From the NCBI GenBank assembly GCA_963743305.1, contig CAVUPH010000018.1, positions 1 to 64,000 of the forward strand: 64,000 bases of DNA, read 5' to 3'. Position numbers and translations under genes: made by a program. Of this stretch, positions 1-64,000 are shown one piece after another (within the stretch, counting starts at the first letter, position 1; each line of letters starts with the position of its first letter). Source of the stretch: an uncultured delta proteobacterium (GTDB taxonomy: Bacteria; Desulfobacterota; RBG-13-43-22). The notes beneath the pieces are model-generated. The model searched no databases and was not told the origin of the DNA. It saw only the letters and a list, made by a program, of their open reading frames with translations.

Positions 1-63
1 GGAACGGAATCCGGCGGTTGCAAAGTCTCTGAACGGATTGAGACCGGACGGATTCTAGGAGTG

Positions 64-1457
64 TCAACAACATTCCGGGGTGCGGGGTAACGCGGTTGGG
101 TCATGCGGCCTATTTGATATCAGACTAAAAGATTTAGGGAAGAACGTTCTCGGGCACAACCCCGAACTATCCCGTGGAAAAACTCGGTCAACGAAAGTGT
201 TGCGGAAGATACCCTGGGGGTCGCAGGTCCGCCGCAGCCGGTTGAAGGCGTTATAGGCCGGATACAGGGTCCGCAGCTCCTTCTGGGTCCGGGAGAAGGT
301 CTTGCCCCAATGGGGCCGCCCCTCATAATCGCGCATCAGCGATTCGAATTCCGCGAAATAAGTCTTGGCCCATTTTGGGCTGCCCACGTAAGCTCCCAGG
401 TAACAACTGTCCCGGCCGCTGGCCGGACTCAGGGGAATGTCGTCCGCGGCGACAAAACGCACCTCCAGGGGAAAGTTTACCCGGTAATCCGCTTTCAGGA
501 TCATTCGTCTGGACTCATCAATAGCCTTCACCGCTTTCTCGATCGGTAGGCATATTCCGTTTCCTGATGGATCGGGATCGAGCTGCTGACCTTGATGACC
601 CGGTCGCTGCGATCCACCTCGCCGGTGGGGATGGAAATGGATGGGCTGAACCGAATTGTGTAGAAAGGGAATAAGTGGCGGCGAGAGGCGGCCCAACCCA
701 TGAGTCCGGTAAAAAGGAAGCCGGAGATTCCGGTCCGGTCCATCAAGCCCGTCAAGCCGAAGCCGCCCCGGGGGTTGTCCGTTTTGTTGAAGGTGTAGAC
801 CTGGACCTTGTCGGTGTAAGCCAACCAATGGAATTTGCAATAGTCGTTATTGGCCAGGTAACCGTCCAGGTCGGCCAGGGCGGTGTCGAAATCTAAGAGC
901 TCCAGCCGTTCCTCCAGGTCAAAGGCCTTGACACAATTAAAGGTGATCTCGGTAACCACCCCCAGACTACCGAGATTGACCCGGGCCGATGAGAAAAGCT
1001 CCGGCTCATGTTGGGCATCGAGTTCTCGGATTTGACCGAGACCGTGGACCAGTACCATTTTTTCAATGGCTGTGGATAGAATCCGGGTCCTGGCCCCGGT
1101 GCCGTCGTAGGATACCCACCGCATGCTGCAGGATGCTGGATCCGAAATTGTCAAAGGCCAGCCCGTGCCGGGCGAGGACTTCATTGACGTCCTTCAGGCG
1201 GGCGCCGGCCTGGAGTCGGATCCGAGGTTGGTCGCGGTCCACTTCCAGCACTTTGGCCATCCGGTCGAAACGAATGGCGATATCCGGCGAATCGGTGATG
1301 TCCGACCAGGAGGAGGGGCCGAGCCCAGGGCCTTGACCCGTTGGCGATCTTCTAGCGCCCGCCGGAGCAGCCCGGCAATCTCCTCTGCGGATTGGGGATA
1401 ATGGATCTCTCCGGGCTCCCAGATCCGGCTGCCGTCCCAATTGCGGATTTTTTTCAT
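64..1457 (-). pseudogene. FAD-linked sugar-1,4-lactone oxidase (ALO/gulonolactone oxidase family), split by several frameshifts (probably assembly indels)
   Basis: Consecutive ORF pieces give MKKIRNW..P.S.EEI, LQAGARL, LGSLGVVTEIT, FPLEVRFVAADD and RPHWGK. ATG at 1457 with an upstream AAGGAG. The true 3' end is uncertain. Confidence 0.8.
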
Positions 1458-1592
1458 AGGCCTGGATTTCTCCTTAAATGGTATCCCAATGAAAGCGAAC
1501 CAGGTCGAGGTAGGGGTCATTCATGTTGTCTTTATTATTGATTATATCATGATATTGAGCACCGCAAAACAAATTTGCCAAAGCGAATTGAT

Positions 1593-1621
1593 TTGACGAT
1601 GGGGTAAAAGGAAGGTATACT
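1593..1621 (+). promoter_or_regulatory. sigma70-type promoter of the TA operon
   Basis: TTGACG-17 nt-TATACT, ending about 40 nt upstream of ATG 1661. Confidence 0.65.
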
Positions 1622-1660
1622 TAAATAAAGTAAACCGCATACTATCGCGAGGGCCAAAAC

Positions 1661-1879
1661 ATGACCAGAGTCACCGCTAAATATCAGATTACCCTTCCTC
1701 CCCAGGTTCGGAAATCCCTGGGAATCGTGCCCGGAACCAAAGTCGACCTGGTGCGTCAGGGGGAACTATTCGTTCTGGTGGCCGATCCCCTAGAACGTCT
1801 TAAAAAGAAATGGCGCGGCAAATACCGGGGAACTCAAACGACCGAACAATATATTGAAGAAATTCGGGGAACCGTCTGA
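1661..1879 (+). CDS. AbrB/MazE/SpoVT-family antitoxin
   Basis: VTAKYQITLPPQVRKSLGIVPG motif; stop overlaps the toxin start. Confidence 0.9.
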   Translation: MTRVTAKYQITLPPQVRKSLGIVPGTKVDLVRQGELFVLVADPLERLKKKWRGKYRGTQTTEQYIEEIRGTV

Positions 1880-2349
1880 TGCGGATTTGTGTGGACACCT
1901 CGATTCTGATCGATGTTCTAAAGGACGAGTTTCGGGAATACCAGGAACTATTTTACGGCACCCTGTCGGCTGGAGAACTTCTGGTGATTCCTTCCATAGT
2001 CTATGCCGAACTCCTTCCACAATTTCAGGGGAACATCCGGGATGCGTCTCAATTTCTTGATGATCATACGATCCGGATTGAAAGCCTGGATCAGGAGGCA
2101 GCCTCTGTGGCCGGACAGCGCTGGATGAAATACCTGAAGAATAAAAACAAGTTAACCTGCCCGCACTGCCGGAAACCCTTGCCGCACAAAAGCCATGTTC
2201 TTTCCGATTTTTATATTGGGGGTTTTGCCCTCGCTCGGTGCGACGCCATCCTCACCAGGGACCGTGGTATTTTTCGTAAATATTTTCAGGAGTTAAAAAG
2301 GCTACAGGAATTGTTTGACTCTTTAATTGTTATGACTTCTGTCCCCTGA
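1879..2349 (+). CDS. vapC: PIN-domain (VapC-family) toxin with a CPHC insert
   Basis: ICVDTSILID, YAEL, SDFYIG and ILTRD PIN motifs. Confidence 0.85.
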   Translation: MRICVDTSILIDVLKDEFREYQELFYGTLSAGELLVIPSIVYAELLPQFQGNIRDASQFLDDHTIRIESLDQEAASVAGQRWMKYLKNKNKLTCPHCRKPLPHKSHVLSDFYIGGFALARCDAILTRDRGIFRKYFQELKRLQELFDSLIVMTSVP

Positions 2350-2354
2350 GGGAT

Positions 2355-2381
2355 GGTAGAATCCGCTTCGCTTGATCCACC
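2355..2381. repeat. REP-like short palindrome
   Basis: GGTAGAATC-CGCTTCGCTT-GATCCACC imperfect inverted repeat. Confidence 0.4.
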
Positions 2382-2420
2382 TTGCAGGTATTCAGCGGTT
2401 GTGCGGTAAAAGGGAATAAC

Positions 2421-2453
2421 AAAAAAACCCCGTCGCTCCAACGAGAAACAGGG
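2421..2453 (-). terminator. Rho-independent terminator of the galT-glgA-HK-RR-small ORF unit
   Basis: Minus strand reads CCCTGTTTCTC-GTTG-GAGCGACGGGG followed by a T7 tract. Confidence 0.6.
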
Positions 2454-2504
2454 CCTTCAGTCCAACTATTTCCTTCCGAAACCGGAAGGAAAGGGGATAC
2501 CGGA

Positions 2505-2648
2505 TTACATCTTCAACTTTTCCTCCAACTGCCGGATGTCCGCTTCCAGTTCCTTTTTCTCCCGTGGTGAAAGACGTTTTTCCTCCAGTCGCTTTTTCAG
2601 GGCCAGCAGCAGCAGGGCCTCGCGATGTTCATTACAGGAAACGGGCAT
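2505..2648 (-). CDS. 47-aa hypothetical helical protein, not in the ORF track
   Basis: MPVSCNEHREALLLLALKKRLEEKRLSPREKKELEADIRQLEEKLKM*; co-oriented after the response regulator and before a terminator. Confidence 0.65.
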   Translation of the reverse strand: MPVSCNEHREALLLLALKKRLEEKRLSPREKKELEADIRQLEEKLKM

Positions 2649-2695
2649 GGGGATTCACGCCGCTTCCCGCAGTTGAAAAAACAGCCGGGAAATCA

Positions 2696-3055
2696 TTAAT
2701 CTTTCAGATGCCGCTTGACCGCCTCTTTCAACTCGGTTAAATCCGAAGATTTGACCACGTAATCGTCGGAGGCCCAAACCGAAAAATCCTGTTTGAATTC
2801 ACTATAGGCCGAGCACAGGATAACCGGTATCTGGGGCAGCTTTTCCTTGATGATCCGCAAGGTATCGATCCCGTTCAGGTCGGGCATGCGGATATCCATG
2901 ACGATCAAATCCGGAAGATGGTCGCGATCCTCCAACCGCTCCAGGACTTCCCGACCGGTGCCGGCCAGGATCACCTCATAGCCCTCGTCTTCAAACTCCT
3001 CCTGGTACAAGCGCTGCAAGGCCTCTTCATCATCGGCGATCAAAATTCTTTTCAT
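2696..3055 (-). CDS. single-domain response regulator (REC)
   Basis: ILIADDE, DLIVMDIRMP and VVKS motifs. Confidence 0.9.
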   Translation of the reverse strand: MKRILIADDEEALQRLYQEEFEDEGYEVILAGTGREVLERLEDRDHLPDLIVMDIRMPDLNGIDTLRIIKEKLPQIPVILCSAYSEFKQDFSVWASDDYVVKSSDLTELKEAVKRHLKD

Positions 3056-5486
3056 TAGATTCCTCTCCATTAAATTTAAATTTACGAAACAATGACGGCG
3101 ATCCCTTCAATAGAGGCAACTTGACAAAAAAAGACACTCCTTCGCCGGGCCGATTGTCGATTTCCACATTTCCATAATGGCGGGTCACGATTTTATGAAC
3201 AATGGACAACCCCAACCCTGAACCGCTGGCTTTGGTGGTGAAGAAGGGGTTGAAGATATTATGCAGAAGTTCCGGTGGAATGCCTCCCCCGGTATCCCTT
3301 ATCTCCACCATCACCCAACCCGGATCCGATCCCTTGCTCAGTTCGGTCCGGATACCCAGGACCCCGCCGTGCGGCATGGCCTGGAGGGCGTTTAAGAAAA
3401 GGTTGTAGAAGACATGACGGATTTGGCGTCCATCGCAGTACAGCCGGGGTAGGGGATTCAATTCCTTCTGGACCGCAATTCGGCCTTCATCCAATTCCCG
3501 TCGGATGAGCTCCAGGGCCCCCTCGACGATCTGGTTCAAGTCTTCCTCTTTGAACTTGCCTTGCGTATCCTGCGAAAAATCCAAAATCTCGTTTAACGTT
3601 TTTTCCAGGCGTTCCACTTCATTAATAATGACTTGGAAATAAGTTTGAACCTGGGCGTCTCCCTGAAATTTCTTAAAAAGACGGCGGACAAAACCCCCGA
3701 TGGAAACCAACGGATTGCGGATTTCATGAGCCATCCCGGCGGCCATTTCCCCCAGGGCCATTAATTTTTCGGATTCCAACAGACGTTCCTGGGCCGACTT
3801 CAACTCCTGGTTGGTCTGTTCAATATATTCATAAAGACGGGCATTCTCGATGGCCAACCCGGCCTGACGGGCCAGCATGGATAAAATTTGTAGATCCTCT
3901 TCCCTGATCGGATGCCGATTGAGGAAATTGTCCACGGAGATCACCCCGATCACCTTGTCTTTGGCAAAGATGGGTACCGAGGCAAAGGAATCGATGCCCA
4001 ATCGTTCCACCAGGCCTTTGTTGGTTCGGGGGTCCTGCCGGGCCTCCTTAATTAAAAAAACGCGTCCTTCCAGCACAGTCTGGGCCAGTATTCCGTTCTC
4101 CTTGCTTAACGGAATGGTGATGGCCTGGAGCAGGCGGTCCAAGGCCAAGGCCTCGGCCGATACCCGGGAGGCCTTGGAAACCAGCAACTGACTCAATCCC
4201 GCTCCGGAGGATTCGGACTTTTCTATTGCTGAGAGCGTTTCCAGTTCCTGGACCGAGCCTTTGACGGCCTTCAGCTTTTTATTTTCCTCATCCACCAATA
4301 AAAGAATCGCCCGATTGAACCCCAGGCCTTCTTTCAGGGTGATGGATTCCAGGATAATCCGGACCAGTTCCTCATAGGAGGCCGTGGTCATCATGGCGCT
4401 GTTGATTTGATAAAGGATCGACAGGCTTTTGACCATCATTTCGTTTTTTCGAGCCAGGGTCTCCAACTGCTGAAAAGTCAGGGCGTTTTCCAGGGAACTG
4501 GCGATGATATTGCCGATAGTGGACAAGATGGACAGCTCGTCCTGGCTGAATTGGGCTTCGCCCTCCGTTTCCCTAGCCACCCGCCCATAGACGCATAAAC
4601 GTCCTTGATAAGGCCCTTTAAAGTGCAGCGGGGCGCACATCCAGGAAGTCGGAGCATTCTCTCCCCTGGAGCGGGCCTTGTTGGGTCGCCTTTCCCCCGG
4701 GACAGCCTGGATGGGGGCTTTGGGAGTTTCCAGGGGTGAAATATAGGGCCCCTTCCCCTCGAGAATTTCCCGGGTTAAAACACCCTTGGTGAAAGGCGGG
4801 ATGACTCCAAATTCGGCTTCGATTTTGACGGCCTGATCGGCCCCATTGGTAATAATCAGCGCCGAGCCCCTGGCGTTGATCACCTGGGCGATAATGGCCA
4901 CGGTTCGTTTAACCAGATCTTCCAATTCCAGGGTGGAGCCGATGACTTTTCCCACCTGGTAGAGAACGCTTAACTCCGCAATCCGCTTCTTCGCTTCGGT
5001 ATACACTCTTGAATTTCGGATCACCCCGGCCATTTCTCGGCAGACCATTTGGAGGATCTCCTGCTCCTCCTCTCCCTGGGACTGCCCTTCCTGGGATAGG
5101 AGGCAAAGCAGTCCATATAAATAATTATCATCTTCCACCGGCCAGACCAGCAAGGAGGCATATCCTTTTAAAAAAGGGATTTTTAATATGTTTTTGTGTT
5201 CCCTGCGGTTTAATCGGGGGATGAAGACGAATCGCCGGCTTTTCAAACAATCGGCAAAAGGGTTCTTTTCCAGGGGGATCGACCAGGTCGGCCGGGGGAC
5301 CTCGCGGGGGCTGATGCTTTTTAGTTCCAACAGGTCCTGGTTGGGACGCAGGAGTAAAAGTACCCCTTTTTGAATATCTCCCCGATGGGTTACTACCTCC
5401 AGAATACCCTGCAGGCGCTCGTCAAAATCAATGTTGGCGTTGGCGACCTGGATAACTTTTTTAATAGTTTGGATTCCGGATTCCAC
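3030..5486 (-). CDS. cytoplasmic multi-GAF sensor histidine kinase
   Basis: Three GAF-like segments, H-box AHEIRNPL, NLFLNA, DTGGGI and GSGLGL. Confidence 0.9.
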   Translation of the reverse strand: MESGIQTIKKVIQVANANIDFDERLQGILEVVTHRGDIQKGVLLLLRPNQDLLELKSISPREVPRPTWSIPLEKNPFADCLKSRRFVFIPRLNRREHKNILKIPFLKGYASLLVWPVEDDNYLYGLLCLLSQEGQSQGEEEQEILQMVCREMAGVIRNSRVYTEAKKRIAELSVLYQVGKVIGSTLELEDLVKRTVAIIAQVINARGSALIITNGADQAVKIEAEFGVIPPFTKGVLTREILEGKGPYISPLETPKAPIQAVPGERRPNKARSRGENAPTSWMCAPLHFKGPYQGRLCVYGRVARETEGEAQFSQDELSILSTIGNIIASSLENALTFQQLETLARKNEMMVKSLSILYQINSAMMTTASYEELVRIILESITLKEGLGFNRAILLLVDEENKKLKAVKGSVQELETLSAIEKSESSGAGLSQLLVSKASRVSAEALALDRLLQAITIPLSKENGILAQTVLEGRVFLIKEARQDPRTNKGLVERLGIDSFASVPIFAKDKVIGVISVDNFLNRHPIREEDLQILSMLARQAGLAIENARLYEYIEQTNQELKSAQERLLESEKLMALGEMAAGMAHEIRNPLVSIGGFVRRLFKKFQGDAQVQTYFQVIINEVERLEKTLNEILDFSQDTQGKFKEEDLNQIVEGALELIRRELDEGRIAVQKELNPLPRLYCDGRQIRHVFYNLFLNALQAMPHGGVLGIRTELSKGSDPGWVMVEIRDTGGGIPPELLHNIFNPFFTTKASGSGLGLSIVHKIVTRHYGNVEIDNRPGEGVSFFVKLPLLKGSPSLFRKFKFNGEESNEKNFDRR

Positions 5487-5490
5487 GTGT

Positions 5491-6951
5491 CTAGCGGTTC
5501 CTCTTTATGGCGATCGCCTTCCGGTACAATTGTTGATAGGCCTCGGCGGACTTGGCCCAGGAGAAATCCTGGGCCATGGCCCTTTGCATCAAACGAGTCC
5601 AGTGCGGTTTATCTCGAAAAAGGTTCAGTGCCCGTTGGATCGTCTGCCAAAACTTTTCGGGTTCATATTCTTTGAATTTAAAACCGGTCCCCTGTTCGGT
5701 GTGAGGATTATAGTCTTCCACGGTATCATCCAATCCACCCACGGCCCGGACGATGGGGATGGTCCCGTATTTGAGGGCGTACATTTGATCTAGACCGCAA
5801 GGTTCATAACGGGAGGGCATCAGTAGAATATCCGCCCCGCCCTGTATGAGATGGGCCAGATTGTCCTGGTAATTTAATTCCAGTCCGATTTGTCCGGGGT
5901 ATTTTTTAACCAGTTCCAAAGCCCAGCTTTGATAATGGTCCACCCCTTGCCCCATTAAGATGACTTCTAGATCCAATTCCATTAACTTGGGGAAAACCTG
6001 ACTGATTAAATCCAGACCTTTTCGGTCCAGCAATCTGGAAATAATGGCTATAATAGGGGTTTCCGCTTTCTTTTTTAGCAGAAAAATCCCCTGCAGGTGA
6101 TTTTTGCAAACCTTTTTCTTGCTCAGATCGGCACCGGAATAACGGGCCGGCAGCAAGGGATCGACGGAAGGATTCCAGACCTCATAATCCACCCCGTTAA
6201 GGACGGCGAAAAGGTCTTTCTCCCGATTTTTCAGCACTCCTTCCAACCCGAAGCCGTTTTCCGAGGTCAGAATTTCGTTCCGATAGGTTGGGCTTACCGT
6301 GTTGATCAGGTCCGCGAAGATGATCCCGCCTTTCATCAAATTGATCTTTCCAAAAAATTCCAGGGCGTTGGGGGTGAAAAGTTCCCAACCTAACCCGGTG
6401 AGGTGCAGATCATAATGCCAGAACAGGCCCTGATACCCCAAATTATGAAGGGTGAACAGACTGGCCGTGGACGCTAAATCCTCTTCCTGGGTGTAAATCG
6501 TTTTTAAATAAACCGGGATCAATCCCGTCTGCCAGTCATGGCAGTGAATCAGGTCCGGCTTCAGTCCCAGGGCCTTGCAAAGTTCCAGTGTGGCCCGGGA
6601 GAAAAAGATAAATCGTTCGGCATTGTCCTGATAATCCCCGTATTCATTACCGTAAAGTCCCTCCCGATCATAGAGGTCATCCTGACCGATCAGGTATACC
6701 GGGATTTGATCTTTTAAAGAGGATTGATAGACCTGGGCCGTTTTCTTCATCCAGGAAATGGGGACTTCCAGGGCCGTCTCCACGAGTTTCAGGGAAGGTT
6801 TATTGGGTGAGGAGAGTCGGTACTTTGGAGTTACCACGATGATCTCATGGCCCAAACGTCCCAGATAAGATGGCAGGGACTGAGAAACATCGGCCAGGCC
6901 TCCGGCCCGGGAGAAGGGTAGGACCTCGGAAGTAACAAAGAGAATCTTCAT
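5491..6951 (-). CDS. glgA: glycogen synthase
   Basis: MKILFVTSE..PFSRAGGLADV, HCHDWQTG and MPSRYEPCGL. Confidence 0.95.
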   Translation of the reverse strand: MKILFVTSEVLPFSRAGGLADVSQSLPSYLGRLGHEIIVVTPKYRLSSPNKPSLKLVETALEVPISWMKKTAQVYQSSLKDQIPVYLIGQDDLYDREGLYGNEYGDYQDNAERFIFFSRATLELCKALGLKPDLIHCHDWQTGLIPVYLKTIYTQEEDLASTASLFTLHNLGYQGLFWHYDLHLTGLGWELFTPNALEFFGKINLMKGGIIFADLINTVSPTYRNEILTSENGFGLEGVLKNREKDLFAVLNGVDYEVWNPSVDPLLPARYSGADLSKKKVCKNHLQGIFLLKKKAETPIIAIISRLLDRKGLDLISQVFPKLMELDLEVILMGQGVDHYQSWALELVKKYPGQIGLELNYQDNLAHLIQGGADILLMPSRYEPCGLDQMYALKYGTIPIVRAVGGLDDTVEDYNPHTEQGTGFKFKEYEPEKFWQTIQRALNLFRDKPHWTRLMQRAMAQDFSWAKSAEAYQQLYRKAIAIKRNR

Positions 6952-6961
6952 GGTTTCTCCA

Positions 6962-7960
6962 TCATAAAGCAACATCCCTCAAAAACTTGGCCGCGTCTTC
7001 GGGAGGGGTCGGGTTAATGTAAAAACCGGATCCCCATTCAAAACCGGCAATGCGGGTCAGTTTAGGGACTATCTCGAAATGCCAATGGTAATACTCCTGG
7101 TGGTTTTCCTTAACCGGTGAGGTGTGGAGCATGAAATTATAGGGTCGTTTATTCAGCGCCTTATCCATGCGTTTCAGGGATTCCGAGAAAATTTCAGCCA
7201 GGGCGCGGGTTTGAGGCTCGGTGATCTGGGTGTAATCGGCGTTATGGATTTTGGGGATGATCCAGACCTCAAAGGGTTGGCGGGGGGCGAAAGGCGCGAT
7301 AACCAGGAATTCATCATTTTCGCAAACTAATCGGATCTTCTGTTCCTGTTCCTGGCGAAGGAGGTCGCAATACACGCAGCGATCCTTATAACTGAAATAT
7401 TTCTTGGAGCCGTTCAATTCTTCGGAGGCAATCTCCGGGATAACCGGGAGGGCGATTAATTGGGAATGGCTGTGCTCCAGGGAGGCCCCGGCCGAACGCC
7501 CCTGGTTTTTGAAAATAAGGATGTAGCGGAAGCGGGGGTCTTTTGATAGATCCACAATTCGGTCACGGTAGGCTCGGAGGACGTCCTGGAACCTTTCCAG
7601 GGGCATGGTGGAAAGGGTCTCCTCGTGATTAGGGGTTTCGATAATTACTTCGTGAGCCCCGATACCATTCATTTTATCATAAAGTCCGTCGCCTAATTTT
7701 CCTAAATTTCCCTCGATCACCAAGGCGGGGAATTTGTTCGCCACGACCCGCAGGGTCCATCCCGGGCTATTGGCTTCCCCCCCCGCCGGTCGAAAAGCAG
7801 CAATCTCCGGCGGGGTGGTCTTTTCATTCCCGGGATCGAAGGGACAAAAACCGCCTTTCGCCGTTTCTTCTTCCGGGGCGAAATCAAACGGTCTCTTAGC
7901 CCTTTCCGTGGCTATAATCACCCACCGCCCCACAATGGGGTCTTTGCGTAATTCGGGCAT
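6962..7960 (-). CDS. galT: galactose-1-phosphate uridylyltransferase family protein
   Basis: MPELRKDP, CPFDPGNE and GASLEHSHSQ. Confidence 0.92.
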   Translation of the reverse strand: MPELRKDPIVGRWVIIATERAKRPFDFAPEEETAKGGFCPFDPGNEKTTPPEIAAFRPAGGEANSPGWTLRVVANKFPALVIEGNLGKLGDGLYDKMNGIGAHEVIIETPNHEETLSTMPLERFQDVLRAYRDRIVDLSKDPRFRYILIFKNQGRSAGASLEHSHSQLIALPVIPEIASEELNGSKKYFSYKDRCVYCDLLRQEQEQKIRLVCENDEFLVIAPFAPRQPFEVWIIPKIHNADYTQITEPQTRALAEIFSESLKRMDKALNKRPYNFMLHTSPVKENHQEYYHWHFEIVPKLTRIAGFEWGSGFYINPTPPEDAAKFLRDVAL

Positions 7961-8277
7961 TGCCTCCTCCTGATCGAAAGGGAATAAACCGTAAGGTGGT
8001 TTTAGACCCGGTCCTCTGAGCCGCACCGATTTTCACCCCAATCCGGTTCATTCGATTTTCTGGAATCATATTAACACAATGTATTATTTTATCATTCTTC
8101 CTTTTGAAAGTATATGCTAAAACCAGGCTTTTTCCACTTGACAGCCCGGCGGCTCCCGTTTAATAACAAACTCAGATTCTTTTGATGAATCCTTGGCCGG
8201 CCCCGACTCCTGAGACGATTTAAGAACACGGGGGCCCCGGTTAAGACCTGAGAGAAATAAAGAAAGGGCGGATAACC

Positions 8278-8958
8278 TTGAGGGAACCTTTTATAACCCT
8301 ATCCAGGGCCTTCGTATTTTATCTGATAACCGCAGCGCTTTTTTCTTGTCGTTCTTTCCTGCCGGCCGAAAAGGTGGTCTATTCCCCGCCGCCTCCTGTA
8401 AGGCAGGGATTGCCCTCCTCTTTGGCCGTTCCTCCGGAGGCCGCACCCGCGGAAGATATCCCTCCCCTGGAACCTCGAAAACCGGCCGCCGTCAGGAAGC
8501 CTTCTCTGCTCCCTCCTCCTTCGATCGCTCTCTCGGAGGAATGGCTAATCGTGGTTAAAAAAGGAAAACGCAAGCTCAACCTTTACCGGAATTGCCGGCT
8601 GATCAGAACGTTTCCCATTGATCTGGGGGAAAACCCCAAGGGGCCTAAACTTTATCAGGGAGATATGCGGACTCCCGAGGGCTTGTACCGAGTCATCGAA
8701 AAAAAAGATCGGGGACAGACCAAATATTATTTGGCCCTGCTTTTGGATTATCCCAATGAACAGGACCGGGTGCGGCATGATATGGCGGTCAGGAAAGGAA
8801 AAATTCCATCCGAAGCCGGGATCGGTGGGGCAATCGAAATACACGGGGAAGGTCGAGGAGAGGATTGGACTCATGGTTGCGTCGCCCTTTATAATCAACA
8901 TATTTCCGAGCTGTTTAAAGACATTTCCCCCGGAACTCCGGTCTGGATCGGTCCCTAA
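8278..8958 (+). CDS. L,D-transpeptidase (YkuD family), probable lipoprotein
   Basis: Lipobox-like LFSC, Pro-rich linker, GDMRTPEG and IEIHG...WTHGCVAL. Confidence 0.85.
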   Translation: MREPFITLSRAFVFYLITAALFSCRSFLPAEKVVYSPPPPVRQGLPSSLAVPPEAAPAEDIPPLEPRKPAAVRKPSLLPPPSIALSEEWLIVVKKGKRKLNLYRNCRLIRTFPIDLGENPKGPKLYQGDMRTPEGLYRVIEKKDRGQTKYYLALLLDYPNEQDRVRHDMAVRKGKIPSEAGIGGAIEIHGEGRGEDWTHGCVALYNQHISELFKDISPGTPVWIGP

Positions 8959-8975
8959 ATCATTAAGTATTTTGA

Positions 8976-9140
8976 TGCCTTTCTGGCTGGCCCTGCCTCC
9001 TGGAAAAGTTGAAAACACTGGGGCCGGGTTAGAACCTTTAAAGCAATAGGGAAAACCCTTTCGCCGAGACCCGACGGCCCCGAAGGCCCGATTTCAGTTT
9101 AATCAGCCAGATATTGTGGCTACCCACCCAAAAGGACGAA
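8976..9140 (+). repeat. partial copy of a MITE-like element (TIR end CAAAAGG.CGAA)
   Basis: Colinear similarity to 21061-21203: TGGCCCTGCCTC, GGGGCCGGGTTAGAACC, GGAAAACCCTTTC, TACCCACCCAAAAGG. Confidence 0.7.
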
Positions 9141-9184
9141 CAGCCAACCATTGATTCCCCTTTGCCTTTTCGGGTACGTCTTTC

Positions 9185-9212
9185 TTGACTAAACAAGAAA
9201 AGTGATTATCAT
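9185..9212 (+). promoter_or_regulatory. sigma70-type promoter for the small-selenoprotein pair
   Basis: TTGACT-16 nt-TATCAT; SD GGAGG before ATG 9240. Confidence 0.5.
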
Positions 9213-9239
9213 ATAAAGATAATATTATTGGAGGGATAA

Positions 9240-9455
9240 ATGCCGATTTACGAATATAACTGTCTAGACTGTTCTAAGACCTTTGAAAAGATTGTTTGGA
9301 ATTCCGGGGATAATGAGGTCTGTTGCCCTTATTGCCAGGGCAAAAATAACATCCGTGTTCTTTCAGGCTTTTCCAAAGGGAGCGGGGGGATCAAAGGCAT
9401 TCCTGCTGCTTCCAACTGTAGTCCTTCCAGCGGCGGGTTTTCCTGAGCACATTAA
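9240..9455 (+). CDS. FmdB-family zinc-ribbon protein, probably with C-terminal selenocysteine (...CSPSSGGFS-U-AH*)
   Basis: MPIYEYxCxxC...CPxC; TGA at 9444-9446 is followed by a SECIS-like hairpin; next stop TAA at 9453-9455. Confidence 0.7.
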
Positions 9456-9457
9456 TC

Positions 9458-9474
9458 AAGAACCGTGGGTTCTT
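9458..9474 (+). promoter_or_regulatory. candidate bacterial SECIS
   Basis: AAGAACC-GTG-GGTTCTT perfect 7-bp stem; loop G lies 18 nt after the UGA. Confidence 0.55.
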
Positions 9475-9488
9475 AAGGAAAATCGACA

Positions 9489-9641
9489 ATGAAAGCATTT
9501 ATTTGGATGGTGGTTATTTTTGGTGCCTGGTATTTAATCAATCGTTGGATACTGCCTAAAATGGGGGTTCCTACCTGAATGGCCCCAAACTCCTGCCAGG
9601 TTCCTGGCCGGGACAATAAAGGGGCCGATAAACCGCTTTGA
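9489..9641 (+). CDS. small membrane-anchored putative selenoprotein (50 aa), not in the ORF track
   Basis: SD AAGGA; MKAFIWMVVIFGAWYLINRWILPKMGVPT-U-MAPNSCQVPGRDNKGADKPL*; TGA at 9576-9578. Confidence 0.7.
9581..9626 (+). promoter_or_regulatory. candidate bacterial SECIS
   Basis: Lower stem GGCCCC/GGGGCC; upper stem GCCAG-GTTC-CTGGC; loop G lies 21 nt after the UGA. Confidence 0.65.
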
Positions 9642-9657
9642 TGGATCCGGGGGGATT

Positions 9658-10263
9658 TTAGGGGGATGGTGGGGCCTGGTCCTTCTTGGGCCCCTGAGGA
9701 TTGAATTCGTTCATAGCCCGTTCAACGCCGTCCCGGAGTATCATTTCCAAGGCCAAGCCGGCCTCCTCCACCAGTTGTTCCATTTCCGCACGCCGGCTCG
9801 CCGGGATTGTTTCCAGCACGTATACTTCCGGCGGTTGATCTCCGGGGGGGCGTCCTACGCCCAGGCGTAGTCGGACAAAAACGTTGGTTTGCAGGTGTTC
9901 GATCAGGGAAAGGACCCCTCGGTGCCCCCCCGCCCCGCCTTTAGCAACGATCCGTAATCGGCCCCAGGCCAAATCCAAATCATCGTGGACCACTACCAAC
10001 CTCTGGGGGCTGCTGTGAAAATAGCGAACCCAATGACCGACCGCCACCCCGCTTAAATTCATATAAGTCTGGGGAAGAAGGAGATGAACTTTATGTCCCT
10101 CAATGTTTCCCTGACCGAAAATACTTTGGAATTTTTTTTGATTTAACGGAATTTGATGGTTCTGGGCCAGGGCTTCAATCACCCTGAAGCCCAGATTGTG
10201 GCGGGTAAATTGGTATTTTCGACCTGGATTCCCTAAACCGGCAATCAGGTACACGGATGCCAC
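9658..10263 (-). CDS. pth: peptidyl-tRNA hydrolase
   Basis: GLGNPG, TRHNLGF, PQTYMNLSG and HDDLD. Confidence 0.96.
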   Translation of the reverse strand: MASVYLIAGLGNPGRKYQFTRHNLGFRVIEALAQNHQIPLNQKKFQSIFGQGNIEGHKVHLLLPQTYMNLSGVAVGHWVRYFHSSPQRLVVVHDDLDLAWGRLRIVAKGGAGGHRGVLSLIEHLQTNVFVRLRLGVGRPPGDQPPEVYVLETIPASRRAEMEQLVEEAGLALEMILRDGVERAMNEFNPQGPKKDQAPPSP

Positions 10264-10268
10264 TACCC

Positions 10269-10916
10269 CTATTCTTCTTTAGGTTTACCCTTTTTGGAAA
10301 CCACTTCCACCTCGGACGCCCCGGCCGTCGCTTCCTCAGCCGCCTTTTCCTCTATTGGCGGAACGACGGTGATTATGGTGGTTTGGGGATCGTTCAAGAC
10401 CTGGATTTCTCCGGGTAATTGAAGATCTCGTACATGGATGGAATCCCCGATATCCAGTCCGCTGATATCCACTTCAATATATTCCGGAATATTTCGGGGC
10501 AGGCAGCGAATCTGCAGATCGCGCCGGGCTTCCTGCAGCATTCCCCCTTTTTCCACGCCCTTCGCCTTTCCCAGAATCCGTAGACCCACTTCCACCTCAA
10601 GTTCCTTGGTCAGGGAAACCTCATAAAAGTCCACATGGAGGAAAGCCCGGCTGACCGGGTCCTTCTGAAGTTCTTTGAGCATGGCCGTTCTTGATTCTTC
10701 CCGTCCCTCCCCTTTTAACTGCACCTGAAAGAAGAGATTCTCGCCGGAATGTTTTTTAAATATCTTTTCCAAGTCCATTTGTCGGACATAAAGGGAAATG
10801 GGCTGGGTTTCAGGACCGTAAAAAACAGCCGGAATTTGTCCCGACCGGCGCAAGGTTCGGGCCGGCCCCTTCCCCGATTGATTTCGGATAAATGCTTCCA
10901 CCTGAATTTGTTCCAT
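10269..10916 (-). CDS. rplY: 50S ribosomal protein L25/Ctc
   Basis: GKGPARTLRRSGQIPAVFYG and HVDF; conserved synteny. Confidence 0.95.
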   Translation of the reverse strand: MEQIQVEAFIRNQSGKGPARTLRRSGQIPAVFYGPETQPISLYVRQMDLEKIFKKHSGENLFFQVQLKGEGREESRTAMLKELQKDPVSRAFLHVDFYEVSLTKELEVEVGLRILGKAKGVEKGGMLQEARRDLQIRCLPRNIPEYIEVDISGLDIGDSIHVRDLQLPGEIQVLNDPQTTIITVVPPIEEKAAEEATAGASEVEVVSKKGKPKEE

Positions 10917-10977
10917 GATAACTCCTCATCTTTTTCCAGGCCCGGGCCTGCAACCTATTATTTTTTATTTTAATTCG

Positions 10978-11919
10978 TTAGATAAACAAAGAACTGACCG
11001 AATCTTCCATATGGATCCGCTTGATGGCTTCCCCTAACAAAGAGGAAACCGATAAGGCCTTAATCTTAGAACATTCTTTCGCCCGGGGGGAAAGGGGAAT
11101 GGTATCGGTTACCACCAATTCATTTAAAGGAGATTTTTCGATTCGCTCCAAGGCCGGTCCGGATAAAACGGCATGGGTGGCGCAGGCTGAGATTCTTTTC
11201 GCCCCCGCTTCGGCCAAGGCCACCGCTGCTTTGGTCAGGGTCCCGGCAGTATCAACCATATCGTCCAACAAAACGGCGTTCATGTCGTTGACCTGCCCGA
11301 CGATATTCATCACTTCGGAGGAATTGGGACGGTCCCTTCTTTTATCGACGATGGCGAAATTGGCATTGAGTCGTTTGGCAAAGGCCCGGGCCCGTTCCGC
11401 CCCGCCCACATCCGGCGATACCAATACAATGTTGTTCAGAAAATGCTCCCGGATGTAATTGATCAGTATCGGGGCGGCGAAAAGATTGTCCACCGGAATG
11501 TTGAAGAAACCCTGAATCTGGCCGGCGTGGAGATCCATGGTCAAAACCCGGCGGGTGCCGGCGACCGTAATCAGGTCGGCCACGAGCTTGGCGCTGATGG
11601 GAACGCGAGGGGCCACCTTGCGGTCCTGCCGGGCATACCCATAATAAGGCATAACCGCCGTGATCCGTCGCGCCGAAGCCCTCCGCAAGGCATCCATGAT
11701 GATCAGCATTTCCATTAAATTGTCGTTGACCGGGGAACAGGTGGACTGCATTACAAAAACATCCTTCCCGCGGACGTTTTCCCCGATCTCCACGAAAATC
11801 TCCCCGTCACTGAATCTTCTGACCTGGACCAAGCCCAGCGGAATGCCCAAATAATCACAGATGCTTTCAGCCAATTGCGGGTTGGAATTGCCGGTAAAAA
11901 ATTTCAACTGATCGTCCAT
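10978..11919 (-). CDS. prs: ribose-phosphate pyrophosphokinase
   Basis: [15 protein letters not shown] and DDMVDTAGT. Confidence 0.97.
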
Positions 11920-11980
11920 AGTTTCCTTACATTCCGACTCGATCCAGGGGTATTTAAGTGACGCCATATAAATAAATAGT

Positions 11981-12055
11981 TGGCTGGGGTGGGAGGATTC
12001 GAACCTCCGAATGCGGGTTCCAAAGACCCGTGTCTTACCGCTTGACGACACCCCA
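11981..12055 (-). tRNA. tRNA-Gln (anticodon TTG)
   Basis: TGGGGTG/CACCCCA acceptor stem, CGGGT-CTTTGGA-ACCCG anticodon arm, GGTTCGAATCC T-arm and CCA end; usual ispE-tRNA-Gln-prs position. Confidence 0.95.
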
Positions 12056-12090
12056 ATCGTTTTAAGCCAAACGGACTGTTCGTTAACCCG

Positions 12091-12948
12091 TTAAGGCAAT
12101 CCCGGGGCAATGAAAACATTTCCCCAAGTTCCCCTTCTTAAATGATGAAAGGCCTCAACCGCCGCTCTTTTTTCCCGCCAAAGACCAAAAATCGTTGACC
12201 CGCTTCCGGTCATCAGGGCACCGAGGCTTCCCTGAGCCAATAGGGCTTCTTTGATCCGAGAAAGGTGCGGATAATGGGCCAAGACCGCCTTTTCCAAATC
12301 ATTTTCCAGAAAATCAGACCCTAATTCTATCGGGCCTATTTTTAAACTTTCAATGTTAATATATTGTTTTTTTTCTGTCAACGGAATTTTAACCTCCTGG
12401 TAAACCCATCGGGTAGCCAGCGGAAATCCGGGATATATCAGAACATACCACCAGACCGGAAAATTCGGCAGCGGTTCCAAAATCTCCCCCCGTCCCCGAG
12501 CCAGTGAGGTTTGTCGGGTCAAGAAAAAAGGGATATCGGAACCCAGGTCACCGGCCAACTCAGTCAGACGTCCGGCTGAAACAGGCCCACCCAGGAAATC
12601 GTTTATTCCGGAAAGGATGGCGGCGGCATCACTACTCCCCCCCCCCAGACCGGCGCCCAGAGGAATCCGTTTTTTTAAATAAATACGAAAAGATAAACGT
12701 TTTTTTCCTTCTTCCTCCAGCAGACGCACCGCCTGCCAAATCAAGTTTTTCTTCCCTTCCAGGTCGGGGAAACCAGGGCAGCGAATCTCCAGACCCTTGG
12801 CGATTGGCTCGACCCGGATGAGATCCCAAAGGCCGATCCGCTGCATGATGGTTTCAATTTCATGGAAACCGTCAGCCCGTTTCCCTAACACCTTTAAGCG
12901 GAGGTTGACTTTGGCCGGGGCCTTTAAGTGAAATCCAGGGAGAGACAA
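12091..12948 (-). CDS. ispE: 4-diphosphocytidyl-2C-methyl-D-erythritol kinase
   Basis: APAKVNL, IPLGAGLGGGSSDAA and MTGSGS. Confidence 0.95.
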   Translation of the reverse strand: MSLPGFHLKAPAKVNLRLKVLGKRADGFHEIETIMQRIGLWDLIRVEPIAKGLEIRCPGFPDLEGKKNLIWQAVRLLEEEGKKRLSFRIYLKKRIPLGAGLGGGSSDAAAILSGINDFLGGPVSAGRLTELAGDLGSDIPFFLTRQTSLARGRGEILEPLPNFPVWWYVLIYPGFPLATRWVYQEVKIPLTEKKQYINIESLKIGPIELGSDFLENDLEKAVLAHYPHLSRIKEALLAQGSLGALMTGSGSTIFGLWREKRAAVEAFHHLRRGTWGNVFIAPGLP

Positions 12949-12994
12949 AGGAGTCCCCTTTTAGTCGTTATAATAAAAGGGCGAAGAAGCAATT

Positions 12995-13026
12995 AAAAAG
13001 GGGGGCCGGTCTGCCCCCCTTTTTTT
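12995..13026. terminator. bidirectional Rho-independent terminator
   Basis: A5-GGGGGGC-CGGTCT-GCCCCCC-T7. Confidence 0.8.
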
Positions 13027-13043
13027 AAGACAATTATTTGAAT

Positions 13044-14510
13044 CTACTCGGCAATACGGATACTGACAAAGAGGTTGCTATCCCCTCTTTTTATCCGCAA
13101 CAACAAGGCGGATCCTTTCTTTTGCCCGGCCATCAGATTTTCATAAGACCTTAAGTCTCTGACCGGTTTGCGGTTAATCTCCTTGATTAAATCGCCGGGC
13201 TGGATGCCGGCTTCGTCGGCCGGGCTACCCTCTTTAACCTGGAGGACGACAATCCCGGGCTCATAGTTGAGGCTGTAACGACGGGCCAGTTCTGGAGTGA
13301 ATTCCTTCACCGACAATCCCAGGCCCTCTTTCGCCGGGCTGGGTCCGGCCTCCAAAGCTTTATCCTGCAGTTCCTGGATCTGGGCCTTAAACACCATAGG
13401 TTCCCCGTTGCGCAGAACCTTGACGTCCACAGTTTTGCCCACCGGGATGGCGGCCACCTGGCGCGGCAGTTCGCTCATCTCCTGGATCGCCTTTCCGTTA
13501 AACTCGATAATGATATCACCGGCCTTGATCCCGGCCTTTTCCGCTGGGCTCCCGGAGATCACGTCTCCCACCAGGGCCCCGGATTCTTCCTTCAGGTTAA
13601 ACGCCTTGGCCAGGTCCGGAGTTATCTTCTGAACATTAACGCCCAGCCAGCCTCGAACCACTTTACCCTTTTCTTTCAATTGGGACACCAGGTCCTTGGC
13701 CGTGTTGATCGGGATGGCGAACCCAATGCCCTGACCGCCGGCAAAAATGGCCGTGTTGATCCCCACCACTTCCCCTTTCAGGTTGATCAGCGGCCCGCCG
13801 CTGTTTCCCGGGTTGATGGAGGCATCGGTCTGAATGAAATTATCATAAGGGCCCGCGCCGATCACCCGGCCCTTGGCGCTGACGATCCCGGCGGTAACCG
13901 TATTCTCCAAGCCGAAGGGGTTGCCGATGGCTACCACCCAGTCCCCAACCCGCAGTTCATCCGAATCGCCCAATTTAATGGTGGTAAACCCTTTCCAGGA
14001 CTTGATCTTGATCAGGGCCAGGTCGGTTTTGGCGTCTCGTCCCACGACCTTGGCCTCGTAATCTTTATGATCTTTTAATATGACTTTAATTTCATCGGCA
14101 TCATCGACCACATGATTATTGGTCAGGATGTACCCTTCATTGTCAATGATGAATCCGGAACCGAGGCTCTTTTGCTTGAACTCCCGCTGGGGCATCTCTC
14201 CCCCGAAAAAACGTTCAAAGAATTCATCCATGGGGTTCCGGCGTTCACCCCGGGGCCCCGAAAAGAATTCGTGTACCCGGCCGCCGCCCTTGACCCGCTT
14301 GACGGTGCTGACATTGACCACGGCGGGAGATACTTTCTGGGCTAATTCGGCAAAGGTGGGAACCCCGCCGACGATGGGGATTTCGCTCTTGGCCGACAGG
14401 GGGTTGGTCCAATTGAGATTGGCGGCAATAATCAGTCCGGCGATTACGGACAATACCGAAACCCCGGCTAACGTCCAGATATAACGATGTTTGGCAAATG
14501 GCTTAGCCAT
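13044..14510 (-). CDS. degP: DegP/DegQ (HtrA) serine protease with two PDZ domains
   Basis: TNNHVV, DLAL and INPGNSGGPL catalytic triad motifs. Confidence 0.93.
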   Translation of the reverse strand: MAKPFAKHRYIWTLAGVSVLSVIAGLIIAANLNWTNPLSAKSEIPIVGGVPTFAELAQKVSPAVVNVSTVKRVKGGGRVHEFFSGPRGERRNPMDEFFERFFGGEMPQREFKQKSLGSGFIIDNEGYILTNNHVVDDADEIKVILKDHKDYEAKVVGRDAKTDLALIKIKSWKGFTTIKLGDSDELRVGDWVVAIGNPFGLENTVTAGIVSAKGRVIGAGPYDNFIQTDASINPGNSGGPLINLKGEVVGINTAIFAGGQGIGFAIPINTAKDLVSQLKEKGKVVRGWLGVNVQKITPDLAKAFNLKEESGALVGDVISGSPAEKAGIKAGDIIIEFNGKAIQEMSELPRQVAAIPVGKTVDVKVLRNGEPMVFKAQIQELQDKALEAGPSPAKEGLGLSVKEFTPELARRYSLNYEPGIVVLQVKEGSPADEAGIQPGDLIKEINRKPVRDLRSYENLMAGQKKGSALLLRIKRGDSNLFVSIRIAE

Positions 14511-14545
14511 ATGTTGTTTCCTCCTAGGGTACAATTATATTCTAA

Positions 14546-14935
14546 TTAAGAAGCCCGGATAAAGCACATGCGCAAGTCGTACAACATGCTTTCCAGAAGC
14601 TTCTGTTCCTCTTCGGTGAGATTCCCTTTAGATTTTTCCTGAAGCATGGCCAGAGTATCGATGGCGTGCTTGGCCAGGGGCAAATTCTTCTGGCGCTCTC
14701 CAGTTCCCGGATGGGCGATTTCTCCCAAGTGGAAGAGGACCTCCGTGCTGAGGGAAATGATAAAAGTGGAAAAATTGACTTCCGGTAAAGGGGGATAAGC
14801 CTGATCATCTGTTTTTTCTTCCTGGGTCTGGACAGGTTCTTCCCGGAGTTTTTCTTCCTTAACAGGTTCCTCGTCTTCCTGGGAGAGTTTTCTTCGATCC
14901 TTAAAAACGAACCCCTTGTCCTCTGATTCCGCCAT
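14546..14935 (-). CDS. DUF1844-type protein
   Basis: PEVNFSTFIISL, AKHAIDTL and KSKGNLTEEE. Confidence 0.8.
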   Translation of the reverse strand: MAESEDKGFVFKDRRKLSQEDEEPVKEEKLREEPVQTQEEKTDDQAYPPLPEVNFSTFIISLSTEVLFHLGEIAHPGTGERQKNLPLAKHAIDTLAMLQEKSKGNLTEEEQKLLESMLYDLRMCFIRAS

Positions 14936-15104
14936 AGTCCTTATTGCCTCCTTTAGTCGGATTTCCATTTATTTGGACTAATGTTAACCATTTCCCGTCA
15001 TAAAATCAATGCCCTGAAATAATTGACACCATGGAAGGGTTCAGGTTAAAATGGATTTAAGATCTTAACCCTTTAACATTTAAATAGAAATAGTCGACAA
15101 AAAA

Positions 15105-15326
15105 ATGGGCCCTCTCGCCGGCATAGGAAAGCTACTGATTCTGATGGGGATTATTCTGATCGTCTTCGGCGGGATTCTTGTTTTTCTCCCTAAAATTCCT
15201 TGGTTGGGGAAATTGCCCGGTGATTTATTCTTTAAAGGCGAAAAGATCAGTTTCTATTTTCCTTTAACCACCTCTATCCTCATCAGCCTGCTTTTAACCC
15301 TGCTATTGGCCCTCTTTCGTCGTTGA
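15105..15326 (+). CDS. DUF2905-type small membrane protein
   Basis: WLGKLPGD and FYFPLTTSILIS. Confidence 0.8.
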   Translation: MGPLAGIGKLLILMGIILIVFGGILVFLPKIPWLGKLPGDLFFKGEKISFYFPLTTSILISLLLTLLLALFRR

Positions 15327-15334
15327 ACTTCCTT

Positions 15335-15838
15335 TTAATTTGATTTTTTGGGGGGAAATTGCCCATAGCGTTCCACGATACGGCGGATAATCTCCGTGGT
15401 GGAGATGCCGCCCAACAGCGCCACCCGGAAAACCCGACCCCCGTAAGAGCGGACCAACCCAGCCCCGATAATATCGTTCTCCGCCCAATCCGCCCCTTTA
15501 ACCAGGACATCGGGTTTAATGGCCTCAATCAAGAACAAAGGGTCCGGTTCCTCAAAAAAAACCACATAGGAAACGCAACTCAAGGCGGCCAGCACCTCGG
15601 CCCGCTGCTCTTCGGGAATGAGAGGCCGATGGGGATCTTTAATCCGGTTAACCGATCGGTCGGTATTCAGACCCACGATCAGGCAATCTCCCTGGGCACG
15701 GGCCTCGGTCAGGTAGCGGACATGGCCGGCATGGAGCAAATCGAAGCAACCGTTGGTAAACACGATTTTTTTCTCTTGGACTTTCAGGGTTTCAACCAGG
15801 GCGGTTATTTCGGAACGGGGAATAATTTTTGAGTTCAT
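15335..15838 (-). CDS. rfaE2: D-glycero-beta-D-manno-heptose 1-phosphate adenylyltransferase
   Basis: VFTNGCFDLLHAGH, LVKGADW and ISTT. Confidence 0.9.
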   Translation of the reverse strand: MNSKIIPRSEITALVETLKVQEKKIVFTNGCFDLLHAGHVRYLTEARAQGDCLIVGLNTDRSVNRIKDPHRPLIPEEQRAEVLAALSCVSYVVFFEEPDPLFLIEAIKPDVLVKGADWAENDIIGAGLVRSYGGRVFRVALLGGISTTEIIRRIVERYGQFPPKKSN

Positions 15839-16593
15839 TGGGCCACTACCCGGGCCAGGGTATAGACCGACACCTGACCCGCCCCGGCTTTCTTAAGCAC
15901 CCGGGCACACTCGTTGACAGTGGCCCCAGTGGTAAAAACATCGTCCACTAATAAAATATTTTTCCCCCGGACACCATCCGGGGCCTTGAGCTCAAAGGCC
16001 CCACGGACATTTTGATGTCGCTCAGCAGGATTCAACCGGACTTGCGGCGGCGTATGGCGGACCCGTTTCAGGATCCCAGGTTTAATTTTCCCCGGGGGAA
16101 TATCCTCCAGGGCCTTGCTTAGAAGCAAGGCCTGGTTAAAGCCCCTTTCCCGGAGCCTTTTCGGATGCAAGGGGACCGGGATGAGGTAATCAAAGTCCGG
16201 TTTTTCCCATTTCAGCCGGTTGCCCAACCAACCCAGAACTTCAGTTAACAGGTATTCCTTCCGATATTTGAAGCGATGGATCGCCCCGGTGACCTGACCC
16301 TGATAAACGACCACGGCCCGGGCCTGGTCGTAAAAAGGCGGCCGTCGAAGACAATCCTCGCACAGATGACTGCTGCCTCCGGCGGGATAAGGCAGTCCGC
16401 AACCAGGGCATTGGGGGGCTTCAATCCAGCGGAGCTCCCGCTCACAATCCGGGCAGAGAAAAGCCCGGCGCTGAACGGCCACCGGGGATCGGCAAAAGGA
16501 ACAACGGGGGGGATAAATCAGGGCAATAAATCCATTCCACCAAGGAGAATTTACCTCAAATGCTCGATCAGGGCCTGCCCAAAACCGGAACAT
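15835..16593 (-). CDS. ComF-family protein (double zinc ribbon plus PRTase); start uncertain
   Basis: Four CxxC pairs, RGFNQ and [12 protein letters not shown]. Confidence 0.88.
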
Positions 16594-17727
16594 GAAACCT
16601 CCCGGGCCCCGGTCATCTGTCGGGCCAGGTCGTAGGTGACGATCCCTTCGGAAATAGTCTTCTGCAAGCCGTTATAAATCAATTCGGCAGCCTCTACCCA
16701 GCCTAGGTGTTCGAGTAATAAGGCCCCGGAGAGGATCAGAGAACCCGGATTGACTTTATTCTGCCCGGCATACTGGGGAGCTGACCCATGAGTGGCCTCG
16801 AAGATGGCGCAGGTATCCCCGATGTTGGCCCCCGGGGCCATGCCCAGTCCCGCCCACCTGAGCCGCCAAGGCATCGGAAAGGTAGTCTCCGTTCAGGTTC
16901 GGGGTGGCGATCACCGAATACTCTTCGGGTCGCAGGAGGACCTGCTGGAACATCATATCGGCGATTCGATCCTTAATGATCAGCTTGCCTCCCCCTTCCG
17001 CCTGATCCTGACCCAGCAGCCATTCGGCTTCGGTAATGGTTTCCGAGGGAAATTCTTCCTTGGCCACTTCGTAGCCCCACTGGCAAAAGGCCCCCTCCGT
17101 AAACTTCATAATGTTCCCCTTGTGGACCAGGGTCACGCTGGTTTTTTTTCGGCTCAAAGCATACTGAATGGCTCGACGCACCAAGCGTCGGGTCCCGCTG
17201 CGGCTGATGGGTTTGATGCCGATTCCGGTATCAATCCCCAATTTTCTCCCGGTTTTTTCCTTGATCCACTGTATTAACTCCCAGGTTTCAGGGGCCTCGG
17301 CCGGCCACTCGAGGCCGGCATAAACATCTTCGGTATTTTCGCGGAAAACAACCATATCCACTAGATCCGGTCGCTTCATGGGGCTGGGAACTCCCTGGAA
17401 GTAGCGCACCGGGCGCAGGCAGACATAGAGGTCCAGTTCCTGACGCAACTGAACGTTAAGACTGCGGAGCCCTTTACCGACCGGGGTGGTCAAGGGGCCT
17501 TTGAGGGCGATTCCATAGCGACGGATAGCCTGCAGGGTTTCCGACGGAAGCCATTGCCCGGTTTGGGCAAAGGCCTTTTCCCCGGCCAGGACCTCCTGCC
17601 AGTCGATAGCCTTTTCGCCCCCGTAGGCCTTCCGGATAGCGGCCTCCAGCACCGGCCGGGTAGCCTTCCAGATATCCGCGCCGGTGCCGTCACCCTCTAT
17701 AAATGGGACTGTAATCGTCGTGGACAT
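16551..17727 (-). CDS. icd: NADP-isocitrate dehydrogenase, one frameshift near 16850 (likely sequence error)
   Basis: [23 protein letters not shown] and NLNGDYLSD, then FEATHGSAP in the adjacent frame. Confidence 0.9.
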
Positions 17728-17743
17728 AGCCAATTTCATTCGT

Positions 17744-17802
17744 AAATTCGAAATTCGAAGCATGAAATCGAAACAACAACAATATCCAAAATTCAATGAC
17801 CG
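17744..17802 (+). repeat. degenerate heptamer-repeat element (AAATTCG/AAGCATG type)
   Basis: AAATTCG AAATTCG AAGCATG AAAT-CG AAACAA...; similar to the copies at 22442, 34418 and 60903. Confidence 0.65.
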
Positions 17803-17855
17803 AACTGCGCAATCGTTCGAGTTCGAACGCCGTTTCAGAAAAAGTTAAGTATCAA

Positions 17856-19049
17856 TTAGGATACCTTAAGTACCAGGGCCGCCCCGGTGTCCCCGGCGGC
17901 GCAACCGGCGAAAAGCCCATAGCCACCGCCGATTTTGACCAGTTCTTCGATCAATTCAACGGTGCAGCGGGCCCCGGTAGGCCCCTGGGGATGTCCGAAA
18001 ATCAGTGAACTCCCGTAATTGTTAAAGATTTCCCCTGGGATTTTCATCAGCCGGGCCATGATGATATCGTTGACCGAGAAAGGGTTGTGGGTTTTGACCG
18101 CTGCTAAATCTTTAACCTGGATACCCGCATTTTTCAGGGCCATCTCCGAAGCCGGGGTCACGGCGGCCGCCATGTGGGCTTTCTCGGCCCGGTTATAGCC
18201 GTAGCTCAAAACCTGGATGGTGATGTTTTTATCCTGACTTAAATCCCTGGCCTTTTCTTGGGAGGTCAGGATCAGGCCGGCATTGCCATCAGCCGGGTGG
18301 GTTTGGGCGCCGAAGGAAATACAGCCTCCGGGGATGACCGGTTTCAGGGGGGCCAGTCCTTCGGCGGTATTGGGGGTGATGCCCTCGTCCGCTTCCACCA
18401 GGATCGACTTTTTCTTGGAGATTTTTATTTCCACCGGGATCATATAGCCCTTCTGGAATTCCCGGTCATTGGCCATACCCATGAGGTATTTCTCATAGAG
18501 CCGGACAGCCAAGGCATCCGATTCTTCCTTGGTCACCCCGCCGTATTTTAGACCGACGTTCTCGGCCGTTTGCACCATGGCTACCCCGCCGTAAGGGTCT
18601 TTGTTAAAATTATCCATCATCCAGTTTTCACTGATCACTTCTCCGCCCGGGCCGTTGGGGTTGGGCCAGACCGTGTGGGGACCGTTGGAGCAGCGGTCGG
18701 TAGTCGCCACTAAAACATTCTGATACATCCCGGTTTCCAGGCCGGCGGCCGCCGTGTAAATGGACGTGGCGCTGGTGGCGCAAGCCTGGCTGATGGTCGG
18801 TCCGCTGATCTGATCATTGCCCATGAGGGCGCAAAACCAGGGGTTGGCGTAAAACCAGGCCCGCTGGCCGATAGTTATGCCCAGAATACAGCCGTCAAAC
18901 ATTTCGGGAGAATAGCCCCTTATTTCAAGGAATTTTTTGGCCGTGGCCGCGGCTAATTCAATGGAATTGATATTTTGAAAGGACATCTGCCAGCGGGAAA
19001 AGGGCGAAGACCAGTACCCCTTATGGGGGATGAAAGATTTCTGAAACAT
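17856..19049 (-). CDS. thiolase-family protein (atypical HNPF motif)
   Basis: QACATS, KTHNPF, GHPQGPTG and CAAGDTG. Confidence 0.85.
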   Translation of the reverse strand: MFQKSFIPHKGYWSSPFSRWQMSFQNINSIELAAATAKKFLEIRGYSPEMFDGCILGITIGQRAWFYANPWFCALMGNDQISGPTISQACATSATSIYTAAAGLETGMYQNVLVATTDRCSNGPHTVWPNPNGPGGEVISENWMMDNFNKDPYGGVAMVQTAENVGLKYGGVTKEESDALAVRLYEKYLMGMANDREFQKGYMIPVEIKISKKKSILVEADEGITPNTAEGLAPLKPVIPGGCISFGAQTHPADGNAGLILTSQEKARDLSQDKNITIQVLSYGYNRAEKAHMAAAVTPASEMALKNAGIQVKDLAAVKTHNPFSVNDIIMARLMKIPGEIFNNYGSSLIFGHPQGPTGARCTVELIEELVKIGGGYGLFAGCAAGDTGAALVLKVS

Positions 19050-19156
19050 GTCTGAGCCTCCTTGGTTTTCGTGAACGGTCCCGATATTCCTTCGATGGCC
19101 GAGCACCGAAAACTGATTGAAATAGTTTAGATATACGCTGAAATATGCGTTCCAGG

Positions 19157-19185
19157 AGTATAAGAAAGTGCCGCCGAAGTGTCAA
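19157..19185 (-). promoter_or_regulatory. near-consensus sigma70 promoter of the thiolase gene
   Basis: TTGACA-17 nt-TATACT on the minus strand. Confidence 0.75.
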
Positions 19186-19307
19186 GGGAAAAGGAAGTCC
19201 GGGGGGCCTAAAATCCTTGGCCCTTCCGCCTGACCCGGTCGGGCAAATTACAAAATTGTTGTTTTCTGAGGTAACCTGTGGTAGATCTTTGACGAGAGGA
19301 AAAGAAG

Positions 19308-20876
19308 ATGAAAAACATTTTTCCCCCCCTTAAAGATCTGGAAAACTCCCATTATGTCCGGGAAATCTATTGTCTCTATGAGATCGCTAAAACCCTGAAT
19401 GCCACCCTGGATCTGACCAAATCCCTCCAGGAGACCTTGAGTATTTTATCCAAGTTTCTGGGAATGAGCCGGGCTACGGTCAGTGTGTTGAACCCCCTCT
19501 CTTCCGAAATATCCATTGAAATAGCCCACGATCTATCCCCTGAAGCCAGGCGCCGGGGCAAGTACCGTTTAGGGGAAGGCATCACCGGCCGGGTGGTTCA
19601 AACCGGCGAACCGGCCATCATCCCCCGCATCAGCCAGGAACCCCTCTTCCTGAACAAGACCCGTTCCCGGAAGAACCTGGAAAAACAGGACATTTCTTTT
19701 ATCTGCGTCCCTATCAAAATCGGCAAAAAAACCATCGGGGCCTTGAGCGTCGACCGATTGTTCGATAACGACATCTCTTTGGATGAGGATTTACGCTTCC
19801 TGACCATTATCGGGGCCCTGATCGCCGAGACGGTCAACAAACTCCAGCACTTGAACCGGGAAAAAGAAAAACTCATTGATGAGAACCTCCGCCTGCGGAA
19901 GGAACTAACCGAGCGATATCAGATAGACCATATTATCGGCAACAGTCGCCCCATGCGGGAAGTATATGAGATGATCCACAAGGTGGCCCAGAGCAACGCC
20001 ACCGTCCACCTGCGCGGCGAAAGCGGCACCGGCAAGGAACTGGTGGCCAATGCCATCCACTACCAAAGCCTCCGAGCCCATAAACCCTTCATTAAGATCA
20101 ATTGCGCTGCTCTGCCGGAGACCCTCTTGGAGAGTGAACTCTTCGGGTACGAAAAAGGCGCCTTCACCGGGGCCACGGCCTTGAAATTGGGCCGCTTTGA
20201 ACGGGCCCAGGGTGGGACCCTGTTTTTAGATGAAATCGGAGACCTGAACCCCAATATCCAGACCAAACTCTTGAGAGTTATCCAGGAAAAAGAAATCGAT
20301 CGTCTGGGCGGCCGCCAGCCGATACCGGTTGATGTCCGGATTATCGCCGCTACTCACCAGAATTTGGAAAAGGCCCTGGAAGAGAAACGTTTTCGGGAAG
20401 ACCTCTATTACCGGCTAAACGTCTTTCCCATCTATCTGCCCCCCTTGAGGGAACGACGAACCGACATTCTGCTGCTGGCTGAATTTTTCCTGGAGAAATA
20501 CACCCAGGAACACCATAAGAACATCCGACGGATTTCGACTCCGGCCATCGACCTCCTGATGCAATATCACTGGCCGGGAAACGTCCGGGAACTTCAGAAC
20601 TGCATGGAGCGGGCCGTGCTGATCTGCGAGGAGGAAGCGATCAAAAGCCACCACCTTCCGGCGACCCTGCAAACGGCGGAAAGTTCCAACACCCAGGGCA
20701 GGCTTTCCTTCACCCCGGCGGTGGAGGCCTTTGAAAAGGAAATGATCATCGAGGCCCTGAAGAAAAGCAACGGGATCAGCTCTCGAGCCGCCCAGGAACT
20801 GGGCCTGACCCAACGAATCATGAACTATAAAATTGATAAATTCGGGATTGAACCCCGAAGGTTTAAGGTCAAGTGA
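19308..20876 (+). CDS. GAF-AAA+-HTH sigma54-dependent activator (NifA-like architecture)
   Basis: [31 protein letters not shown] and a C-terminal Fis-type HTH. Confidence 0.92.
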
Positions 20877-20883
20877 AGGGTTA

Positions 20884-21203
20884 TTCGCCCTTTTGGGTGG
20901 GTGGCCAGAGGGTATAATAGATCACCCTGAATCTAAGCCTTCGTGGCCGTCTGGGTCCCTTGGAAAGGCCTTGCCAAAGGTTCCAAAGGCCATCCGGACT
21001 CCGAATCTGGTCCTAAACATTAACTGGATTTAAAGGCAGGCCCAAACCCGGAGACCCTTAACGCCTTCCCCTTTGGCCCTGCCTCAAGACCGACTTGATA
21101 ACCCAGGGGCCGGGTTAGAACCACAAAAGAAGTGTGGAAAACCCTTTCCAAGGGACCCAAACGGCCCAACCAGCTTTTGGGGGTACCCACCCCAAAAGGC
21201 GAA
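20884..21203. mobile_element. MITE-like element with bipartite terminal inverted repeats
   Basis: Outer IR TTCGCCCTTTTGGGTGGGT / ACCCACCCCAAAAGGCGAA; inner 24-bp IR at 20945-20968 and 21143-21166 with one mismatch. Confidence 0.65.
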
Positions 21204-21230
21204 ATGTTAAATTAAAGAAAGGATTGTCCT

Positions 21231-22385
21231 ATGAACAACTTTTCATTTGTCGGAGCTGGAGAAATTCATTTCGGACGCGGCGCCATCCGTCAGTTGCCGG
21301 AGTTGGCTATACGGTACAGCCGGGATACCGTCTTGGTAACACTGGATCCTTTTTTTTCCAAAGGATCGTTGAAGGCCGATTTAGCGAAACAATTAAAGGC
21401 CGTGGGTCTCCAGCCGGTCTTTTTTGACAAATTGGAAGCCGAACCGGCCCCCGCTTCGGCCGAGGCCGGCGCCCGTCTGGCCGGGGACAAAAAATGTAAA
21501 CTGATCATCGGCCTGGGCGGAGGCAGCGCCCTGGATACGGCTAAGGCCATCGCCGTCCTGGCTACCAACAAAGGGCAGGTCAGCGATTACGTCGGGCTGG
21601 ACCGCGTACCCAAAGCCGGGCTGCCGACCATCCTGATCCCCACCTCCGCCGGGACTGGGAGCGAAGTGACGTTCACCGCCGTCTTCACCAACCGGAAGAC
21701 CAAGACCAAGGGGGGAATAAACAGTCGATTCCTCTTCCCCACCGTGGCCCTGCTGGATCCGGAATTAACCCTGACCCTTCCTCCCCAAATTACCGCCCAG
21801 ACCGGCATGGATGCCCTGACCCATGCCATGGAGGCCTATACTTCCAATAAGGCCAATCCCTTGAGCGACCTGGTGGCTGAAAAGGCGATCGCCCTGATTG
21901 GCGGGTCCCTGAAAAAGGCGGTGCAGAAAGGGAACGATATGCAGGCCCGGGAAAACATGCTTTTAGGCAGCCTGCTGGCCGGGCTGGCCCTGGCCAACGC
22001 CGGGGTGACCGCCGTCCATGCCATGGCCTATCCTCTGGGGGCTTTTTTCAATATCCCCCACGGCCTGGCCAACGCCGTGCTGCTGCCCTACGTCCTGGAA
22101 TTTAACCGCGTCGGGCATCCCGAGCGCTTCGCCCGCATGGAGGCCCTATTGAGCGGCTCCCTTCCGGCCGACTTCCCGGAAAAGGGGGCTAAAAAATGCA
22201 TCCAGAGAGTCACCCGCCTTTCCCGGGCTATCGGCATCCCCCGGAATTTAGCCGAATTGAAGATTCCCCGCAAGGCCATCCCGGAAATGGCCCCGGCAGC
22301 CATGAAAGTCGCCCGTCCCATCGAAAACAATCGCCGGCCGATTACCGAGGAGGATATCATCGCGCTTTATGAAAAGATGTATTAA
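21231..22385 (+). CDS. iron-containing alcohol dehydrogenase
   Basis: GLGGGSALD, PTSAGTGSE, GMDALTH and HAMAY...PHGLAN. Confidence 0.92.
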   Translation: MNNFSFVGAGEIHFGRGAIRQLPELAIRYSRDTVLVTLDPFFSKGSLKADLAKQLKAVGLQPVFFDKLEAEPAPASAEAGARLAGDKKCKLIIGLGGGSALDTAKAIAVLATNKGQVSDYVGLDRVPKAGLPTILIPTSAGTGSEVTFTAVFTNRKTKTKGGINSRFLFPTVALLDPELTLTLPPQITAQTGMDALTHAMEAYTSNKANPLSDLVAEKAIALIGGSLKKAVQKGNDMQARENMLLGSLLAGLALANAGVTAVHAMAYPLGAFFNIPHGLANAVLLPYVLEFNRVGHPERFARMEALLSGSLPADFPEKGAKKCIQRVTRLSRAIGIPRNLAELKIPRKAIPEMAPAAMKVARPIENNRRPITEEDIIALYEKMY

Positions 22386-22441
22386 TTGTTACATATATTG
22401 GCTCGAGAATTTATCTAAAACATCTGATCGAGAGTACCCAT

Positions 22442-22503
22442 AAATTCAAAATCCGAAACACGAAATCCGAAACAAGCACGAAGGCTCAAAATTCAAATGA
22501 CAA
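22442..22503 (+). repeat. degenerate heptamer-repeat element
   Basis: AAATTCA AAATCCG AAACACG AAATCCG AAACAAG... Confidence 0.65.
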
Positions 22504-22550
22504 GCCGGTGAAGGATTCAGGATGACAGTTCGGGACTTGGTGTGAACGCA

Positions 22551-23696
22551 TCAACCCTTTACGTCCTTCGGTTTTTCCCCTATACGGGCTAAGAATTTTT
22601 TTTGTTTGTCCCTGTCCCAATGGGAGCAGAAGGCCGGCTTGCCGCCTATTACTCTTTTCAGGCATAAAGAGCAGGTCGGTTCGCAGGAGACCATCGGTTC
22701 CTGAACCGACCCCTCGGCCTTCTTAGGCCAGAGAGGATCGGCCAGGAGGACTCGGGCCAGCCCGATCAGATCGGCCTGGCCCTCTTGCAGTATCCGTTCG
22801 GCCGTCTCCGGGGTCTGGATCCTGCCGGCGGCGATCACCGGGGTTTGGGGGACAACCGCTTTGATCCGTCCGGCAAAGGAAGCCATATAGCCTTCCTCTC
22901 TTTCGGCCTTCAGGTACTCGGGCAGGAAAAAGGAATCATAGGTGCCGGCCATGACCGAGAGGTAGGCCACCCCCCGTTTTTCCAACTCCCGGGCATAGAC
23001 GGTTGTTTCCGCGGGATGGAGGCCGTCGGGCAGCCACTCATCGGCCAAAAAACGGTACCCCACCGGGAAATCCGGTCCCACGGCGCCCAGCACCGCGTCG
23101 ACCACCTGCAGAGGGAAGCGCATCCGGTTTTCCAAAGATCCCCCGTAGCCATCGGTCCGCTGATTGGTTCGGGGTGAAAGAAACTGGACCAGCAGGTAGC
23201 CGGTCCCCCCGTGAAGCTCTACCCCGTCGAACCCGGCCTCCTTCACCCGCAAGGCGCCGGTCACGAAGGCCCGGGTCACTTGATCCATATCCTCCGGAGT
23301 CATCTCCCGGGGGACCACCCGATAGGTTTCAACAGGGGACGGGGCGATTTTATCGGCCCCGTAGGCATAGCGCCCCGCATGGTTGATCTGCTGGATGGCC
23401 AGGGCCCCCTGTTGGTGAATGGTTTTAGACAGCCCGGAGAGTCCCAAAAGGAACTGCTCCTCATCCACACGGAGGGTAAAGGGCGATCCCATCCCTTTAG
23501 GGCCCACGGCCACGTTTTCCACCACGATTAAGGAGGCCCCCGAGGCCGCCATCTCCTGATAATGGTCCAGGATCAGGGAATTGACGGTCCCATCGGGGTT
23601 GGCATAGCCCAGGAACAGCGGGGCCATGGTGATCCGGTTTTTTAGAGTCAGATTTTTTATGGTAAATGGGGAAAGCAGCAGCGTCTTTTTATTCAT
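22551..23696 (-). CDS. NADH:flavin oxidoreductase (old yellow enzyme family)
   Basis: LKNRITMAP, AGFDGVELH, RTDGYGGSLENR and a C-terminal Cys cluster. Confidence 0.9.
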   Translation of the reverse strand: MNKKTLLLSPFTIKNLTLKNRITMAPLFLGYANPDGTVNSLILDHYQEMAASGASLIVVENVAVGPKGMGSPFTLRVDEEQFLLGLSGLSKTIHQQGALAIQQINHAGRYAYGADKIAPSPVETYRVVPREMTPEDMDQVTRAFVTGALRVKEAGFDGVELHGGTGYLLVQFLSPRTNQRTDGYGGSLENRMRFPLQVVDAVLGAVGPDFPVGYRFLADEWLPDGLHPAETTVYARELEKRGVAYLSVMAGTYDSFFLPEYLKAEREEGYMASFAGRIKAVVPQTPVIAAGRIQTPETAERILQEGQADLIGLARVLLADPLWPKKAEGSVQEPMVSCEPTCSLCLKRVIGGKPAFCSHWDRDKQKKFLARIGEKPKDVKG

Positions 23697-23925
23697 AGTA
23701 CCTCCCAGGATATGTTGAATGGCGTTAAGGGAAAAAGGCGGTTCACTCAAACCGGTTCGTAGAGATACGGTTTGGGAGAAGCGATCTTACCCTGCCCTTT
23801 TAGGATAACAGAGGACAATTTTTTTTACAAATAGGGAAAATCCTGTAAAATAAAAATAAGGAGCTGCCGTTTATGCCCCAGGGGCTCGTGAAACTTCATT
23901 CAAAAAGGAAATTTTATCTGGAACG

Positions 23926-24684
23926 ATGAAACCAATCTATTGGGAAGAAGCCTATCGCCTTCGTACCTATGAAGTTGATTTCCAAAACCGCTTGCGCCTC
24001 AGTGCCTTGTTTCATTTTATGCAGGAGACGGCCAGCAATCAGATTGAGCGCCAAGGGGTAGGAATAGACATCCTGCGGGCCGACAACTTGGCTTGGGTGC
24101 TTTCCCGTCTGCTGATCGTGATGGACCGTTACCCCGGATGGGGGGAGGAAATCCTGGTTAAGACCTGGCCCCGGGGGATAGAGCGCTTGTTCGCCCTGCG
24201 GGATTTTCTGATTACCAGCCGGCAGGGCGAAGTGCTGGGTCGGGTGACCTCCAACTGGCTGCTCGTTAATCTTAAGACCCGAAGACCCAAGAGATTGGAG
24301 GAGGTTTTTAAACGTATGCCGATTGATCCCGGACAGCGCGCCTTGGATCGGCGATTGGAAAAGCTCCCTCCCCTGGAATCACCCGAGGAGACGCTTGGCT
24401 TCAAGGCCGCCTACCAGCACATCGATTTGAACAGCCATGTGAACAATGCCCATTATGTCGGCTGGATTTTAAACAGTTTCCCTTTGAACTTCCATCAGCA
24501 TTACCAGTTGGCCGGGTTGCAGATCAACTTCCTGGCCGAAATCCAAGGGGGCGAGGTGCTCACCATTTACCGGGAAAGAATCGGAAAGGGCGAATACCTT
24601 TCGCAGGGAATCGAAGGACGAAAAAATGACGGGCAGACCCTGGCCTGCCAGGCCAGAGTGGATTGGACCAGATCTTCTTCCTAA
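23926..24684 (+). CDS. acyl-ACP thioesterase
   Basis: FMQETA, WVLSR and IDLNSHVNNAHY. Confidence 0.88.
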   Translation: MKPIYWEEAYRLRTYEVDFQNRLRLSALFHFMQETASNQIERQGVGIDILRADNLAWVLSRLLIVMDRYPGWGEEILVKTWPRGIERLFALRDFLITSRQGEVLGRVTSNWLLVNLKTRRPKRLEEVFKRMPIDPGQRALDRRLEKLPPLESPEETLGFKAAYQHIDLNSHVNNAHYVGWILNSFPLNFHQHYQLAGLQINFLAEIQGGEVLTIYRERIGKGEYLSQGIEGRKNDGQTLACQARVDWTRSSS

Positions 24685-24769
24685 TTTGAAATTCCTTTGA
24701 CAGGATTTAGATGTTGGGCTATTGGTTGATAACCATACTAATTTAATTAGAAAAAAGGAGGCATAAGAA

Positions 24770-25966
24770 ATGCCCGGTTATGAAGTGCTTGGGGAAGAAG
24801 AAAGAAAAGAGATTCTGGAAGTTCTGGAAACGGGCGTCCTTTTTCGTTACGGGTTTCCGGCCCAGCGGCAGGGCCGTTATAAGGTGGAAGAGTTTGAAAA
24901 GGCCTTTGCCGCTTTTACCGGACGGAAGCATGCCTTGGCCGTCTCCTCCGGGAGCACGGCCCTGAGGGTGGCCTTGGCCGCCCTCGGCGTGGGCTTCGGG
25001 GATGAAGTTATCACCACCGGGTTTACTTTCGTGGCCACCTGGGAAGCCATTCTGGAGACCGGGGCCGTACCGGTATTCACTGAAATCGATGACACCTTGA
25101 ATATGGATCCGCAAGATTTGGAAAAGAAGATTACCCCCCAGACTCGGGCCGTCATTCCGGTCCATATGCTGGGAGCCCAGGCGAATATTGAGCCCATCCT
25201 GGAAGTCGCCTGCCGGCACAACCTGCCGGTCATTGAAGATACAGCCCAGGCCGCTGGGGGATATATTCGGGACAAGCACCTGGGGTCCTTCGGGGCCATC
25301 GGCACCTTTTCCTTTGATTCGGTTAAGACCCTGACCACCGGTGAGGGCGGGATGCTGATCATGGACGACCCCGAACTTTATCGCCGGGCCTCGGAATACC
25401 ACGATCACGGCCACGACCATATTGGTACTGATCGCGGTCTGGAAGGCCGGAGTTTCATCGGCTTCAACTACCGGATGATGGAGTTGCAGGGGGCGCTGGG
25501 GTTGGCGCAACTGCGGAAACTCCCGGAGATGATCGCCCGGCAGCGGGAAAACAAGAGCCGTCTGAAGGCCATCCTTTCAGGGTTGAAGGGGATCAGGTTC
25601 CGTCAACTGCCGGATCCGGAGGGCGACACCGCAACTTTCCTGGCTTTTTTTCTGCCCGATCCGGGAAAGACCCTGACCTTCAAAGAATTAGCCGGGATAA
25701 GCGGGGTTGGTCTGGTTTATTTTTTTCAGAACACCTGGCATTATTACCGTAATTGGGAACATCTGCTGGGACAGAAGTCCCCCGACCACAATGGCTGGCC
25801 TTTTCGGGCCGCTGACGGGCGTGAACTTCAATACCCGCCGGATGCGCTTCCCCAGTCCGATGCCCTGATGGCCCGGACCCTGGTCCTGCCCATCAACATC
25901 AAGATGGATGAGGCGATTTTCGGCAAGGTGAAGCAGTTGGTCTCCGAGGCCAACAAATTTTTTTAG
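24770..25966 (+). CDS. DegT/DnrJ/EryC1/StrS aminotransferase, KdnA-like
   Basis: SSGSTAL, EDTAQA and FSFDSVKTLTTGEGG; MPGYE..GEEE..E..EV..TG..FRY N-terminus; adjacent to kdsB. Confidence 0.85.
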   Translation: MPGYEVLGEEERKEILEVLETGVLFRYGFPAQRQGRYKVEEFEKAFAAFTGRKHALAVSSGSTALRVALAALGVGFGDEVITTGFTFVATWEAILETGAVPVFTEIDDTLNMDPQDLEKKITPQTRAVIPVHMLGAQANIEPILEVACRHNLPVIEDTAQAAGGYIRDKHLGSFGAIGTFSFDSVKTLTTGEGGMLIMDDPELYRRASEYHDHGHDHIGTDRGLEGRSFIGFNYRMMELQGALGLAQLRKLPEMIARQRENKSRLKAILSGLKGIRFRQLPDPEGDTATFLAFFLPDPGKTLTFKELAGISGVGLVYFFQNTWHYYRNWEHLLGQKSPDHNGWPFRAADGRELQYPPDALPQSDALMARTLVLPINIKMDEAIFGKVKQLVSEANKFF

Positions 25967-25987
25967 CCGGGGAGGCTAAAAAAATTT

Positions 25988-26725
25988 ATGGACACCATCA
26001 TTATTATTCCGGCCCGGTATGAATCCTCCCGATTCCCCGGCAAGCCCTTGGCTCAGATTCACGGCTGCCCGATGATCGGCCGGGTGATTCTGCGGGCCAG
26101 GCAGATCAGCGGGGTTTCCCGAATCGCCGTGGCCACCGATGACGAGCGGATCATCGCCTGTGCCCGGGAATTTCAGGTCCCGATACTCCGAACCCGCTCG
26201 GAGCACCGGACGGGGACCGACCGGATCGCCGAAGCCGCCGATCAACTGGATCTGGCTCCCGACACGCTGGTGGTCAATATCCAGGGTGACCAGCCTTTTT
26301 TCCCCTTCCAGGCCGTTGCGGACCTGATCGCCGGTCATCAAGAGAATCCGCAATGGCCCCTGAGCACCCTGATCTACCGCATCACCGACCCGGCCGAGAT
26401 CCCGGATCCCAAGCATGTGAAGACCGTCTTCGATTTCAGCGGCCGGGCCCTTTACTTCTCCCGCTCCCCCATCCCTTTTTACCGCGACGGCGATCCCGAC
26501 CCGGTCTATTACAAACACCTGGGCATTTACGCCTACCGCCGGGACTTCCTCGACATCTTTACTTCGCTGCCCACCGGTCCCCTGGAAGCCGCCGAGAAAC
26601 TCGAACAGCTCCGGGCCCTCGAGCACGGCTACCCGGTCCAGGTGATCATTACCTCCCACGATTCCTTCGAAGTGGATTCTCCTGAGGACCTGCATCGGTT
26701 GCCGGAAGAAAAAACCGCTTCTTGA
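25988..26725 (+). CDS. kdsB: CMP-Kdo synthetase
   Basis: IPARYESSRFPGKPL, TGTDR, NIQGDQP and EKLEQLRAL. Confidence 0.95.
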   Translation: MDTIIIIPARYESSRFPGKPLAQIHGCPMIGRVILRARQISGVSRIAVATDDERIIACAREFQVPILRTRSEHRTGTDRIAEAADQLDLAPDTLVVNIQGDQPFFPFQAVADLIAGHQENPQWPLSTLIYRITDPAEIPDPKHVKTVFDFSGRALYFSRSPIPFYRDGDPDPVYYKHLGIYAYRRDFLDIFTSLPTGPLEAAEKLEQLRALEHGYPVQVIITSHDSFEVDSPEDLHRLPEEKTAS

Positions 26726-26968
26726 CAATCCGTTTTGAAGACAATGTCAAACAATTTCTGACCCACTTTAAAAACTCAAAAGGAGGCCCGACTTGGAAAG
26801 AGTTGCTGCCTATCTTGACGAATTTGACTTCTATTTCGGAAAATCGAGTCACGAAAAAAAGGCTTTCCAGGGTCAAACATGCCATGAAATAAAAGGTGCT
26901 ATCTCGGCTTAACGAATTGAAAAAATAAAGGATTATATGTCCGCAACCGTTCAACTTCGAGTCAGACT

Positions 26969-27380
26969 ATGTTTGAAGTTTATTTTTATGATAAATCCCT
27001 CCCAGATTCTGCTTTACCTCATCAAAGACTTATTTTAACCGATCAAATCGTTCTAAACGTGGATCGAGGATTGGACTTCCTAGATAAAAAAACCAGAATA
27101 TGCCAGGATACCTATATTAATTACCAAAAGCCAGAAGAAGTTCGGAGACTACTTGACTCTTACGTTTCAGGAAACATTTTGCCCACCGTCGGACGAAACG
27201 ACCCCTGCCCCTGCGGTAGCAGTAGAAAGGCCAAGAAATGATGCCTGGCCGAAATCCAGTTGGTCTCTGCCGAGGAGCTTCACTATCAGCGACTATCAAA
27301 AGCCTATAATAGATTCTTCAACAACATTGAAAACTTTGGTTGTCGGTTTTTAGGACCGGGGCCGATGTATAGGGGAGTTT
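26969..27380 (+). pseudogene. chimeric remnant: unknown fragment joined to a decayed copy of the 5' end of the SEC-C gene at 27970
   Basis: PTVGRNDPCPCGSSRKAKK*CLAE...HYQRLSKAYNRFF...LGP parallels MPTIGRNDPCPCGSGKKYKKCCLNE...HYQRLSEAYNRLF...LGP. Confidence 0.7.
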
Positions 27381-27430
27381 GACGGGAAATGTCATTCCGG
27401 GACTTATTGAATAAAAATAAACAAAGCCCA

Positions 27431-27948
27431 ATGAAGAAGGGAAAGCAGGTGATTTCCGATACCAAACCCAAAGCCCAAGCCCGTCAGCAGGAAACATTCG
27501 CCCGGATGACCGGAGAAGAACGGGTCTGCGCGGCCATGGCGCTGAGTGACCAGATGCGAGATATCGCTCTGGCGGGATTAAAGAAAAGGTATCCAAGGCC
27601 GGGATTGATTTTATGGTGGTCGGCTCCGTGGCGGCTAGTTTTCACGGCCATCCCCGGACCACCATGGACATCGATGCCGTCGTAGAAGGGGATGAAGAAA
27701 CCCTGCGACGGTTCGCCCGATCCCTGGGGGAGGGGTATTACGTAGATGAAGAGGAAATCAAACAGGCCGTTCGATCCCAGCGGGCCTTCAATATCATCGA
27801 TGAGTCCTCCGGTTATAAAGCCGACCTGATTATCAGGAAGAACCGGCCGTTCAGCATCGAAAAATGGTCTAAGGAACTGGGCGTTTGGGATCTTTGGCAG
27901 CGTTTAAAGTCGGAGGTGTTCCCTATTGGGAAAGGAAAAAAATTATAA
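27431..27948 (+). pseudogene. decayed small-partner / nucleotidyltransferase-like gene pair
   Basis: SDT.P.A...RMTGEER...GLKKRYP is cut short and runs into VVGSVAASFHGHPRTTMDID (NTase GS..DxD), which looks internally deleted. Confidence 0.55.
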
Positions 27949-27969
27949 ATCGTTGGGAGTGGTTAAGAT

Positions 27970-29436
27970 ATGCCTACCATCGGACGAAATGACCCCTGTC
28001 CCTGCGGCAGTGGGAAAAAGTACAAGAAATGCTGTCTAAACGAAACCAAGGTAGTTTCTACCGAGGAGTTCCACTACCAGCGGTTGTCGGAGGCGTATAA
28101 CCGTCTATTTGAGAAAATGGCTGAATATTGTGGACGGGTGCTGGGGCCGGAGGCGGAGGACCGGGCTCTGTCCGAGTACTGGATGGCCGCCGGCGTAGAC
28201 GTCTCTCCGGACGACGAGGATATTAAACGGCAGATGCCCCTGTTCGCCCCCTGGATGGTTTTCAACTGGGAGGTTGACACGTCTGCTTCCGCCAAAAATC
28301 GACCGGCCATCGAGGGGAAGACAGTAGCCGAAATCCTTCTCCAGGATCCGACTTGCCGGCTCGATTCCCTGGAACGCCGGGTGGCCGAAGCCTCCAATCG
28401 TAACCCTTACCGTTTTTTCGAAGTGCTGCGGGTGGACCCCGGGAAACGGGTCTATCTGCAGGACGTCTTGACGGGTGTCACGTATACGGTCCAGGAGCGG
28501 TCCGGGTCGCATTATATGAAACCGCATGACCTGCTCTTCGGCCGAGTGGCCGCGATCGACGAAGTCAACATGTTTATCGGGCTGGCCCCCTATACCATTC
28601 CGCCCGCCTACAAGGTCGGCCTCATCGAATTGCGAAACCGGTTGAAGGCGGGAAAGGCGGGGATCACCGAGGCCGACATCCGGGCCGGGGAGACGGAAAT
28701 CCGCCGGGAGTTTCTTCTGATGGACCACTTCCTACACCATCCCCCCACCATCTGCAACACCGATGGCGATCCTCTGGAACCGCATAAATTGATTTTCGAG
28801 ATCGATTCGCCGGAAAGGGTGTTCGATGAATTGGCGTCCCTCAGTGTCACCGAATCCAAGGAAGAATTCCTCCGTAGCGCCCGCTACAATCCGGATGGAA
28901 GCCTTCGCCGGGTGGAATGGGACTGGAGCCGGCCGGGCCATAAACAAAGCCCTGGAATGTCCAATACGATTCTCGGTAATTTGAAAATCGACGGAAGCCG
29001 GTTGACGGTCGAGGTGAATTCGGCGAATCGGGCCAAAAAAATTCGAAAAAATATCGAAAAACGTTTGGGAACCACGGTTCGGTTCAAACTGGACGAAATC
29101 ACTCCATTCAGACCACAGGAAGTGTGGGAATCCTCTCAAGACCCGGATAGGCGGGAATCGGCCTCCGACAAATCCCTGATCCAGAATCCGGAGGTGCAAC
29201 GGGTCCTGGCCGAAAGCATGCGGTCTCATTGGGAAGGCTGGGTGGACATGAAAATCCCGGCTTTGGGTAACCGGACCCCGCGGGAGGCGATTCGCACGGC
29301 CGACGGTCGGGAAGCCGTGGAGGCCCTGCTCCAGGATTTTGGACGCGGCAGGGCCGTTCAACCGGAGTTGGACGAGCTCAACCGGCGCGGGGTTCAACGG
29401 GTCAGAGAGTTATTGGGCTTGCCTAAGAAAGCATAG
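27970..29436 (+). CDS. SEC-C motif protein with a C-terminal Xre/MbcA/ParS-antitoxin-like segment
   Basis: GRNDPCPCGSGKKYKKCC; WVDMKIPALGNRTPREA. Confidence 0.75.
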   Translation: MPTIGRNDPCPCGSGKKYKKCCLNETKVVSTEEFHYQRLSEAYNRLFEKMAEYCGRVLGPEAEDRALSEYWMAAGVDVSPDDEDIKRQMPLFAPWMVFNWEVDTSASAKNRPAIEGKTVAEILLQDPTCRLDSLERRVAEASNRNPYRFFEVLRVDPGKRVYLQDVLTGVTYTVQERSGSHYMKPHDLLFGRVAAIDEVNMFIGLAPYTIPPAYKVGLIELRNRLKAGKAGITEADIRAGETEIRREFLLMDHFLHHPPTICNTDGDPLEPHKLIFEIDSPERVFDELASLSVTESKEEFLRSARYNPDGSLRRVEWDWSRPGHKQSPGMSNTILGNLKIDGSRLTVEVNSANRAKKIRKNIEKRLGTTVRFKLDEITPFRPQEVWESSQDPDRRESASDKSLIQNPEVQRVLAESMRSHWEGWVDMKIPALGNRTPREAIRTADGREAVEALLQDFGRGRAVQPELDELNRRGVQRVRELLGLPKKA

Positions 29437-29440
29437 GAAT

Positions 29441-29926
29441 ATGGAATCCCCTTCTCCCCCCAAATGTCTCGAATGCGCTAAATTTTATCGGCATCAGCCC
29501 CATGCCGTGTGTCGGGTCTGCAATGACTTCAGACGGGAAGAAACGATTTTATGTGATCTAAACCGAAGGATACAGAAACCAGACCCGGATGAAATTATAG
29601 TCAATCTTAAATATCACCTGCTCTGAAACACGGCTCACCGAAGACCGTTCTTCACACCTCCCAAAACGCACTTTGAAAATCTATTCGACCTATTTCTTGG
29701 TTTCGGGGAATTGGTCGGTGGTCTGGCTGCCTTGATGTGGCTGGCCCCGGACCATGTCCATATCTACGTGGAAACGGATGGGGATAAATCCTTGGAGGCG
29801 ATCGTTAAGAAATTAAAGGCCTCTTCTTCCAAAGCTATTCAAAACCAATTCCCTGACATCCCGGGGAGACTGGGAAAAGGGGTCGGCCTTTGGGATAAGG
29901 TCTATTTTTTGGAAACCATTGGTTGA
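29441..29926 (+). pseudogene. IS200/IS605 TnpA-like (Y1 HUH) transposase remnant with a Cys-rich N-terminus and an in-frame TGA at 29624
   Basis: LKYHLL*N, PDHVHI (HUH), LKASSS and LWDKVYF.ETIG in one frame; N-terminal CxxC..CxxC..C. Confidence 0.7.
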
Positions 29927-30315
29927 AGGTATTTGTATAATTTTCGGCAGGTGGCGTCAAAGGAGCGGGACTCCTCTTCGGAATCCAAATGGCGGCAATA
30001 GGGACCGCCCTCCAGTCCGATCATTTCCATCAGTTTCTGTTGGGGAGTAAAGCGGCGGTATTCATTGTCATCGTTGACCTCCCGAATGATCTCCCCGCCG
30101 AGCAGCCAGAGGTTATCGATGTGGTTTCGGATAGTTGACTTGGACCACCCGTAATCGATAAGCGACTGAATGAAAGGACGAAATACCTCGACAAGTCCTT
30201 CCCCATAGGGAACATCTTTGTCCTCACCTTTCCAACTGTCGGGCCATTCCTGAAAATCGGGGCAGATCTTTTCCAGGGTCAACGAGGGCTTACGCTTCTT
30301 TACCGTTTCTGCCAT
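29902..30315 (-). CDS. hypothetical protein
   Basis: Clean ORF with SD AGGAG; WPDSW and NLWLLGGEIIR. Confidence 0.65.
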   Translation of the reverse strand: MAETVKKRKPSLTLEKICPDFQEWPDSWKGEDKDVPYGEGLVEVFRPFIQSLIDYGWSKSTIRNHIDNLWLLGGEIIREVNDDNEYRRFTPQQKLMEMIGLEGGPYCRHLDSEEESRSFDATCRKLYKYLQPMVSKK

Positions 30316-30365
30316 GGCTCTCCTTTTGATTTTAATCTGATGGTTGTTCAAGAAGTCCCCCGGGC

Positions 30366-30481
30366 TGTCATCCTGAGCGAAGCGAAGGATCTCGTCTTTC
30401 GGCTCAGGGTTAACTCCGTGAAGTATCCCTCAAATAGCTGATAAAATAAAAAGGGATTCTTCGCTCTCGCTCAGAATGACA
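30366..30481. repeat. REP-type palindromic element (GTCATCCTGAGCGAAGCGAAGGATC class)
   Basis: TGTCATCCTGAGCGAAGCGAAGGATC ... GATTCTTCGCTCTCGCTCAGAATGACA inverted pair. Confidence 0.75.
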
Positions 30482-30534
30482 AACTTGAACTGATCGACTT
30501 TTTGCGAGTCTGTCAATTGTCATCCATCCGATGC

Positions 30535-30708
30535 TTAGAGAAGCTTTTTCAATTCCTTCTGCTTCTGCTCGATTTCCTCTTCCAGCTCTTCGATGACCAG
30601 CAATTGGTGGGGGCGAATGGAGTGGGCCGGCAAGGCCGCTTCGCGGTCGGCCTTATCCAACTTTAGTTTTTCTATCTCTTCTTGAAGCTGGGCTATTTTA
30701 AGGTCCAT
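30535..30708 (-). CDS. small coiled-coil protein (PAHSIRPHQ motif)
   Basis: Heptad pattern around LPAHSIRPHQL. Confidence 0.65.
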   Translation of the reverse strand: MDLKIAQLQEEIEKLKLDKADREAALPAHSIRPHQLLVIEELEEEIEQKQKELKKLL

Positions 30709-30871
30709 GGGGAGTGATCCTATCAAAAACCTTGAAGAAGTCAAGAAGGCTTCAAGCCCTCATCCCCCTTCAGGGCCGCAGACGAAGTGGGAGTCATTTA
30801 GATCGGCAGGGGTGCGACCACCTGGGAGGAGACAAATATCCAGGTAACCAAGGGGGGGCATTTCGTCCCAT

Positions 30872-31771
30872 TTATGGTTTTATCGGCTCCGCCTGTTTGA
30901 TCCAGAAAAAGCGTTTGTACTTGTCCCCCTGGTATTCCACCAGAGCCCTGATTTTTTGCGAGGGAATGAAAAACGGCTGGCGTATTTCCGAGAAGAGGAT
31001 TATTTCTTCGGTTTCTTTGTCCTGCAGAAAATTGGGATAGCCCTTTACCGCCTCGGATTTATCCACCCGGACCATCACCCGGGTGATCTCTTTTTCGGGA
31101 TTCAGGCCCAGGGGGTTCCCGGATAAGGGACTGCTTTCCAGGACTGTCCCCCAGAGGATCGCCCGGCGGGTTTCCAGGGAACTTTCGGGCAGGTTGGTTT
31201 TTCCCTTTTGGATGCCCTTTCCTATAGGATAAAGTCCTGCCTTCGAAGGGGGGATTGGATAATCAAACGGGGTTTCTGGCTTGGTTTCTCCCGTTTCTGA
31301 AGGGAAGGTGAGCCGGGAAGGGCTGGATGTGGATGAGGGTTCATTTTTTTGTCGATCGGGTGCCGGGCCGTAGAGCCGGACCCATTGAGCCACTTTATAC
31401 TCCCCTTTCCAGATAAAGGCCTGGGGAAAAGATCTTTCTATCCGGGAGAGCAGTTGACGTGCCGGTTTTTCCTGTTTGAATTGTCCGATCCGGACGGCAT
31501 AGAGCGAGCCTTTTTTTTCAATCCGTAGGGCTTCCCGATGGGCGGGTCCGAACTTCCGTTGGATGGATCGGCATTGGTTTTCGGCATTTTTTATTTTTTG
31601 ATAAATCCCGACCTGGACACTGTAGATTTCGGCTCCGAAAACAGTTCCGGGGCCAATCAACATGACTGTCAGCAATAATAAAAACGCCCGTTTCAACAAT
31701 GATAACCTCGCAAAAAGCTTGAGAATGACCTTCCGTTCGGCAAGAGACCCCGCGGCCGGAAGGGCCCTCAC
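30872..31771 (-). CDS. secreted SPOR-domain protein; start uncertain
   Basis: Signal-like segment, YSVQVG, YAVRIGQF and FPQAFI. Confidence 0.7.
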   Translation of the reverse strand: MRALPAAGSLAERKVILKLFARLSLLKRAFLLLLTVMLIGPGTVFGAEIYSVQVGIYQKIKNAENQCRSIQRKFGPAHREALRIEKKGSLYAVRIGQFKQEKPARQLLSRIERSFPQAFIWKGEYKVAQWVRLYGPAPDRQKNEPSSTSSPSRLTFPSETGETKPETPFDYPIPPSKAGLYPIGKGIQKGKTNLPESSLETRRAILWGTVLESSPLSGNPLGLNPEKEITRVMVRVDKSEAVKGYPNFLQDKETEEIILFSEIRQPFFIPSQKIRALVEYQGDKYKRFFWIKQAEPIKP

Positions 31772-31982
31772 TTCATTTGAATATTGATTTGGTCCAGACC
31801 GGATGCCCTAATTTTACGTGGATTTGTCAGACTGTCAACTCTTAAACATTAACGGTAAGGGCAAATCAATTGCCTCTACGGGTAGGGTAGGGCCGTCGAA
31901 TCTGCGGGAAGGATTTTTCTTAATAAACCCATTTCTTATAACGGACTTTACAAAAGGGAGCAAAACAAATATATTTTTACCT

Positions 31983-32940
31983 ATGAAGTGGCCTATCTTC
32001 TTTCGCCAAAATACTTTTCACCCTGGTTGGGCTATTGGCTATAGCCCCTGATCTGGCTGCCCAAGAGCCGATGGCCCCCTTCTTTCTCATGGGCGACGGC
32101 TGGTTGCATATTCGGAATGCCCAGAATAACCTGGAGATCAAGGTCAATCTGCTCAACGCCGACGGATCCTTGAACGATTCGGCCTTGAGCCAGGTCGACA
32201 CTGTTTTTGGCTTTTCCACTAAGGGTCAGGGAGAGCATATCTCGCCTCGATTGCTCTTTATGCTCGATTACTTCTCGGATCTAGTGGCGCCGGGGAAATT
32301 GATTCACCTTCATTCCGGATACCGGAATCCGGAATACAACAGCAAGCTTAAGCAGGCGGGGCTAACCGTGGCCAAGACCAGCCTGCATATAGACGGCATG
32401 GCCCTGGATTTCTCCATCGAGGGGGTGAAAGGCCGGGATCTCTGGGAAATCATCCGGCAGAAGAACTGCTGCGGTGTTGGTCATTACGGCGGCGAGATCG
32501 TTCACCTGGATGCCGGCCGGCCCCGATTCTGGGAGAAGGCCACGGCCGGAGTCGGCACCGGCGAGAGCGATTATAACCGGCGCCTGACCCTCTCCACGGA
32601 ATTTGATCGCTACCGGCCCGGACAAAGGGTGCGGGTCATTTTGGCCTCATTGAGTGACTTGGGGTTTGGGATCAACCGGTCGGGTGTCCTGGTCGGTGAT
32701 CGGGAAGGGGAAGAATCCGTCGCCGGTTTGAACCTCCAAAACAGCGACAGCCAGGACTGTATTTTTATTCAGGACCGGAGGGCTACCCGTTTTATTTATT
32801 TTGACCTCCCCCCGGAAATCACGGAAGGCCGCTACCGGATTCGTCTTGACTTTTGCCGACGGCCTTTTGAGCAGATGCCGTTCAAGGCCGTGTCCAATGA
32901 GATCGAGATATGGAGCTCACTGAAGAAATCAGAAAAATAG
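31983..32940 (+). CDS. DUF882/YcbK peptidase M15-family protein; signal peptide split by a 1-nt frameshift near 32000
   Basis: SGYRNPEYN, SLHIDGMALD, VGHY and VHLDAG. Confidence 0.8.
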
Positions 32941-33338
32941 CCGAGGGAATTCCGGCCGAACTGAAAGAAGAGAAGCACGGCTTTCTATTGGAATGGGTGG
33001 TGGCGGAGAGAAAAAGCTTTCTGTCGAAAAAGAAGCTGGTCTATCAGGCGAAAATTCACCTGGATCGGGAACGGAATGAGCTTCGCTTCTCCGAAAGGCT
33101 GAAAGAAAGCGGATTCGGACTTTCCGCCGGCGGATCGGCCGATGATCTCAGTCCCGGCTTTGGTTTCAAGACCGAAACCTACCGCAGCGGTTCGGGCCCG
33201 AGAGTAGGGACCCTGGAGGAACAGTCCAACCTGTTCGGACGCAAATATGAGTACCGATTTGACTTCGGCCTGATCCGGCGGTCCATCGAAGCTAAAACCG
33301 TCGAGGCCGGGTACCGGTTCGTATATTCCATTTTCTAA
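32910..33338 (+). CDS. hypothetical protein
   Basis: ORF overlapping the upstream stop; AERKSFLSKKKL. Confidence 0.6.
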   Translation: MELTEEIRKIAEGIPAELKEEKHGFLLEWVVAERKSFLSKKKLVYQAKIHLDRERNELRFSERLKESGFGLSAGGSADDLSPGFGFKTETYRSGSGPRVGTLEEQSNLFGRKYEYRFDFGLIRRSIEAKTVEAGYRFVYSIF

Positions 33339-33362
33339 TAACGCGAGTTTGAATCGAACCGG

Positions 33363-33641
33363 TTATTTTCCGCCGGAGAAAAAGGTCATCCAAACCCCCA
33401 ATACCATAAAAAGCACCCCGGCCCCCATTTTTATCATCTGGGGTGGGATCAGCTTGTGGACGACCCCTCCCAGGAGCACTCCCAGCAGGGAAGTCAGGAC
33501 CAGTGCCCCGGCCGAACCTAAAAAGACGGCCAGACGTGATGAGCTGTTGGCTGAAAAGGCAAAAGTGGCCAACTGGGTCTTATCCCCCAATTCAGCCAGA
33601 AAGATCATCCCGAAGGTAGTGAACAAGGTTTTATAGTCCAT
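33363..33641 (-). CDS. TMEM165/GDT1-family protein
   Basis: FLAELGDKTQLAT signature. Confidence 0.92.
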   Translation of the reverse strand: MDYKTLFTTFGMIFLAELGDKTQLATFAFSANSSSRLAVFLGSAGALVLTSLLGVLLGGVVHKLIPPQMIKMGAGVLFMVLGVWMTFFSGGK

Positions 33642-33744
33642 GAAATTCTCCCGAGTGTATTTTATTATAACATTCGATTTTAAGGGTGTATATTTACCTG
33701 ATTTTAATACCGGATGACAACCCCATTATTTAAAGGAGGACAAA

Positions 33745-33858
33745 ATGGCTGAATGCTTCTATCCCAAGGACGGCCGCAAGTATATTCCACAACTGAAGGA
33801 GCTGAAACCCGAACTCTTCGAATCCTTCATATCCCTGGAAACCTTGGATCCCAAATAA
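33745..33858 (+). CDS. 37-aa ORF resembling the N-terminus of a carboxymuconolactone decarboxylase/AhpD protein (possibly truncated)
   Basis: Strong SD AAGGAGG; MAECFYPKDGRKYIPQLKELKPELFESFISLETLDPK*. Confidence 0.45.
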   Translation: MAECFYPKDGRKYIPQLKELKPELFESFISLETLDPK

Positions 33859-33893
33859 AGGGGGAAAACGATCGGGGGGAGTTGAACCTATCT

Positions 33894-34394
33894 ATGGCGA
33901 ATATCCTTTGTTTTACCAGAAATCGATGCACCACCGTGGAAAGGGTGGATGATCAGACGACCCGATCCACCTGCCGCGTCCAGGATACGCTGATGGAGGC
34001 CTGGGTGGAGATCCTGGTTAAGTCTCCCGACCTGGAAATCGTTGAGGTGAGGGGTCAAGTCAGACGGTCCGGTGAAGGGGACCGGGCCGACATCTCCCCG
34101 GATCTGCAACAAGTCCTCGGCGCCCGGGTGGGGCCGGGGATCAAGAAAATCATTCGGGGTCTTATCGCCAGCGGGCCAATGCGGGAAACGTTATCCAACC
34201 TTTTAGATGAATGCTGTAACGGCGTCATCCTCTCTTTTACCCGGGACGTCCTGGTACTGGCCCCCCGGGACCGGGCCGGCGAGAAGGACTTTTTTTCCAG
34301 CATGGTTCGGGCCAATCCCAGGTTGTACAACAGTTGCGCGGCCCTTTCCGCGGACAGCCCGCTGATGGCGGACCTGGTTCTTGAAAAGGACTAA
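33894..34394 (+). CDS. DUF2889-like protein
   Basis: FTRNR, LGARVGPG, LLDECC and LYNSC; paralogous to the N-terminus of the next gene. Confidence 0.6.
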   Translation: MANILCFTRNRCTTVERVDDQTTRSTCRVQDTLMEAWVEILVKSPDLEIVEVRGQVRRSGEGDRADISPDLQQVLGARVGPGIKKIIRGLIASGPMRETLSNLLDECCNGVILSFTRDVLVLAPRDRAGEKDFFSSMVRANPRLYNSCAALSADSPLMADLVLEKD

Positions 34395-34458
34395 CCAAAA
34401 TTTAAATATTTTTGGTTAAAACTCGAAATCCAAATTTCGAAACTCGAAACAAATTCAA

Positions 34459-35580
34459 ATGCTAAAATTCGCTAGAAATAAACTGACCAGCGTTTACCGG
34501 AAGGGTGAAGACCGGTTGTCGGTTCATGGGGTATTGGAAGACGACATCTACGGCCTGGAGATTGACCTGGACCTGAGTCTCTCCGGTTTGGAGGTCCTGT
34601 CCATCCAGGGGCGCTGGAATCGGATGGAGAATGCGGAATGCCCCCGGGCCCTCCCGTTTCTACAGGAGGCGGTGGGATTCCGGATCGATCAGGATTTTAC
34701 CCAGAAAGTTCAAAAGATCGTGGGCCGAAGGTCCTGCCGACATTTTGCGGATTTGATTCTGGAGTGCGGCGAAGCGGCTCGAGATGCCGCCCGGCTCATC
34801 CGGGGAAAGGATCCGGAACTTCAAAGGCCGGAGATGGAGGTCCAGGACTATTTCGGGAAGGCCGGTGAGTCGGGAAAAACCGAGGCCCCGTCCGACTTTT
34901 CCGTTGAGGGAAAAGTGGCGGAACGCGGCCGGGAGGTCTCCCGGGGAATGGTGATCGACCTCCATGTCCATTCCTCCCCGGCCTCCCCCTGCAGTTCCAA
35001 TCCGCTGGAGCGGCTGATTGGAGAGGCCCGGGCCATCGGCCTGGATGGAATCTGCCTGACCGATCACCATCATGTTTGGGATCCGGCAGAGGTGGAAGAC
35101 CTCCGCCAAAAACACGGCTTTCTGATTCTGAGAGGAAATGAAATCACTACGGACCAGGGAGATATCCTGGTTTTGGGTCTGGAAGAGGATATTCAGGGGG
35201 TGATTCGACTGGAAGAACTCCGGGAAAGGGCGGTGAAGGCCGGCGCTTTTATGATCGCGGCCCATCCCTTCCGCGGTTTTCTGACCTTCGGGATCGGGTA
35301 TCTCGGCCTGACGTCGGAAAAGGCCGGGGAGCGGCCGGTCTTCCAGGGGGTGGATGCCGTGGAGGTCTTGAACGGCCGGGTATCCGAAAAAGAAAACCGC
35401 TTTGCCGCCCGAGTGGCGGAAGGTCTCGGGCTGCCGCTGACCGGTGGGAGCGACGCCCATCAGGCCGGGGAAGTGGGCCGGTACGCCACCCGCTTTGCCG
35501 ACCCGATTCATGATGAACGAGATCTGGTCGAGGCTTTGAGAAAAGGCCGGTTTTCCCCGGTAGTCTTTCGAAAACAGTAA
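34459..35580 (+). CDS. DUF2889-like domain fused to a PHP-family phosphoesterase
   Basis: CPRA and SCRHFADLILEC, then IDLHVHS, LTDHH, AAHPFR and GGSDAH. Confidence 0.8.
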   Translation: MLKFARNKLTSVYRKGEDRLSVHGVLEDDIYGLEIDLDLSLSGLEVLSIQGRWNRMENAECPRALPFLQEAVGFRIDQDFTQKVQKIVGRRSCRHFADLILECGEAARDAARLIRGKDPELQRPEMEVQDYFGKAGESGKTEAPSDFSVEGKVAERGREVSRGMVIDLHVHSSPASPCSSNPLERLIGEARAIGLDGICLTDHHHVWDPAEVEDLRQKHGFLILRGNEITTDQGDILVLGLEEDIQGVIRLEELRERAVKAGAFMIAAHPFRGFLTFGIGYLGLTSEKAGERPVFQGVDAVEVLNGRVSEKENRFAARVAEGLGLPLTGGSDAHQAGEVGRYATRFADPIHDERDLVEALRKGRFSPVVFRKQ

Positions 35581-35683
35581 GCGGCTGTTTGCTAAACCAC
35601 TATCCGCATATATTAATTCTTCAGCCTGCCGAGAGCCAGACGGCAACGGGGGCTGGATCTACTATGATATACCTCGAACGTTA

Positions 35684-37141
35684 TTGGCTAAAATTATGAT
35701 AACGGATGAAACGGTAATGAACGCGCCCCGGAACTGGGAAAAGATCGTTCGACGGATGGAGCAGTTGTTGCGGCTGAAATCTTTTCCGGTGGCCTTCAAG
35801 ATGCTGGAGAACAAGGCGGAGCTGGAGGCCATTCCCTTCATTCGCCGCCTGGACAAAAAAGTCACCCTCTGCCAGTTGATTACCCTGGCCCGAAACTTCG
35901 ACTGGACGGTGGGTGCGGAAGGAGACGACTTTCTCTCCCCCACCTGCCCCTCCATCCTGGGCCTGACCGAGGTGCCGGAAATAAACCGGGACGGGACCTT
36001 CCGCAGCATTGTCTGGGTCAAGACCCGGGAGGAAGCCCAAAAGTTCGAGGCCGCCATCCCTCGCCTGCCCCTGGGAAAATACCAAGCCGTAGTCCTGGCA
36101 CCCCTGGTCTACAAACCTTTTGAGCCCGATATCGTCCTGATCTACGCCAATCCGGCCCAAATGATACTCCTGATCAATGCCCTCCAATTTGAAAAATACG
36201 AAGTGATGCAGTTTTATTGTGTGGGAGAGTCTTCCTGTTCGGATGCCATTTCTCGCTGTTACCTGACGGGAAAACCCTCGCTGACCATTCCCTGCTATGG
36301 GGAGCGGCGCTACGGCCACGCCCAGGATGAAGACCTGGTGATGGCCTTGTCGCCAGAGGATATGGAAAAAGCTTTAAGAGGGCTGGAGACCCTCTACCGG
36401 AGGGGCATCCGCTATCCCATCAGTTATGCGGGGGCCGAACAGGACCTCACCCGGGCCTTTCCCGGGTCCTATAACGGCCTGGGGCAACTGGAAGCGATCC
36501 GGGGCCGGGATGAGCGATTTCTCCTGGGCGTGACCGGAGGCATTGCCTGCGGAAAGACCACCGTGGTCAACCTGCTTCGGGCGAAGGGAGCTGCGGTGAT
36601 CGACTTCGATCTTTTGGCCAGAAGCGTGGTGGAGCCCGATAAACCGGCCTGGAAGGATATTGTGGCCTACTTCGGGGAACAGGTCCTCCAGGAAGATCGG
36701 AGCCTGGATCGAAAAAAGTTGTCGGAGATCGTCTTCCAGGATCTGGAGAAACGGAAAAGACTTGAGGGGTTCACCCATCCCCGGATACTCGGGGAGTTTA
36801 TTCAGGAGCTGAATACAATCGTCTCCGCTAACCCTCAGGCCATTGTCCTGGTGGACATTCCGCTGTTGATCGAGCTGAACCTTCAGTATCTGTTTCATAA
36901 ACTCCTGGTGGTTTATGTGCCGGAAGAAGAACAGATCCAACGACTGATGAAGCGGGACGCCATCAGCCGGGAGGAGGCGGCCGGTCGGCTCCAGGCGCAG
37001 CTTCCCATTGATGAGAAGGTGGGCTACGCGGATTTTGTCATCCACAATGAAGGCTCGCTGGAAGAGACAAGAAAACAGGTGGATGCGCTTTGGAATAAGC
37101 TAAAGCAGCTCCAAGAGGAAAAGACGAAGCAGGTTTTTTAG
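35684..37141 (+). CDS. coaE: DUF169 - dephospho-CoA kinase fusion
   Basis: N-half has CQ, C, SSCSD and PCYGER (DUF169-like); C-half has GVTGGIACGKTT, LDRKKL, THPRI, DIPLLIE and ADFVIHN. Confidence 0.85.
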   Translation: MAKIMITDETVMNAPRNWEKIVRRMEQLLRLKSFPVAFKMLENKAELEAIPFIRRLDKKVTLCQLITLARNFDWTVGAEGDDFLSPTCPSILGLTEVPEINRDGTFRSIVWVKTREEAQKFEAAIPRLPLGKYQAVVLAPLVYKPFEPDIVLIYANPAQMILLINALQFEKYEVMQFYCVGESSCSDAISRCYLTGKPSLTIPCYGERRYGHAQDEDLVMALSPEDMEKALRGLETLYRRGIRYPISYAGAEQDLTRAFPGSYNGLGQLEAIRGRDERFLLGVTGGIACGKTTVVNLLRAKGAAVIDFDLLARSVVEPDKPAWKDIVAYFGEQVLQEDRSLDRKKLSEIVFQDLEKRKRLEGFTHPRILGEFIQELNTIVSANPQAIVLVDIPLLIELNLQYLFHKLLVVYVPEEEQIQRLMKRDAISREEAAGRLQAQLPIDEKVGYADFVIHNEGSLEETRKQVDALWNKLKQLQEEKTKQVF

Positions 37142-37152
37142 AGGTTATTTCT

Positions 37153-37236
37153 CGTCATCCCCGAATGTCTTTATCGGGGATCCAATGTCCCCAGAGAAAA
37201 ACCTGGATTCCCGCTGAAAAGCGCTGCGGGAATGAT
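37153..37236. repeat. REP-type element (GTCATCCCCG...GGATCC / GGATTCCCGC...GCGGGAATGA class)
   Basis: Closely similar to 38909-38992; half copies at 44077-44104 and 57841-57869. Confidence 0.75.
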
Positions 37237-37314
37237 GCTCCATGATTTGGTTTTATTTTGAGACCGGTTAAAACAAGAGAATCTTTAAATCCGAAATCCG
37301 ACCATGGTAATCCC

Positions 37315-38682
37315 ATGAAAAATAACCCTTTGCCCTCTAATTTACAGGACCTCCCCCGGATGCTCTATGCCGATGAGCAGGGAAGGATTTTTGAACATCC
37401 TTATTTGCGGATGGCCGGGTTCTTCGGACGCCATCCGGCCCCCATCGCTAAGGATGATCTGATCCCCATGCCGGAATTCAGCAAGCTTTTCTATCTGCCG
37501 GGGTGTGCGCCCCTGGGCCGGGACCCGGAGACCGGTGAATACCGCCTGGTTTCCGAGATCCTCGTCGCCGGGGAAAAGATTCGTTGTTCAGCCGTGGCGG
37601 CCTTCCCCGAACCGGGGCTGGTGCGCAGCCATTTGCCGGCGGCGGACTATCGGTACCGGGAAGTGCCCCTGCCCCTTTGGGGGTATACGGCTGTGGGCTT
37701 CAAACGGGGCCGCTACCGGATCGCCGCCTTCCGGATTGAATCCAACTTCCGGTGGGACCCGCGCAATTTCGATGACCGAGAATTGATGCCGGCTATTCGG
37801 CGCTATCAAAAGAAGCAGGCTGGGGGGCCCCTCTTGGAACACCTCATCGGCTGCGCTGTTCAAAACCACTGTTTCGCCGCCAAGAACCTTTTTTTGGGCC
37901 GCTGGGAGGCACCCCTGCCGGTGAGTCGCCGCTGCAACGCCCGCTGCCTGGGTTGTCTTTCCCTGCAGGGAAAAGAGACCTGCGCCGCTTCCCATCAGCG
38001 CATCGGCTTTAAACCGGATCGGGAAGAGATCGTCTCCCTCGCCGTGCGGCATCTCCGGCAGGCCCCGGATGCGGTAGTCAGCTTTGGACAGGGCTGCGAA
38101 GGGGAGCCCTTAACCGAATACCGGCTGATTGCCGACAGTATCCGGGAGATCCGTCGCCGGACCGACCGGGGAACTATCAATCTCAATACCAACGGCAGCC
38201 TGCCGGAGCGGATTCGGCTGTTGGCCCAAAACGGGCTGGACAGCATCCGGATCAGCCTGAACAGCGCCCGTCCCTCGTTTTACCAGGCCTATTATCGTCC
38301 CCAGGGGTATGCTTTTAAGGAGGTGGTCACCTCCCTAAAAACGGCTGTGGATCAGGGCTTGTTTACCATGGTCAATTACCTGGTTTTCCCGGGCATCACC
38401 GACCAGGAGTCGGAGTTGAGGGCCATACAAAAAGTAATCCGCCGCACCGGCCTGAATTTTCTGCATCTCAAAAATTTAAATATCGACCCCGAGTTTTATC
38501 TGAGCCGGTTGCCCGTTTCCAGATCTCCCTCCCTAGGGCATAAAAATATGGTGACCGTGCTAAAAAAGGAATTTCCCGAGATGCAACTGGGGTACTTTAA
38601 CCAAGCGGTTAAGCGAAAAAGATCGCGGGTTCAATACGAAAATAGGGTCCAAGCTCACCAGCGCTCAGGCCTTTCCCCTTAG
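37315..38682 (+). CDS. radical SAM protein of unknown function
   Basis: CNARCLGC, FGQGCEGEP and NLNTNGS. Confidence 0.85.
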   Translation: MKNNPLPSNLQDLPRMLYADEQGRIFEHPYLRMAGFFGRHPAPIAKDDLIPMPEFSKLFYLPGCAPLGRDPETGEYRLVSEILVAGEKIRCSAVAAFPEPGLVRSHLPAADYRYREVPLPLWGYTAVGFKRGRYRIAAFRIESNFRWDPRNFDDRELMPAIRRYQKKQAGGPLLEHLIGCAVQNHCFAAKNLFLGRWEAPLPVSRRCNARCLGCLSLQGKETCAASHQRIGFKPDREEIVSLAVRHLRQAPDAVVSFGQGCEGEPLTEYRLIADSIREIRRRTDRGTINLNTNGSLPERIRLLAQNGLDSIRISLNSARPSFYQAYYRPQGYAFKEVVTSLKTAVDQGLFTMVNYLVFPGITDQESELRAIQKVIRRTGLNFLHLKNLNIDPEFYLSRLPVSRSPSLGHKNMVTVLKKEFPEMQLGYFNQAVKRKRSRVQYENRVQAHQRSGLSP

Positions 38683-38683
38683 G

Positions 38684-38992
38684 CTATTTCATGCTTCGTG
38701 GCCTCAGGAGGCCATGGGGGTTATACTATCAAGCGCCACCTTGGGCATTGTTTTTACCGTCATGCCGGAAACGATCTGGCATCCAGGTACTTTGAGAGTT
38801 AACCGAGGCCTGGATTCCGGATCGCGCTTCGCTTGTCCGGAATGACGAGATGACTCGATCCGTTCAAAGCCTAATTACATGCTTCGCAGGTGGCCCTGAT
38901 GAAAAACTCGTCACACCCGAATGCTTTTATCGGGGATCCACTCCTCTTCTCGAGGACCTGGATTCCCGCTCAAGAGCGCTGCGGGAATGACG
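38684..38992. repeat. cluster of REP-like palindromes
   Basis: TTTCATGCTTCG.GG motifs, GTCATGCCGG...TCCGGAATGACG (38758-38847) and a copy of the 37153 element (38909-38992). Confidence 0.65.
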
Positions 38993-39047
38993 ATCTTCTT
39001 TGAAGTGGTGGCCATTGAGGGACCAGTTAGAGGTCAAAAAAGCAATC

Positions 39048-39431
39048 ATGCGTCCTCTCGACCTTTCCATGGATGAATTTGAAAAGATGACCTCCCAGGC
39101 TATCAGGGAGATACCGGAAGATTTCCTGGAAGCCCTGGAAAATGTGGAAGTCTTTGTGGAGGAGGAAGCCGGACCGGAGGTCTTGGACGAAGTGGAGATC
39201 GGCTTCCCGGGCAATCTCCTGGGTCTTTATCAGGGCGTACCCCGGGGTGAGCAGAGCGCCTTTAACCCCCCGCCCATCCTGCCGCACCGGATTATACTCT
39301 TCCGTCGCCCGATCCTCCGGATATGCCGAAACCGGAGGGAAGTGGTAGAACAAATAAAAAAAACCCTGGTCCATGAAATTGCCCATCATTTCGGTTTTTC
39401 TGATAACCGCCTCCGGGATTTGGGTTATTGA
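39048..39431 (+). CDS. minimal zincin metallopeptidase (Zincin_1 type)
   Basis: LLGLYQG, RIILFRRPI and HEIAHHFG. Confidence 0.88.
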   Translation: MRPLDLSMDEFEKMTSQAIREIPEDFLEALENVEVFVEEEAGPEVLDEVEIGFPGNLLGLYQGVPRGEQSAFNPPPILPHRIILFRRPILRICRNRREVVEQIKKTLVHEIAHHFGFSDNRLRDLGY

Positions 39432-39520
39432 GGCCCGTTTTTATGTTTGACAAAGGGGTTTGCTTTTAGATATAGAAAATGACATAAGGGACCGAAGCTC
39501 CACAAGTTAAGGAGGTTGGC

Positions 39521-40453
39521 ATGAGTGCCCAGGGAAAACCAAAGGCCTTGATCTTGGTTATCGACGATGAAATGATCGTCCATCAGAGTATTTCCAGAAT
39601 TCTCGAAGCGGAGGACTATCGAGTGGACGGGGTCCTCCGGGTGGACGAAGCCCTGGAGCGGCTGAATAAAACGCCCTACGATCTGGTGTTGACCGACCTG
39701 ATGATCCCTGAAAAAAGCGGGATGGAGGCGGTCAAGGTCATCGCCCGAGATCATCCCGACATGGGCGTGGTAATGTTTACCGGTTTTCCCACCGTTGATT
39801 CCGCGGTCGAATCGATGAAGCTGGGCTCCCTGGATTACCTGCCCAAGCCCTTCACTCCGGACGAATTGCTGGCCGTGGTTGACCGGTCCCTGGAAAGAAT
39901 CCAAAAAATTCGACGGGAACGAGAACTGGAGGAAATATACTCCGAAGCCGAAATGGCGATCCAGTCCAGTCTGGAACTGAAGGAAATCCTAAATTCCATC
40001 AATGAAAATGTGGTTCGCCTCTTTAAAGTCAAGGGCAGTTCCCTTTTAATCCTCAACAAGAAAAAGGAGACCCTGGAACTGGCTTCCTCCCTGGGGCTTT
40101 CCGAGAGCTACTTGCAGAAGGGGATCATCGACGCCACAAAAAGCGTGCCCGAGGTGCTCAGGTCCAGCGAAGCGGTGGTGGTCCAGGCCGACCAGTTTGA
40201 AAATCAACTTCAGTATCCGGAGGAGGCTCGCCGGGAAGGGATCTCCACGATCCTCTCCTATCCGCTCAAGGTGCAAGACCGGATTTCGGGTATGCTGCGG
40301 CTCTATAGCCAACAGCCCCGTTCTTTCAGCCGGGAGGATCTGGACCTGCTCCAGAAATTCGCCGAGCAGGGAACTAGGGCCATCGAAAACGCCTTGGCTT
40401 ACGCCAAAGTGCGCAACGACCTGGAAGCGCTCCAGAAATACGTCCCGGATTAG
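39521..40453 (+). CDS. REC-GAF response regulator
   Basis: VIDDE, LTDLMIP and LPKPF, then a GAF domain (QYPEEARREGI). Confidence 0.85.
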   Translation: MSAQGKPKALILVIDDEMIVHQSISRILEAEDYRVDGVLRVDEALERLNKTPYDLVLTDLMIPEKSGMEAVKVIARDHPDMGVVMFTGFPTVDSAVESMKLGSLDYLPKPFTPDELLAVVDRSLERIQKIRRERELEEIYSEAEMAIQSSLELKEILNSINENVVRLFKVKGSSLLILNKKKETLELASSLGLSESYLQKGIIDATKSVPEVLRSSEAVVVQADQFENQLQYPEEARREGISTILSYPLKVQDRISGMLRLYSQQPRSFSREDLDLLQKFAEQGTRAIENALAYAKVRNDLEALQKYVPD

Positions 40454-40508
40454 ATTTTTACATCCATTGTCCTGAGAATTGGTCTCTAACAATGGATGTA
40501 AGAATCTA
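40451..40508. repeat. inverted repeat; a related half copy lies near 61544
   Basis: TAGATTTTTACATCCATTGT / ACAATGGATGTAAGAATCTA. Confidence 0.6.
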
Positions 40509-40593
40509 AATTAATAGACGTTAGCTTTAAATCTGTTATGTGGTTTTTTTATAGCCAAAAATATTTCTAATATTTTTGGCTCGGGAGAAGAAA

Positions 40594-41541
40594 ATGACCG
40601 CAGAGATCAAAGGGAACGTCCTGGTTTTAGACGGCGATCCCCAGGTGCTGGAAGAAATGACCCGTCTGCTGGAAGCCGGTCAATACCGGGTATCCTCTTG
40701 CCGGACCGGAAAAGAGGCGCTCGCCCTATTCAAGGAAAAAGATTTTGACCTATTGATTTTCGAGTGGCGTTTGGACGGTCGGGACGGCTTTCAGGTCATG
40801 GAATCGGTCGGCAAGCTGGATCCGACCCTGGCCATGGTGGTCGTGACCGCCTTTCCTGATGTGGATTCGGCTGTCAAGGCCATGCGTTTGGGCGCCAAGG
40901 ATTATCTCAAAAAGCCCCTGGTTCCGGAACAGCTCCTGGCCGTGGTCGGGAGGATGATTGCTGACCGAAAAGCCCTTAGGGCTCAAAGGGAATGTAAGGC
41001 GATCTTGGAAGAACTCAAGCGGAAGATCTCCTCGTCCTTGAATCTCCAGGAGGTGTTGGACCTGATTGCCGCCGGGGTAACCAAAGGGATGGGGGCCAAA
41101 GGTTGCACCATCAGCCTCCTGGACAAAAAGCGGGATCAACTGAAGGTAGTGGCCTATCAGGGACTGACCCAGAAGTATATCGAAAAAGGCCCGATTGATC
41201 CCGCCCGCAGCCTGGGCGGGATGGTCCAAAGCGGCCAAGACCTTTTGGTCGAGGACGTCGCTCGGGATAGCCGGGTCCAATACCCCGAAGAGGCCAAGGA
41301 AGAAGGTATTCGATCCATCCTGAGCGTGCCTTTGCTGCTCAAACAGCAACTTATCGGGGCATTGCGAATTTATACGGCCACGGCCCATAATTTTTCCCCG
41401 GAAGAATTCAAATTCCTTCACGGACTGGCGGATCAGGCCGCGCTGGCCATTGAAAATGCCCGTTCCTACGAAGACATGAAAAAGAAATACGAGGCCTTGC
41501 GCGGGGATCTGGTCGATTATTTTGAAGACGGCTGGACTTAG
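40594..41541 (+). CDS. REC-GAF paralog with Glu at the phospho-acceptor position
   Basis: DLLIFEWRLDG in place of ..TDL.MP; KKPL; GAF domain (QYPEEAKEEGI). Confidence 0.8.
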   Translation: MTAEIKGNVLVLDGDPQVLEEMTRLLEAGQYRVSSCRTGKEALALFKEKDFDLLIFEWRLDGRDGFQVMESVGKLDPTLAMVVVTAFPDVDSAVKAMRLGAKDYLKKPLVPEQLLAVVGRMIADRKALRAQRECKAILEELKRKISSSLNLQEVLDLIAAGVTKGMGAKGCTISLLDKKRDQLKVVAYQGLTQKYIEKGPIDPARSLGGMVQSGQDLLVEDVARDSRVQYPEEAKEEGIRSILSVPLLLKQQLIGALRIYTATAHNFSPEEFKFLHGLADQAALAIENARSYEDMKKKYEALRGDLVDYFEDGWT

Positions 41542-41635
41542 AGGGCCTGCCGTATCCCGTAGCCCTCTCTCTTTATTCCTTAATTTTTTCGCCGCAGTAG
41601 GGTCCTCCCATACCATCCAGGTGGCTTAAACCGCA

Positions 41636-42766
41636 ATGAAGAAACTGAAAAAAAACAAGTCGAAAATTCCGGTTCCGGCCAAGGGTAAAATCGCCGACCT
41701 CAACAGCTTACCCAAATTTTGGGCCAACCTCATTGAAAATTCTCCGGATGCCATCGTGGCCATTCGCAAGGGGGGGGAGATCATCATCTTCAACCGGGCG
41801 GCGGAAAAGCTTTTGGGCTATCGGGAGGCCGAGGTCATCGAGCGAATGAACATTACGGATATTTACCCTTTCGGCCAGGCCAAGGTGATCATGAAGGACC
41901 TGAGGTCCGCGGAATACGGCGGACCCGGTTTGCTGGAGAAGAGGGAATTCCTCCTACTGGATAAAAACGGTTGGGAGATCCCGGTCTATATTTCGGCTTC
42001 GATACTCTACGATGCGGAAAAGGAAATCGGTTCGGTGGGGGTATTCACCGATCTGCGGGAGAAGCGGGAATTGGAAAAGCAACTCCTGCGGACCGAAAAA
42101 CTGTCTTCCCTGGGCAAGATGGCGGCCGGGATTGCCCATGAAATCAACCAGCCGCTGACCGGTGTTTTAACCTTCGCCCATCTGCTGCTCAAGAAATTCA
42201 AGGACGATGAAGCGACCCGAATGGATCTGGAATTAATCGTTCGGGAAACCACCCGCATCAAAAAGATCGTTCAGGGGGTCCTGGATTTTGGCCGGGAAAC
42301 TCCGATGAAAAAAGAGTTACAGACCATCGAGGATATCCTGGACACCACCCTGGAGATCATCATCCACCAGGAACGTTTTTTCGGCATCAACCTGATCAAG
42401 AAATACGGCGCCGACATACCGCCGGTCATGGCAGACAGCAGCCGAATGGAACAGGTCTTTTTGAATATTATCTTCAATGCCCTGGAAGCCATGGGTGGTT
42501 CCGGCACGCTGACCGTTCAAACTCGAAAGACTTCCGATGGGGTCGAAGTCGACCTGAGCGATACCGGGCCCGGGATCCCCGCGGAGATCCTGGATAAAAT
42601 CTTCGATCCTTTTTATACCACCAAGGATTCCACCGAAGGACTGGGCATGGGCCTGGGTTTGGCCGTTTGTTACGGGATTGTCAAAAAACACAACGGGGAT
42701 ATCCAGGTAACCAGTTCTCCCGAATCAGGTACCACTTTTACCGTCAGGCTGCCACTTCTTGGGTGA
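41636..42766 (+). CDS. PAS-domain histidine kinase
   Basis: FNRAAEKLLGY PAS, AHEINQPL, DTGPGI and GMGLGL. Confidence 0.9.
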   Translation: MKKLKKNKSKIPVPAKGKIADLNSLPKFWANLIENSPDAIVAIRKGGEIIIFNRAAEKLLGYREAEVIERMNITDIYPFGQAKVIMKDLRSAEYGGPGLLEKREFLLLDKNGWEIPVYISASILYDAEKEIGSVGVFTDLREKRELEKQLLRTEKLSSLGKMAAGIAHEINQPLTGVLTFAHLLLKKFKDDEATRMDLELIVRETTRIKKIVQGVLDFGRETPMKKELQTIEDILDTTLEIIIHQERFFGINLIKKYGADIPPVMADSSRMEQVFLNIIFNALEAMGGSGTLTVQTRKTSDGVEVDLSDTGPGIPAEILDKIFDPFYTTKDSTEGLGMGLGLAVCYGIVKKHNGDIQVTSSPESGTTFTVRLPLLG

Positions 42767-42852
42767 TATTTGACGAGACGCGCGAGAAATCCGTCTGACA
42801 GACGTTTTGCGAGGTTATCGGAATTGGAGAGTTCGCTTTCTGGGGTGGGCGC

Positions 42853-43974
42853 TTAAATCAAACCTTTCACTTTAAGTTCTTTAAAGATGAACTGCCCTTC
42901 ATTCAGACCCCGATAAATGGCGGCCGAGGTAATGGTGGCCGAGGTAACGGCATCGACCTTGCGCGAAAAGTGAAAGGGGTTGTAAATATATCGGCCGACA
43001 ATTCTTAGGCGCATCTTGGCGATATCGGCGTCATCCCAATTTTCATTACCGTATTTGGTCAGTTGAACAGGAATGAATTGAAGGATTTTTCCGTTGGCTT
43101 CGAAAGTGTATATAAAATGAGTATCATGACAGACGTCACAGGTGGGCAACTGGCTGACCACCTGGGCGAAGAGGCGCCGGCTTTCCCCGTCTTTTTCAAC
43201 GACCCCCGTATAAATGACGCGGCCCTTTTTGAGGGTAACTCTATCAAAGCCGGATAGCCGGCCCCCTCCCTCGGTAAAGGCCTCCTTCACCTTGGTTTGA
43301 ATCTCTTCCTCGCTGATGGGAGGCTTGAGGGTTACGACCTGGGCTTTGGTCCTTTCTCCTTTTTTCCGGATAGCGGCCAGCGTCATACCGGACACGGCCT
43401 TTAACTTTTCTAGCAACCCCTGAATGTCCTCGTTGACACCCAAGTGGGCATCCGCCACCAGGGCAGGTTTAGCCGTAGGATCTCTGCGGACGATAATTGA
43501 AAAGGGGGTCGGACTCCCGCCCACCGCCTCATGGAGGATATATTGGGTGTCGGGAATAATCGGGTAGGGTATCTGGAAATGATCGCGAAAAATTTTAATC
43601 TCCTCGTCGTCGTTCCCTACGGCGATCCCGATCATTTTGATTTGTTTCCTGGTGGCCGCCTTCGATTGTATTAACTCAAAGAGTCGGTTGTAGGAGGGGG
43701 CCTGTTTTTGGCAAGCGGCGCAATAGACGTTTAATATCTCCACCAAAATAACTTTCGCTTGAATATCTTTGATCGTAAAACGATCACCCTTGGGAATTCC
43801 CAAGTAGGCCCTGTCTTTGGCCTTTAGCGGTATTTTCAGGGCGGTAGCCGGAAAGTCGTCTCCGCCCTTGATGAATGTTTTTTCCTGGGCTCGGAGTTCG
43901 GCCGGCCCCCCGAAAAAAAATAAAAACATTCCAATGGCCACCAAGATCGGGATAAAAGCGAATTTTCTGGACAT
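42853..43974 (-). CDS. exported TlpA/redoxin domain fused to a C-terminal domain with CxxCH and an FMN-binding-type motif
   Basis: Signal peptide; YCAACQ; CDVCH; VDAVTSATITS. Confidence 0.75.
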   Translation of the reverse strand: MSRKFAFIPILVAIGMFLFFFGGPAELRAQEKTFIKGGDDFPATALKIPLKAKDRAYLGIPKGDRFTIKDIQAKVILVEILNVYCAACQKQAPSYNRLFELIQSKAATRKQIKMIGIAVGNDDEEIKIFRDHFQIPYPIIPDTQYILHEAVGGSPTPFSIIVRRDPTAKPALVADAHLGVNEDIQGLLEKLKAVSGMTLAAIRKKGERTKAQVVTLKPPISEEEIQTKVKEAFTEGGGRLSGFDRVTLKKGRVIYTGVVEKDGESRRLFAQVVSQLPTCDVCHDTHFIYTFEANGKILQFIPVQLTKYGNENWDDADIAKMRLRIVGRYIYNPFHFSRKVDAVTSATITSAAIYRGLNEGQFIFKELKVKGLI

Positions 43975-44181
43975 GGCGGGTCTTCCTTCCCTGTTCATCG
44001 GAGATAATCCTGCCGAATACTATTCACAGTCTCTATAATAGAGATTAGCGCAACTTCTTTTCTTGCCTCTTAACGGCTGGACCCCGGCGTTCGCCGGGGT
44101 GACGACTTTTGAGCCGAAAGGGATGACGCCGGGTCGATTAGGCATCTACTTTTTCGGCTGAGGGGACGGCGTCTGCGGCAC

Positions 44182-44769
44182 CTACCGCAGCAGGGACTTC
44201 ATTTCTTTGAACAATCCCGGCATGTCCTTATTGAAACCCAAATGCGTGCCGGTCACTTGAAAGGATTTTCCCCCCGCATCCCGGCGCACAATAATGGAAA
44301 AAGGGGCCGGTGGTCCTCCCACCGCCTTATGGAGGATGTAATCCGGATCAGAAACAATCGCGTAGGGCACCTGGAAGTGGTCTCGGAACTTTTTAATCTC
44401 GGGCTCCTCGTCCCCGACGGCGATGCCGATCATTTTGATTTTGTCCCGGGTGGCCGGATCCGATTGAATCATACCGAATAGTTGCTTGAAGAGAGGCGCC
44501 TGCTTTTGACAAGGGATACAATACACATCAAATATTTCCACTAAAAGGACCTCGGCCTTCAAGTCTTTGAGCGTAAAATGGTCGCCTCCCGAAATTCCCA
44601 GATAGGCCCGATCTTGGGCCTGGACCGGGGTTTTCAGAGCGACTGTCGGAAAGGCCTCTCCCTTTTTGATCACCTTTTTCTCCTGGGCCCGGAGATCATT
44701 CAGCCATCCGGATAACAATAAAATCACCCCCAACCCCAGGACCGCGAAACGCATGGATTTTTTAAACAT
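44182..44769 (-). CDS. exported TlpA/redoxin-family protein
   Basis: Signal peptide; YCIPCQKQAP; paralog of the N-half of the 42853 gene. Confidence 0.82.
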   Translation of the reverse strand: MFKKSMRFAVLGLGVILLLSGWLNDLRAQEKKVIKKGEAFPTVALKTPVQAQDRAYLGISGGDHFTLKDLKAEVLLVEIFDVYCIPCQKQAPLFKQLFGMIQSDPATRDKIKMIGIAVGDEEPEIKKFRDHFQVPYAIVSDPDYILHKAVGGPPAPFSIIVRRDAGGKSFQVTGTHLGFNKDMPGLFKEMKSLLR

Positions 44770-45814
44770 GGGCAGTTTTTCCTCCTCTTGTCAGCTTATT
44801 TCCTGGCCACCGTCGGGAGACCAGCTTCCCTCCTTCCCGGGTCAGGAGCATGGCCGCCAGCCGCTCCTTCCGGTTTATCAAGGACAGCCCCTCTTCCGGG
44901 CCTAAAAGCAGGAGGGCGGTGGCCAGGGCATCGGCCGTTTCAGCCGAAGAGGCGGTAACCGTGCCGCTGACCGCCCGGGGGGGAGACGAACCACTTACCG
45001 GGGACAGGATATGATGATGGATTTTTTCCTGGTCAAAATAGACCATATAATTTCCCGAGGTAGCTACGGCCCCTTCCCGCAGTAAAATCATTTCCGGAGA
45101 CCTCGTTCCGCCGTTCGGTTCATAGACTGCTATTCGCCAGGGTTTATCGTCTCCCCGGCCCCCGAAGACCCGAAGGTCTCCCCCCGCATCCACCAGACCA
45201 TGTCGAATCCCCTCTTTCCGGAGATAGGCGCTGGTATCGTCGACGATGGTCCCCTTGGCAATGCCGTCAAGGGTGACTCCCATGCCTTCCTTGGAAAAAG
45301 TGATTTCTTCGGGGCGAACCTTCAGTGCGGCGGCGCCTACCCGGCTTAAGGCGTCCCGGACGGACGACTCCGCGGGAAGACGGCCTAATTCCTTTTCAGA
45401 CTCATAAAGGTCCAGTACAGGTTTTATGGTCACGTCAAAAAGACCCCCCGTCTGGGCATGGATGGCCAGACATTGCCTGAGCAGCCGATGAAGTTCAGGA
45501 GGAGGACTCGAAAGGGCCCCCCGTTCATTCAAATAGCTGAGAGCCGAACCCGGATCATGGCGATTAAATATTCGAATCATTGTTTCCATCCGCTGAAAGG
45601 CCGTTCCCAGGACGGACTGGGCTCGATCACGGGAGGGATCGAAAAGGGTAATGGTGACAAAGGTCCCCATCAGGTTCCGGGTCTCGGAGATTTGAGCCAG
45701 GGAGGAGGAAAAGGGACTCGTGGTCATGGGCGACGCCCAGCCTTTGACCGTCCAGCCGGCGCCCAGGAGGCTCAGGCCTTGGAGAAAGGCCCGTCGGGTC
45801 CATAACGTTTTCAT
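44762..45814 (-). CDS. apbE: FAD:protein FMN transferase with a Tat signal
   Basis: TRRAFL, MGT, FDVT, GIAKG, DAGGD, ATSGNY, HHIL and ADALATA. Confidence 0.92.
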   Translation of the reverse strand: MKTLWTRRAFLQGLSLLGAGWTVKGWASPMTTSPFSSSLAQISETRNLMGTFVTITLFDPSRDRAQSVLGTAFQRMETMIRIFNRHDPGSALSYLNERGALSSPPPELHRLLRQCLAIHAQTGGLFDVTIKPVLDLYESEKELGRLPAESSVRDALSRVGAAALKVRPEEITFSKEGMGVTLDGIAKGTIVDDTSAYLRKEGIRHGLVDAGGDLRVFGGRGDDKPWRIAVYEPNGGTRSPEMILLREGAVATSGNYMVYFDQEKIHHHILSPVSGSSPPRAVSGTVTASSAETADALATALLLLGPEEGLSLINRKERLAAMLLTREGGKLVSRRWPGNKLTRGGKTAHV

Positions 45815-45899
45815 AAGTTGTCTATCCTGTGAGGCGGAAATGAGGTTGGGCAGAAAGAGTTGCCGTCGGTCGAGGAGTTCATAGTCATAGAAGACGCCA

Positions 45900-45933
45900 T
45901 AAAAAAAGGCGGCGGGGTGAACCGCCGCCTTTT
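45900..45933. terminator. bidirectional Rho-independent terminator
   Basis: A-tract-GGCGGCGG-GGTGAA-CCGCCGCC-T5. Confidence 0.75.
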
Positions 45934-45958
45934 TCGGATTAATCGATTTCAGGTTGTA

Positions 45959-46351
45959 CTACGGCTGCAGGGTCCTCATCATTTCGTCTTCAGCCTTTTT
46001 GCTCCAGACGACCTTGCCCTTAACAGTCATCGTATCGACATTAATGGCACTGTATTTTTTGTTCACGGTCCCATTAACTTCGACGGTTTCCAAGAAGTAC
46101 TTGGCTTTGAGGCCCAGACCGATATTGGACAAATAATAATACTTCCCGTCGGCCGTAACCAACACAAAGTCTTTTTCCAGGTTGATCACCGGATCGGCCT
46201 TGTCTATCGGGCAGATGTAGCCTTTTAAGAGACAGGTTAACCCTTCAATCTTTCCCTTGACCGTTTCCGCGTTGACAATCATGGGAATCAGTAGAAATAA
46301 GACCAACAATACAGCCGGCACCAGCGTTTGCTTTTTGATTCCGTGCATCAT
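45959..46351 (-). CDS. small secreted protein with Cx6C
   Basis: Signal peptide; GKIEGLTCLLKGYICPIDKADP. Confidence 0.7.
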   Translation of the reverse strand: MMHGIKKQTLVPAVLLVLFLLIPMIVNAETVKGKIEGLTCLLKGYICPIDKADPVINLEKDFVLVTADGKYYYLSNIGLGLKAKYFLETVEVNGTVNKKYSAINVDTMTVKGKVVWSKKAEDEMMRTLQP

Positions 46352-46439
46352 ATCACCTCATAATTTATAAGATTTTGTTTTCGGGGGAGGGAAAGGCCGT
46401 TAAGCTTCCCCCTCCCTCTGGTTTTCGTTTGGAGTCAGG

Positions 46440-47585
46440 TTAGAATACAAACTGGAACTGTACGCCGCCCAACCATTCCTTGCCCAGGTCGGGGTTGCCG
46501 GCGACGTTCGGGTTCTTCCCGTAATCATAATAGGTGAATTCCGGAACGACGTAGAAGCTCTCAGCGACCTTCCAGTTGACGCTCGCACCGTACATCATGC
46601 GGATGTTGTACTTGTCGCCCACATACACGTCGGTGTTTTCAGCCTTGTCGTAGCCGACGTATAAGTGAGGAATAACCGGGCCGGCGTTGAAGGCCAGGTC
46701 GACAAAACCATTCAACCCGGTGGTATCCTTAACCTTACCGTTAACTCTCTGGTATTGCTGGAAGCCACTTTCCAGGGCCAGCGGGCTGGCGATGTTCGCC
46801 CCGTAGCCAATCTGGAAGGTACCCGTAAAGGCGCCGGCTTTAACCACGACCGGCAGCACGGTATACCAGGAGGTCATGTTGTCGTCAAACCCGTTCGGTA
46901 AATTGTTCCATTTGACGTACTGATAATAACCGGCCGGCATCAGGGAGACCACGCCAAAGTTCAACCGCAGTTTGGCGGCGACCAGAGGGATGGTGGCAAA
47001 GGAGCGTTGATTGGTGTCGGTGTAGTATTGGGGCTGGACCAGAGAGATGTCATACCCGACGACCTTGGTAACATCCTGGGAGAAACGAACCTGGGTGTTA
47101 CGTTGATCATAAACAGTACCCCAACCGAAGCCGGCCACGTGGCCGCTGACCCCGAGGCCTAAGTTCTGACCGGCGGTCACGGAAAATACATGGCCATCGG
47201 TCTTGCCTGCTAAGAACGTGCAGTTTCCGAATTTATACCAGCCATACAGTTTGGCGCTTTCCACAAATTCGGCGCCACCGGAGAAATTTGTTTTCGTCGT
47301 CGCTTGATCGCCGGCCATCCGGAGTTCAAAATAGCCGCCCACGTTGCCGACTTCCATCGAACCGCGGACTCGGGAATGAGGGGGAACATTCAGGAAAAAC
47401 TCCGTCTGATCGGATTTTCCGTCGTATAATTCTTTGCTCCGGTTCCAGGCCCCGATATCGGTCAACATCAGAGCTCCAAAATAAAAATTGGTGTCCTTGG
47501 CGCCCTCGATCTTGAAAGCGAAAGCCGGAACGGCAAACATTACGGCCAGGCCCAAGACCAATGCGAAAATTAAAGTTTTTTTCAT
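46440..47585 (-). CDS. outer-membrane beta-barrel porin
   Basis: Signal peptide AVPAFA, amphipathic aromatic-rich strands and C-terminal Phe (GVQFQFVF). Confidence 0.8.
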   Translation of the reverse strand: MKKTLIFALVLGLAVMFAVPAFAFKIEGAKDTNFYFGALMLTDIGAWNRSKELYDGKSDQTEFFLNVPPHSRVRGSMEVGNVGGYFELRMAGDQATTKTNFSGGAEFVESAKLYGWYKFGNCTFLAGKTDGHVFSVTAGQNLGLGVSGHVAGFGWGTVYDQRNTQVRFSQDVTKVVGYDISLVQPQYYTDTNQRSFATIPLVAAKLRLNFGVVSLMPAGYYQYVKWNNLPNGFDDNMTSWYTVLPVVVKAGAFTGTFQIGYGANIASPLALESGFQQYQRVNGKVKDTTGLNGFVDLAFNAGPVIPHLYVGYDKAENTDVYVGDKYNIRMMYGASVNWKVAESFYVVPEFTYYDYGKNPNVAGNPDLGKEWLGGVQFQFVF

Positions 47586-48006
47586 TGTCTCTTTTCTCCT
47601 TGTTAAGGTTGATCTCTTTTCTTTAAGTAAACAAACTCCTTGTTATTACTTATCTTTTTAGTACCAGCCGATGACCACCTCCCCTCCTGAACAGGATTCA
47701 CTCATTTTCGACCAGCAATTTATACGGTTAAGCCGTTGAAGTCAAGCATTATTTTGAATCCCGGGGCATTTTTTTTATCGGTTATTGGGGGGGGGGTAGG
47801 ACGGAACCAACCCCGTCCCGAGTTAACTTGGATAACGGTTTCTATTTATCGTAATTACAGGCAATTTCTCTTCATTCCCCAATTTCTTTACCGGGGATCC
47901 AGCGTTCCTTTAGAAAGGCCTGGATTTTCGCTCGGAAGCACCGCCTAAATGACGCTCTATTCTCTGATATTGTTACTATTTTTAGAGCAGTTAGGACTTC
48001 TTTAGA

Positions 48007-49275
48007 TTAAACCAGACTTTTGACTAATTGGCCTATTTTTTCAAAATCGTCGGTCCCGACCGAGAAGGATAGGCCCGCATTCAGGATTTGTCCGTCTCTG
48101 ACCATCTGTACTTTGATCACCGGGAGAAAATTTCCATCCCACTCCTCCAGTCCGAAGGACACTTGATAGGAAATATCGGCCGGAAAGGGTGGGCCGGCCG
48201 GAAGTGATTCTGTTTGCTGAGCAAAAAAGGTCTCTTTTCCCTGAGGCTCCAGGGGCCGGCAAAACAGACCGCTCCCCTGTTTTAACTGTTCCACGCAGTG
48301 ATTGCAGGAAAGGCAGGCGGCTTTTTGTCGGTCGCCCCTTTGCCAGCGATTGATCAAATCCGGCTCCCGGATAAAGGGCCGGCAGAGGGCGATGAAATCG
48401 GCGGTCCCTTCTTCCAGAAGGCGCCGGGCCGTGGGAAAAGACCGGATCCCGCCCACCAAAATGACCGGGATTTGGAGCTGCTGCTTGAAGGCCCGGGCTT
48501 CGTTTCGGAAAAAGGCCGGGTCTTCCTCGCCGCTGTTTTTATCCCGGAGCAGGTTGGGCAAGTTCAACAGGCCGCCGCTGATCTCCAGGGCATCGACGCC
48601 GGCCGCCTCCAGCCGCCGGCCTACCTGGATGGATTCCTCCAACCGGAGTCCATCCTCGATCAGGTCCCGGCTGTTGATTTTCACCAAGAGGGGGTACTCG
48701 GGGTGAAGCTGTCCCCGGACGGCCTCTGCTACTTCCACCAGGGCCCGGGCCCGGTTTTCTATCGAACCGCCGTACTCATCGCTGCGGGGATTGTAACGGG
48801 GGCAGAGGAGCTGGCTCAGGAAGAAGCCGTGAGCGGCCAGGATCTGAATCCCGTCGAACCCGGCTTGCTCTGCTCGGCAGGCGGCCCGGGCAAAGGCCGT
48901 GCCGACCGCCCGGATATCCTCCGGGGTCATTTGGCTCACCCGGGACCTGGAGAGATAGGCTCCCCCATAATTAAGCTGCAGGACGATCCGGCCGCCCCGG
49001 TCATGGACAGCCCGGGTCAATTGTTGGAGTCCGGGGAGCAGGTCGTCCGAATAACTGCCGAGCTGCCGGGGCGAATGTTTCCCCGAGGGGTGGACATAAC
49101 TATGACCGGTGATGATCAGACCCACCCCACCGTCGGCCAGGGCACGGTACAGATCGATCAGGGGCGCGGTAACCGACCCGTCCTCGGCCGCCATTCCCTC
49201 CCAGGTGGCCGAGCGCACAAAACGGTTTTTTAAGGTCAGGCCGTTTATCCGACCGGGCTCAAACAAGGGTTCCAT
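48007..49275 (-). CDS. NADH:flavin oxidoreductase with a C-terminal extension
   Basis: LKNRFVRSATWE, AGFDGIQ, RSDEYGGSIENR and CLSCNHC. Confidence 0.88.
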   Translation of the reverse strand: MEPLFEPGRINGLTLKNRFVRSATWEGMAAEDGSVTAPLIDLYRALADGGVGLIITGHSYVHPSGKHSPRQLGSYSDDLLPGLQQLTRAVHDRGGRIVLQLNYGGAYLSRSRVSQMTPEDIRAVGTAFARAACRAEQAGFDGIQILAAHGFFLSQLLCPRYNPRSDEYGGSIENRARALVEVAEAVRGQLHPEYPLLVKINSRDLIEDGLRLEESIQVGRRLEAAGVDALEISGGLLNLPNLLRDKNSGEEDPAFFRNEARAFKQQLQIPVILVGGIRSFPTARRLLEEGTADFIALCRPFIREPDLINRWQRGDRQKAACLSCNHCVEQLKQGSGLFCRPLEPQGKETFFAQQTESLPAGPPFPADISYQVSFGLEEWDGNFLPVIKVQMVRDGQILNAGLSFSVGTDDFEKIGQLVKSLV

Positions 49276-50484
49276 TCACCCTGCTCCTCTTCAATGACCC
49301 GAATGGTCTGGCGCGCGATCTCCAGTCCCTCATCGGTCGGGATGACCAGCACTTTAGTCGGGAGACCTTCCAGGTGTATTTCGGAAATACTCCCGAAGAG
49401 GCCCGGTTTTTTGCTTGATCCACGGCAATGCCCAGGTGTTCCAGTCCCTGGCAGACCTTCTCGCGCATCACCGGAACATTCTCTCCAATGCCGCCGGTGA
49501 AGACGAGGGCATCGATCCGACCGAGGATCGCCACGTAAGCGCCGATATATTTCTTGATCCGGTAGCAAAACAGGTCGGCCGCCAGCCGGGCCCGCACATT
49601 TCCCTGGTTTTCCAGTTCGAGGATTTCCCGCATGTCGCTCACCCCGCCGAGACCTTTGAGCCCGCTCTGGGAATAAAGGAGCCTCTCCAGCTCTTCCGGA
49701 GACATCCCGGTCTCCCGCAGCAGATAGAAGTGCAGGGCCGGGTCGAGGTCGCCGCAGCGCGTTCCCATGACCAGGCCTTCCAGCGGGGTGAGCCCCATGG
49801 AGGTATCCACGCTCCGGCCGTTTTTTATAGCCGTGGCGCTGGCCCCGTTGCCCAGATGCAGGGTGATGACGGTGGTTTCCTCCAGGGCCTTCCCCAGATG
49901 TCTGGCCGCTTCTTTGGCCACAAAATAATGGGAAGTGCCGTGGAACCCATAGCGGCGGACATGAAAGCGCTCATAGAAATCGTAGGGGAGCGCGTAGTGA
50001 TAGGCCTGGGGGGGAAGGGTCTGGTGAAACATGGTGTCAAAGACGGCCACCTGGGGGACCTGGGGAAAGGTTTCCCTGAGAAACTCGATGCCCAGAAGGT
50101 TGGCCGGGTTGTGGAGCGGGGCCAGCGGGATGAGCCGGCGAATAGCGGCGATGACCTGCTCGGTGATCAGGGTCGGTTCCCGGAACAGCTCGCCGCCGTG
50201 GACTACCCGGTGCCCGATGCCGAAAAGTTCCGACCCCCCGGTAATGATCTTATCCCGGGCGTTCACCCGACCGATCAGCTCAAATCCCCGGACGTGATCC
50301 GCCACCGGTTCTCCGTTTTCGAGGGCCTGGAAGGGGCCGTCTTTCGGCGTCGGCGCTGAATCAAACGGGCCTCCGGGCTGCCGATCTTTTCCAGCAGTCC
50401 GCTCGGGAGCAGTCGGCAGCCCTTCCTCTCAAAGACCTCGTATTTGATGGAGGAACTGCCGCAGTTGATTACCAGAAGTTTCAT
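49245..50484 (-). CDS. ackA: acetate kinase, split by frameshifts (likely sequence errors)
   Basis: LVINCGSSSIK, GHRVVHGGE, APLHNP, YGFHGTSH, FTGGIGEN and VIPTDE spread over three frames. Confidence 0.88.
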
Positions 50485-50523
50485 GAGTGTTCGACCGATA
50501 AAGGCAACCGACCGGGGCGGGCA

Positions 50524-51552
50524 CTACGATGGAAACAGGGTTGTGCCGGCGGACCGCAGGTCGCTGACCGCCCGCTTCACCCGCTCGGCCATGGCCCCTT
50601 CCGCTTCGGACAGATAGGTGCGGGGATCGTAGGCCTTTTTGTTGCCCATTTCGCCGTCCACCTTCAGCACCTCGTGGTAATGCCGAAACATATGGTGCAC
50701 GACCTGCCGGGTGAAGGCGTACTGGGTGTCGGTGTCGACATTCATTTTAACCACGCCGTAGTCAATGGCCTCGTGGATGTCGGCCAGTTCCGAGCCCGAG
50801 CCGCCGTGGAAGACCAGGTAGAAGCGGGCCTCCTCGCCGTACTGTTTGACCACCGCTTCCTGACAGTCCCGCAGGATGGAGGGTTTCAATTTGACTGCCC
50901 CGGGCTTGTATACGCCGTGCACGTTTCCAAAGGTGGCCGCCAGCAGGTAGCGGGCCCCTTTTAAGGCATTGAGGCGTCGGGCGACCTCCAGGGTATCCTC
51001 GGGGGTGGTGTAGAGCTTGGCCGAGGCCTCGGCCTTGATGCCGTCTTCCTCCCCTCCGACCACCCCGGCTTCGATTTCCAGAATCAATTCGTTTTTTTGA
51101 AACCGCTCCAGCAGCTTGATGGAAATATCCAGGTTGTCTTTCAGAGGCAGGGCGCTGCCGTCGAACATGTGGCTGCTGAAGAGGTTGGGCCTTCCGGCGG
51201 CCCGCCGCCGCTCCGTTTCCTCCACCAGCGGAAGGACATAGTGATCCAGCTTGTCCGCCTGGCAGTGGTCGGTGTGCAGGGCCACATAGATCGGATAGCG
51301 TTCAGCCGCCCGGTGAACATGTTCGGCGATGGAGATCGCCCCCAGGACCATGTCCTTGACCGACGACCCGGAGGCGAAGGCGGCGCCCCCGGTGGAAACC
51401 TGGATGATACCGTCGCTTTGGCTTTCCGCCAGCCCTTTCAGGACGGCGTTGGCCGTGGTCAGGGAAGTGACGTTGATGGCCGGGTAGGCGAAGCGCCCCT
51501 CACGGGCACGATCGAGCATTTTACAGTAGGTCTGGTAATCGGCAACCGGCAT
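50524..51552 (-). CDS. fbaA: class II fructose-bisphosphate aldolase
   Basis: LHTDHC, SHMFDGS, FGNVHG, VFHGGSG and YDPR. Confidence 0.93.
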   Translation of the reverse strand: MPVADYQTYCKMLDRAREGRFAYPAINVTSLTTANAVLKGLAESQSDGIIQVSTGGAAFASGSSVKDMVLGAISIAEHVHRAAERYPIYVALHTDHCQADKLDHYVLPLVEETERRRAAGRPNLFSSHMFDGSALPLKDNLDISIKLLERFQKNELILEIEAGVVGGEEDGIKAEASAKLYTTPEDTLEVARRLNALKGARYLLAATFGNVHGVYKPGAVKLKPSILRDCQEAVVKQYGEEARFYLVFHGGSGSELADIHEAIDYGVVKMNVDTDTQYAFTRQVVHHMFRHYHEVLKVDGEMGNKKAYDPRTYLSEAEGAMAERVKRAVSDLRSAGTTLFPS

Positions 51553-53741
51553 GACTTTTCCTTTCTGATGAGGCTAAAAAAGAAATAGCGCTTTCATCTG
51601 GTAAATTCTCTTTATCCCCAAAGGCCATTATCGGGGGTCTGGTGTTCCTTCTGAATCCTTGCGCAATCCGTTCCATCAGGACCACAATCGACCGGGGCTG
51701 CACCGGGTAGGTCGATCCGGAAACAGCCGGGGCGTAGGCCCAAGTGCCGATGTCTTCGGGCGGGTCCAGCGCGGTGTCGATCCAGCGGTGCCAGGCCTTG
51801 CCCTGCAGGTTTTGAACGGGCGGCAGTTCAAAGGTCAGGGGCTCCCAGTAGGCGTTCAACATCATGTGAGTCAAGAGCCGTCCCTGGCGGCTCCAGGCGC
51901 TGAAGGCCAGACTATGAGAATCCGGACCCCAATCAGGCTGGCTGAGCTTGACCCCGTGCCACTGAATCCGGGCCTGTCTGAGGATCTGGCTCAGGGTCAA
52001 CTCCTGGCTGGGGGTGAAGGTGTCCGTGCGCAGGCGGGCCGCGATCAGGCTCTTGACGAAACGGTGCACGTCGGCATGTTCAGCCAGGAGGTCCCAATCA
52101 AACCAACTGATTTCGTTGTCCTGGCAGTAGGCGTTGTTGTTTCCCCCCTGGGTCCGGCGGACCTCGTCGCCCATCAGCAGCATGGGTGCCCCCAGGGACA
52201 GAAGGGTAACGGTCAGAAAGTTCTTTACCTGGCGGTTGCGGATCCTTTCGATTTCCGGGTCGTCCGCTGGGGCCTTCCACCCCGCAGTTCCAACTCAGGT
52301 TGTCGTCGGTGCCGTCGCGGTTCTCTTCGCCGTTGTCCTCGTTGTGTTTGGTGTTGTAGGAGACCAGGTCGTTCAGGGTAAAGCCGTCGTGGCAGGTAAT
52401 GAAATTGATGCTTTGTTCCGGTTCGCGTTCCTGCCCGCCGTAAAGGTCCGGGCTGCCCAGCAGCCGGGAGGCCACCCCGGAAACGGCTGCCGCGGTCGCC
52501 TTTGATAAAGCTCCGCACATCATCCCGGAATTTGCCGTTCCATTCCTTCCAGCTTTCCCCGACAAAGCTGCCCACCTGGTAAAGCCCGGCCGCATCCCAG
52601 GCTTCGGCAATCAGCTTGGTTCCGGCCAGGACCGGGTCGGAATCGATATCCCAGAGGACCGGGGGATTGGCCAGGGGTTGGCCGGTCTTCATCCCGGGAA
52701 AGGATGGCGGCCAGGTCAAAACGGAAGCCGTCCACGTGCATCTCCTTGACCCAGTGGTGCAGACTATCGATGATCATCCGCCGGACGATGGAGTTGCCGG
52801 AATTGAGGGTATTGCCGCACCCGGAATAGTTGGCGTACCGTCCGGTGGCGGCCTCCAGGATGTAGTAGGCCCGGTTTTCAAAACCCCGATAGCAGAGGGT
52901 CGGACCGTCTTCGTGCCCTTCGGTGGTGTGGTTAAAGACCACGTCCAGGATGACCTCGATCCCGGCTCGGTGCAGGGCCTTGACCATATCCCGGAATTCA
53001 TCCAACGGACCGAGGGGGCCTCGGCGGGAGCAGTAACCCCCGTGAGGGGCGAAGAAGCTGACCGGACTGTAGCCCCAGTAATTCTTGAAGCCGGGAGGCG
53101 CGTCCTGTTCATCAAATTCGAAAGACCGGGAGGAGCTCCACGGCGGTGATTCCCAAATCCTGCAGGTAGGGGATTTTTTCGATCAACCCGGCGTAGGTCC
53201 CCCGCTTGTCCACCGCTACACCGGAACTGGGATGACGGGTGAATCCCCGGACGTGCAGTTCATAGATAATGGTATTGGAAAACGGACGCCGGAGTGGGGC
53301 GTCCCCCTCCCAATCGTAAAGGCTCAAATCCGCCACCACGCTTTTCATGGCCGTGGCCGTGTTGTCTCCCGGAAGGCCGGCGGCCAGCCGGCTGTAATGA
53401 GGCGGCGTCACCAAGGCCTTGCCGTAGGGATCCAGCAGAATTTTTTGGCCGTCAAAACGCAGCCCCTTTTCCGGTGCATAGGGGCCGGAGACATGGAAGC
53501 CGTAGATTTGTCCGCAACGCAGGCCGGGGACGAAGACATGCCAGTAAAAATAGGTCCGGTTTTTGTTTGGTTCCAGGAGAATGACCCGGGCCGGTCGGGC
53601 GTCATCGGCCCGGTCGAACAGGAGCAGTTCCACTCCGGAGGCGTTTTTGGAATAGACGCTGAAATTGACGCCTTCCGGGTTGCCAGTGGCTCCGAGGGGG
53701 AAAGCGCTTCCCGGGGGATAGTGATCGCTAGGAGAGTTCAT
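51521..53741 (-). CDS. glgX: glycogen debranching enzyme, split by frameshifts
   Basis: [41 protein letters not shown] and [10 protein letters not shown] across four ORF pieces. Confidence 0.9.
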
Positions 53742-53961
53742 CGGTCCGTTGCCTCCGGTTGGAAGGAAAACCTGCTCAGGCGTGTGAAAAATTGAATTTT
53801 TGTTCCCTAATCCGTGGGGCCAAACCGCCTGAGGATCTGGCTACTCACCCCAAAAGGGTGAAAGGCTTCAATAATACCAGAAATCATATTTCATCTCAAA
53901 GACTAAATGGAGATGAAATTAGTCTCTTGACAAGACTTAATAGGGTCTTTATAAAGTCTAT

Positions 53962-54242
53962 ATGAAGACTCTAACGATCACTGACGCCAAAAAAAATCTC
54001 AGCCGGTGGTTGGTCGCCGCCTCCAGCGGCGAAGACATCGGGATTATCTGCGGGGCGGACGATCATCGCCCTGCGCAAAGTCACGGTGGAATCCACGGAC
54101 TACGCACAGCGCGAATACGGTGCGACGCCCGAACAGGTCGCCGCCTTGGAAAAGGCCACGGGACAGACGCTACCGTAAGCTCAAGCTGCTCCGGAGAATC
54201 TGGTCCGTCACGACCGAACAGTTGGGGAAGTTGATTGGCTAA
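53962..54242 (+). pseudogene. Phd/YefM-like antitoxin, frameshifted
   Basis: MKTLTITDAKKNLSR N-terminus; upstream TTGACA with AGACT..AGTCT operator-like palindromes. Confidence 0.65.
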
Positions 54243-54525
54243 ATCGCTCACCCTCGACCCTACCGTGATACGGCGGCTACGGGAGTCTGCAAGACCGAAA
54301 AGGGTGAGTGCCTGCGGGCGTTATCTGAGCTAACCGAAACTTTCGGTCAACCCCATATTCACAGCGGGTTGGCCATTCGTAAATTAGGGAGCAAGCTCTT
54401 TGAATGTCGTGGTAGCTTGGCGTTGCGTTTTATCTTCCAAGACCGGCCCACCGGTCTTTTCGTCTCCTTTTTGGGCAACCACGACGAAATCACAAGCTTT
54501 GCTTAAAAGTGGTAAGTATCGTTGA
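54235..54525 (+). pseudogene. RelE/ParE-like toxin, frameshifted, not in the ORF track
   Basis: MAKSLTL..., FGQPHIHSGLAIRKLGSKLFECRGSLALRFIF...FLGNHDEI; overlaps the antitoxin end. Confidence 0.6.
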
Positions 54526-54668
54526 ATCTAAATGGTTGATTATCCCCGATTGCCATTATCGGTGACCCAATATTCCCTCTCTGTGCGTCCTGGTAATAAT
54601 CCAACAGAAAAACCTCTGGCTTTGCCGGGGGGCATTCAACTTTTCCCTGAAAATTAAGGTTGGAGGGG

Positions 54669-55715
54669 CTAAGGTTCCAAAAAACATTGCGGGTCTTCCC
54701 CGGTCAGATGGGGACGGCCCCCGGCCCGGGAAAAGGCATAGGCCATGGCCCGGCATCCCCGGCAGGCCGCCCACCGGCGGCAACGGCCGCATTTTCCCTC
54801 GTAACTGTTTCTATCCCTTAGCCGCTCCAGGACCGGGGAGCCGCTCCAAAGTTCACGCAGGGAGTCCCGGCGCACATTTCCGATGGGGACCGGCAACCGG
54901 CGGCAGGGAGTGACCGTGCCGTCGGCCATCAAGGTCAAGCCGGATACCCCGGCCGCGCACCCGCCTTGGGGGAACCCTCCCAGGTCGTTCGGATCAGCGC
55001 CCGACCCCATCTGCCGGTAAAGGGGATCGCCGCTGACCAGTTCCAATCCGTCGGGAGAGAGGGAATGGATTTCCTGATAAAGGTCCCGGACTTGATCCGG
55101 TTTTAACAGCTTGGAAGAGAGCAGGGCACCTTGACCGGCGGGGATCAATCGGGAGAACCCCAGCCGCTGGACTTTTAAGGCCTGGGCCAGGGGAATCATT
55201 TTTAAAAATTGGTCCCGGTTGAGATCGGATAAAGTCGTATTGATGGTCACCGGGATCCCGGCTTCCACTAAGGTTCCGATCCCTTTCAGCGCTTCGGCAA
55301 AACTGCCTTTCCCCCTGAGGGCCTCATGGGTTTCCTCCAGACCTTCCAGACTGATCTGGACTCCCCGAACCGCCAGGCGGCTCAGTCGGCCTGCCCTATC
55401 CCGATCCAGGAGGGTCCCGTTGGTCAGGAGATAAAGGTCAAAACCCCTCCGACTCATTTCTTCGAGAATTAGAAAAAGATCGGAGCGCAGGAATGGCTCT
55501 CCTCCGGTAACATTGATACTGGTCTGGAAGGTCAGGCCATAGATATTTGACCAGTCTGCCAGCATCAGGGTTATCTCGTTCAGGGTTTCTTTGATTTCAG
55601 AGAAAGTTAATTCCTCAAAATGCCCTTTCTCCTGGTAACAGTGGAGACAATGAAGATTGCATTTTTCGGTCAGATGCCATTGAAAAAAGAAATCCAAGGG
55701 ATGGTCGGTTTGCAT
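54669..55715 (-). CDS. radical SAM/SPASM-domain protein, candidate peptide maturase
   Basis: CNLHCLHC, TGGEP and LTNG; SPASM cysteines CAAG..PC..KCGRC..CRGC..DPQC. Confidence 0.9.
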   Translation of the reverse strand: MQTDHPLDFFFQWHLTEKCNLHCLHCYQEKGHFEELTFSEIKETLNEITLMLADWSNIYGLTFQTSINVTGGEPFLRSDLFLILEEMSRRGFDLYLLTNGTLLDRDRAGRLSRLAVRGVQISLEGLEETHEALRGKGSFAEALKGIGTLVEAGIPVTINTTLSDLNRDQFLKMIPLAQALKVQRLGFSRLIPAGQGALLSSKLLKPDQVRDLYQEIHSLSPDGLELVSGDPLYRQMGSGADPNDLGGFPQGGCAAGVSGLTLMADGTVTPCRRLPVPIGNVRRDSLRELWSGSPVLERLRDRNSYEGKCGRCRRWAACRGCRAMAYAFSRAGGRPHLTGEDPQCFLEP

Positions 55716-55745
55716 TGTTCAGGCCCGTTATCCATTTTCGCATTA

Positions 55746-55830
55746 AGCCCAAGGTCCGGGGGCGGGTACCCCAAAGCATGAAAATAATGGAGCAGACATA
55801 AACCTACTTGATTGACGTTAGTAATTAATA
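55746..55830 (+). repeat. dispersed repeat, second copy at about 63574-63655
   Basis: GGGCGGG.ACC.C.AAGCATGAAAATAA.GG.GCAGACATAA.CCTA...TTGAC.TT..TAATTA is shared by both copies. Confidence 0.7.
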
Positions 55831-55901
55831 ATCAATTGTTAATTATTAATTGTTAATGAGTACCTATGTGGAGCCGAGTTTATTTACACACCAAGGAGAA
55901 A

Positions 55902-55955
55902 GGCGGATAGGGAGCAGGTTAGCGATGCTTTTTCCCCGCCTCCTCCCTATCCGCC
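55902..55955 (-). terminator. strong hairpin between the peptide gene and the radical SAM gene (terminator, attenuator or stabiliser)
   Basis: Perfect 13-bp stem GGCGGATAGGGAG/CTCCCTATCCGCC followed by TTTCT on the minus strand. Confidence 0.6.
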
Positions 55956-55964
55956 CGTTGATTC

Positions 55965-55983
55965 CATTGCTGAACCAGCAATG
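55965..55983 (-). promoter_or_regulatory. candidate bacterial SECIS
   Basis: CATTGCTG-GTT-CAGCAATG perfect 8-bp stem; loop G lies 18 nt after UGA 2 and 27 nt after UGA 1. Confidence 0.7.
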
Positions 55984-55984
55984 T

Positions 55985-56107
55985 TTACGATTTTCACCCT
56001 TTTCACTTGTGGCATACTGTTTTGGGACCTTCCTTCGCCGCTGCCTTCATTTTGGCCCAAAAAGCTGCCTCTTTAACCAACCCCTCCGGGTTCATCTTTT
56101 TTTTCAT
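55985..56107 (-). CDS. putative selenocysteine-containing RiPP precursor, 40 aa, C-x2-U-x2-U; not in the ORF track
   Basis: SD AAGGAGGTGA; MKKKMNPEGLVKEAAFWAKMKAAAKEGPKTVCHK-U-KG-U-KS*; TGA codons at 56005-56003 and 55996-55994, TAA at 55987-55985. Confidence 0.75.
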
Positions 56108-56189
56108 CCCTTTTCACCTCCTTTCTTCGGTCAAATCGCCGGTATCGACTTTCGTCTTTATCCGGCATCCGTCCTTCAACCCGCGACCC

Positions 56190-57833
56190 TCAACTTTGCT
56201 CCCCCTTCTCACGGTCCAAATCCATTTGCCGCAGATCCTTGCGCATGATTTTGCCGGTGGCCGTCAGGGGCAGTTCGGCCAGGAATTCGATTTCCCGGGG
56301 GTATTCATGGGCGGCCAGTCGGGTTTTAATAAACTGCTGGATTTCTTCTTTCAGGGCATGCTCGGGAAGTATTCCGGATTTAAGAACGATAAAGGCCTTG
56401 ACGATTTCCCCCCGTACCGCGTCTGGGCTGCCGATGACCCCGGCCAGGGCCACAGCCGGGTGTTTGATCAGGCAATCTTCGATCTCGGCCGGCCCTATCC
56501 GGTACCCGGCGCTGCTGATCAGGTCGTCCTTGCGCCCCACGAACCAGAAATAGCCCTCCTCGTCCTTGCGGGCCAGGTCGCCGGTCAGACTCCAGTCGCC
56601 GATGAACTTGTCTTCCGTGGCCTGGGGGTTGCCCCAGTAGCCCAGAAACATGACCGGGTCGGGCCGCTGGATGGCCACCTCTCCTATTTCTCCCGAGGGC
56701 AGGACCTGTCCTTCTCCATCCACGATCTCCACCCGGTGACCGGGGATGGCCCGACCCATAGAGCCCCGCCGGTTTTCCATGATCTCGGAACAATTGCCCA
56801 CGACCAGGTTTACTTCCGTCTGCCCGTAGAATTCATTGATCGTCAGCCCCATGACCTTGCGGCCCCACTCCAGGAGTTCTTCGCCCAGTGTCTCCCCGCC
56901 GCAGCCGATGGTCCGCATGGCAAAATCGTAACGGTTCCCCGGGTCCGGGACCTGGCGCATGATCTTCAAGGCCGTGGGCGGCATGAAGGCGTTGCGGATA
57001 CCGTATTTGGCGATAAAATGAAAGGCCTGCTCGGGGTCAAACTTTTTTGCCCGAAAGGCGACCACCGGGACCCCGTGGTGCCAGCTCGGCAGCAGGACGT
57101 CGATCAAACCGCCGATCCAGGCCCAGTCGGCCGGTGTCCAATACAGGTCATCTTTTTTGGGAAAAAAATTATGGAAGAACTCCACTCCGGGGACATGGCC
57201 CAGGACTACCCGCTGGGCATGGAGTGCCCCCTTGGGCGGTCCGGTGGTGCCGGAGGTATAGATAATCAAGGCCGGATCGTCGGCCCTGGTCCGCAGCGGG
57301 GTAAAGGAAGGGGATCCCTTTTCCAGGATTTTCCAGAAATCGACCACTCCATCGGGGGGTTCTCCCCGGGTGACGATGAGCGTCTTCAACTCCGGCAAGC
57401 GGTCCTTTATTTCCAGGATCTTGGGGAGATTGTCTTCGTCGGTGATCACCGCCCGGGCGCCGCTGTGACCCAAACGGTATTCCAGGGCCTCGGGTCCGAA
57501 GAGGGTGAAAAGAGGGAGAGCGATCCCCCCGGTTTTATAGATGGCCAGATGGGAGAGGGCCGTCTCCGGGCATTGCGGCAGGAGGATCCCCACCCGTTCC
57601 CCCCGATGCAGGCCGCAGGCCTGCAAGGCGTTGGCCAGGCGGTTGGAGCGCTGTTTGAGGTCCCAAAAGGTATATTTTTCGACCTGCCCCTTATCGTCTT
57701 CGTAGATCAGGGCCAGGCGGTAGCGCTGATCAGCCCACTTGTCGCAGCAATCCACCCCGATATTGTAGAATAGGGGGACTTTCCAGTGGAAGGAGTTATA
57801 GACCTTTTCGTAGGTGTTCCCTTTTTTGAGCAT
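56190..57833 (-). CDS. acyl-CoA synthetase (AMP-forming, AcsA/MACS-like)
   Basis: YTSGTTGPPKG, EFYGQTE, TGDLA and TATGKI. Confidence 0.92.
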   Translation of the reverse strand: MLKKGNTYEKVYNSFHWKVPLFYNIGVDCCDKWADQRYRLALIYEDDKGQVEKYTFWDLKQRSNRLANALQACGLHRGERVGILLPQCPETALSHLAIYKTGGIALPLFTLFGPEALEYRLGHSGARAVITDEDNLPKILEIKDRLPELKTLIVTRGEPPDGVVDFWKILEKGSPSFTPLRTRADDPALIIYTSGTTGPPKGALHAQRVVLGHVPGVEFFHNFFPKKDDLYWTPADWAWIGGLIDVLLPSWHHGVPVVAFRAKKFDPEQAFHFIAKYGIRNAFMPPTALKIMRQVPDPGNRYDFAMRTIGCGGETLGEELLEWGRKVMGLTINEFYGQTEVNLVVGNCSEIMENRRGSMGRAIPGHRVEIVDGEGQVLPSGEIGEVAIQRPDPVMFLGYWGNPQATEDKFIGDWSLTGDLARKDEEGYFWFVGRKDDLISSAGYRIGPAEIEDCLIKHPAVALAGVIGSPDAVRGEIVKAFIVLKSGILPEHALKEEIQQFIKTRLAAHEYPREIEFLAELPLTATGKIMRKDLRQMDLDREKGEQS

Positions 57834-57876
57834 GAAGAGATCCTTCTCAGAAGCGCTGCGGGAATGACGCGCTCAT

Positions 57877-58407
57877 TCATTTTACCAGGTCCGCCTCCAC
57901 CTCCAGGTTAAGGAAGACGTCATTCCCGGCCACCAGGCCGCCGTTTTCCAGGCGGACATTCCACTTTATCCCGAAATCCTGGCGCTTGATCCGGGCAGAG
58001 GCCGAAAAACCTAGGCTGATATCCTCATCAAATGGGCTTTTGACCTGGCCGAGGTATTCCGCATCCATGGTGATCGATCGAGTGACGTCCCGAATGGTTA
58101 GATCGCCGGTCACAATAAAGCCGTTGACGGCGACCGGTTCGATCCGGGTACTTCTAAAGCGAATGAACGGGTATTTATCCACTTCCAAAAAATCAGGGCT
58201 GCACAAGTGCTCGTCCCGCTTCGGGATACCGGTATAGATGGAGGCGGCCTCGATCTCGACTTCCACCGAACCCAGGTCGGGTTTGTCCGGATTGAATTGA
58301 AGGGACCCGGAAATCTTGTTGAACTGGCCGCGAACCAGGGTGATCATGAAGTGCCGGACGGTAAAAGTGGCCACGGTGTGATCAGGGTCAATTTTCCACT
58401 CAGACAT
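57877..58407 (-). CDS. YceI-family protein
   Basis: WKIDPDHT, RDEHL.SPDF and GDLTIRDVTR. Confidence 0.9.
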   Translation of the reverse strand: MSEWKIDPDHTVATFTVRHFMITLVRGQFNKISGSLQFNPDKPDLGSVEVEIEAASIYTGIPKRDEHLCSPDFLEVDKYPFIRFRSTRIEPVAVNGFIVTGDLTIRDVTRSITMDAEYLGQVKSPFDEDISLGFSASARIKRQDFGIKWNVRLENGGLVAGNDVFLNLEVEADLVK

Positions 58408-58525
58408 AGAAACCTCCTTGAAATTCCATTTGCCAACAACTAGAGGAAAGTTTAACATAGTTTAAAAAAAGTTTCTAGTCCAGCGGCTCGACCCTGTTGT
58501 AAAAATATTGATACCATTGATATAG

Positions 58526-58873
58526 GTGGCTTTTATGGGACGCATGAGTTTTGGCCCCGGGAGGCGATCTTCCCGCAGTCCGGTAAAATCCCCGTCCTCG
58601 GAAAAAGACCCGGCGGCTTTTGTCCGGGATTTGAAGAAGTCTCTGCCGGTCCGGGAAAGCTATCGGGACCGCTCTCTGGCTATCCACGGATTGATCTGCG
58701 CCCGCTGCGGACGGGAATTCGAGCCGGCTCAGCGGCAATTGCTCACCGTCCATCACCGGGACGGGAACCATCAGAATAACCCGCCTGACGGCAGCAACTG
58801 GGAAAATCTATGTATCTATTGCCATGAGGATACCCACTCCCGGGAGTTGCTGGGGGAGTATTTAAAAGACTGA
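58526..58873 (+). CDS. YajD-family HNH nuclease
   Basis: CARCGREF, LTVHHRDGNH and NWENLCIYCH. Confidence 0.88.
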   Translation: MAFMGRMSFGPGRRSSRSPVKSPSSEKDPAAFVRDLKKSLPVRESYRDRSLAIHGLICARCGREFEPAQRQLLTVHHRDGNHQNNPPDGSNWENLCIYCHEDTHSRELLGEYLKD

Positions 58874-60856
58874 ATGATTTCCATCGACCGTGTTTCCAAA
58901 TTCTATGGCCGGCAGGACCTGCTGAAAGAGGTTTCCTTTTCCATCAATCCCGGGGACAAAATGGCCCTGGTCGGGGCCAACGGCACGGGGAAAACCACGC
59001 TTTTCAGAATTCTCCTGGGCGAAATCGAGCCGGACAGCGGCCAGGTCCACCTGAAAAAAGGGGTTCGGTTGGGGCATCTTCCTCAGGAGGTGATCCGGGT
59101 AAAGGGAAAAAGGGTCCTGGACCAGGTGATGGAAATGGATCCGGAGCTAAAACGGTACCAAATTGAGTACCGGGAGGTCTCGCGACGGTTGATTGCCGCC
59201 TCTGATCCTGCCGACCAGGAGATTTTGGCCCATAAGCAAAGCCGTTTATTGGAGGAACTGGAACGTCTGGGGGGGTATGATCTGGAGGCCCGGGCCCAAC
59301 AAATCCTGTCCGGTTTGGGCTTCTCGGAGGAACAGTTTCAGGCCCCGGTGGAGACTTTAAGCGGAGGGTGGGTCATGCGGGCGGCCCTGGCCCGGATCCT
59401 GCTGTTGAAGCCCGAGCTGCTCCTTTTGGATGAGCCGACCAATCACCTGGACCTGGATTCGTTATTATGGTTGGAGAATTTTCTTAAAGGGACTTCATCG
59501 GCCCTGCTTTTGATTTCCCACGACCGGGTCTTTATGGATAAAGTGGTCCTGCGGGTCCTCGAGCTGGAAAAGGGGGGTCTGACCTCCTATGCCGGCAATT
59601 ACAGCCGGTACCGGGAAGAAAAAGCCAAGCGCCTCCAGCTTCAAGAGGCCGCCTATTATAATCAGGTAGAGAAGATTCGTCAGATTGAGGACTTTGTCGC
59701 CCGAAACCGGTCCCGAAAAGATCGGGCCAAGCAGGTGCAATCCCGGATTAGGGTTCTGGAGCAAATGGAACGCCTCGAACATCCTCGGGAGGAAAATCAG
59801 GTTTCCTTTCAATTCCAGGAGCCGGTACGGACCGGCAAGGTGGTTTTGGAACTCCAGGGAGTCGGGAAATCGTACGGTGAAAAAATACTCTATCAAGGAG
59901 TTGATCTGACGATCAGCCGGGGAGATTGTGTCGCTTTTCTAGGCCCCAACGGCGCCGGGAAGAGCACGCTGATCAAGATCATGGCCGGGATCGTCCCACC
60001 CGACCAAGGAAAACGGGAACTGGGGCATCATGTCACCCTGGACTATTTTGCCCAGCATCAACTGGACCAGTTGAGAGGCGAGCGAACGGTCTGGCAGGAG
60101 ATCGGCGATGTGGCCGGCGATCGGACCTACGGGGCCTTGCGAAATCAGTTGGCGGCCTTCCTATTCCGGGAGGAGGATGAAATCAAAAAAAAGGTCTCGG
60201 TCCTTTCCGGGGGGGAGAAAAGCCGTCTGGTGATACTCAAGATGCTCCTGGGCGGGGCCAACTTTCTGCTTTTTGACGAACCCACCAACCATCTGGACAT
60301 CCCTTCCCGCGACGTGTTGGAAGAGGCGCTGCGTGCCTTTAACGGGACTATTTGCCTGATTACCCACGACCGGCATCTGATCGATGCCCTGGCCAACCGG
60401 ACGGTGTATATTCGAGACGGGCGGCTGGAAATGTTCCCGGGAAATTACCGGGACTTTGAGCAGATCTGGAAAGGACGAGTGGAATCGAAGGAACCTTCCG
60501 AGGACCCAGATCCCAAAGACCTTTCCCGAGCGGCCGGTTCGAAAAACGGTGCCCCGGGCCGCAAAACGACCCAGGAGAAGCGGCAGGAGGCGGAGCGGCG
60601 CAACGCCCTGTTTAGACAAAAAGCGCCCCTTAAAAAGGAAATCGAAGAGCTGGAAGGGCGGTTAGCCGGGGCCGGCGCCGAGAAAGAAAGACTGGGGGAA
60701 ATCCTGGCCGATCCGGAATTCTACCGCCAGGGGACGGGGATTCAGGAAGCCCAGCAAGGGTATGGACGGCTTCAGAAGGAAATTGAGACCCTGACCGAGC
60801 GTTGGGCGAAAGCCCTCCAACGGTTGGAAGAACTGGAAGCCCAGGCGGTGGACTGA
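58874..60856 (+). CDS. ABC-F family ATPase
   Basis: Two ABC cassettes (GANGTGKTT/LSGGW/DEPTNHLD and GPNGAGKST/LSGGE), no TM segments, C-terminal coiled coil. Confidence 0.93.
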   Translation: MISIDRVSKFYGRQDLLKEVSFSINPGDKMALVGANGTGKTTLFRILLGEIEPDSGQVHLKKGVRLGHLPQEVIRVKGKRVLDQVMEMDPELKRYQIEYREVSRRLIAASDPADQEILAHKQSRLLEELERLGGYDLEARAQQILSGLGFSEEQFQAPVETLSGGWVMRAALARILLLKPELLLLDEPTNHLDLDSLLWLENFLKGTSSALLLISHDRVFMDKVVLRVLELEKGGLTSYAGNYSRYREEKAKRLQLQEAAYYNQVEKIRQIEDFVARNRSRKDRAKQVQSRIRVLEQMERLEHPREENQVSFQFQEPVRTGKVVLELQGVGKSYGEKILYQGVDLTISRGDCVAFLGPNGAGKSTLIKIMAGIVPPDQGKRELGHHVTLDYFAQHQLDQLRGERTVWQEIGDVAGDRTYGALRNQLAAFLFREEDEIKKKVSVLSGGEKSRLVILKMLLGGANFLLFDEPTNHLDIPSRDVLEEALRAFNGTICLITHDRHLIDALANRTVYIRDGRLEMFPGNYRDFEQIWKGRVESKEPSEDPDPKDLSRAAGSKNGAPGRKTTQEKRQEAERRNALFRQKAPLKKEIEELEGRLAGAGAEKERLGEILADPEFYRQGTGIQEAQQGYGRLQKEIETLTERWAKALQRLEELEAQAVD

Positions 60857-60902
60857 TCCGGGCAAGAAATTATCCCTACCACTTTGATGAACAAGTTAGT
60901 AT

Positions 60903-61070
60903 AAATCCGAAATTCGAAGCACGAATTCGACTCGGCTGAGCCTTTCGGTAAACTCAAGGCCCTGAGCTTGTCGAAGGGCTCGTCGCAGGCCGAAATAAGC
61001 ACAAAGGTCCAAAATCCAAATGATCAAAACAAAAACGTTTCGATTTTCGATTTTCGATTTTCGGATTTCC
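60903..61070. repeat. heptamer-repeat element with a nested REP palindrome
   Basis: AAATCCG AAATTCG AAGCACG ... TTTCGAT x3 TTTCGGATTT inverted arms; insert CCTTTCGGTAAACTCAAGGCCCTGAGCTTGTCGAAGGG. Confidence 0.7.
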
Positions 61071-61541
61071 AGCCGAAAATTAAAATATTTTTGGTTAGCC
61101 TTTTCTTTGATACTGCTGCTGCTTCCTGCGTCCACGGTCTGGGGCGTGGATTGGAAATTTTACAGCGCCAATGAATACTTTTTTTGCCTCTATGATCCCG
61201 ATCGGGTGCTCCGTCCGGAACCGGACGTGGTTCACGTCTGGGCCAACTGGATTGCCACCCCGGAAGGAAAAAAATACCGGACCCGGGAAATGGCTCAAAC
61301 GAAAATCCCTAAATCCGCGTTGGAACGCTACGAGTCCACCCGGGTCCGGATGGCCCTCCATTGCGCCGATCGCACCTATCAGCTCTTGTCGATCGCCGAT
61401 TACGATGATCAGCAGCGAGAGATCGGGAATGGATCGCAGGCTTGTTTTTTGGAGGAGTTCGTAACCCGCCAGCCGATTGGAAAGAACTCCAGCGAAGAAG
61501 ACTTGTACAAAATTCTTTGTTCGGGCCAAAAAGGCAAATAG
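61020..61541 (+). CDS. secreted hypothetical protein (surface-adhesin-E-like); start uncertain
   Basis: Signal segment, DWKFY, VHVW, HCADRTY.LL..YD and LYKILC. Confidence 0.55.
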   Translation: MIKTKTFRFSIFDFRISSRKLKYFWLAFSLILLLLPASTVWGVDWKFYSANEYFFCLYDPDRVLRPEPDVVHVWANWIATPEGKKYRTREMAQTKIPKSALERYESTRVRMALHCADRTYQLLSIADYDDQQREIGNGSQACFLEEFVTRQPIGKNSSEEDLYKILCSGQKGK

Positions 61542-61795
61542 CTGGATTCTTACATCCATCGCTCTGAGAATTAGTTGAATCAAAAATTATAAACCAACTG
61601 AAAATTGGCCAATCTGGGATGGGCACCCTGAGGCAGAAAATTTTTACGAAGAATCTCGGCTTTCAGCTCAGGGACGGCCCGGGGGATCCTTCAGGCGTCA
61701 AGGACGGGCGTGAATCCATCAGAATTACAAAAAAGGTTGAGATCGATTCGATTCAAGCGCCGATTGGCTCGGAAGGCTGTTAGGGTATAAGACGC

Positions 61796-61895
61796 TTCGC
61801 CCTTTTGGCGGTTTAATCCCCAGGGGCGTCGGCCAAGGAGGACCAATTCGGGATTGTTCTGCGCTATATTGTACCCACGTAGCCAAAAGGGCGAA
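61796..61895. mobile_element. 100-bp MITE-like element
   Basis: Perfect 14-bp TIR TTCGCCCTTTTGGC/GCCAAAAGGGCGAA, same family as 20884-21203. Confidence 0.7.
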
Positions 61896-61915
61896 CCAGG
61901 GGTATGACCCTCGGG

Positions 61916-62858
61916 TTAGCCTGCGGCCTTTCGGGCCAGGAAAATCCCCAACAGGACCAACAGGCCGCCCAGGACCTGCCAGTGCTCCAGTCCTTCCCGG
62001 AGAAGAACCCAGGCAAACAGGGCGGCCAGAACCGGCTGGAGCAAAAGGGTTACTGAGGAAAAAGAGGCGGGCAGTTGGGCCAGGGAAAAAGTAATCAGGC
62101 CCTGGCCGGCCACATGGGAGATTAAGGCCAGGCCGATCAGGACCAGCCAGCCCTGGAAAGAAAGGGCGAAAAAATTTTCTCCGGATACCCGGGTGACCCA
62201 GAAGGAGCAGGACCATCGAACCGGCGGTGGTCCAATTCATGATGATCGCCGTGGAAAAATCCCGGCGGAGATATTTGATGGATAAAAGATACCCGGCATA
62301 AAATATCGAGGCGATCAGGGCCAGAAGATCTCCCCACACCTGTTCCAGACGGAGTTGGAGGCTTCCGCCCACAATCAGGGTGGCGCCGGCTAGAGCCGAA
62401 AGCATACCGACTAAAAAAACTTTTTTGATTCGATCCTTAAACAGCCACCAGCCGCCTAACGTTACCCAGAGAGGAGCATAATTGACCAGCAGGGTGGCGT
62501 TGGCTACGGAGGTGAGACGCAAGGAGACCATGCCAGAGGATAGGTCACCGGCGAAAAATAAGGCGGCCAGAGACAACCGCAGATAGTCGCTTTACCGGGA
62601 GAGGCCGCCTGTCCGAGACGTTGACGCCCTTGATCACGGATCGTCCAGAGCCAGAGGGCGGGCCAGGCCAGCAGCAGACGCCAGAAGGCCGTGGCCAGAG
62701 GACCGACCTCGCTGATCCGGACAAAAATGGGGGCAAAGGAAATGGCGGCGGCCCCGCCAATGCAGGGCCAGAAGGGGAAGGTGGGGGGTTGTCGGGGTAG
62801 AAGTCGGTGCAATAGAGCTGATGCCGGATATTGGATAAGAAGCGGTTGCAGGGGCCAA
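61916..62858 (-). pseudogene. DMT/EamA transporter, frameshifted; start uncertain
   Basis: AISFAPIFVR, AFWR, TSVANATLL, GQGLI and LLQPVLA across several frames. Confidence 0.8.
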
Positions 62859-62946
62859 TGGCGATTGAAAGCACCAAGCTGGTTAGGCGAGACATCAAGG
62901 CAGGTCAAGAGGGCGCCATTTCAATTGCCAGCGGATACGATCCAGG

Positions 62947-63525
62947 TCATCTGGCGTATAATCCGTAGGGAGAGAAGGGGAGGTCCCGGAATATTTTTTT
63001 TTCCTGGTTAAAGGAGCTTTCCAGGAGGGCGGCGATTCGTTGTTGGTCTTCGGGGGTGCGGCCATAACGCTCCTGCAGATAGCGAAACCGGGTCTCCAGG
63101 TCAACGATTTCGTCGTGCAAGACCCGTTTATCGGCATAATGAACGAGCTCTATTTCGGTTATTCGGTGATTTCGGGATTGCCCCTCATCCAGGTTGACGT
63201 GCTGGGCGACGATTTCGGCGACTTCCGGATAACCGCGGGTCCGTAAAAAATCGGCCCCGATTTCGGTATGTTTTTTTTTGGTTTTCAGACACTCGGTCTT
63301 GGCGATGTCATGGAGGAGCGCCCCGGCTTCCAAAAGGGCCAGATCCAGGGGAGGGTTGGAGGACGGCAAATGGGTCGCCAGGACCTGGGCCACCCGGGCC
63401 ACCTGCAGGCTGTGGTTGCGGATATTGGGGAGCATACCCTGGTCTGCCATCAGGGCCAGGCACTCTTCCCGGGAGGGGACGCGGGGCTTAAGCTCGGATG
63501 AATGGGAGTTAGGGGATAGGGTCAT
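62947..63525 (-). CDS. HD-domain (HDIG-type) protein
   Basis: NHS, GALLHDIAK, QHV and HYADKR. Confidence 0.88.
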   Translation of the reverse strand: MTLSPNSHSSELKPRVPSREECLALMADQGMLPNIRNHSLQVARVAQVLATHLPSSNPPLDLALLEAGALLHDIAKTECLKTKKKHTEIGADFLRTRGYPEVAEIVAQHVNLDEGQSRNHRITEIELVHYADKRVLHDEIVDLETRFRYLQERYGRTPEDQQRIAALLESSFNQEKKIFRDLPFSPYGLYAR

Positions 63526-63573
63526 CGCTCAGGTTCTCTTTTTAGAAATGAATTAGACGAATTCGATCGAACG

Positions 63574-63655
63574 CCCATGCCCTGGGCGGGAACCTCGAAG
63601 CATGAAAATAAAGGGGCAGACATAAGCCTAAGTTTTTGACATTCATAATTATCCA
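63574..63655 (+). repeat. dispersed repeat, copy of about 55746-55830
   Basis: AAGCATGAAAATAAAGGGGCAGACATAAGCCTA. Confidence 0.65.
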
Positions 63656-63705
63656 TTATTAGTTGATTGATGAATGTTCGAGTGGCGCCGGGTTCAATTT
63701 TCGTA

Positions 63706-64000
63706 CTAAACCCTCAACTCCGGCAGGTCCCGGTACAGCTCCAGGGCCTGGGGATTGGCCAGGGCGTCCCGGTTGGTTACGGGTTTGCCGTGGACCACAT
63801 TACGAACCGCCAACTCCACCTTCTTCATATTGATCGTGTAGGGAATGTCGGCCACCGGGATGATCTTGGCCGGTACATGGCGGGGAGAAGTGTTTTCCCG
63901 AATGGTTTTGTTGATCTTTTTAGCCAGGGTCTCATTGAATTCCACTCCGGGGGCCAGTTTGATGAAAAGAATGATGCGGACATCGTTGTCCCAGTCCTGG
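63706..64000 (-). CDS. acetoacetate-CoA ligase, C-terminal part (runs off the window)
   Basis: SPRHVP, DIPYTINMKKVELAV and ALANP. Confidence 0.85.
   Translation of the reverse strand, partial: QDWDNDVRIILFIKLAPGVEFNETLAKKINKTIRENTSPRHVPAKIIPVADIPYTINMKKVELAVRNVVHGKPVTNRDALANPQALELYRDLPELRV

What the first reader, a model, noticed from the sequence alone, without database searches (positions are those of the whole stretch)
54669..56122. Hidden double-selenocysteine peptide (C-x2-U-x2-U) next to a radical SAM/SPASM enzyme: candidate seleno-RiPP system
Seen: an unannotated minus-strand ORF with an extended SD (AAGGAGGTGA) reads MKKKMNPEGLVKEAAFWAKMKAAAKEGPKTVCHK-TGA-KG-TGA-KS-TAA. The two TGAs continue a three-residue register begun by a real Cys. 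A perfect 8-bp hairpin with a G-U-U loop follows at SECIS distance, and the next co-oriented gene is a radical SAM protein with a complete SPASM domain. Known: SPASM enzymes often modify adjacent short peptides, as with thioether crosslinks in ranthipeptides and sactipeptides. The Sec-containing precedent is the selenobiotic SbtA/SbtM pair (TIGR04081/TIGR04082). From memory, this leader and core do not resemble SbtA. Inference: a leader plus Lys-rich core that receives selenoether or thioether crosslinks, overlooked because gene callers stop at the first UGA (34 aa). Caveat: the enzyme has no evident N-terminal RRE domain and also resembles NirJ/Ahb-type SPASM proteins.
Basis: partly seen in the sequence, partly recalled or inferred. 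Interest (0 to 1): 0.92.

Follow-up and report, generated by a model that had tools for sequence, protein, structure and literature searches.

The report
Double-selenocysteine peptide with radical SAM partner
A tiny gene that gene callers cut short at a stop-like codon really encodes a 40-residue peptide with two selenocysteines, and it always travels with its own radical SAM enzyme in several phyla of anaerobic bacteria, which makes it a likely second natural family of selenium-containing modified peptides.

Summary
Window 55985-56107 (-) reads MKKK...VCHK-U-KG-U-KS-stop, followed by an 8-bp hairpin and a 348-aa radical SAM/SPASM gene.

The peptide recurs with both in-frame TGAs in 21 of 401 genomes of the phylum. 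It also lies beside all 12 enzyme homologs of at least 43% identity, in MAGs labelled Nitrospirae/Nitrospirota, Chloroflexia/Dehalococcoidia, Thermodesulfobacteriota and Syntrophales among others. The enzyme follows the peptide, co-oriented, in every locus long enough to show it. Four peptide-less relatives lack the enzyme ortholog.

The hairpin covaries and fits the bacterial SECIS model for both UGAs. Each Sec position has one Cys-substituted paralog. SelB, tRNA-Sec and a Sec-type SelD are present. selA is missing from this 90%-complete assembly but present in 5 of 5 relatives.

The enzyme is neither AhbD (a true AhbD lies elsewhere) nor SbtM. A complex model docks the leader on the enzyme (0.88 against a best control of 0.02). 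No NCBIfam or Pfam model covers the peptide, and the 2026 selenoprotein inventory lists no matching family.

Verdict: a new seleno-RiPP-like family. The chemistry is unknown.

The parts
56114..56123 (-). Shine-Dalgarno-like AAGGAGGTGA, 6 nt before the ATG of the peptide gene
   Evidence: Read directly. In related loci the translated upstream frames (such as ..ERRW....KGGE....GKEV..) look to me like GGAGG-type sequences before the start; I did not scan for the motif.
55985..56107 (-). Peptide gene: 40 codons plus TAA. Leader-like residues 1-31 (invariant E13, A14, W17, K21, P28), core C32-H-K-U35-K-G-U38-K-S
   Evidence: Translation; alignments A1 (13 rows) and A3 (26 rows); 112 database clusters; an RNA-library contig covers 55928-56131.
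56003..56005 (-). First in-frame TGA (Sec35)
   Evidence: TGA in 40 of 41 distinct gene versions and TGC in one. Database entries stop exactly here in 44 of the 45 sequences that I read; the 45th reads both TGAs as W.
55994..55996 (-). Second in-frame TGA (Sec38)
   Evidence: TGA in 40 of 41 distinct gene versions and TGC in one.
55965..55983 (-). bSECIS-type hairpin, 8 bp with a GUU loop. It starts 1 nt after the TAA, 10 nt after UGA2 and 19 nt after UGA1
   Evidence: Fold. A 6-9 bp hairpin is present in 32 of 32 loci, 26 of them distinct, with several standard pair types at stem positions 1-4 and 6-8 counted from the loop. Several relatives carry GUUGCAGGUCUGCAAC, which by recall resembles the E. 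coli fdhF SECIS.
55901..55956 (-). Terminator-like long hairpin followed by UUUCUCCUU (55892-55900)
   Evidence: -42.8 kcal/mol, z -5.19. Equivalent GGCGGAU...AUCCGCC-U-tract hairpins are visible in many related loci. The simple terminator scan missed it because its loop is too long.
55822..55859 (.). AT-rich palindromic dispersed repeat in the spacer. It holds the only promoter-like match (TTAACA-17-GATTAT, 55856-55828, -). Probably not specific to the system
   Evidence: 61 blastn-short rows on 31 contigs of the genome. The promoter scan found 1 site against 1.2 expected.
54669..55715 (-). Radical SAM/SPASM enzyme, 348 aa: C19/C23/C26 plus seven invariant SPASM-region Cys (253, 271, 309, 312, 318, 321, 344); no RRE
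   Evidence: Model pLDDT 84.9. Nearest solved folds are SkfB, SuiB, PqqE and anSME. It forms its own clade. The complex model with the leader scored 0.88 against a best control of 0.02.

Best explanation
This is a two-gene cassette. The first gene encodes a 40-residue peptide that is translated through two UGA codons as selenocysteine. One fdhF-like SECIS hairpin just past the stop codon serves both UGAs, which lie 9 nt apart and both fall inside the 16-37 nt window of the bacterial SECIS model.

The peptide has a conserved amphipathic N-terminal part (..KEAA[FY]W..K..P..) and a C-terminal core C-x-x-U-x-x-U-K-x. The second gene encodes an RRE-less radical SAM/SPASM enzyme.

Inferred: the enzyme binds the conserved N-terminal helix directly, through family-specific residues W55, Y59, R287, W290 and R300. 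It threads the core into the barrel next to the first auxiliary cluster, and it modifies the Cys/Sec residues by 5'-deoxyadenosyl-radical chemistry, with the selenolate ligated to an open iron site.

My committed guess at the chemistry, with my own odds: H-abstraction at or beside the chalcogen residues gives either Se-C (selenoether) crosslinks within each [C/U]-x-x unit (about 35%) or SbtM-type selenooxazole rings (about 30%). The remaining 35% is other chemistry.

No protease, exporter or immunity gene is conserved nearby. I therefore think the product stays in the cell as a redox- or metal-active selenopeptide or cofactor rather than acting as an antibiotic.

Shown: the sequence, its conservation, the linkage to the enzyme, the SECIS features and the Sec machinery. 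Inferred: translation as Sec, binding, modification and function.
For: Conservation with both TGAs: 15 of 20 same-family genomes and 1 of 20 genomes of other families, and 21 of 401 genomes across the phylum. There are 112 clusters at 90% identity in the protein database. Of the 45 sequences I read, 44 end just before UGA1 and one (P0051) reads both TGAs as W.

Linkage: the enzyme lies co-oriented downstream. Of the 17 loci, 14 show it full-length, 2 show it cut by a contig end, and 1 (an orphan paralog) lacks it. It is present in 13 of 13 loci. The peptide lies upstream of 12 of 12 enzyme homologs at 43% identity or more, in MAGs of at least three phylum labels. Four peptide-less relatives have no ortholog (best 161-175 bits against 591).

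Sec/Cys pairs: CHKCKSUKS and CHKUESCKS occur in G020.

SECIS: present in 32 of 32 loci, 26 of them distinct hairpins. Stem positions 1-4 and 6-8 show several standard pair types. The loops carry G in the first or second position. UGA2 to loop is 16-22 nt and UGA1 to loop is 25-31 nt, inside the model quoted in PMC13188914, section 5.

Machinery: selB 363.5 bits, tRNA-Sec, and SelD carrying its own Sec TGA.

Binding: ipSAE 0.88 against a best control of 0.02. That mark was reached by 58 of 80 solved complexes and 2 of 110 mismatched pairs. The runs share at least 91% of contacts and the partner pLDDT is at least 76. The contacts join invariant leader residues (E13, A14, W17, K21) to invariant or nearly invariant enzyme residues. 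Peptide residues 27-34 sit beside enzyme residues 250-254 and 271-273, which include C253 and C271.

Precedent: PapB and Tte1186 accept Sec and form Se-C bonds after Se-Fe ligation (abstract of PMC10177961). SbtM makes thio(seleno)oxazoles (passages of PMC9204691).

Expression hint: an RNA-library contig of 209 nt spans the SD, the ORF with both TGAs unchanged, and the SECIS.
Against: No modification, selenium incorporation or binding has been measured.

selA was not found in this genome with either model (the assembly is 90% complete), and selD is split over two frames.

A strong terminator-like hairpin and 120-420 nt of variable spacer separate the two genes, so they need not be co-transcribed.

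There is no RRE, protease or transporter, which is atypical for RiPP clusters.

The complex was folded with only the 34 residues that table 11 gives, so the Sec residues themselves were not modelled. It also used my own alignments, for which the calibration holds only roughly.

The enzyme's best HMM hit is AhbD, a non-peptide enzyme. The tree does not resolve its sister group.

The RNA contig comes from assembled contigs of one run, at about 97.5% identity, and DNA carry-over is not excluded.
Confidence: 0.7

Rival explanations
1. The peptide is a genuine double-Sec mini-selenoprotein, but it is a partner rather than a substrate. It would act as a redox shuttle, a metal or iron-sulfur ligand (a C-x2-U-x2-U triad), or a selenium or electron donor that the radical SAM enzyme uses to act on some other molecule.
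For: No RRE, protease or exporter is conserved nearby. Orphan peptide copies exist away from the enzyme in G020, and one lies 283 nt upstream of a pyridine nucleotide-disulfide oxidoreductase. The enzyme's nearest named HMMs include the tetrapyrrole enzymes AhbD and NirJ2. The 2026 review says terminal-Sec (UXX-star) proteins may be metal ligands (passage of PMC13188914).
Against: The docking model places the peptide's C-terminal residues 27-34 inside the barrel next to the SPASM cysteines, as substrates lie, not on the surface. The nearest solved folds are peptide maturases: SkfB, SuiB, PqqE and anSME. The one-to-one co-occurrence is equally well explained by a substrate role.
Confidence: 0.15
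2. The short ORF is a selenium-sensing leader. Whether ribosomes pass the two UGAs, which depends on the Sec-tRNA supply, would decide whether the downstream terminator forms, so the enzyme gene would be regulated by attenuation and the peptide itself would have no function.
For: The order is two UGAs, then a SECIS, then immediately a strong terminator-like hairpin, then the enzyme gene. The same order is seen in many relatives.
Against: The amino-acid sequence of the N-terminal 31 residues is conserved across phyla, with invariant E13, W17 and P28. Attenuation does not need that. Those residues are the ones predicted to contact invariant enzyme residues. Orphan copies exist without an enzyme gene. 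The spacer after the terminator is 120-420 nt and variable.
Confidence: 0.05
3. The TGAs are ordinary stops. The real product would be the 34-residue peptide ending in ..VCHK, or nothing at all, and the hairpin would only be part of a terminator.
For: Databases annotate it so. selA was not found in this assembly. Rfam gave no SECIS match.
Against: The six codons after the first TGA are conserved in frame across phyla, always with a second TGA three codons on and Lys after it. TGC replaces each TGA once. The hairpin keeps SECIS-type loop G/U and SECIS spacing while its stem covaries, and a separate terminator follows it. selA is present in 5 of 5 relatives that carry the cassette.
Confidence: 0.03
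4. The enzyme is a haem or haem-d1 pathway enzyme (AhbD/NirJ type) and its position next to the small ORF is incidental.
For: The top NCBIfam hit is AhbD at 172.3 bits, and NirJ2 scores 158.9.
Against: Both scores are far below the cut-offs of 500. A true AhbD (541.7 bits) lies at C14:169629-170645. In the tree the AhbD group and this family are separate branches. No haem genes flank it. The linkage to the peptide holds across phyla.
Confidence: 0.02

Closest known systems
SbtA/SbtM (TIGR04081/TIGR04082), the thio(seleno)oxazole 'selenobiotic' system of Geobacter and Desulfobacteria
   Same: In both, a small precursor with (at least) two Sec residues and a SECIS sits next to a radical SAM/SPASM enzyme. 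The SbtM model is the best-scoring peptide-maturase model for this enzyme (161.6 bits).
   Different: SbtM is 516 aa with an N-terminal domain of about 200 aa; only positions 199-515 of its model match here. The score is below the cut-off of 350. The peptide does not match TIGR04081. By the paper's passages and the review's table, SbtA has Sec in GGUG/SGUG, whereas here it sits in C-x2-U-K-x-U-K. The two enzyme groups are separate, long-separated branches. One Syntrophales MAG carries both systems.
Thioether-forming radical SAM/SPASM maturases (PapB, Tte1186/SCIFF, CteB, SkfB; ranthipeptides and sactipeptides)
   Same: Both have the SPASM fold, and SkfB is the nearest solved structure. Both have Cys-type donors in a short core. 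PapB and Tte1186 accept Sec and form Se-C bonds (abstract). By recall, seven SPASM cysteines suggest an open iron site as in CteB.
   Different: The PapB model scores 68.6 (cut-off 340) and the StsB model 98.2 (cut-off 625). This enzyme has no RRE. The core has no conserved Asp/Glu acceptor; the conserved non-chalcogen residue is Lys. Sec is native here, not engineered.
AhbD / NirJ (radical SAM/SPASM enzymes of haem and haem d1 synthesis)
   Same: Highest HMM similarity, the same length (about 340 aa) and no extra domains.
   Different: The score is below cut-off, a separate true AhbD exists in the genome, the families are separate branches, and there is no haem context.
UxxU and 'UXX-star' selenoproteins in the 2026 inventory (NF041115, TIGR02605 FmdB-type, NF041114, NF041211)
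   Same: Two Sec residues three positions apart, or a Sec three residues from the C-terminus. This gives precedent for UGAs 9 nt apart.
   Different: Of the 13 family peptides scanned at E up to 10, none matched any of these models; the only hit was NF002179 ('hypothetical protein'), to one member at E 0.024. Table 1 of the inventory lists no radical SAM partner or 40-aa C-x2-U-x2-U-K peptide.
Cofactor-type RiPPs made by SPASM enzymes (mycofactocin MftA/MftC, PQQ PqqA/PqqE) and QhpC/QhpD
   Same: A small peptide with a C-terminal core, a SPASM enzyme and a product that stays inside the cell. MftC scores 132 bits and PqqE 78.6. That QhpD acts without an RRE is recalled, not tested here.
   Different: Those systems have further conserved genes (MftB/PqqD and processing enzymes) and no selenium. 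Here only two genes are conserved.

Membership tests
Bacterial selenoprotein gene (SelB/SECIS-dependent UGA decoding) | In-frame UGA conserved among homologs, with coding conservation downstream of it | tested here: met
   Both TGAs are present in 39 of 41 distinct gene versions; each of the other two has TGC at one of the two positions. K-x-U-K-x is conserved after UGA1.
Bacterial selenoprotein gene (SelB/SECIS-dependent UGA decoding) | bSECIS: loop of 3-9 nt with G in its first two positions, stem of 4-16 bp, 16-37 nt from UGA to loop, MFE of -7.5 kcal/mol or lower (model quoted in PMC13188914, section 5) | tested here: met
   Window hairpin: 8 bp, GUU loop, -10 kcal/mol, 18 nt from UGA2 and 27 nt from UGA1. 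All 32 loci have a 6-9 bp stem and spacings of 16-22 and 25-31 nt. Three relatives fold at only -7.1 to -7.4 kcal/mol in the 39-nt window tested. L042 needs an alternative register to put G in the loop.
Bacterial selenoprotein gene (SelB/SECIS-dependent UGA decoding) | Homologs with Cys at the Sec position | tested here: met
   One paralog has Cys at each position, both in G020. No all-Cys form was seen among the 45 database sequences I read.
Bacterial selenoprotein gene (SelB/SECIS-dependent UGA decoding) | selA, selB, selC and selD in the genome | tested here: inconclusive
   selB scores 363.5 bits; tRNA-Sec is on C6; selD scores 210 and 170 bits in two frames and carries a Sec TGA. selA was not found with TIGR00474 or PF03841. 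The assembly is 90% complete, and selA is present in 5 of 5 relatives.
Bacterial selenoprotein gene (SelB/SECIS-dependent UGA decoding) | Selenium shown in the product | not testable with these tools
   Needs 75Se labelling or mass spectrometry.
SbtA/SbtM | Enzyme reaches the TIGR04082 cut-off (350 bits) over the full 516-position model, including the N-terminal domain | tested here: not met
   161.6 bits, positions 199-515 only; the protein is 348 aa. It forms a separate branch from 9 SbtM sequences.
SbtA/SbtM | Peptide matches TIGR04081, with Sec in a GGUG/SGUG motif | tested here: not met
   No hit at E up to 10 for 13 family members. The motif here is C-x2-U-K-x-U-K.
AhbD (TIGR04545) | Score of 500 bits or more, and the sole AhbD of the genome in a haem context | tested here: not met
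   172.3 bits. A true AhbD scoring 541.7 bits lies on contig C14. No haem genes were recognised among the neighbouring ORFs (names recalled).
RiPP made by a radical SAM/SPASM maturase | Short precursor gene next to the maturase, with a conserved leader and a C-terminal core | tested here: met
RiPP made by a radical SAM/SPASM maturase | RRE (PqqD-like) domain or protein for leader recognition | tested here: not met
   CxxxCxxC starts at residue 19 of the longest possible ORF. The only neighbour conserved across the loci compared is the enzyme itself; no small PqqD-like gene recurs.
RiPP made by a radical SAM/SPASM maturase | Leader binds the enzyme | tested here: inconclusive
   The model supports binding (0.88 against a best control of 0.02; the mark was reached by 58 of 80 solved and 2 of 110 mismatched pairs). 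This is a prediction, not a measurement.
RiPP made by a radical SAM/SPASM maturase | Post-translational modification of the core demonstrated | not testable with these tools
   Needs an in vitro reaction and MS/MS.
RiPP made by a radical SAM/SPASM maturase | Leader protease or exporter in the cluster | tested here: not met
   No conserved neighbour in 17 loci of 9-20 kb. The 10 neighbours scanned are unrelated housekeeping or transport genes.
Ranthipeptide/sactipeptide maturases (PapB, StsB models) | Score above the family cut-off | tested here: not met
   PapB 68.6 against 340; StsB 98.2 against 625.

The most novel reading that the evidence does not exclude
This would be a second, independent natural class of selenium-containing RiPPs, and one that depends on selenium. 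In more than 100 sequence clusters from at least three bacterial phyla, a Cys-Sec-Sec triad at the C-terminus of a 40-residue peptide would be converted into a selenium-carbon crosslinked or selenium-heterocyclic centre. The converting enzyme would be an RRE-less radical SAM/SPASM enzyme that reads the leader helix directly. The product would serve inside anaerobes as a new peptide-derived redox or metal cofactor. Translation would use one SECIS for two UGAs and, in 12 of 41 gene versions, a third UGA nine bases further on as the stop.
Probability: 0.4. Interest if true: 0.9.

Novelty: new variant of a known kind. Interest (0 to 1): 0.82.

Why it matters
By the passages and table that I read, only one natural Sec-containing RiPP family (SbtA/SbtM) is known, and the 2026 inventory of 119 prokaryotic selenoprotein families lists nothing like this peptide.

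A second family would show that selenium is used repeatedly as a building block of modified peptides. This one is unrelated in peptide sequence, has a minimal 348-aa enzyme, and is found in MAGs labelled Nitrospirae/Nitrospirota, Chloroflexia/Dehalococcoidia, Thermodesulfobacteriota and Syntrophales.

It offers a compact two-gene system with an fdhF-like SECIS. It could be expressed to learn what radical SAM chemistry does with a native selenolate, how a leader is recognised without an RRE, and how one SECIS serves two UGAs while a third UGA just downstream terminates.

It also shows a systematic annotation error. All the database entries I read are cut at the first UGA and named 'hypothetical protein', or given no name or a spurious one.

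Tried and rejected
Rfam, at E up to 10 on 54000-57000, gave no SECIS family. The only hits were sub-threshold miRNA-like matches to the terminator hairpin.

Folding the 81-nt stretch around the UGAs was not significant (z -0.65). Only the hairpin alone is.

The acyl-CoA synthetase upstream (56190-57833) was considered as a third component and rejected. It is linked only within the genus, plus one 29%-identical case.

The B12-binding radical SAM gene upstream in genera g3/g4 was considered and rejected as a general component. In this genome its ortholog is on another contig.

ABC-type and other neighbour clusters were not consistent between loci.

The profile search of 1.84 billion representatives showed no score gap that would delimit the family (541 falling to about 300 bits without a break). 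I therefore defined the family by the tree and by the peptide linkage, not by score.

The protein atlas gave only unnamed clusters scoring below 0.8.

A regular-expression look for SbtA-like ORFs within 1.5 kb of 12 SbtM genes found none convincing. I did not compare SbtA sequences directly and rely on the paper's motif.

The paper search for 'SbtM'/'SbtA' was swamped by the bicarbonate transporter. Searches found no paper describing this peptide. Supplements were closed, so a listing in a supplementary table of a selenoproteome paper cannot be excluded.

In the RNA run, the parts of the stretch without cover (the enzyme gene) say nothing. The small word shares of the other runs were not used for habitat.

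MAFFT alignment A4 put loops of different length out of register, so I did not run the count of structure pairs on it. I counted pairs from the loop outwards in a script instead.

In one search the Cys at position 0 and the Lys after Sec2 were required by my search pattern, so their 41 of 41 is by construction.

This second call adds it and changes nothing else of substance.


Full report
OBSERVATION. On the minus strand, an ATG at 56107 is preceded by AAGGAGGTGA (56114-56123). It opens a frame that table 11 ends after 34 codons. Read with TGA=U, the frame gives MKKKMNPEGLVKEAAFWAKMKAAAKEGPKTVCHKUKGUKS and then TAA. One base after the TAA comes a perfect 8-bp hairpin with a GUU loop (55965-55983). 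It folds at -10 kcal/mol, z -4.5, and none of 200 shuffles is as stable. The wider 81-nt stretch is not unusually stable.

A second, much stronger hairpin with a U-rich tail follows (55901-55956; -42.8 kcal/mol, z -5.2). After an AT-rich spacer comes the co-oriented 348-aa gene at 54669-55715. This gene has Pfam Radical_SAM and SPASM domains and a CxxxCxxC at residues 19-26. The ORF cannot start further upstream, so there is no room for an N-terminal RRE. Every descriptive statement of the finding is correct.

IS IT REAL? A six-frame search that reads through stops found the peptide, with two in-frame TGAs, in 15 of 20 genomes of the same family and in one genome of another family of the phylum. 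A profile of 13 such peptides (A1) then found it in 21 of 401 genomes sampled across the phylum, in at least six families. Three further weak hits without TGA are not related.

In the 5.8-billion-protein collection the profile hits 112 clusters at 90% identity. Of the 45 sequences I read, 44 end at ..C-[HRN]-[KN], immediately before the first UGA. The 45th (P0051) was called with TGA as Trp and reads ..CHKWKAWKS. Where a source gives a name it is 'hypothetical protein', or twice an obviously spurious one.

Among 41 distinct gene versions collected from 47 locus hits, each Sec position is TGA in 40 and TGC in one. The stop after the 2-4 residue tail is TAA in 16, TAG in 13 and TGA in 12. In that call the Cys and the Lys after Sec2 were part of my search pattern. 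Their invariance rests instead. The two Cys-substituted versions are paralogs in one genome, G020: CHKCKSUKS and CHKUESCKS. This is the classical Sec/Cys signature.

SECIS. In 32 of 32 loci examined, a 6-9 bp hairpin starts 8-14 nt after the second UGA. There are 26 distinct hairpins. Counted from the loop, stem positions 1-4 and 6-8 show several standard pair types, for example G-C, C-G, A-U and U-A at the first pair. The loops are GUU, GGUC, GUC, GUG, GGUCA, UGGAU, AGUUC and similar. Several relatives carry GUUGCAGGUCUGCAAC, which by recall is close to the E. coli fdhF element.

The consensus model quoted in the 2026 review asks for a 3-9 nt loop with G in its first two positions, a 4-16 bp stem, 16-37 nt between UGA and loop, and -7.5 kcal/mol or lower (section 5 of PMC13188914). 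Here UGA2 lies 16-22 nt and UGA1 25-31 nt from the loop, so one element can serve both. A third UGA, where present, lies 7-13 nt from the loop. That is too close by the model, so it should act as the stop. Rfam holds no matching family.

SEC MACHINERY. The genome has selB (363.5 bits) and a tRNA-Sec on contig C6. It also has selD with its own Sec codon, although the gene is split over two frames in this assembly. selA was not found with TIGR00474 or PF03841. The assembly is 90% complete. All five relatives tested, three of them of the same genus and all carrying the cassette, have selA above cut-off.

LINKAGE TO THE ENZYME. Of the first 17 peptide loci, 14 show an enzyme homolog (47-98% identity) full-length and co-oriented downstream. 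Two more show it cut by the contig end, and one locus, an orphan paralog, lacks it. All 13 further loci from the phylum search have it. The gap between the genes is 120-420 nt.

Starting from the enzyme gave the same picture. A scan of one genome per species returned 12 homologs at 43-62% identity, in MAGs titled Nitrospirae/Nitrospirota, 'delta proteobacterium', Deferribacteres, Chloroflexia/Dehalococcoidia, Thermodesulfobacteriota and Syntrophales. All 12 have an upstream C-x2-U-x2-U-K peptide. Of four homologs at 38% identity or less, none has such a peptide: three have nothing comparable, and one has an unrelated Gly/Cys-repeat ORF.

Four same-family genomes without the peptide have no ortholog; their best matches are 161-175 bits against 591. 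In 17 loci of 9-20 kb the enzyme is the only neighbour conserved across the loci compared. No PqqD-like gene, protease or transporter recurs. The acyl-CoA synthetase upstream is genus-specific, and a B12-binding radical SAM gene upstream is specific to two other genera.

WHAT THE ENZYME IS. No NCBIfam model reaches its cut-off:
- AhbD 172.3 bits (cut-off 500)
- SbtM 161.6 (cut-off 350), matching only model positions 199-515
- NirJ2 158.9
- ACGX 158.1
- MftC 132
- PapB 68.6

The genome has a true AhbD elsewhere, at 541.7 bits.

I built a quick maximum-likelihood tree of 52 rows. These were 21 family members, 9 SbtM C-terminal parts, AhbD and its kin, and unclassified neighbours. One family row contains a stop. 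In this tree the family is one side of a branch. Its SH-aLRT support is printed as 100 in the group table and 89 on the drawn fork. SbtM is a separate long branch and the AhbD group another. The family's sister group is unresolved. One Syntrophales MAG has both this cassette and a full SbtM of 697 bits, so the two systems are not alternatives.

The AlphaFold model (pLDDT 84.9) is closest to the peptide maturases SkfB, SuiB, PqqE and anSME. The family has exactly seven invariant Cys in the SPASM region. By recall of CteB, that leaves one iron of the first auxiliary cluster free for a substrate ligand.

DOES THE PEPTIDE BIND? I folded the enzyme (alignment A2) with the 34-residue table-11 product (alignment A3). 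The score was 0.88 in three runs against 0.02 for the best of three controls. That mark was reached by 58 of 80 solved complexes and 2 of 110 mismatched pairs. The runs share at least 91% of contacts and the partner pLDDT is at least 76. The tool notes that these counts hold only roughly with my own alignments.

The tightest contacts join the invariant leader residues E13, A14, W17 and K21 to enzyme residues W55, Y59, R287, W290 and R300. Those enzyme residues are invariant or nearly so. Peptide residues 27-34 lie against enzyme residues 229-231, 250-254 and 271-273, which include the SPASM cysteines C253 and C271. This supports a leader-guided substrate, but it is a model, and the Sec residues were not in it.

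EXPRESSION. One metatranscriptome run holds a 209-nt contig (depth 17, five differences) that covers 55928-56131. That span is the SD, the whole ORF with both TGAs unchanged, the SECIS and half of the terminator hairpin. Contigs cannot show ends or exclude DNA, so this is only a hint.

MECHANISM. Shown: the gene, its conservation, SECIS features, Sec/Cys pairs, the machinery and the strict pairing with the enzyme. Inferred: translation as Sec, direct leader recognition, and radical modification at the three chalcogen residues.

Two precedents frame the chemistry. PapB and Tte1186 ligate a substrate Sec to an auxiliary-cluster iron and form Se-C bonds (abstract of PMC10177961). SbtM abstracts the beta-hydrogen of Cys/Sec and makes a thio(seleno)oxazole (passages of PMC9204691).

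The core is three [C/U]-x-x units with Lys as the only conserved other residue. That fits either a small Se-C crosslink per unit (my estimate 35%) or a heterocycle per chalcogen residue (30%). The absence of export and processing genes points to an intracellular product.

COMPARISON AND NOVELTY. The system works like SbtA/SbtM, but it fails each of that family's defining tests. It also fails those of AhbD and of the ranthipeptide and sactipeptide maturases (see Membership tests).

I read Table 1 of the May 2026 inventory in full (119 families and subfamilies) through. It lists 'selenobacteriocin' (TIGR04081, SGUG) as the only RiPP-type entry. It has no 40-residue C-x2-U-x2-U-K peptide and no such radical SAM partner. 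The UxxU and UXX-star families it lists do not match the peptide in NCBIfam. Paper searches found no description. Supplements were closed.

I rate it a new variant of a known kind. It is a second, unrelated family of natural Sec-containing peptides, each paired with a dedicated radical SAM/SPASM enzyme.

VERDICT. The chemistry and the biological role remain open. Confidence in the cassette as a Sec-peptide plus maturase is about 0.7. Interest is 0.82.

Noticed in passing
window 55822-55859: An AT-rich palindromic element of about 35 nt (TTAATAAT-N9-ATTATTAA) between the terminator and the enzyme gene is a dispersed repeat: blastn-short gave 61 rows on 31 contigs of the genome. Metagenome contigs match it with unrelated flanks. 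One copy lies about 100 nt upstream of the B12-radical SAM gene on C26.
   Followed up: partly
G000 C26:75850-76774 (-), locus L009/L010: The SelD gene carries its own Sec TGA but is split over two reading frames. This is an assembly indel or a pseudogene.
   Followed up: partly
window 51521-53741 (-): A gene that looks like a glycogen-debranching enzyme (name recalled from the translation) is broken into at least four overlapping ORFs. Together with the split SelD, this suggests indel errors in this assembly.
   Followed up: no
G020: L064 (C10:534970), L066 (C10:222856), L150 (C15:128585): One genome has three peptide copies. The cassette copy has Cys at Sec2. One orphan has Cys at Sec1. The other orphan has both Sec and lies 283 nt upstream of a pyridine nucleotide-disulfide oxidoreductase, a possible reductase partner. 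Contamination of this genome is given as 10%.
   Followed up: partly
L051, L052, L053, L021-L028, L068: In two other genera of the family, a B12-binding radical SAM gene (about 560-600 aa) lies directly upstream of the peptide, co-oriented. In the window's genome its 59%-identical ortholog is on contig C26, unlinked.
   Followed up: partly
12 of 41 gene versions, e.g. L024, L029, L039, L042, L069, L109: The stop codon of the peptide gene is itself TGA, only 2-3 codons after the second Sec codon and 7-13 nt from the SECIS loop. This is a natural test of the spacing rule for Sec against stop.
   Followed up: partly
L080 (Thiotrichaceae MAG), upstream of 2185: A 36%-identical radical SAM/SPASM gene has an upstream ORF ending in a Gly/Cys repeat (..GGCGGGCGGCGGCGGCGG). 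It is probably a different peptide-maturase pair.
   Followed up: no
G408: C352:12273-13295 and C106:3640-5178: A Syntrophales MAG carries both this cassette and a full-length SbtM (697 bits), so it holds two separate Sec-peptide systems.
   Followed up: partly
window 57877-58458 (-) and L064: A YceI-like protein of about 190 aa (name recalled) lies near the peptide in the window. A related one lies beside the orphan copy in G020. Only two loci show this, and both are in the same family.
   Followed up: no
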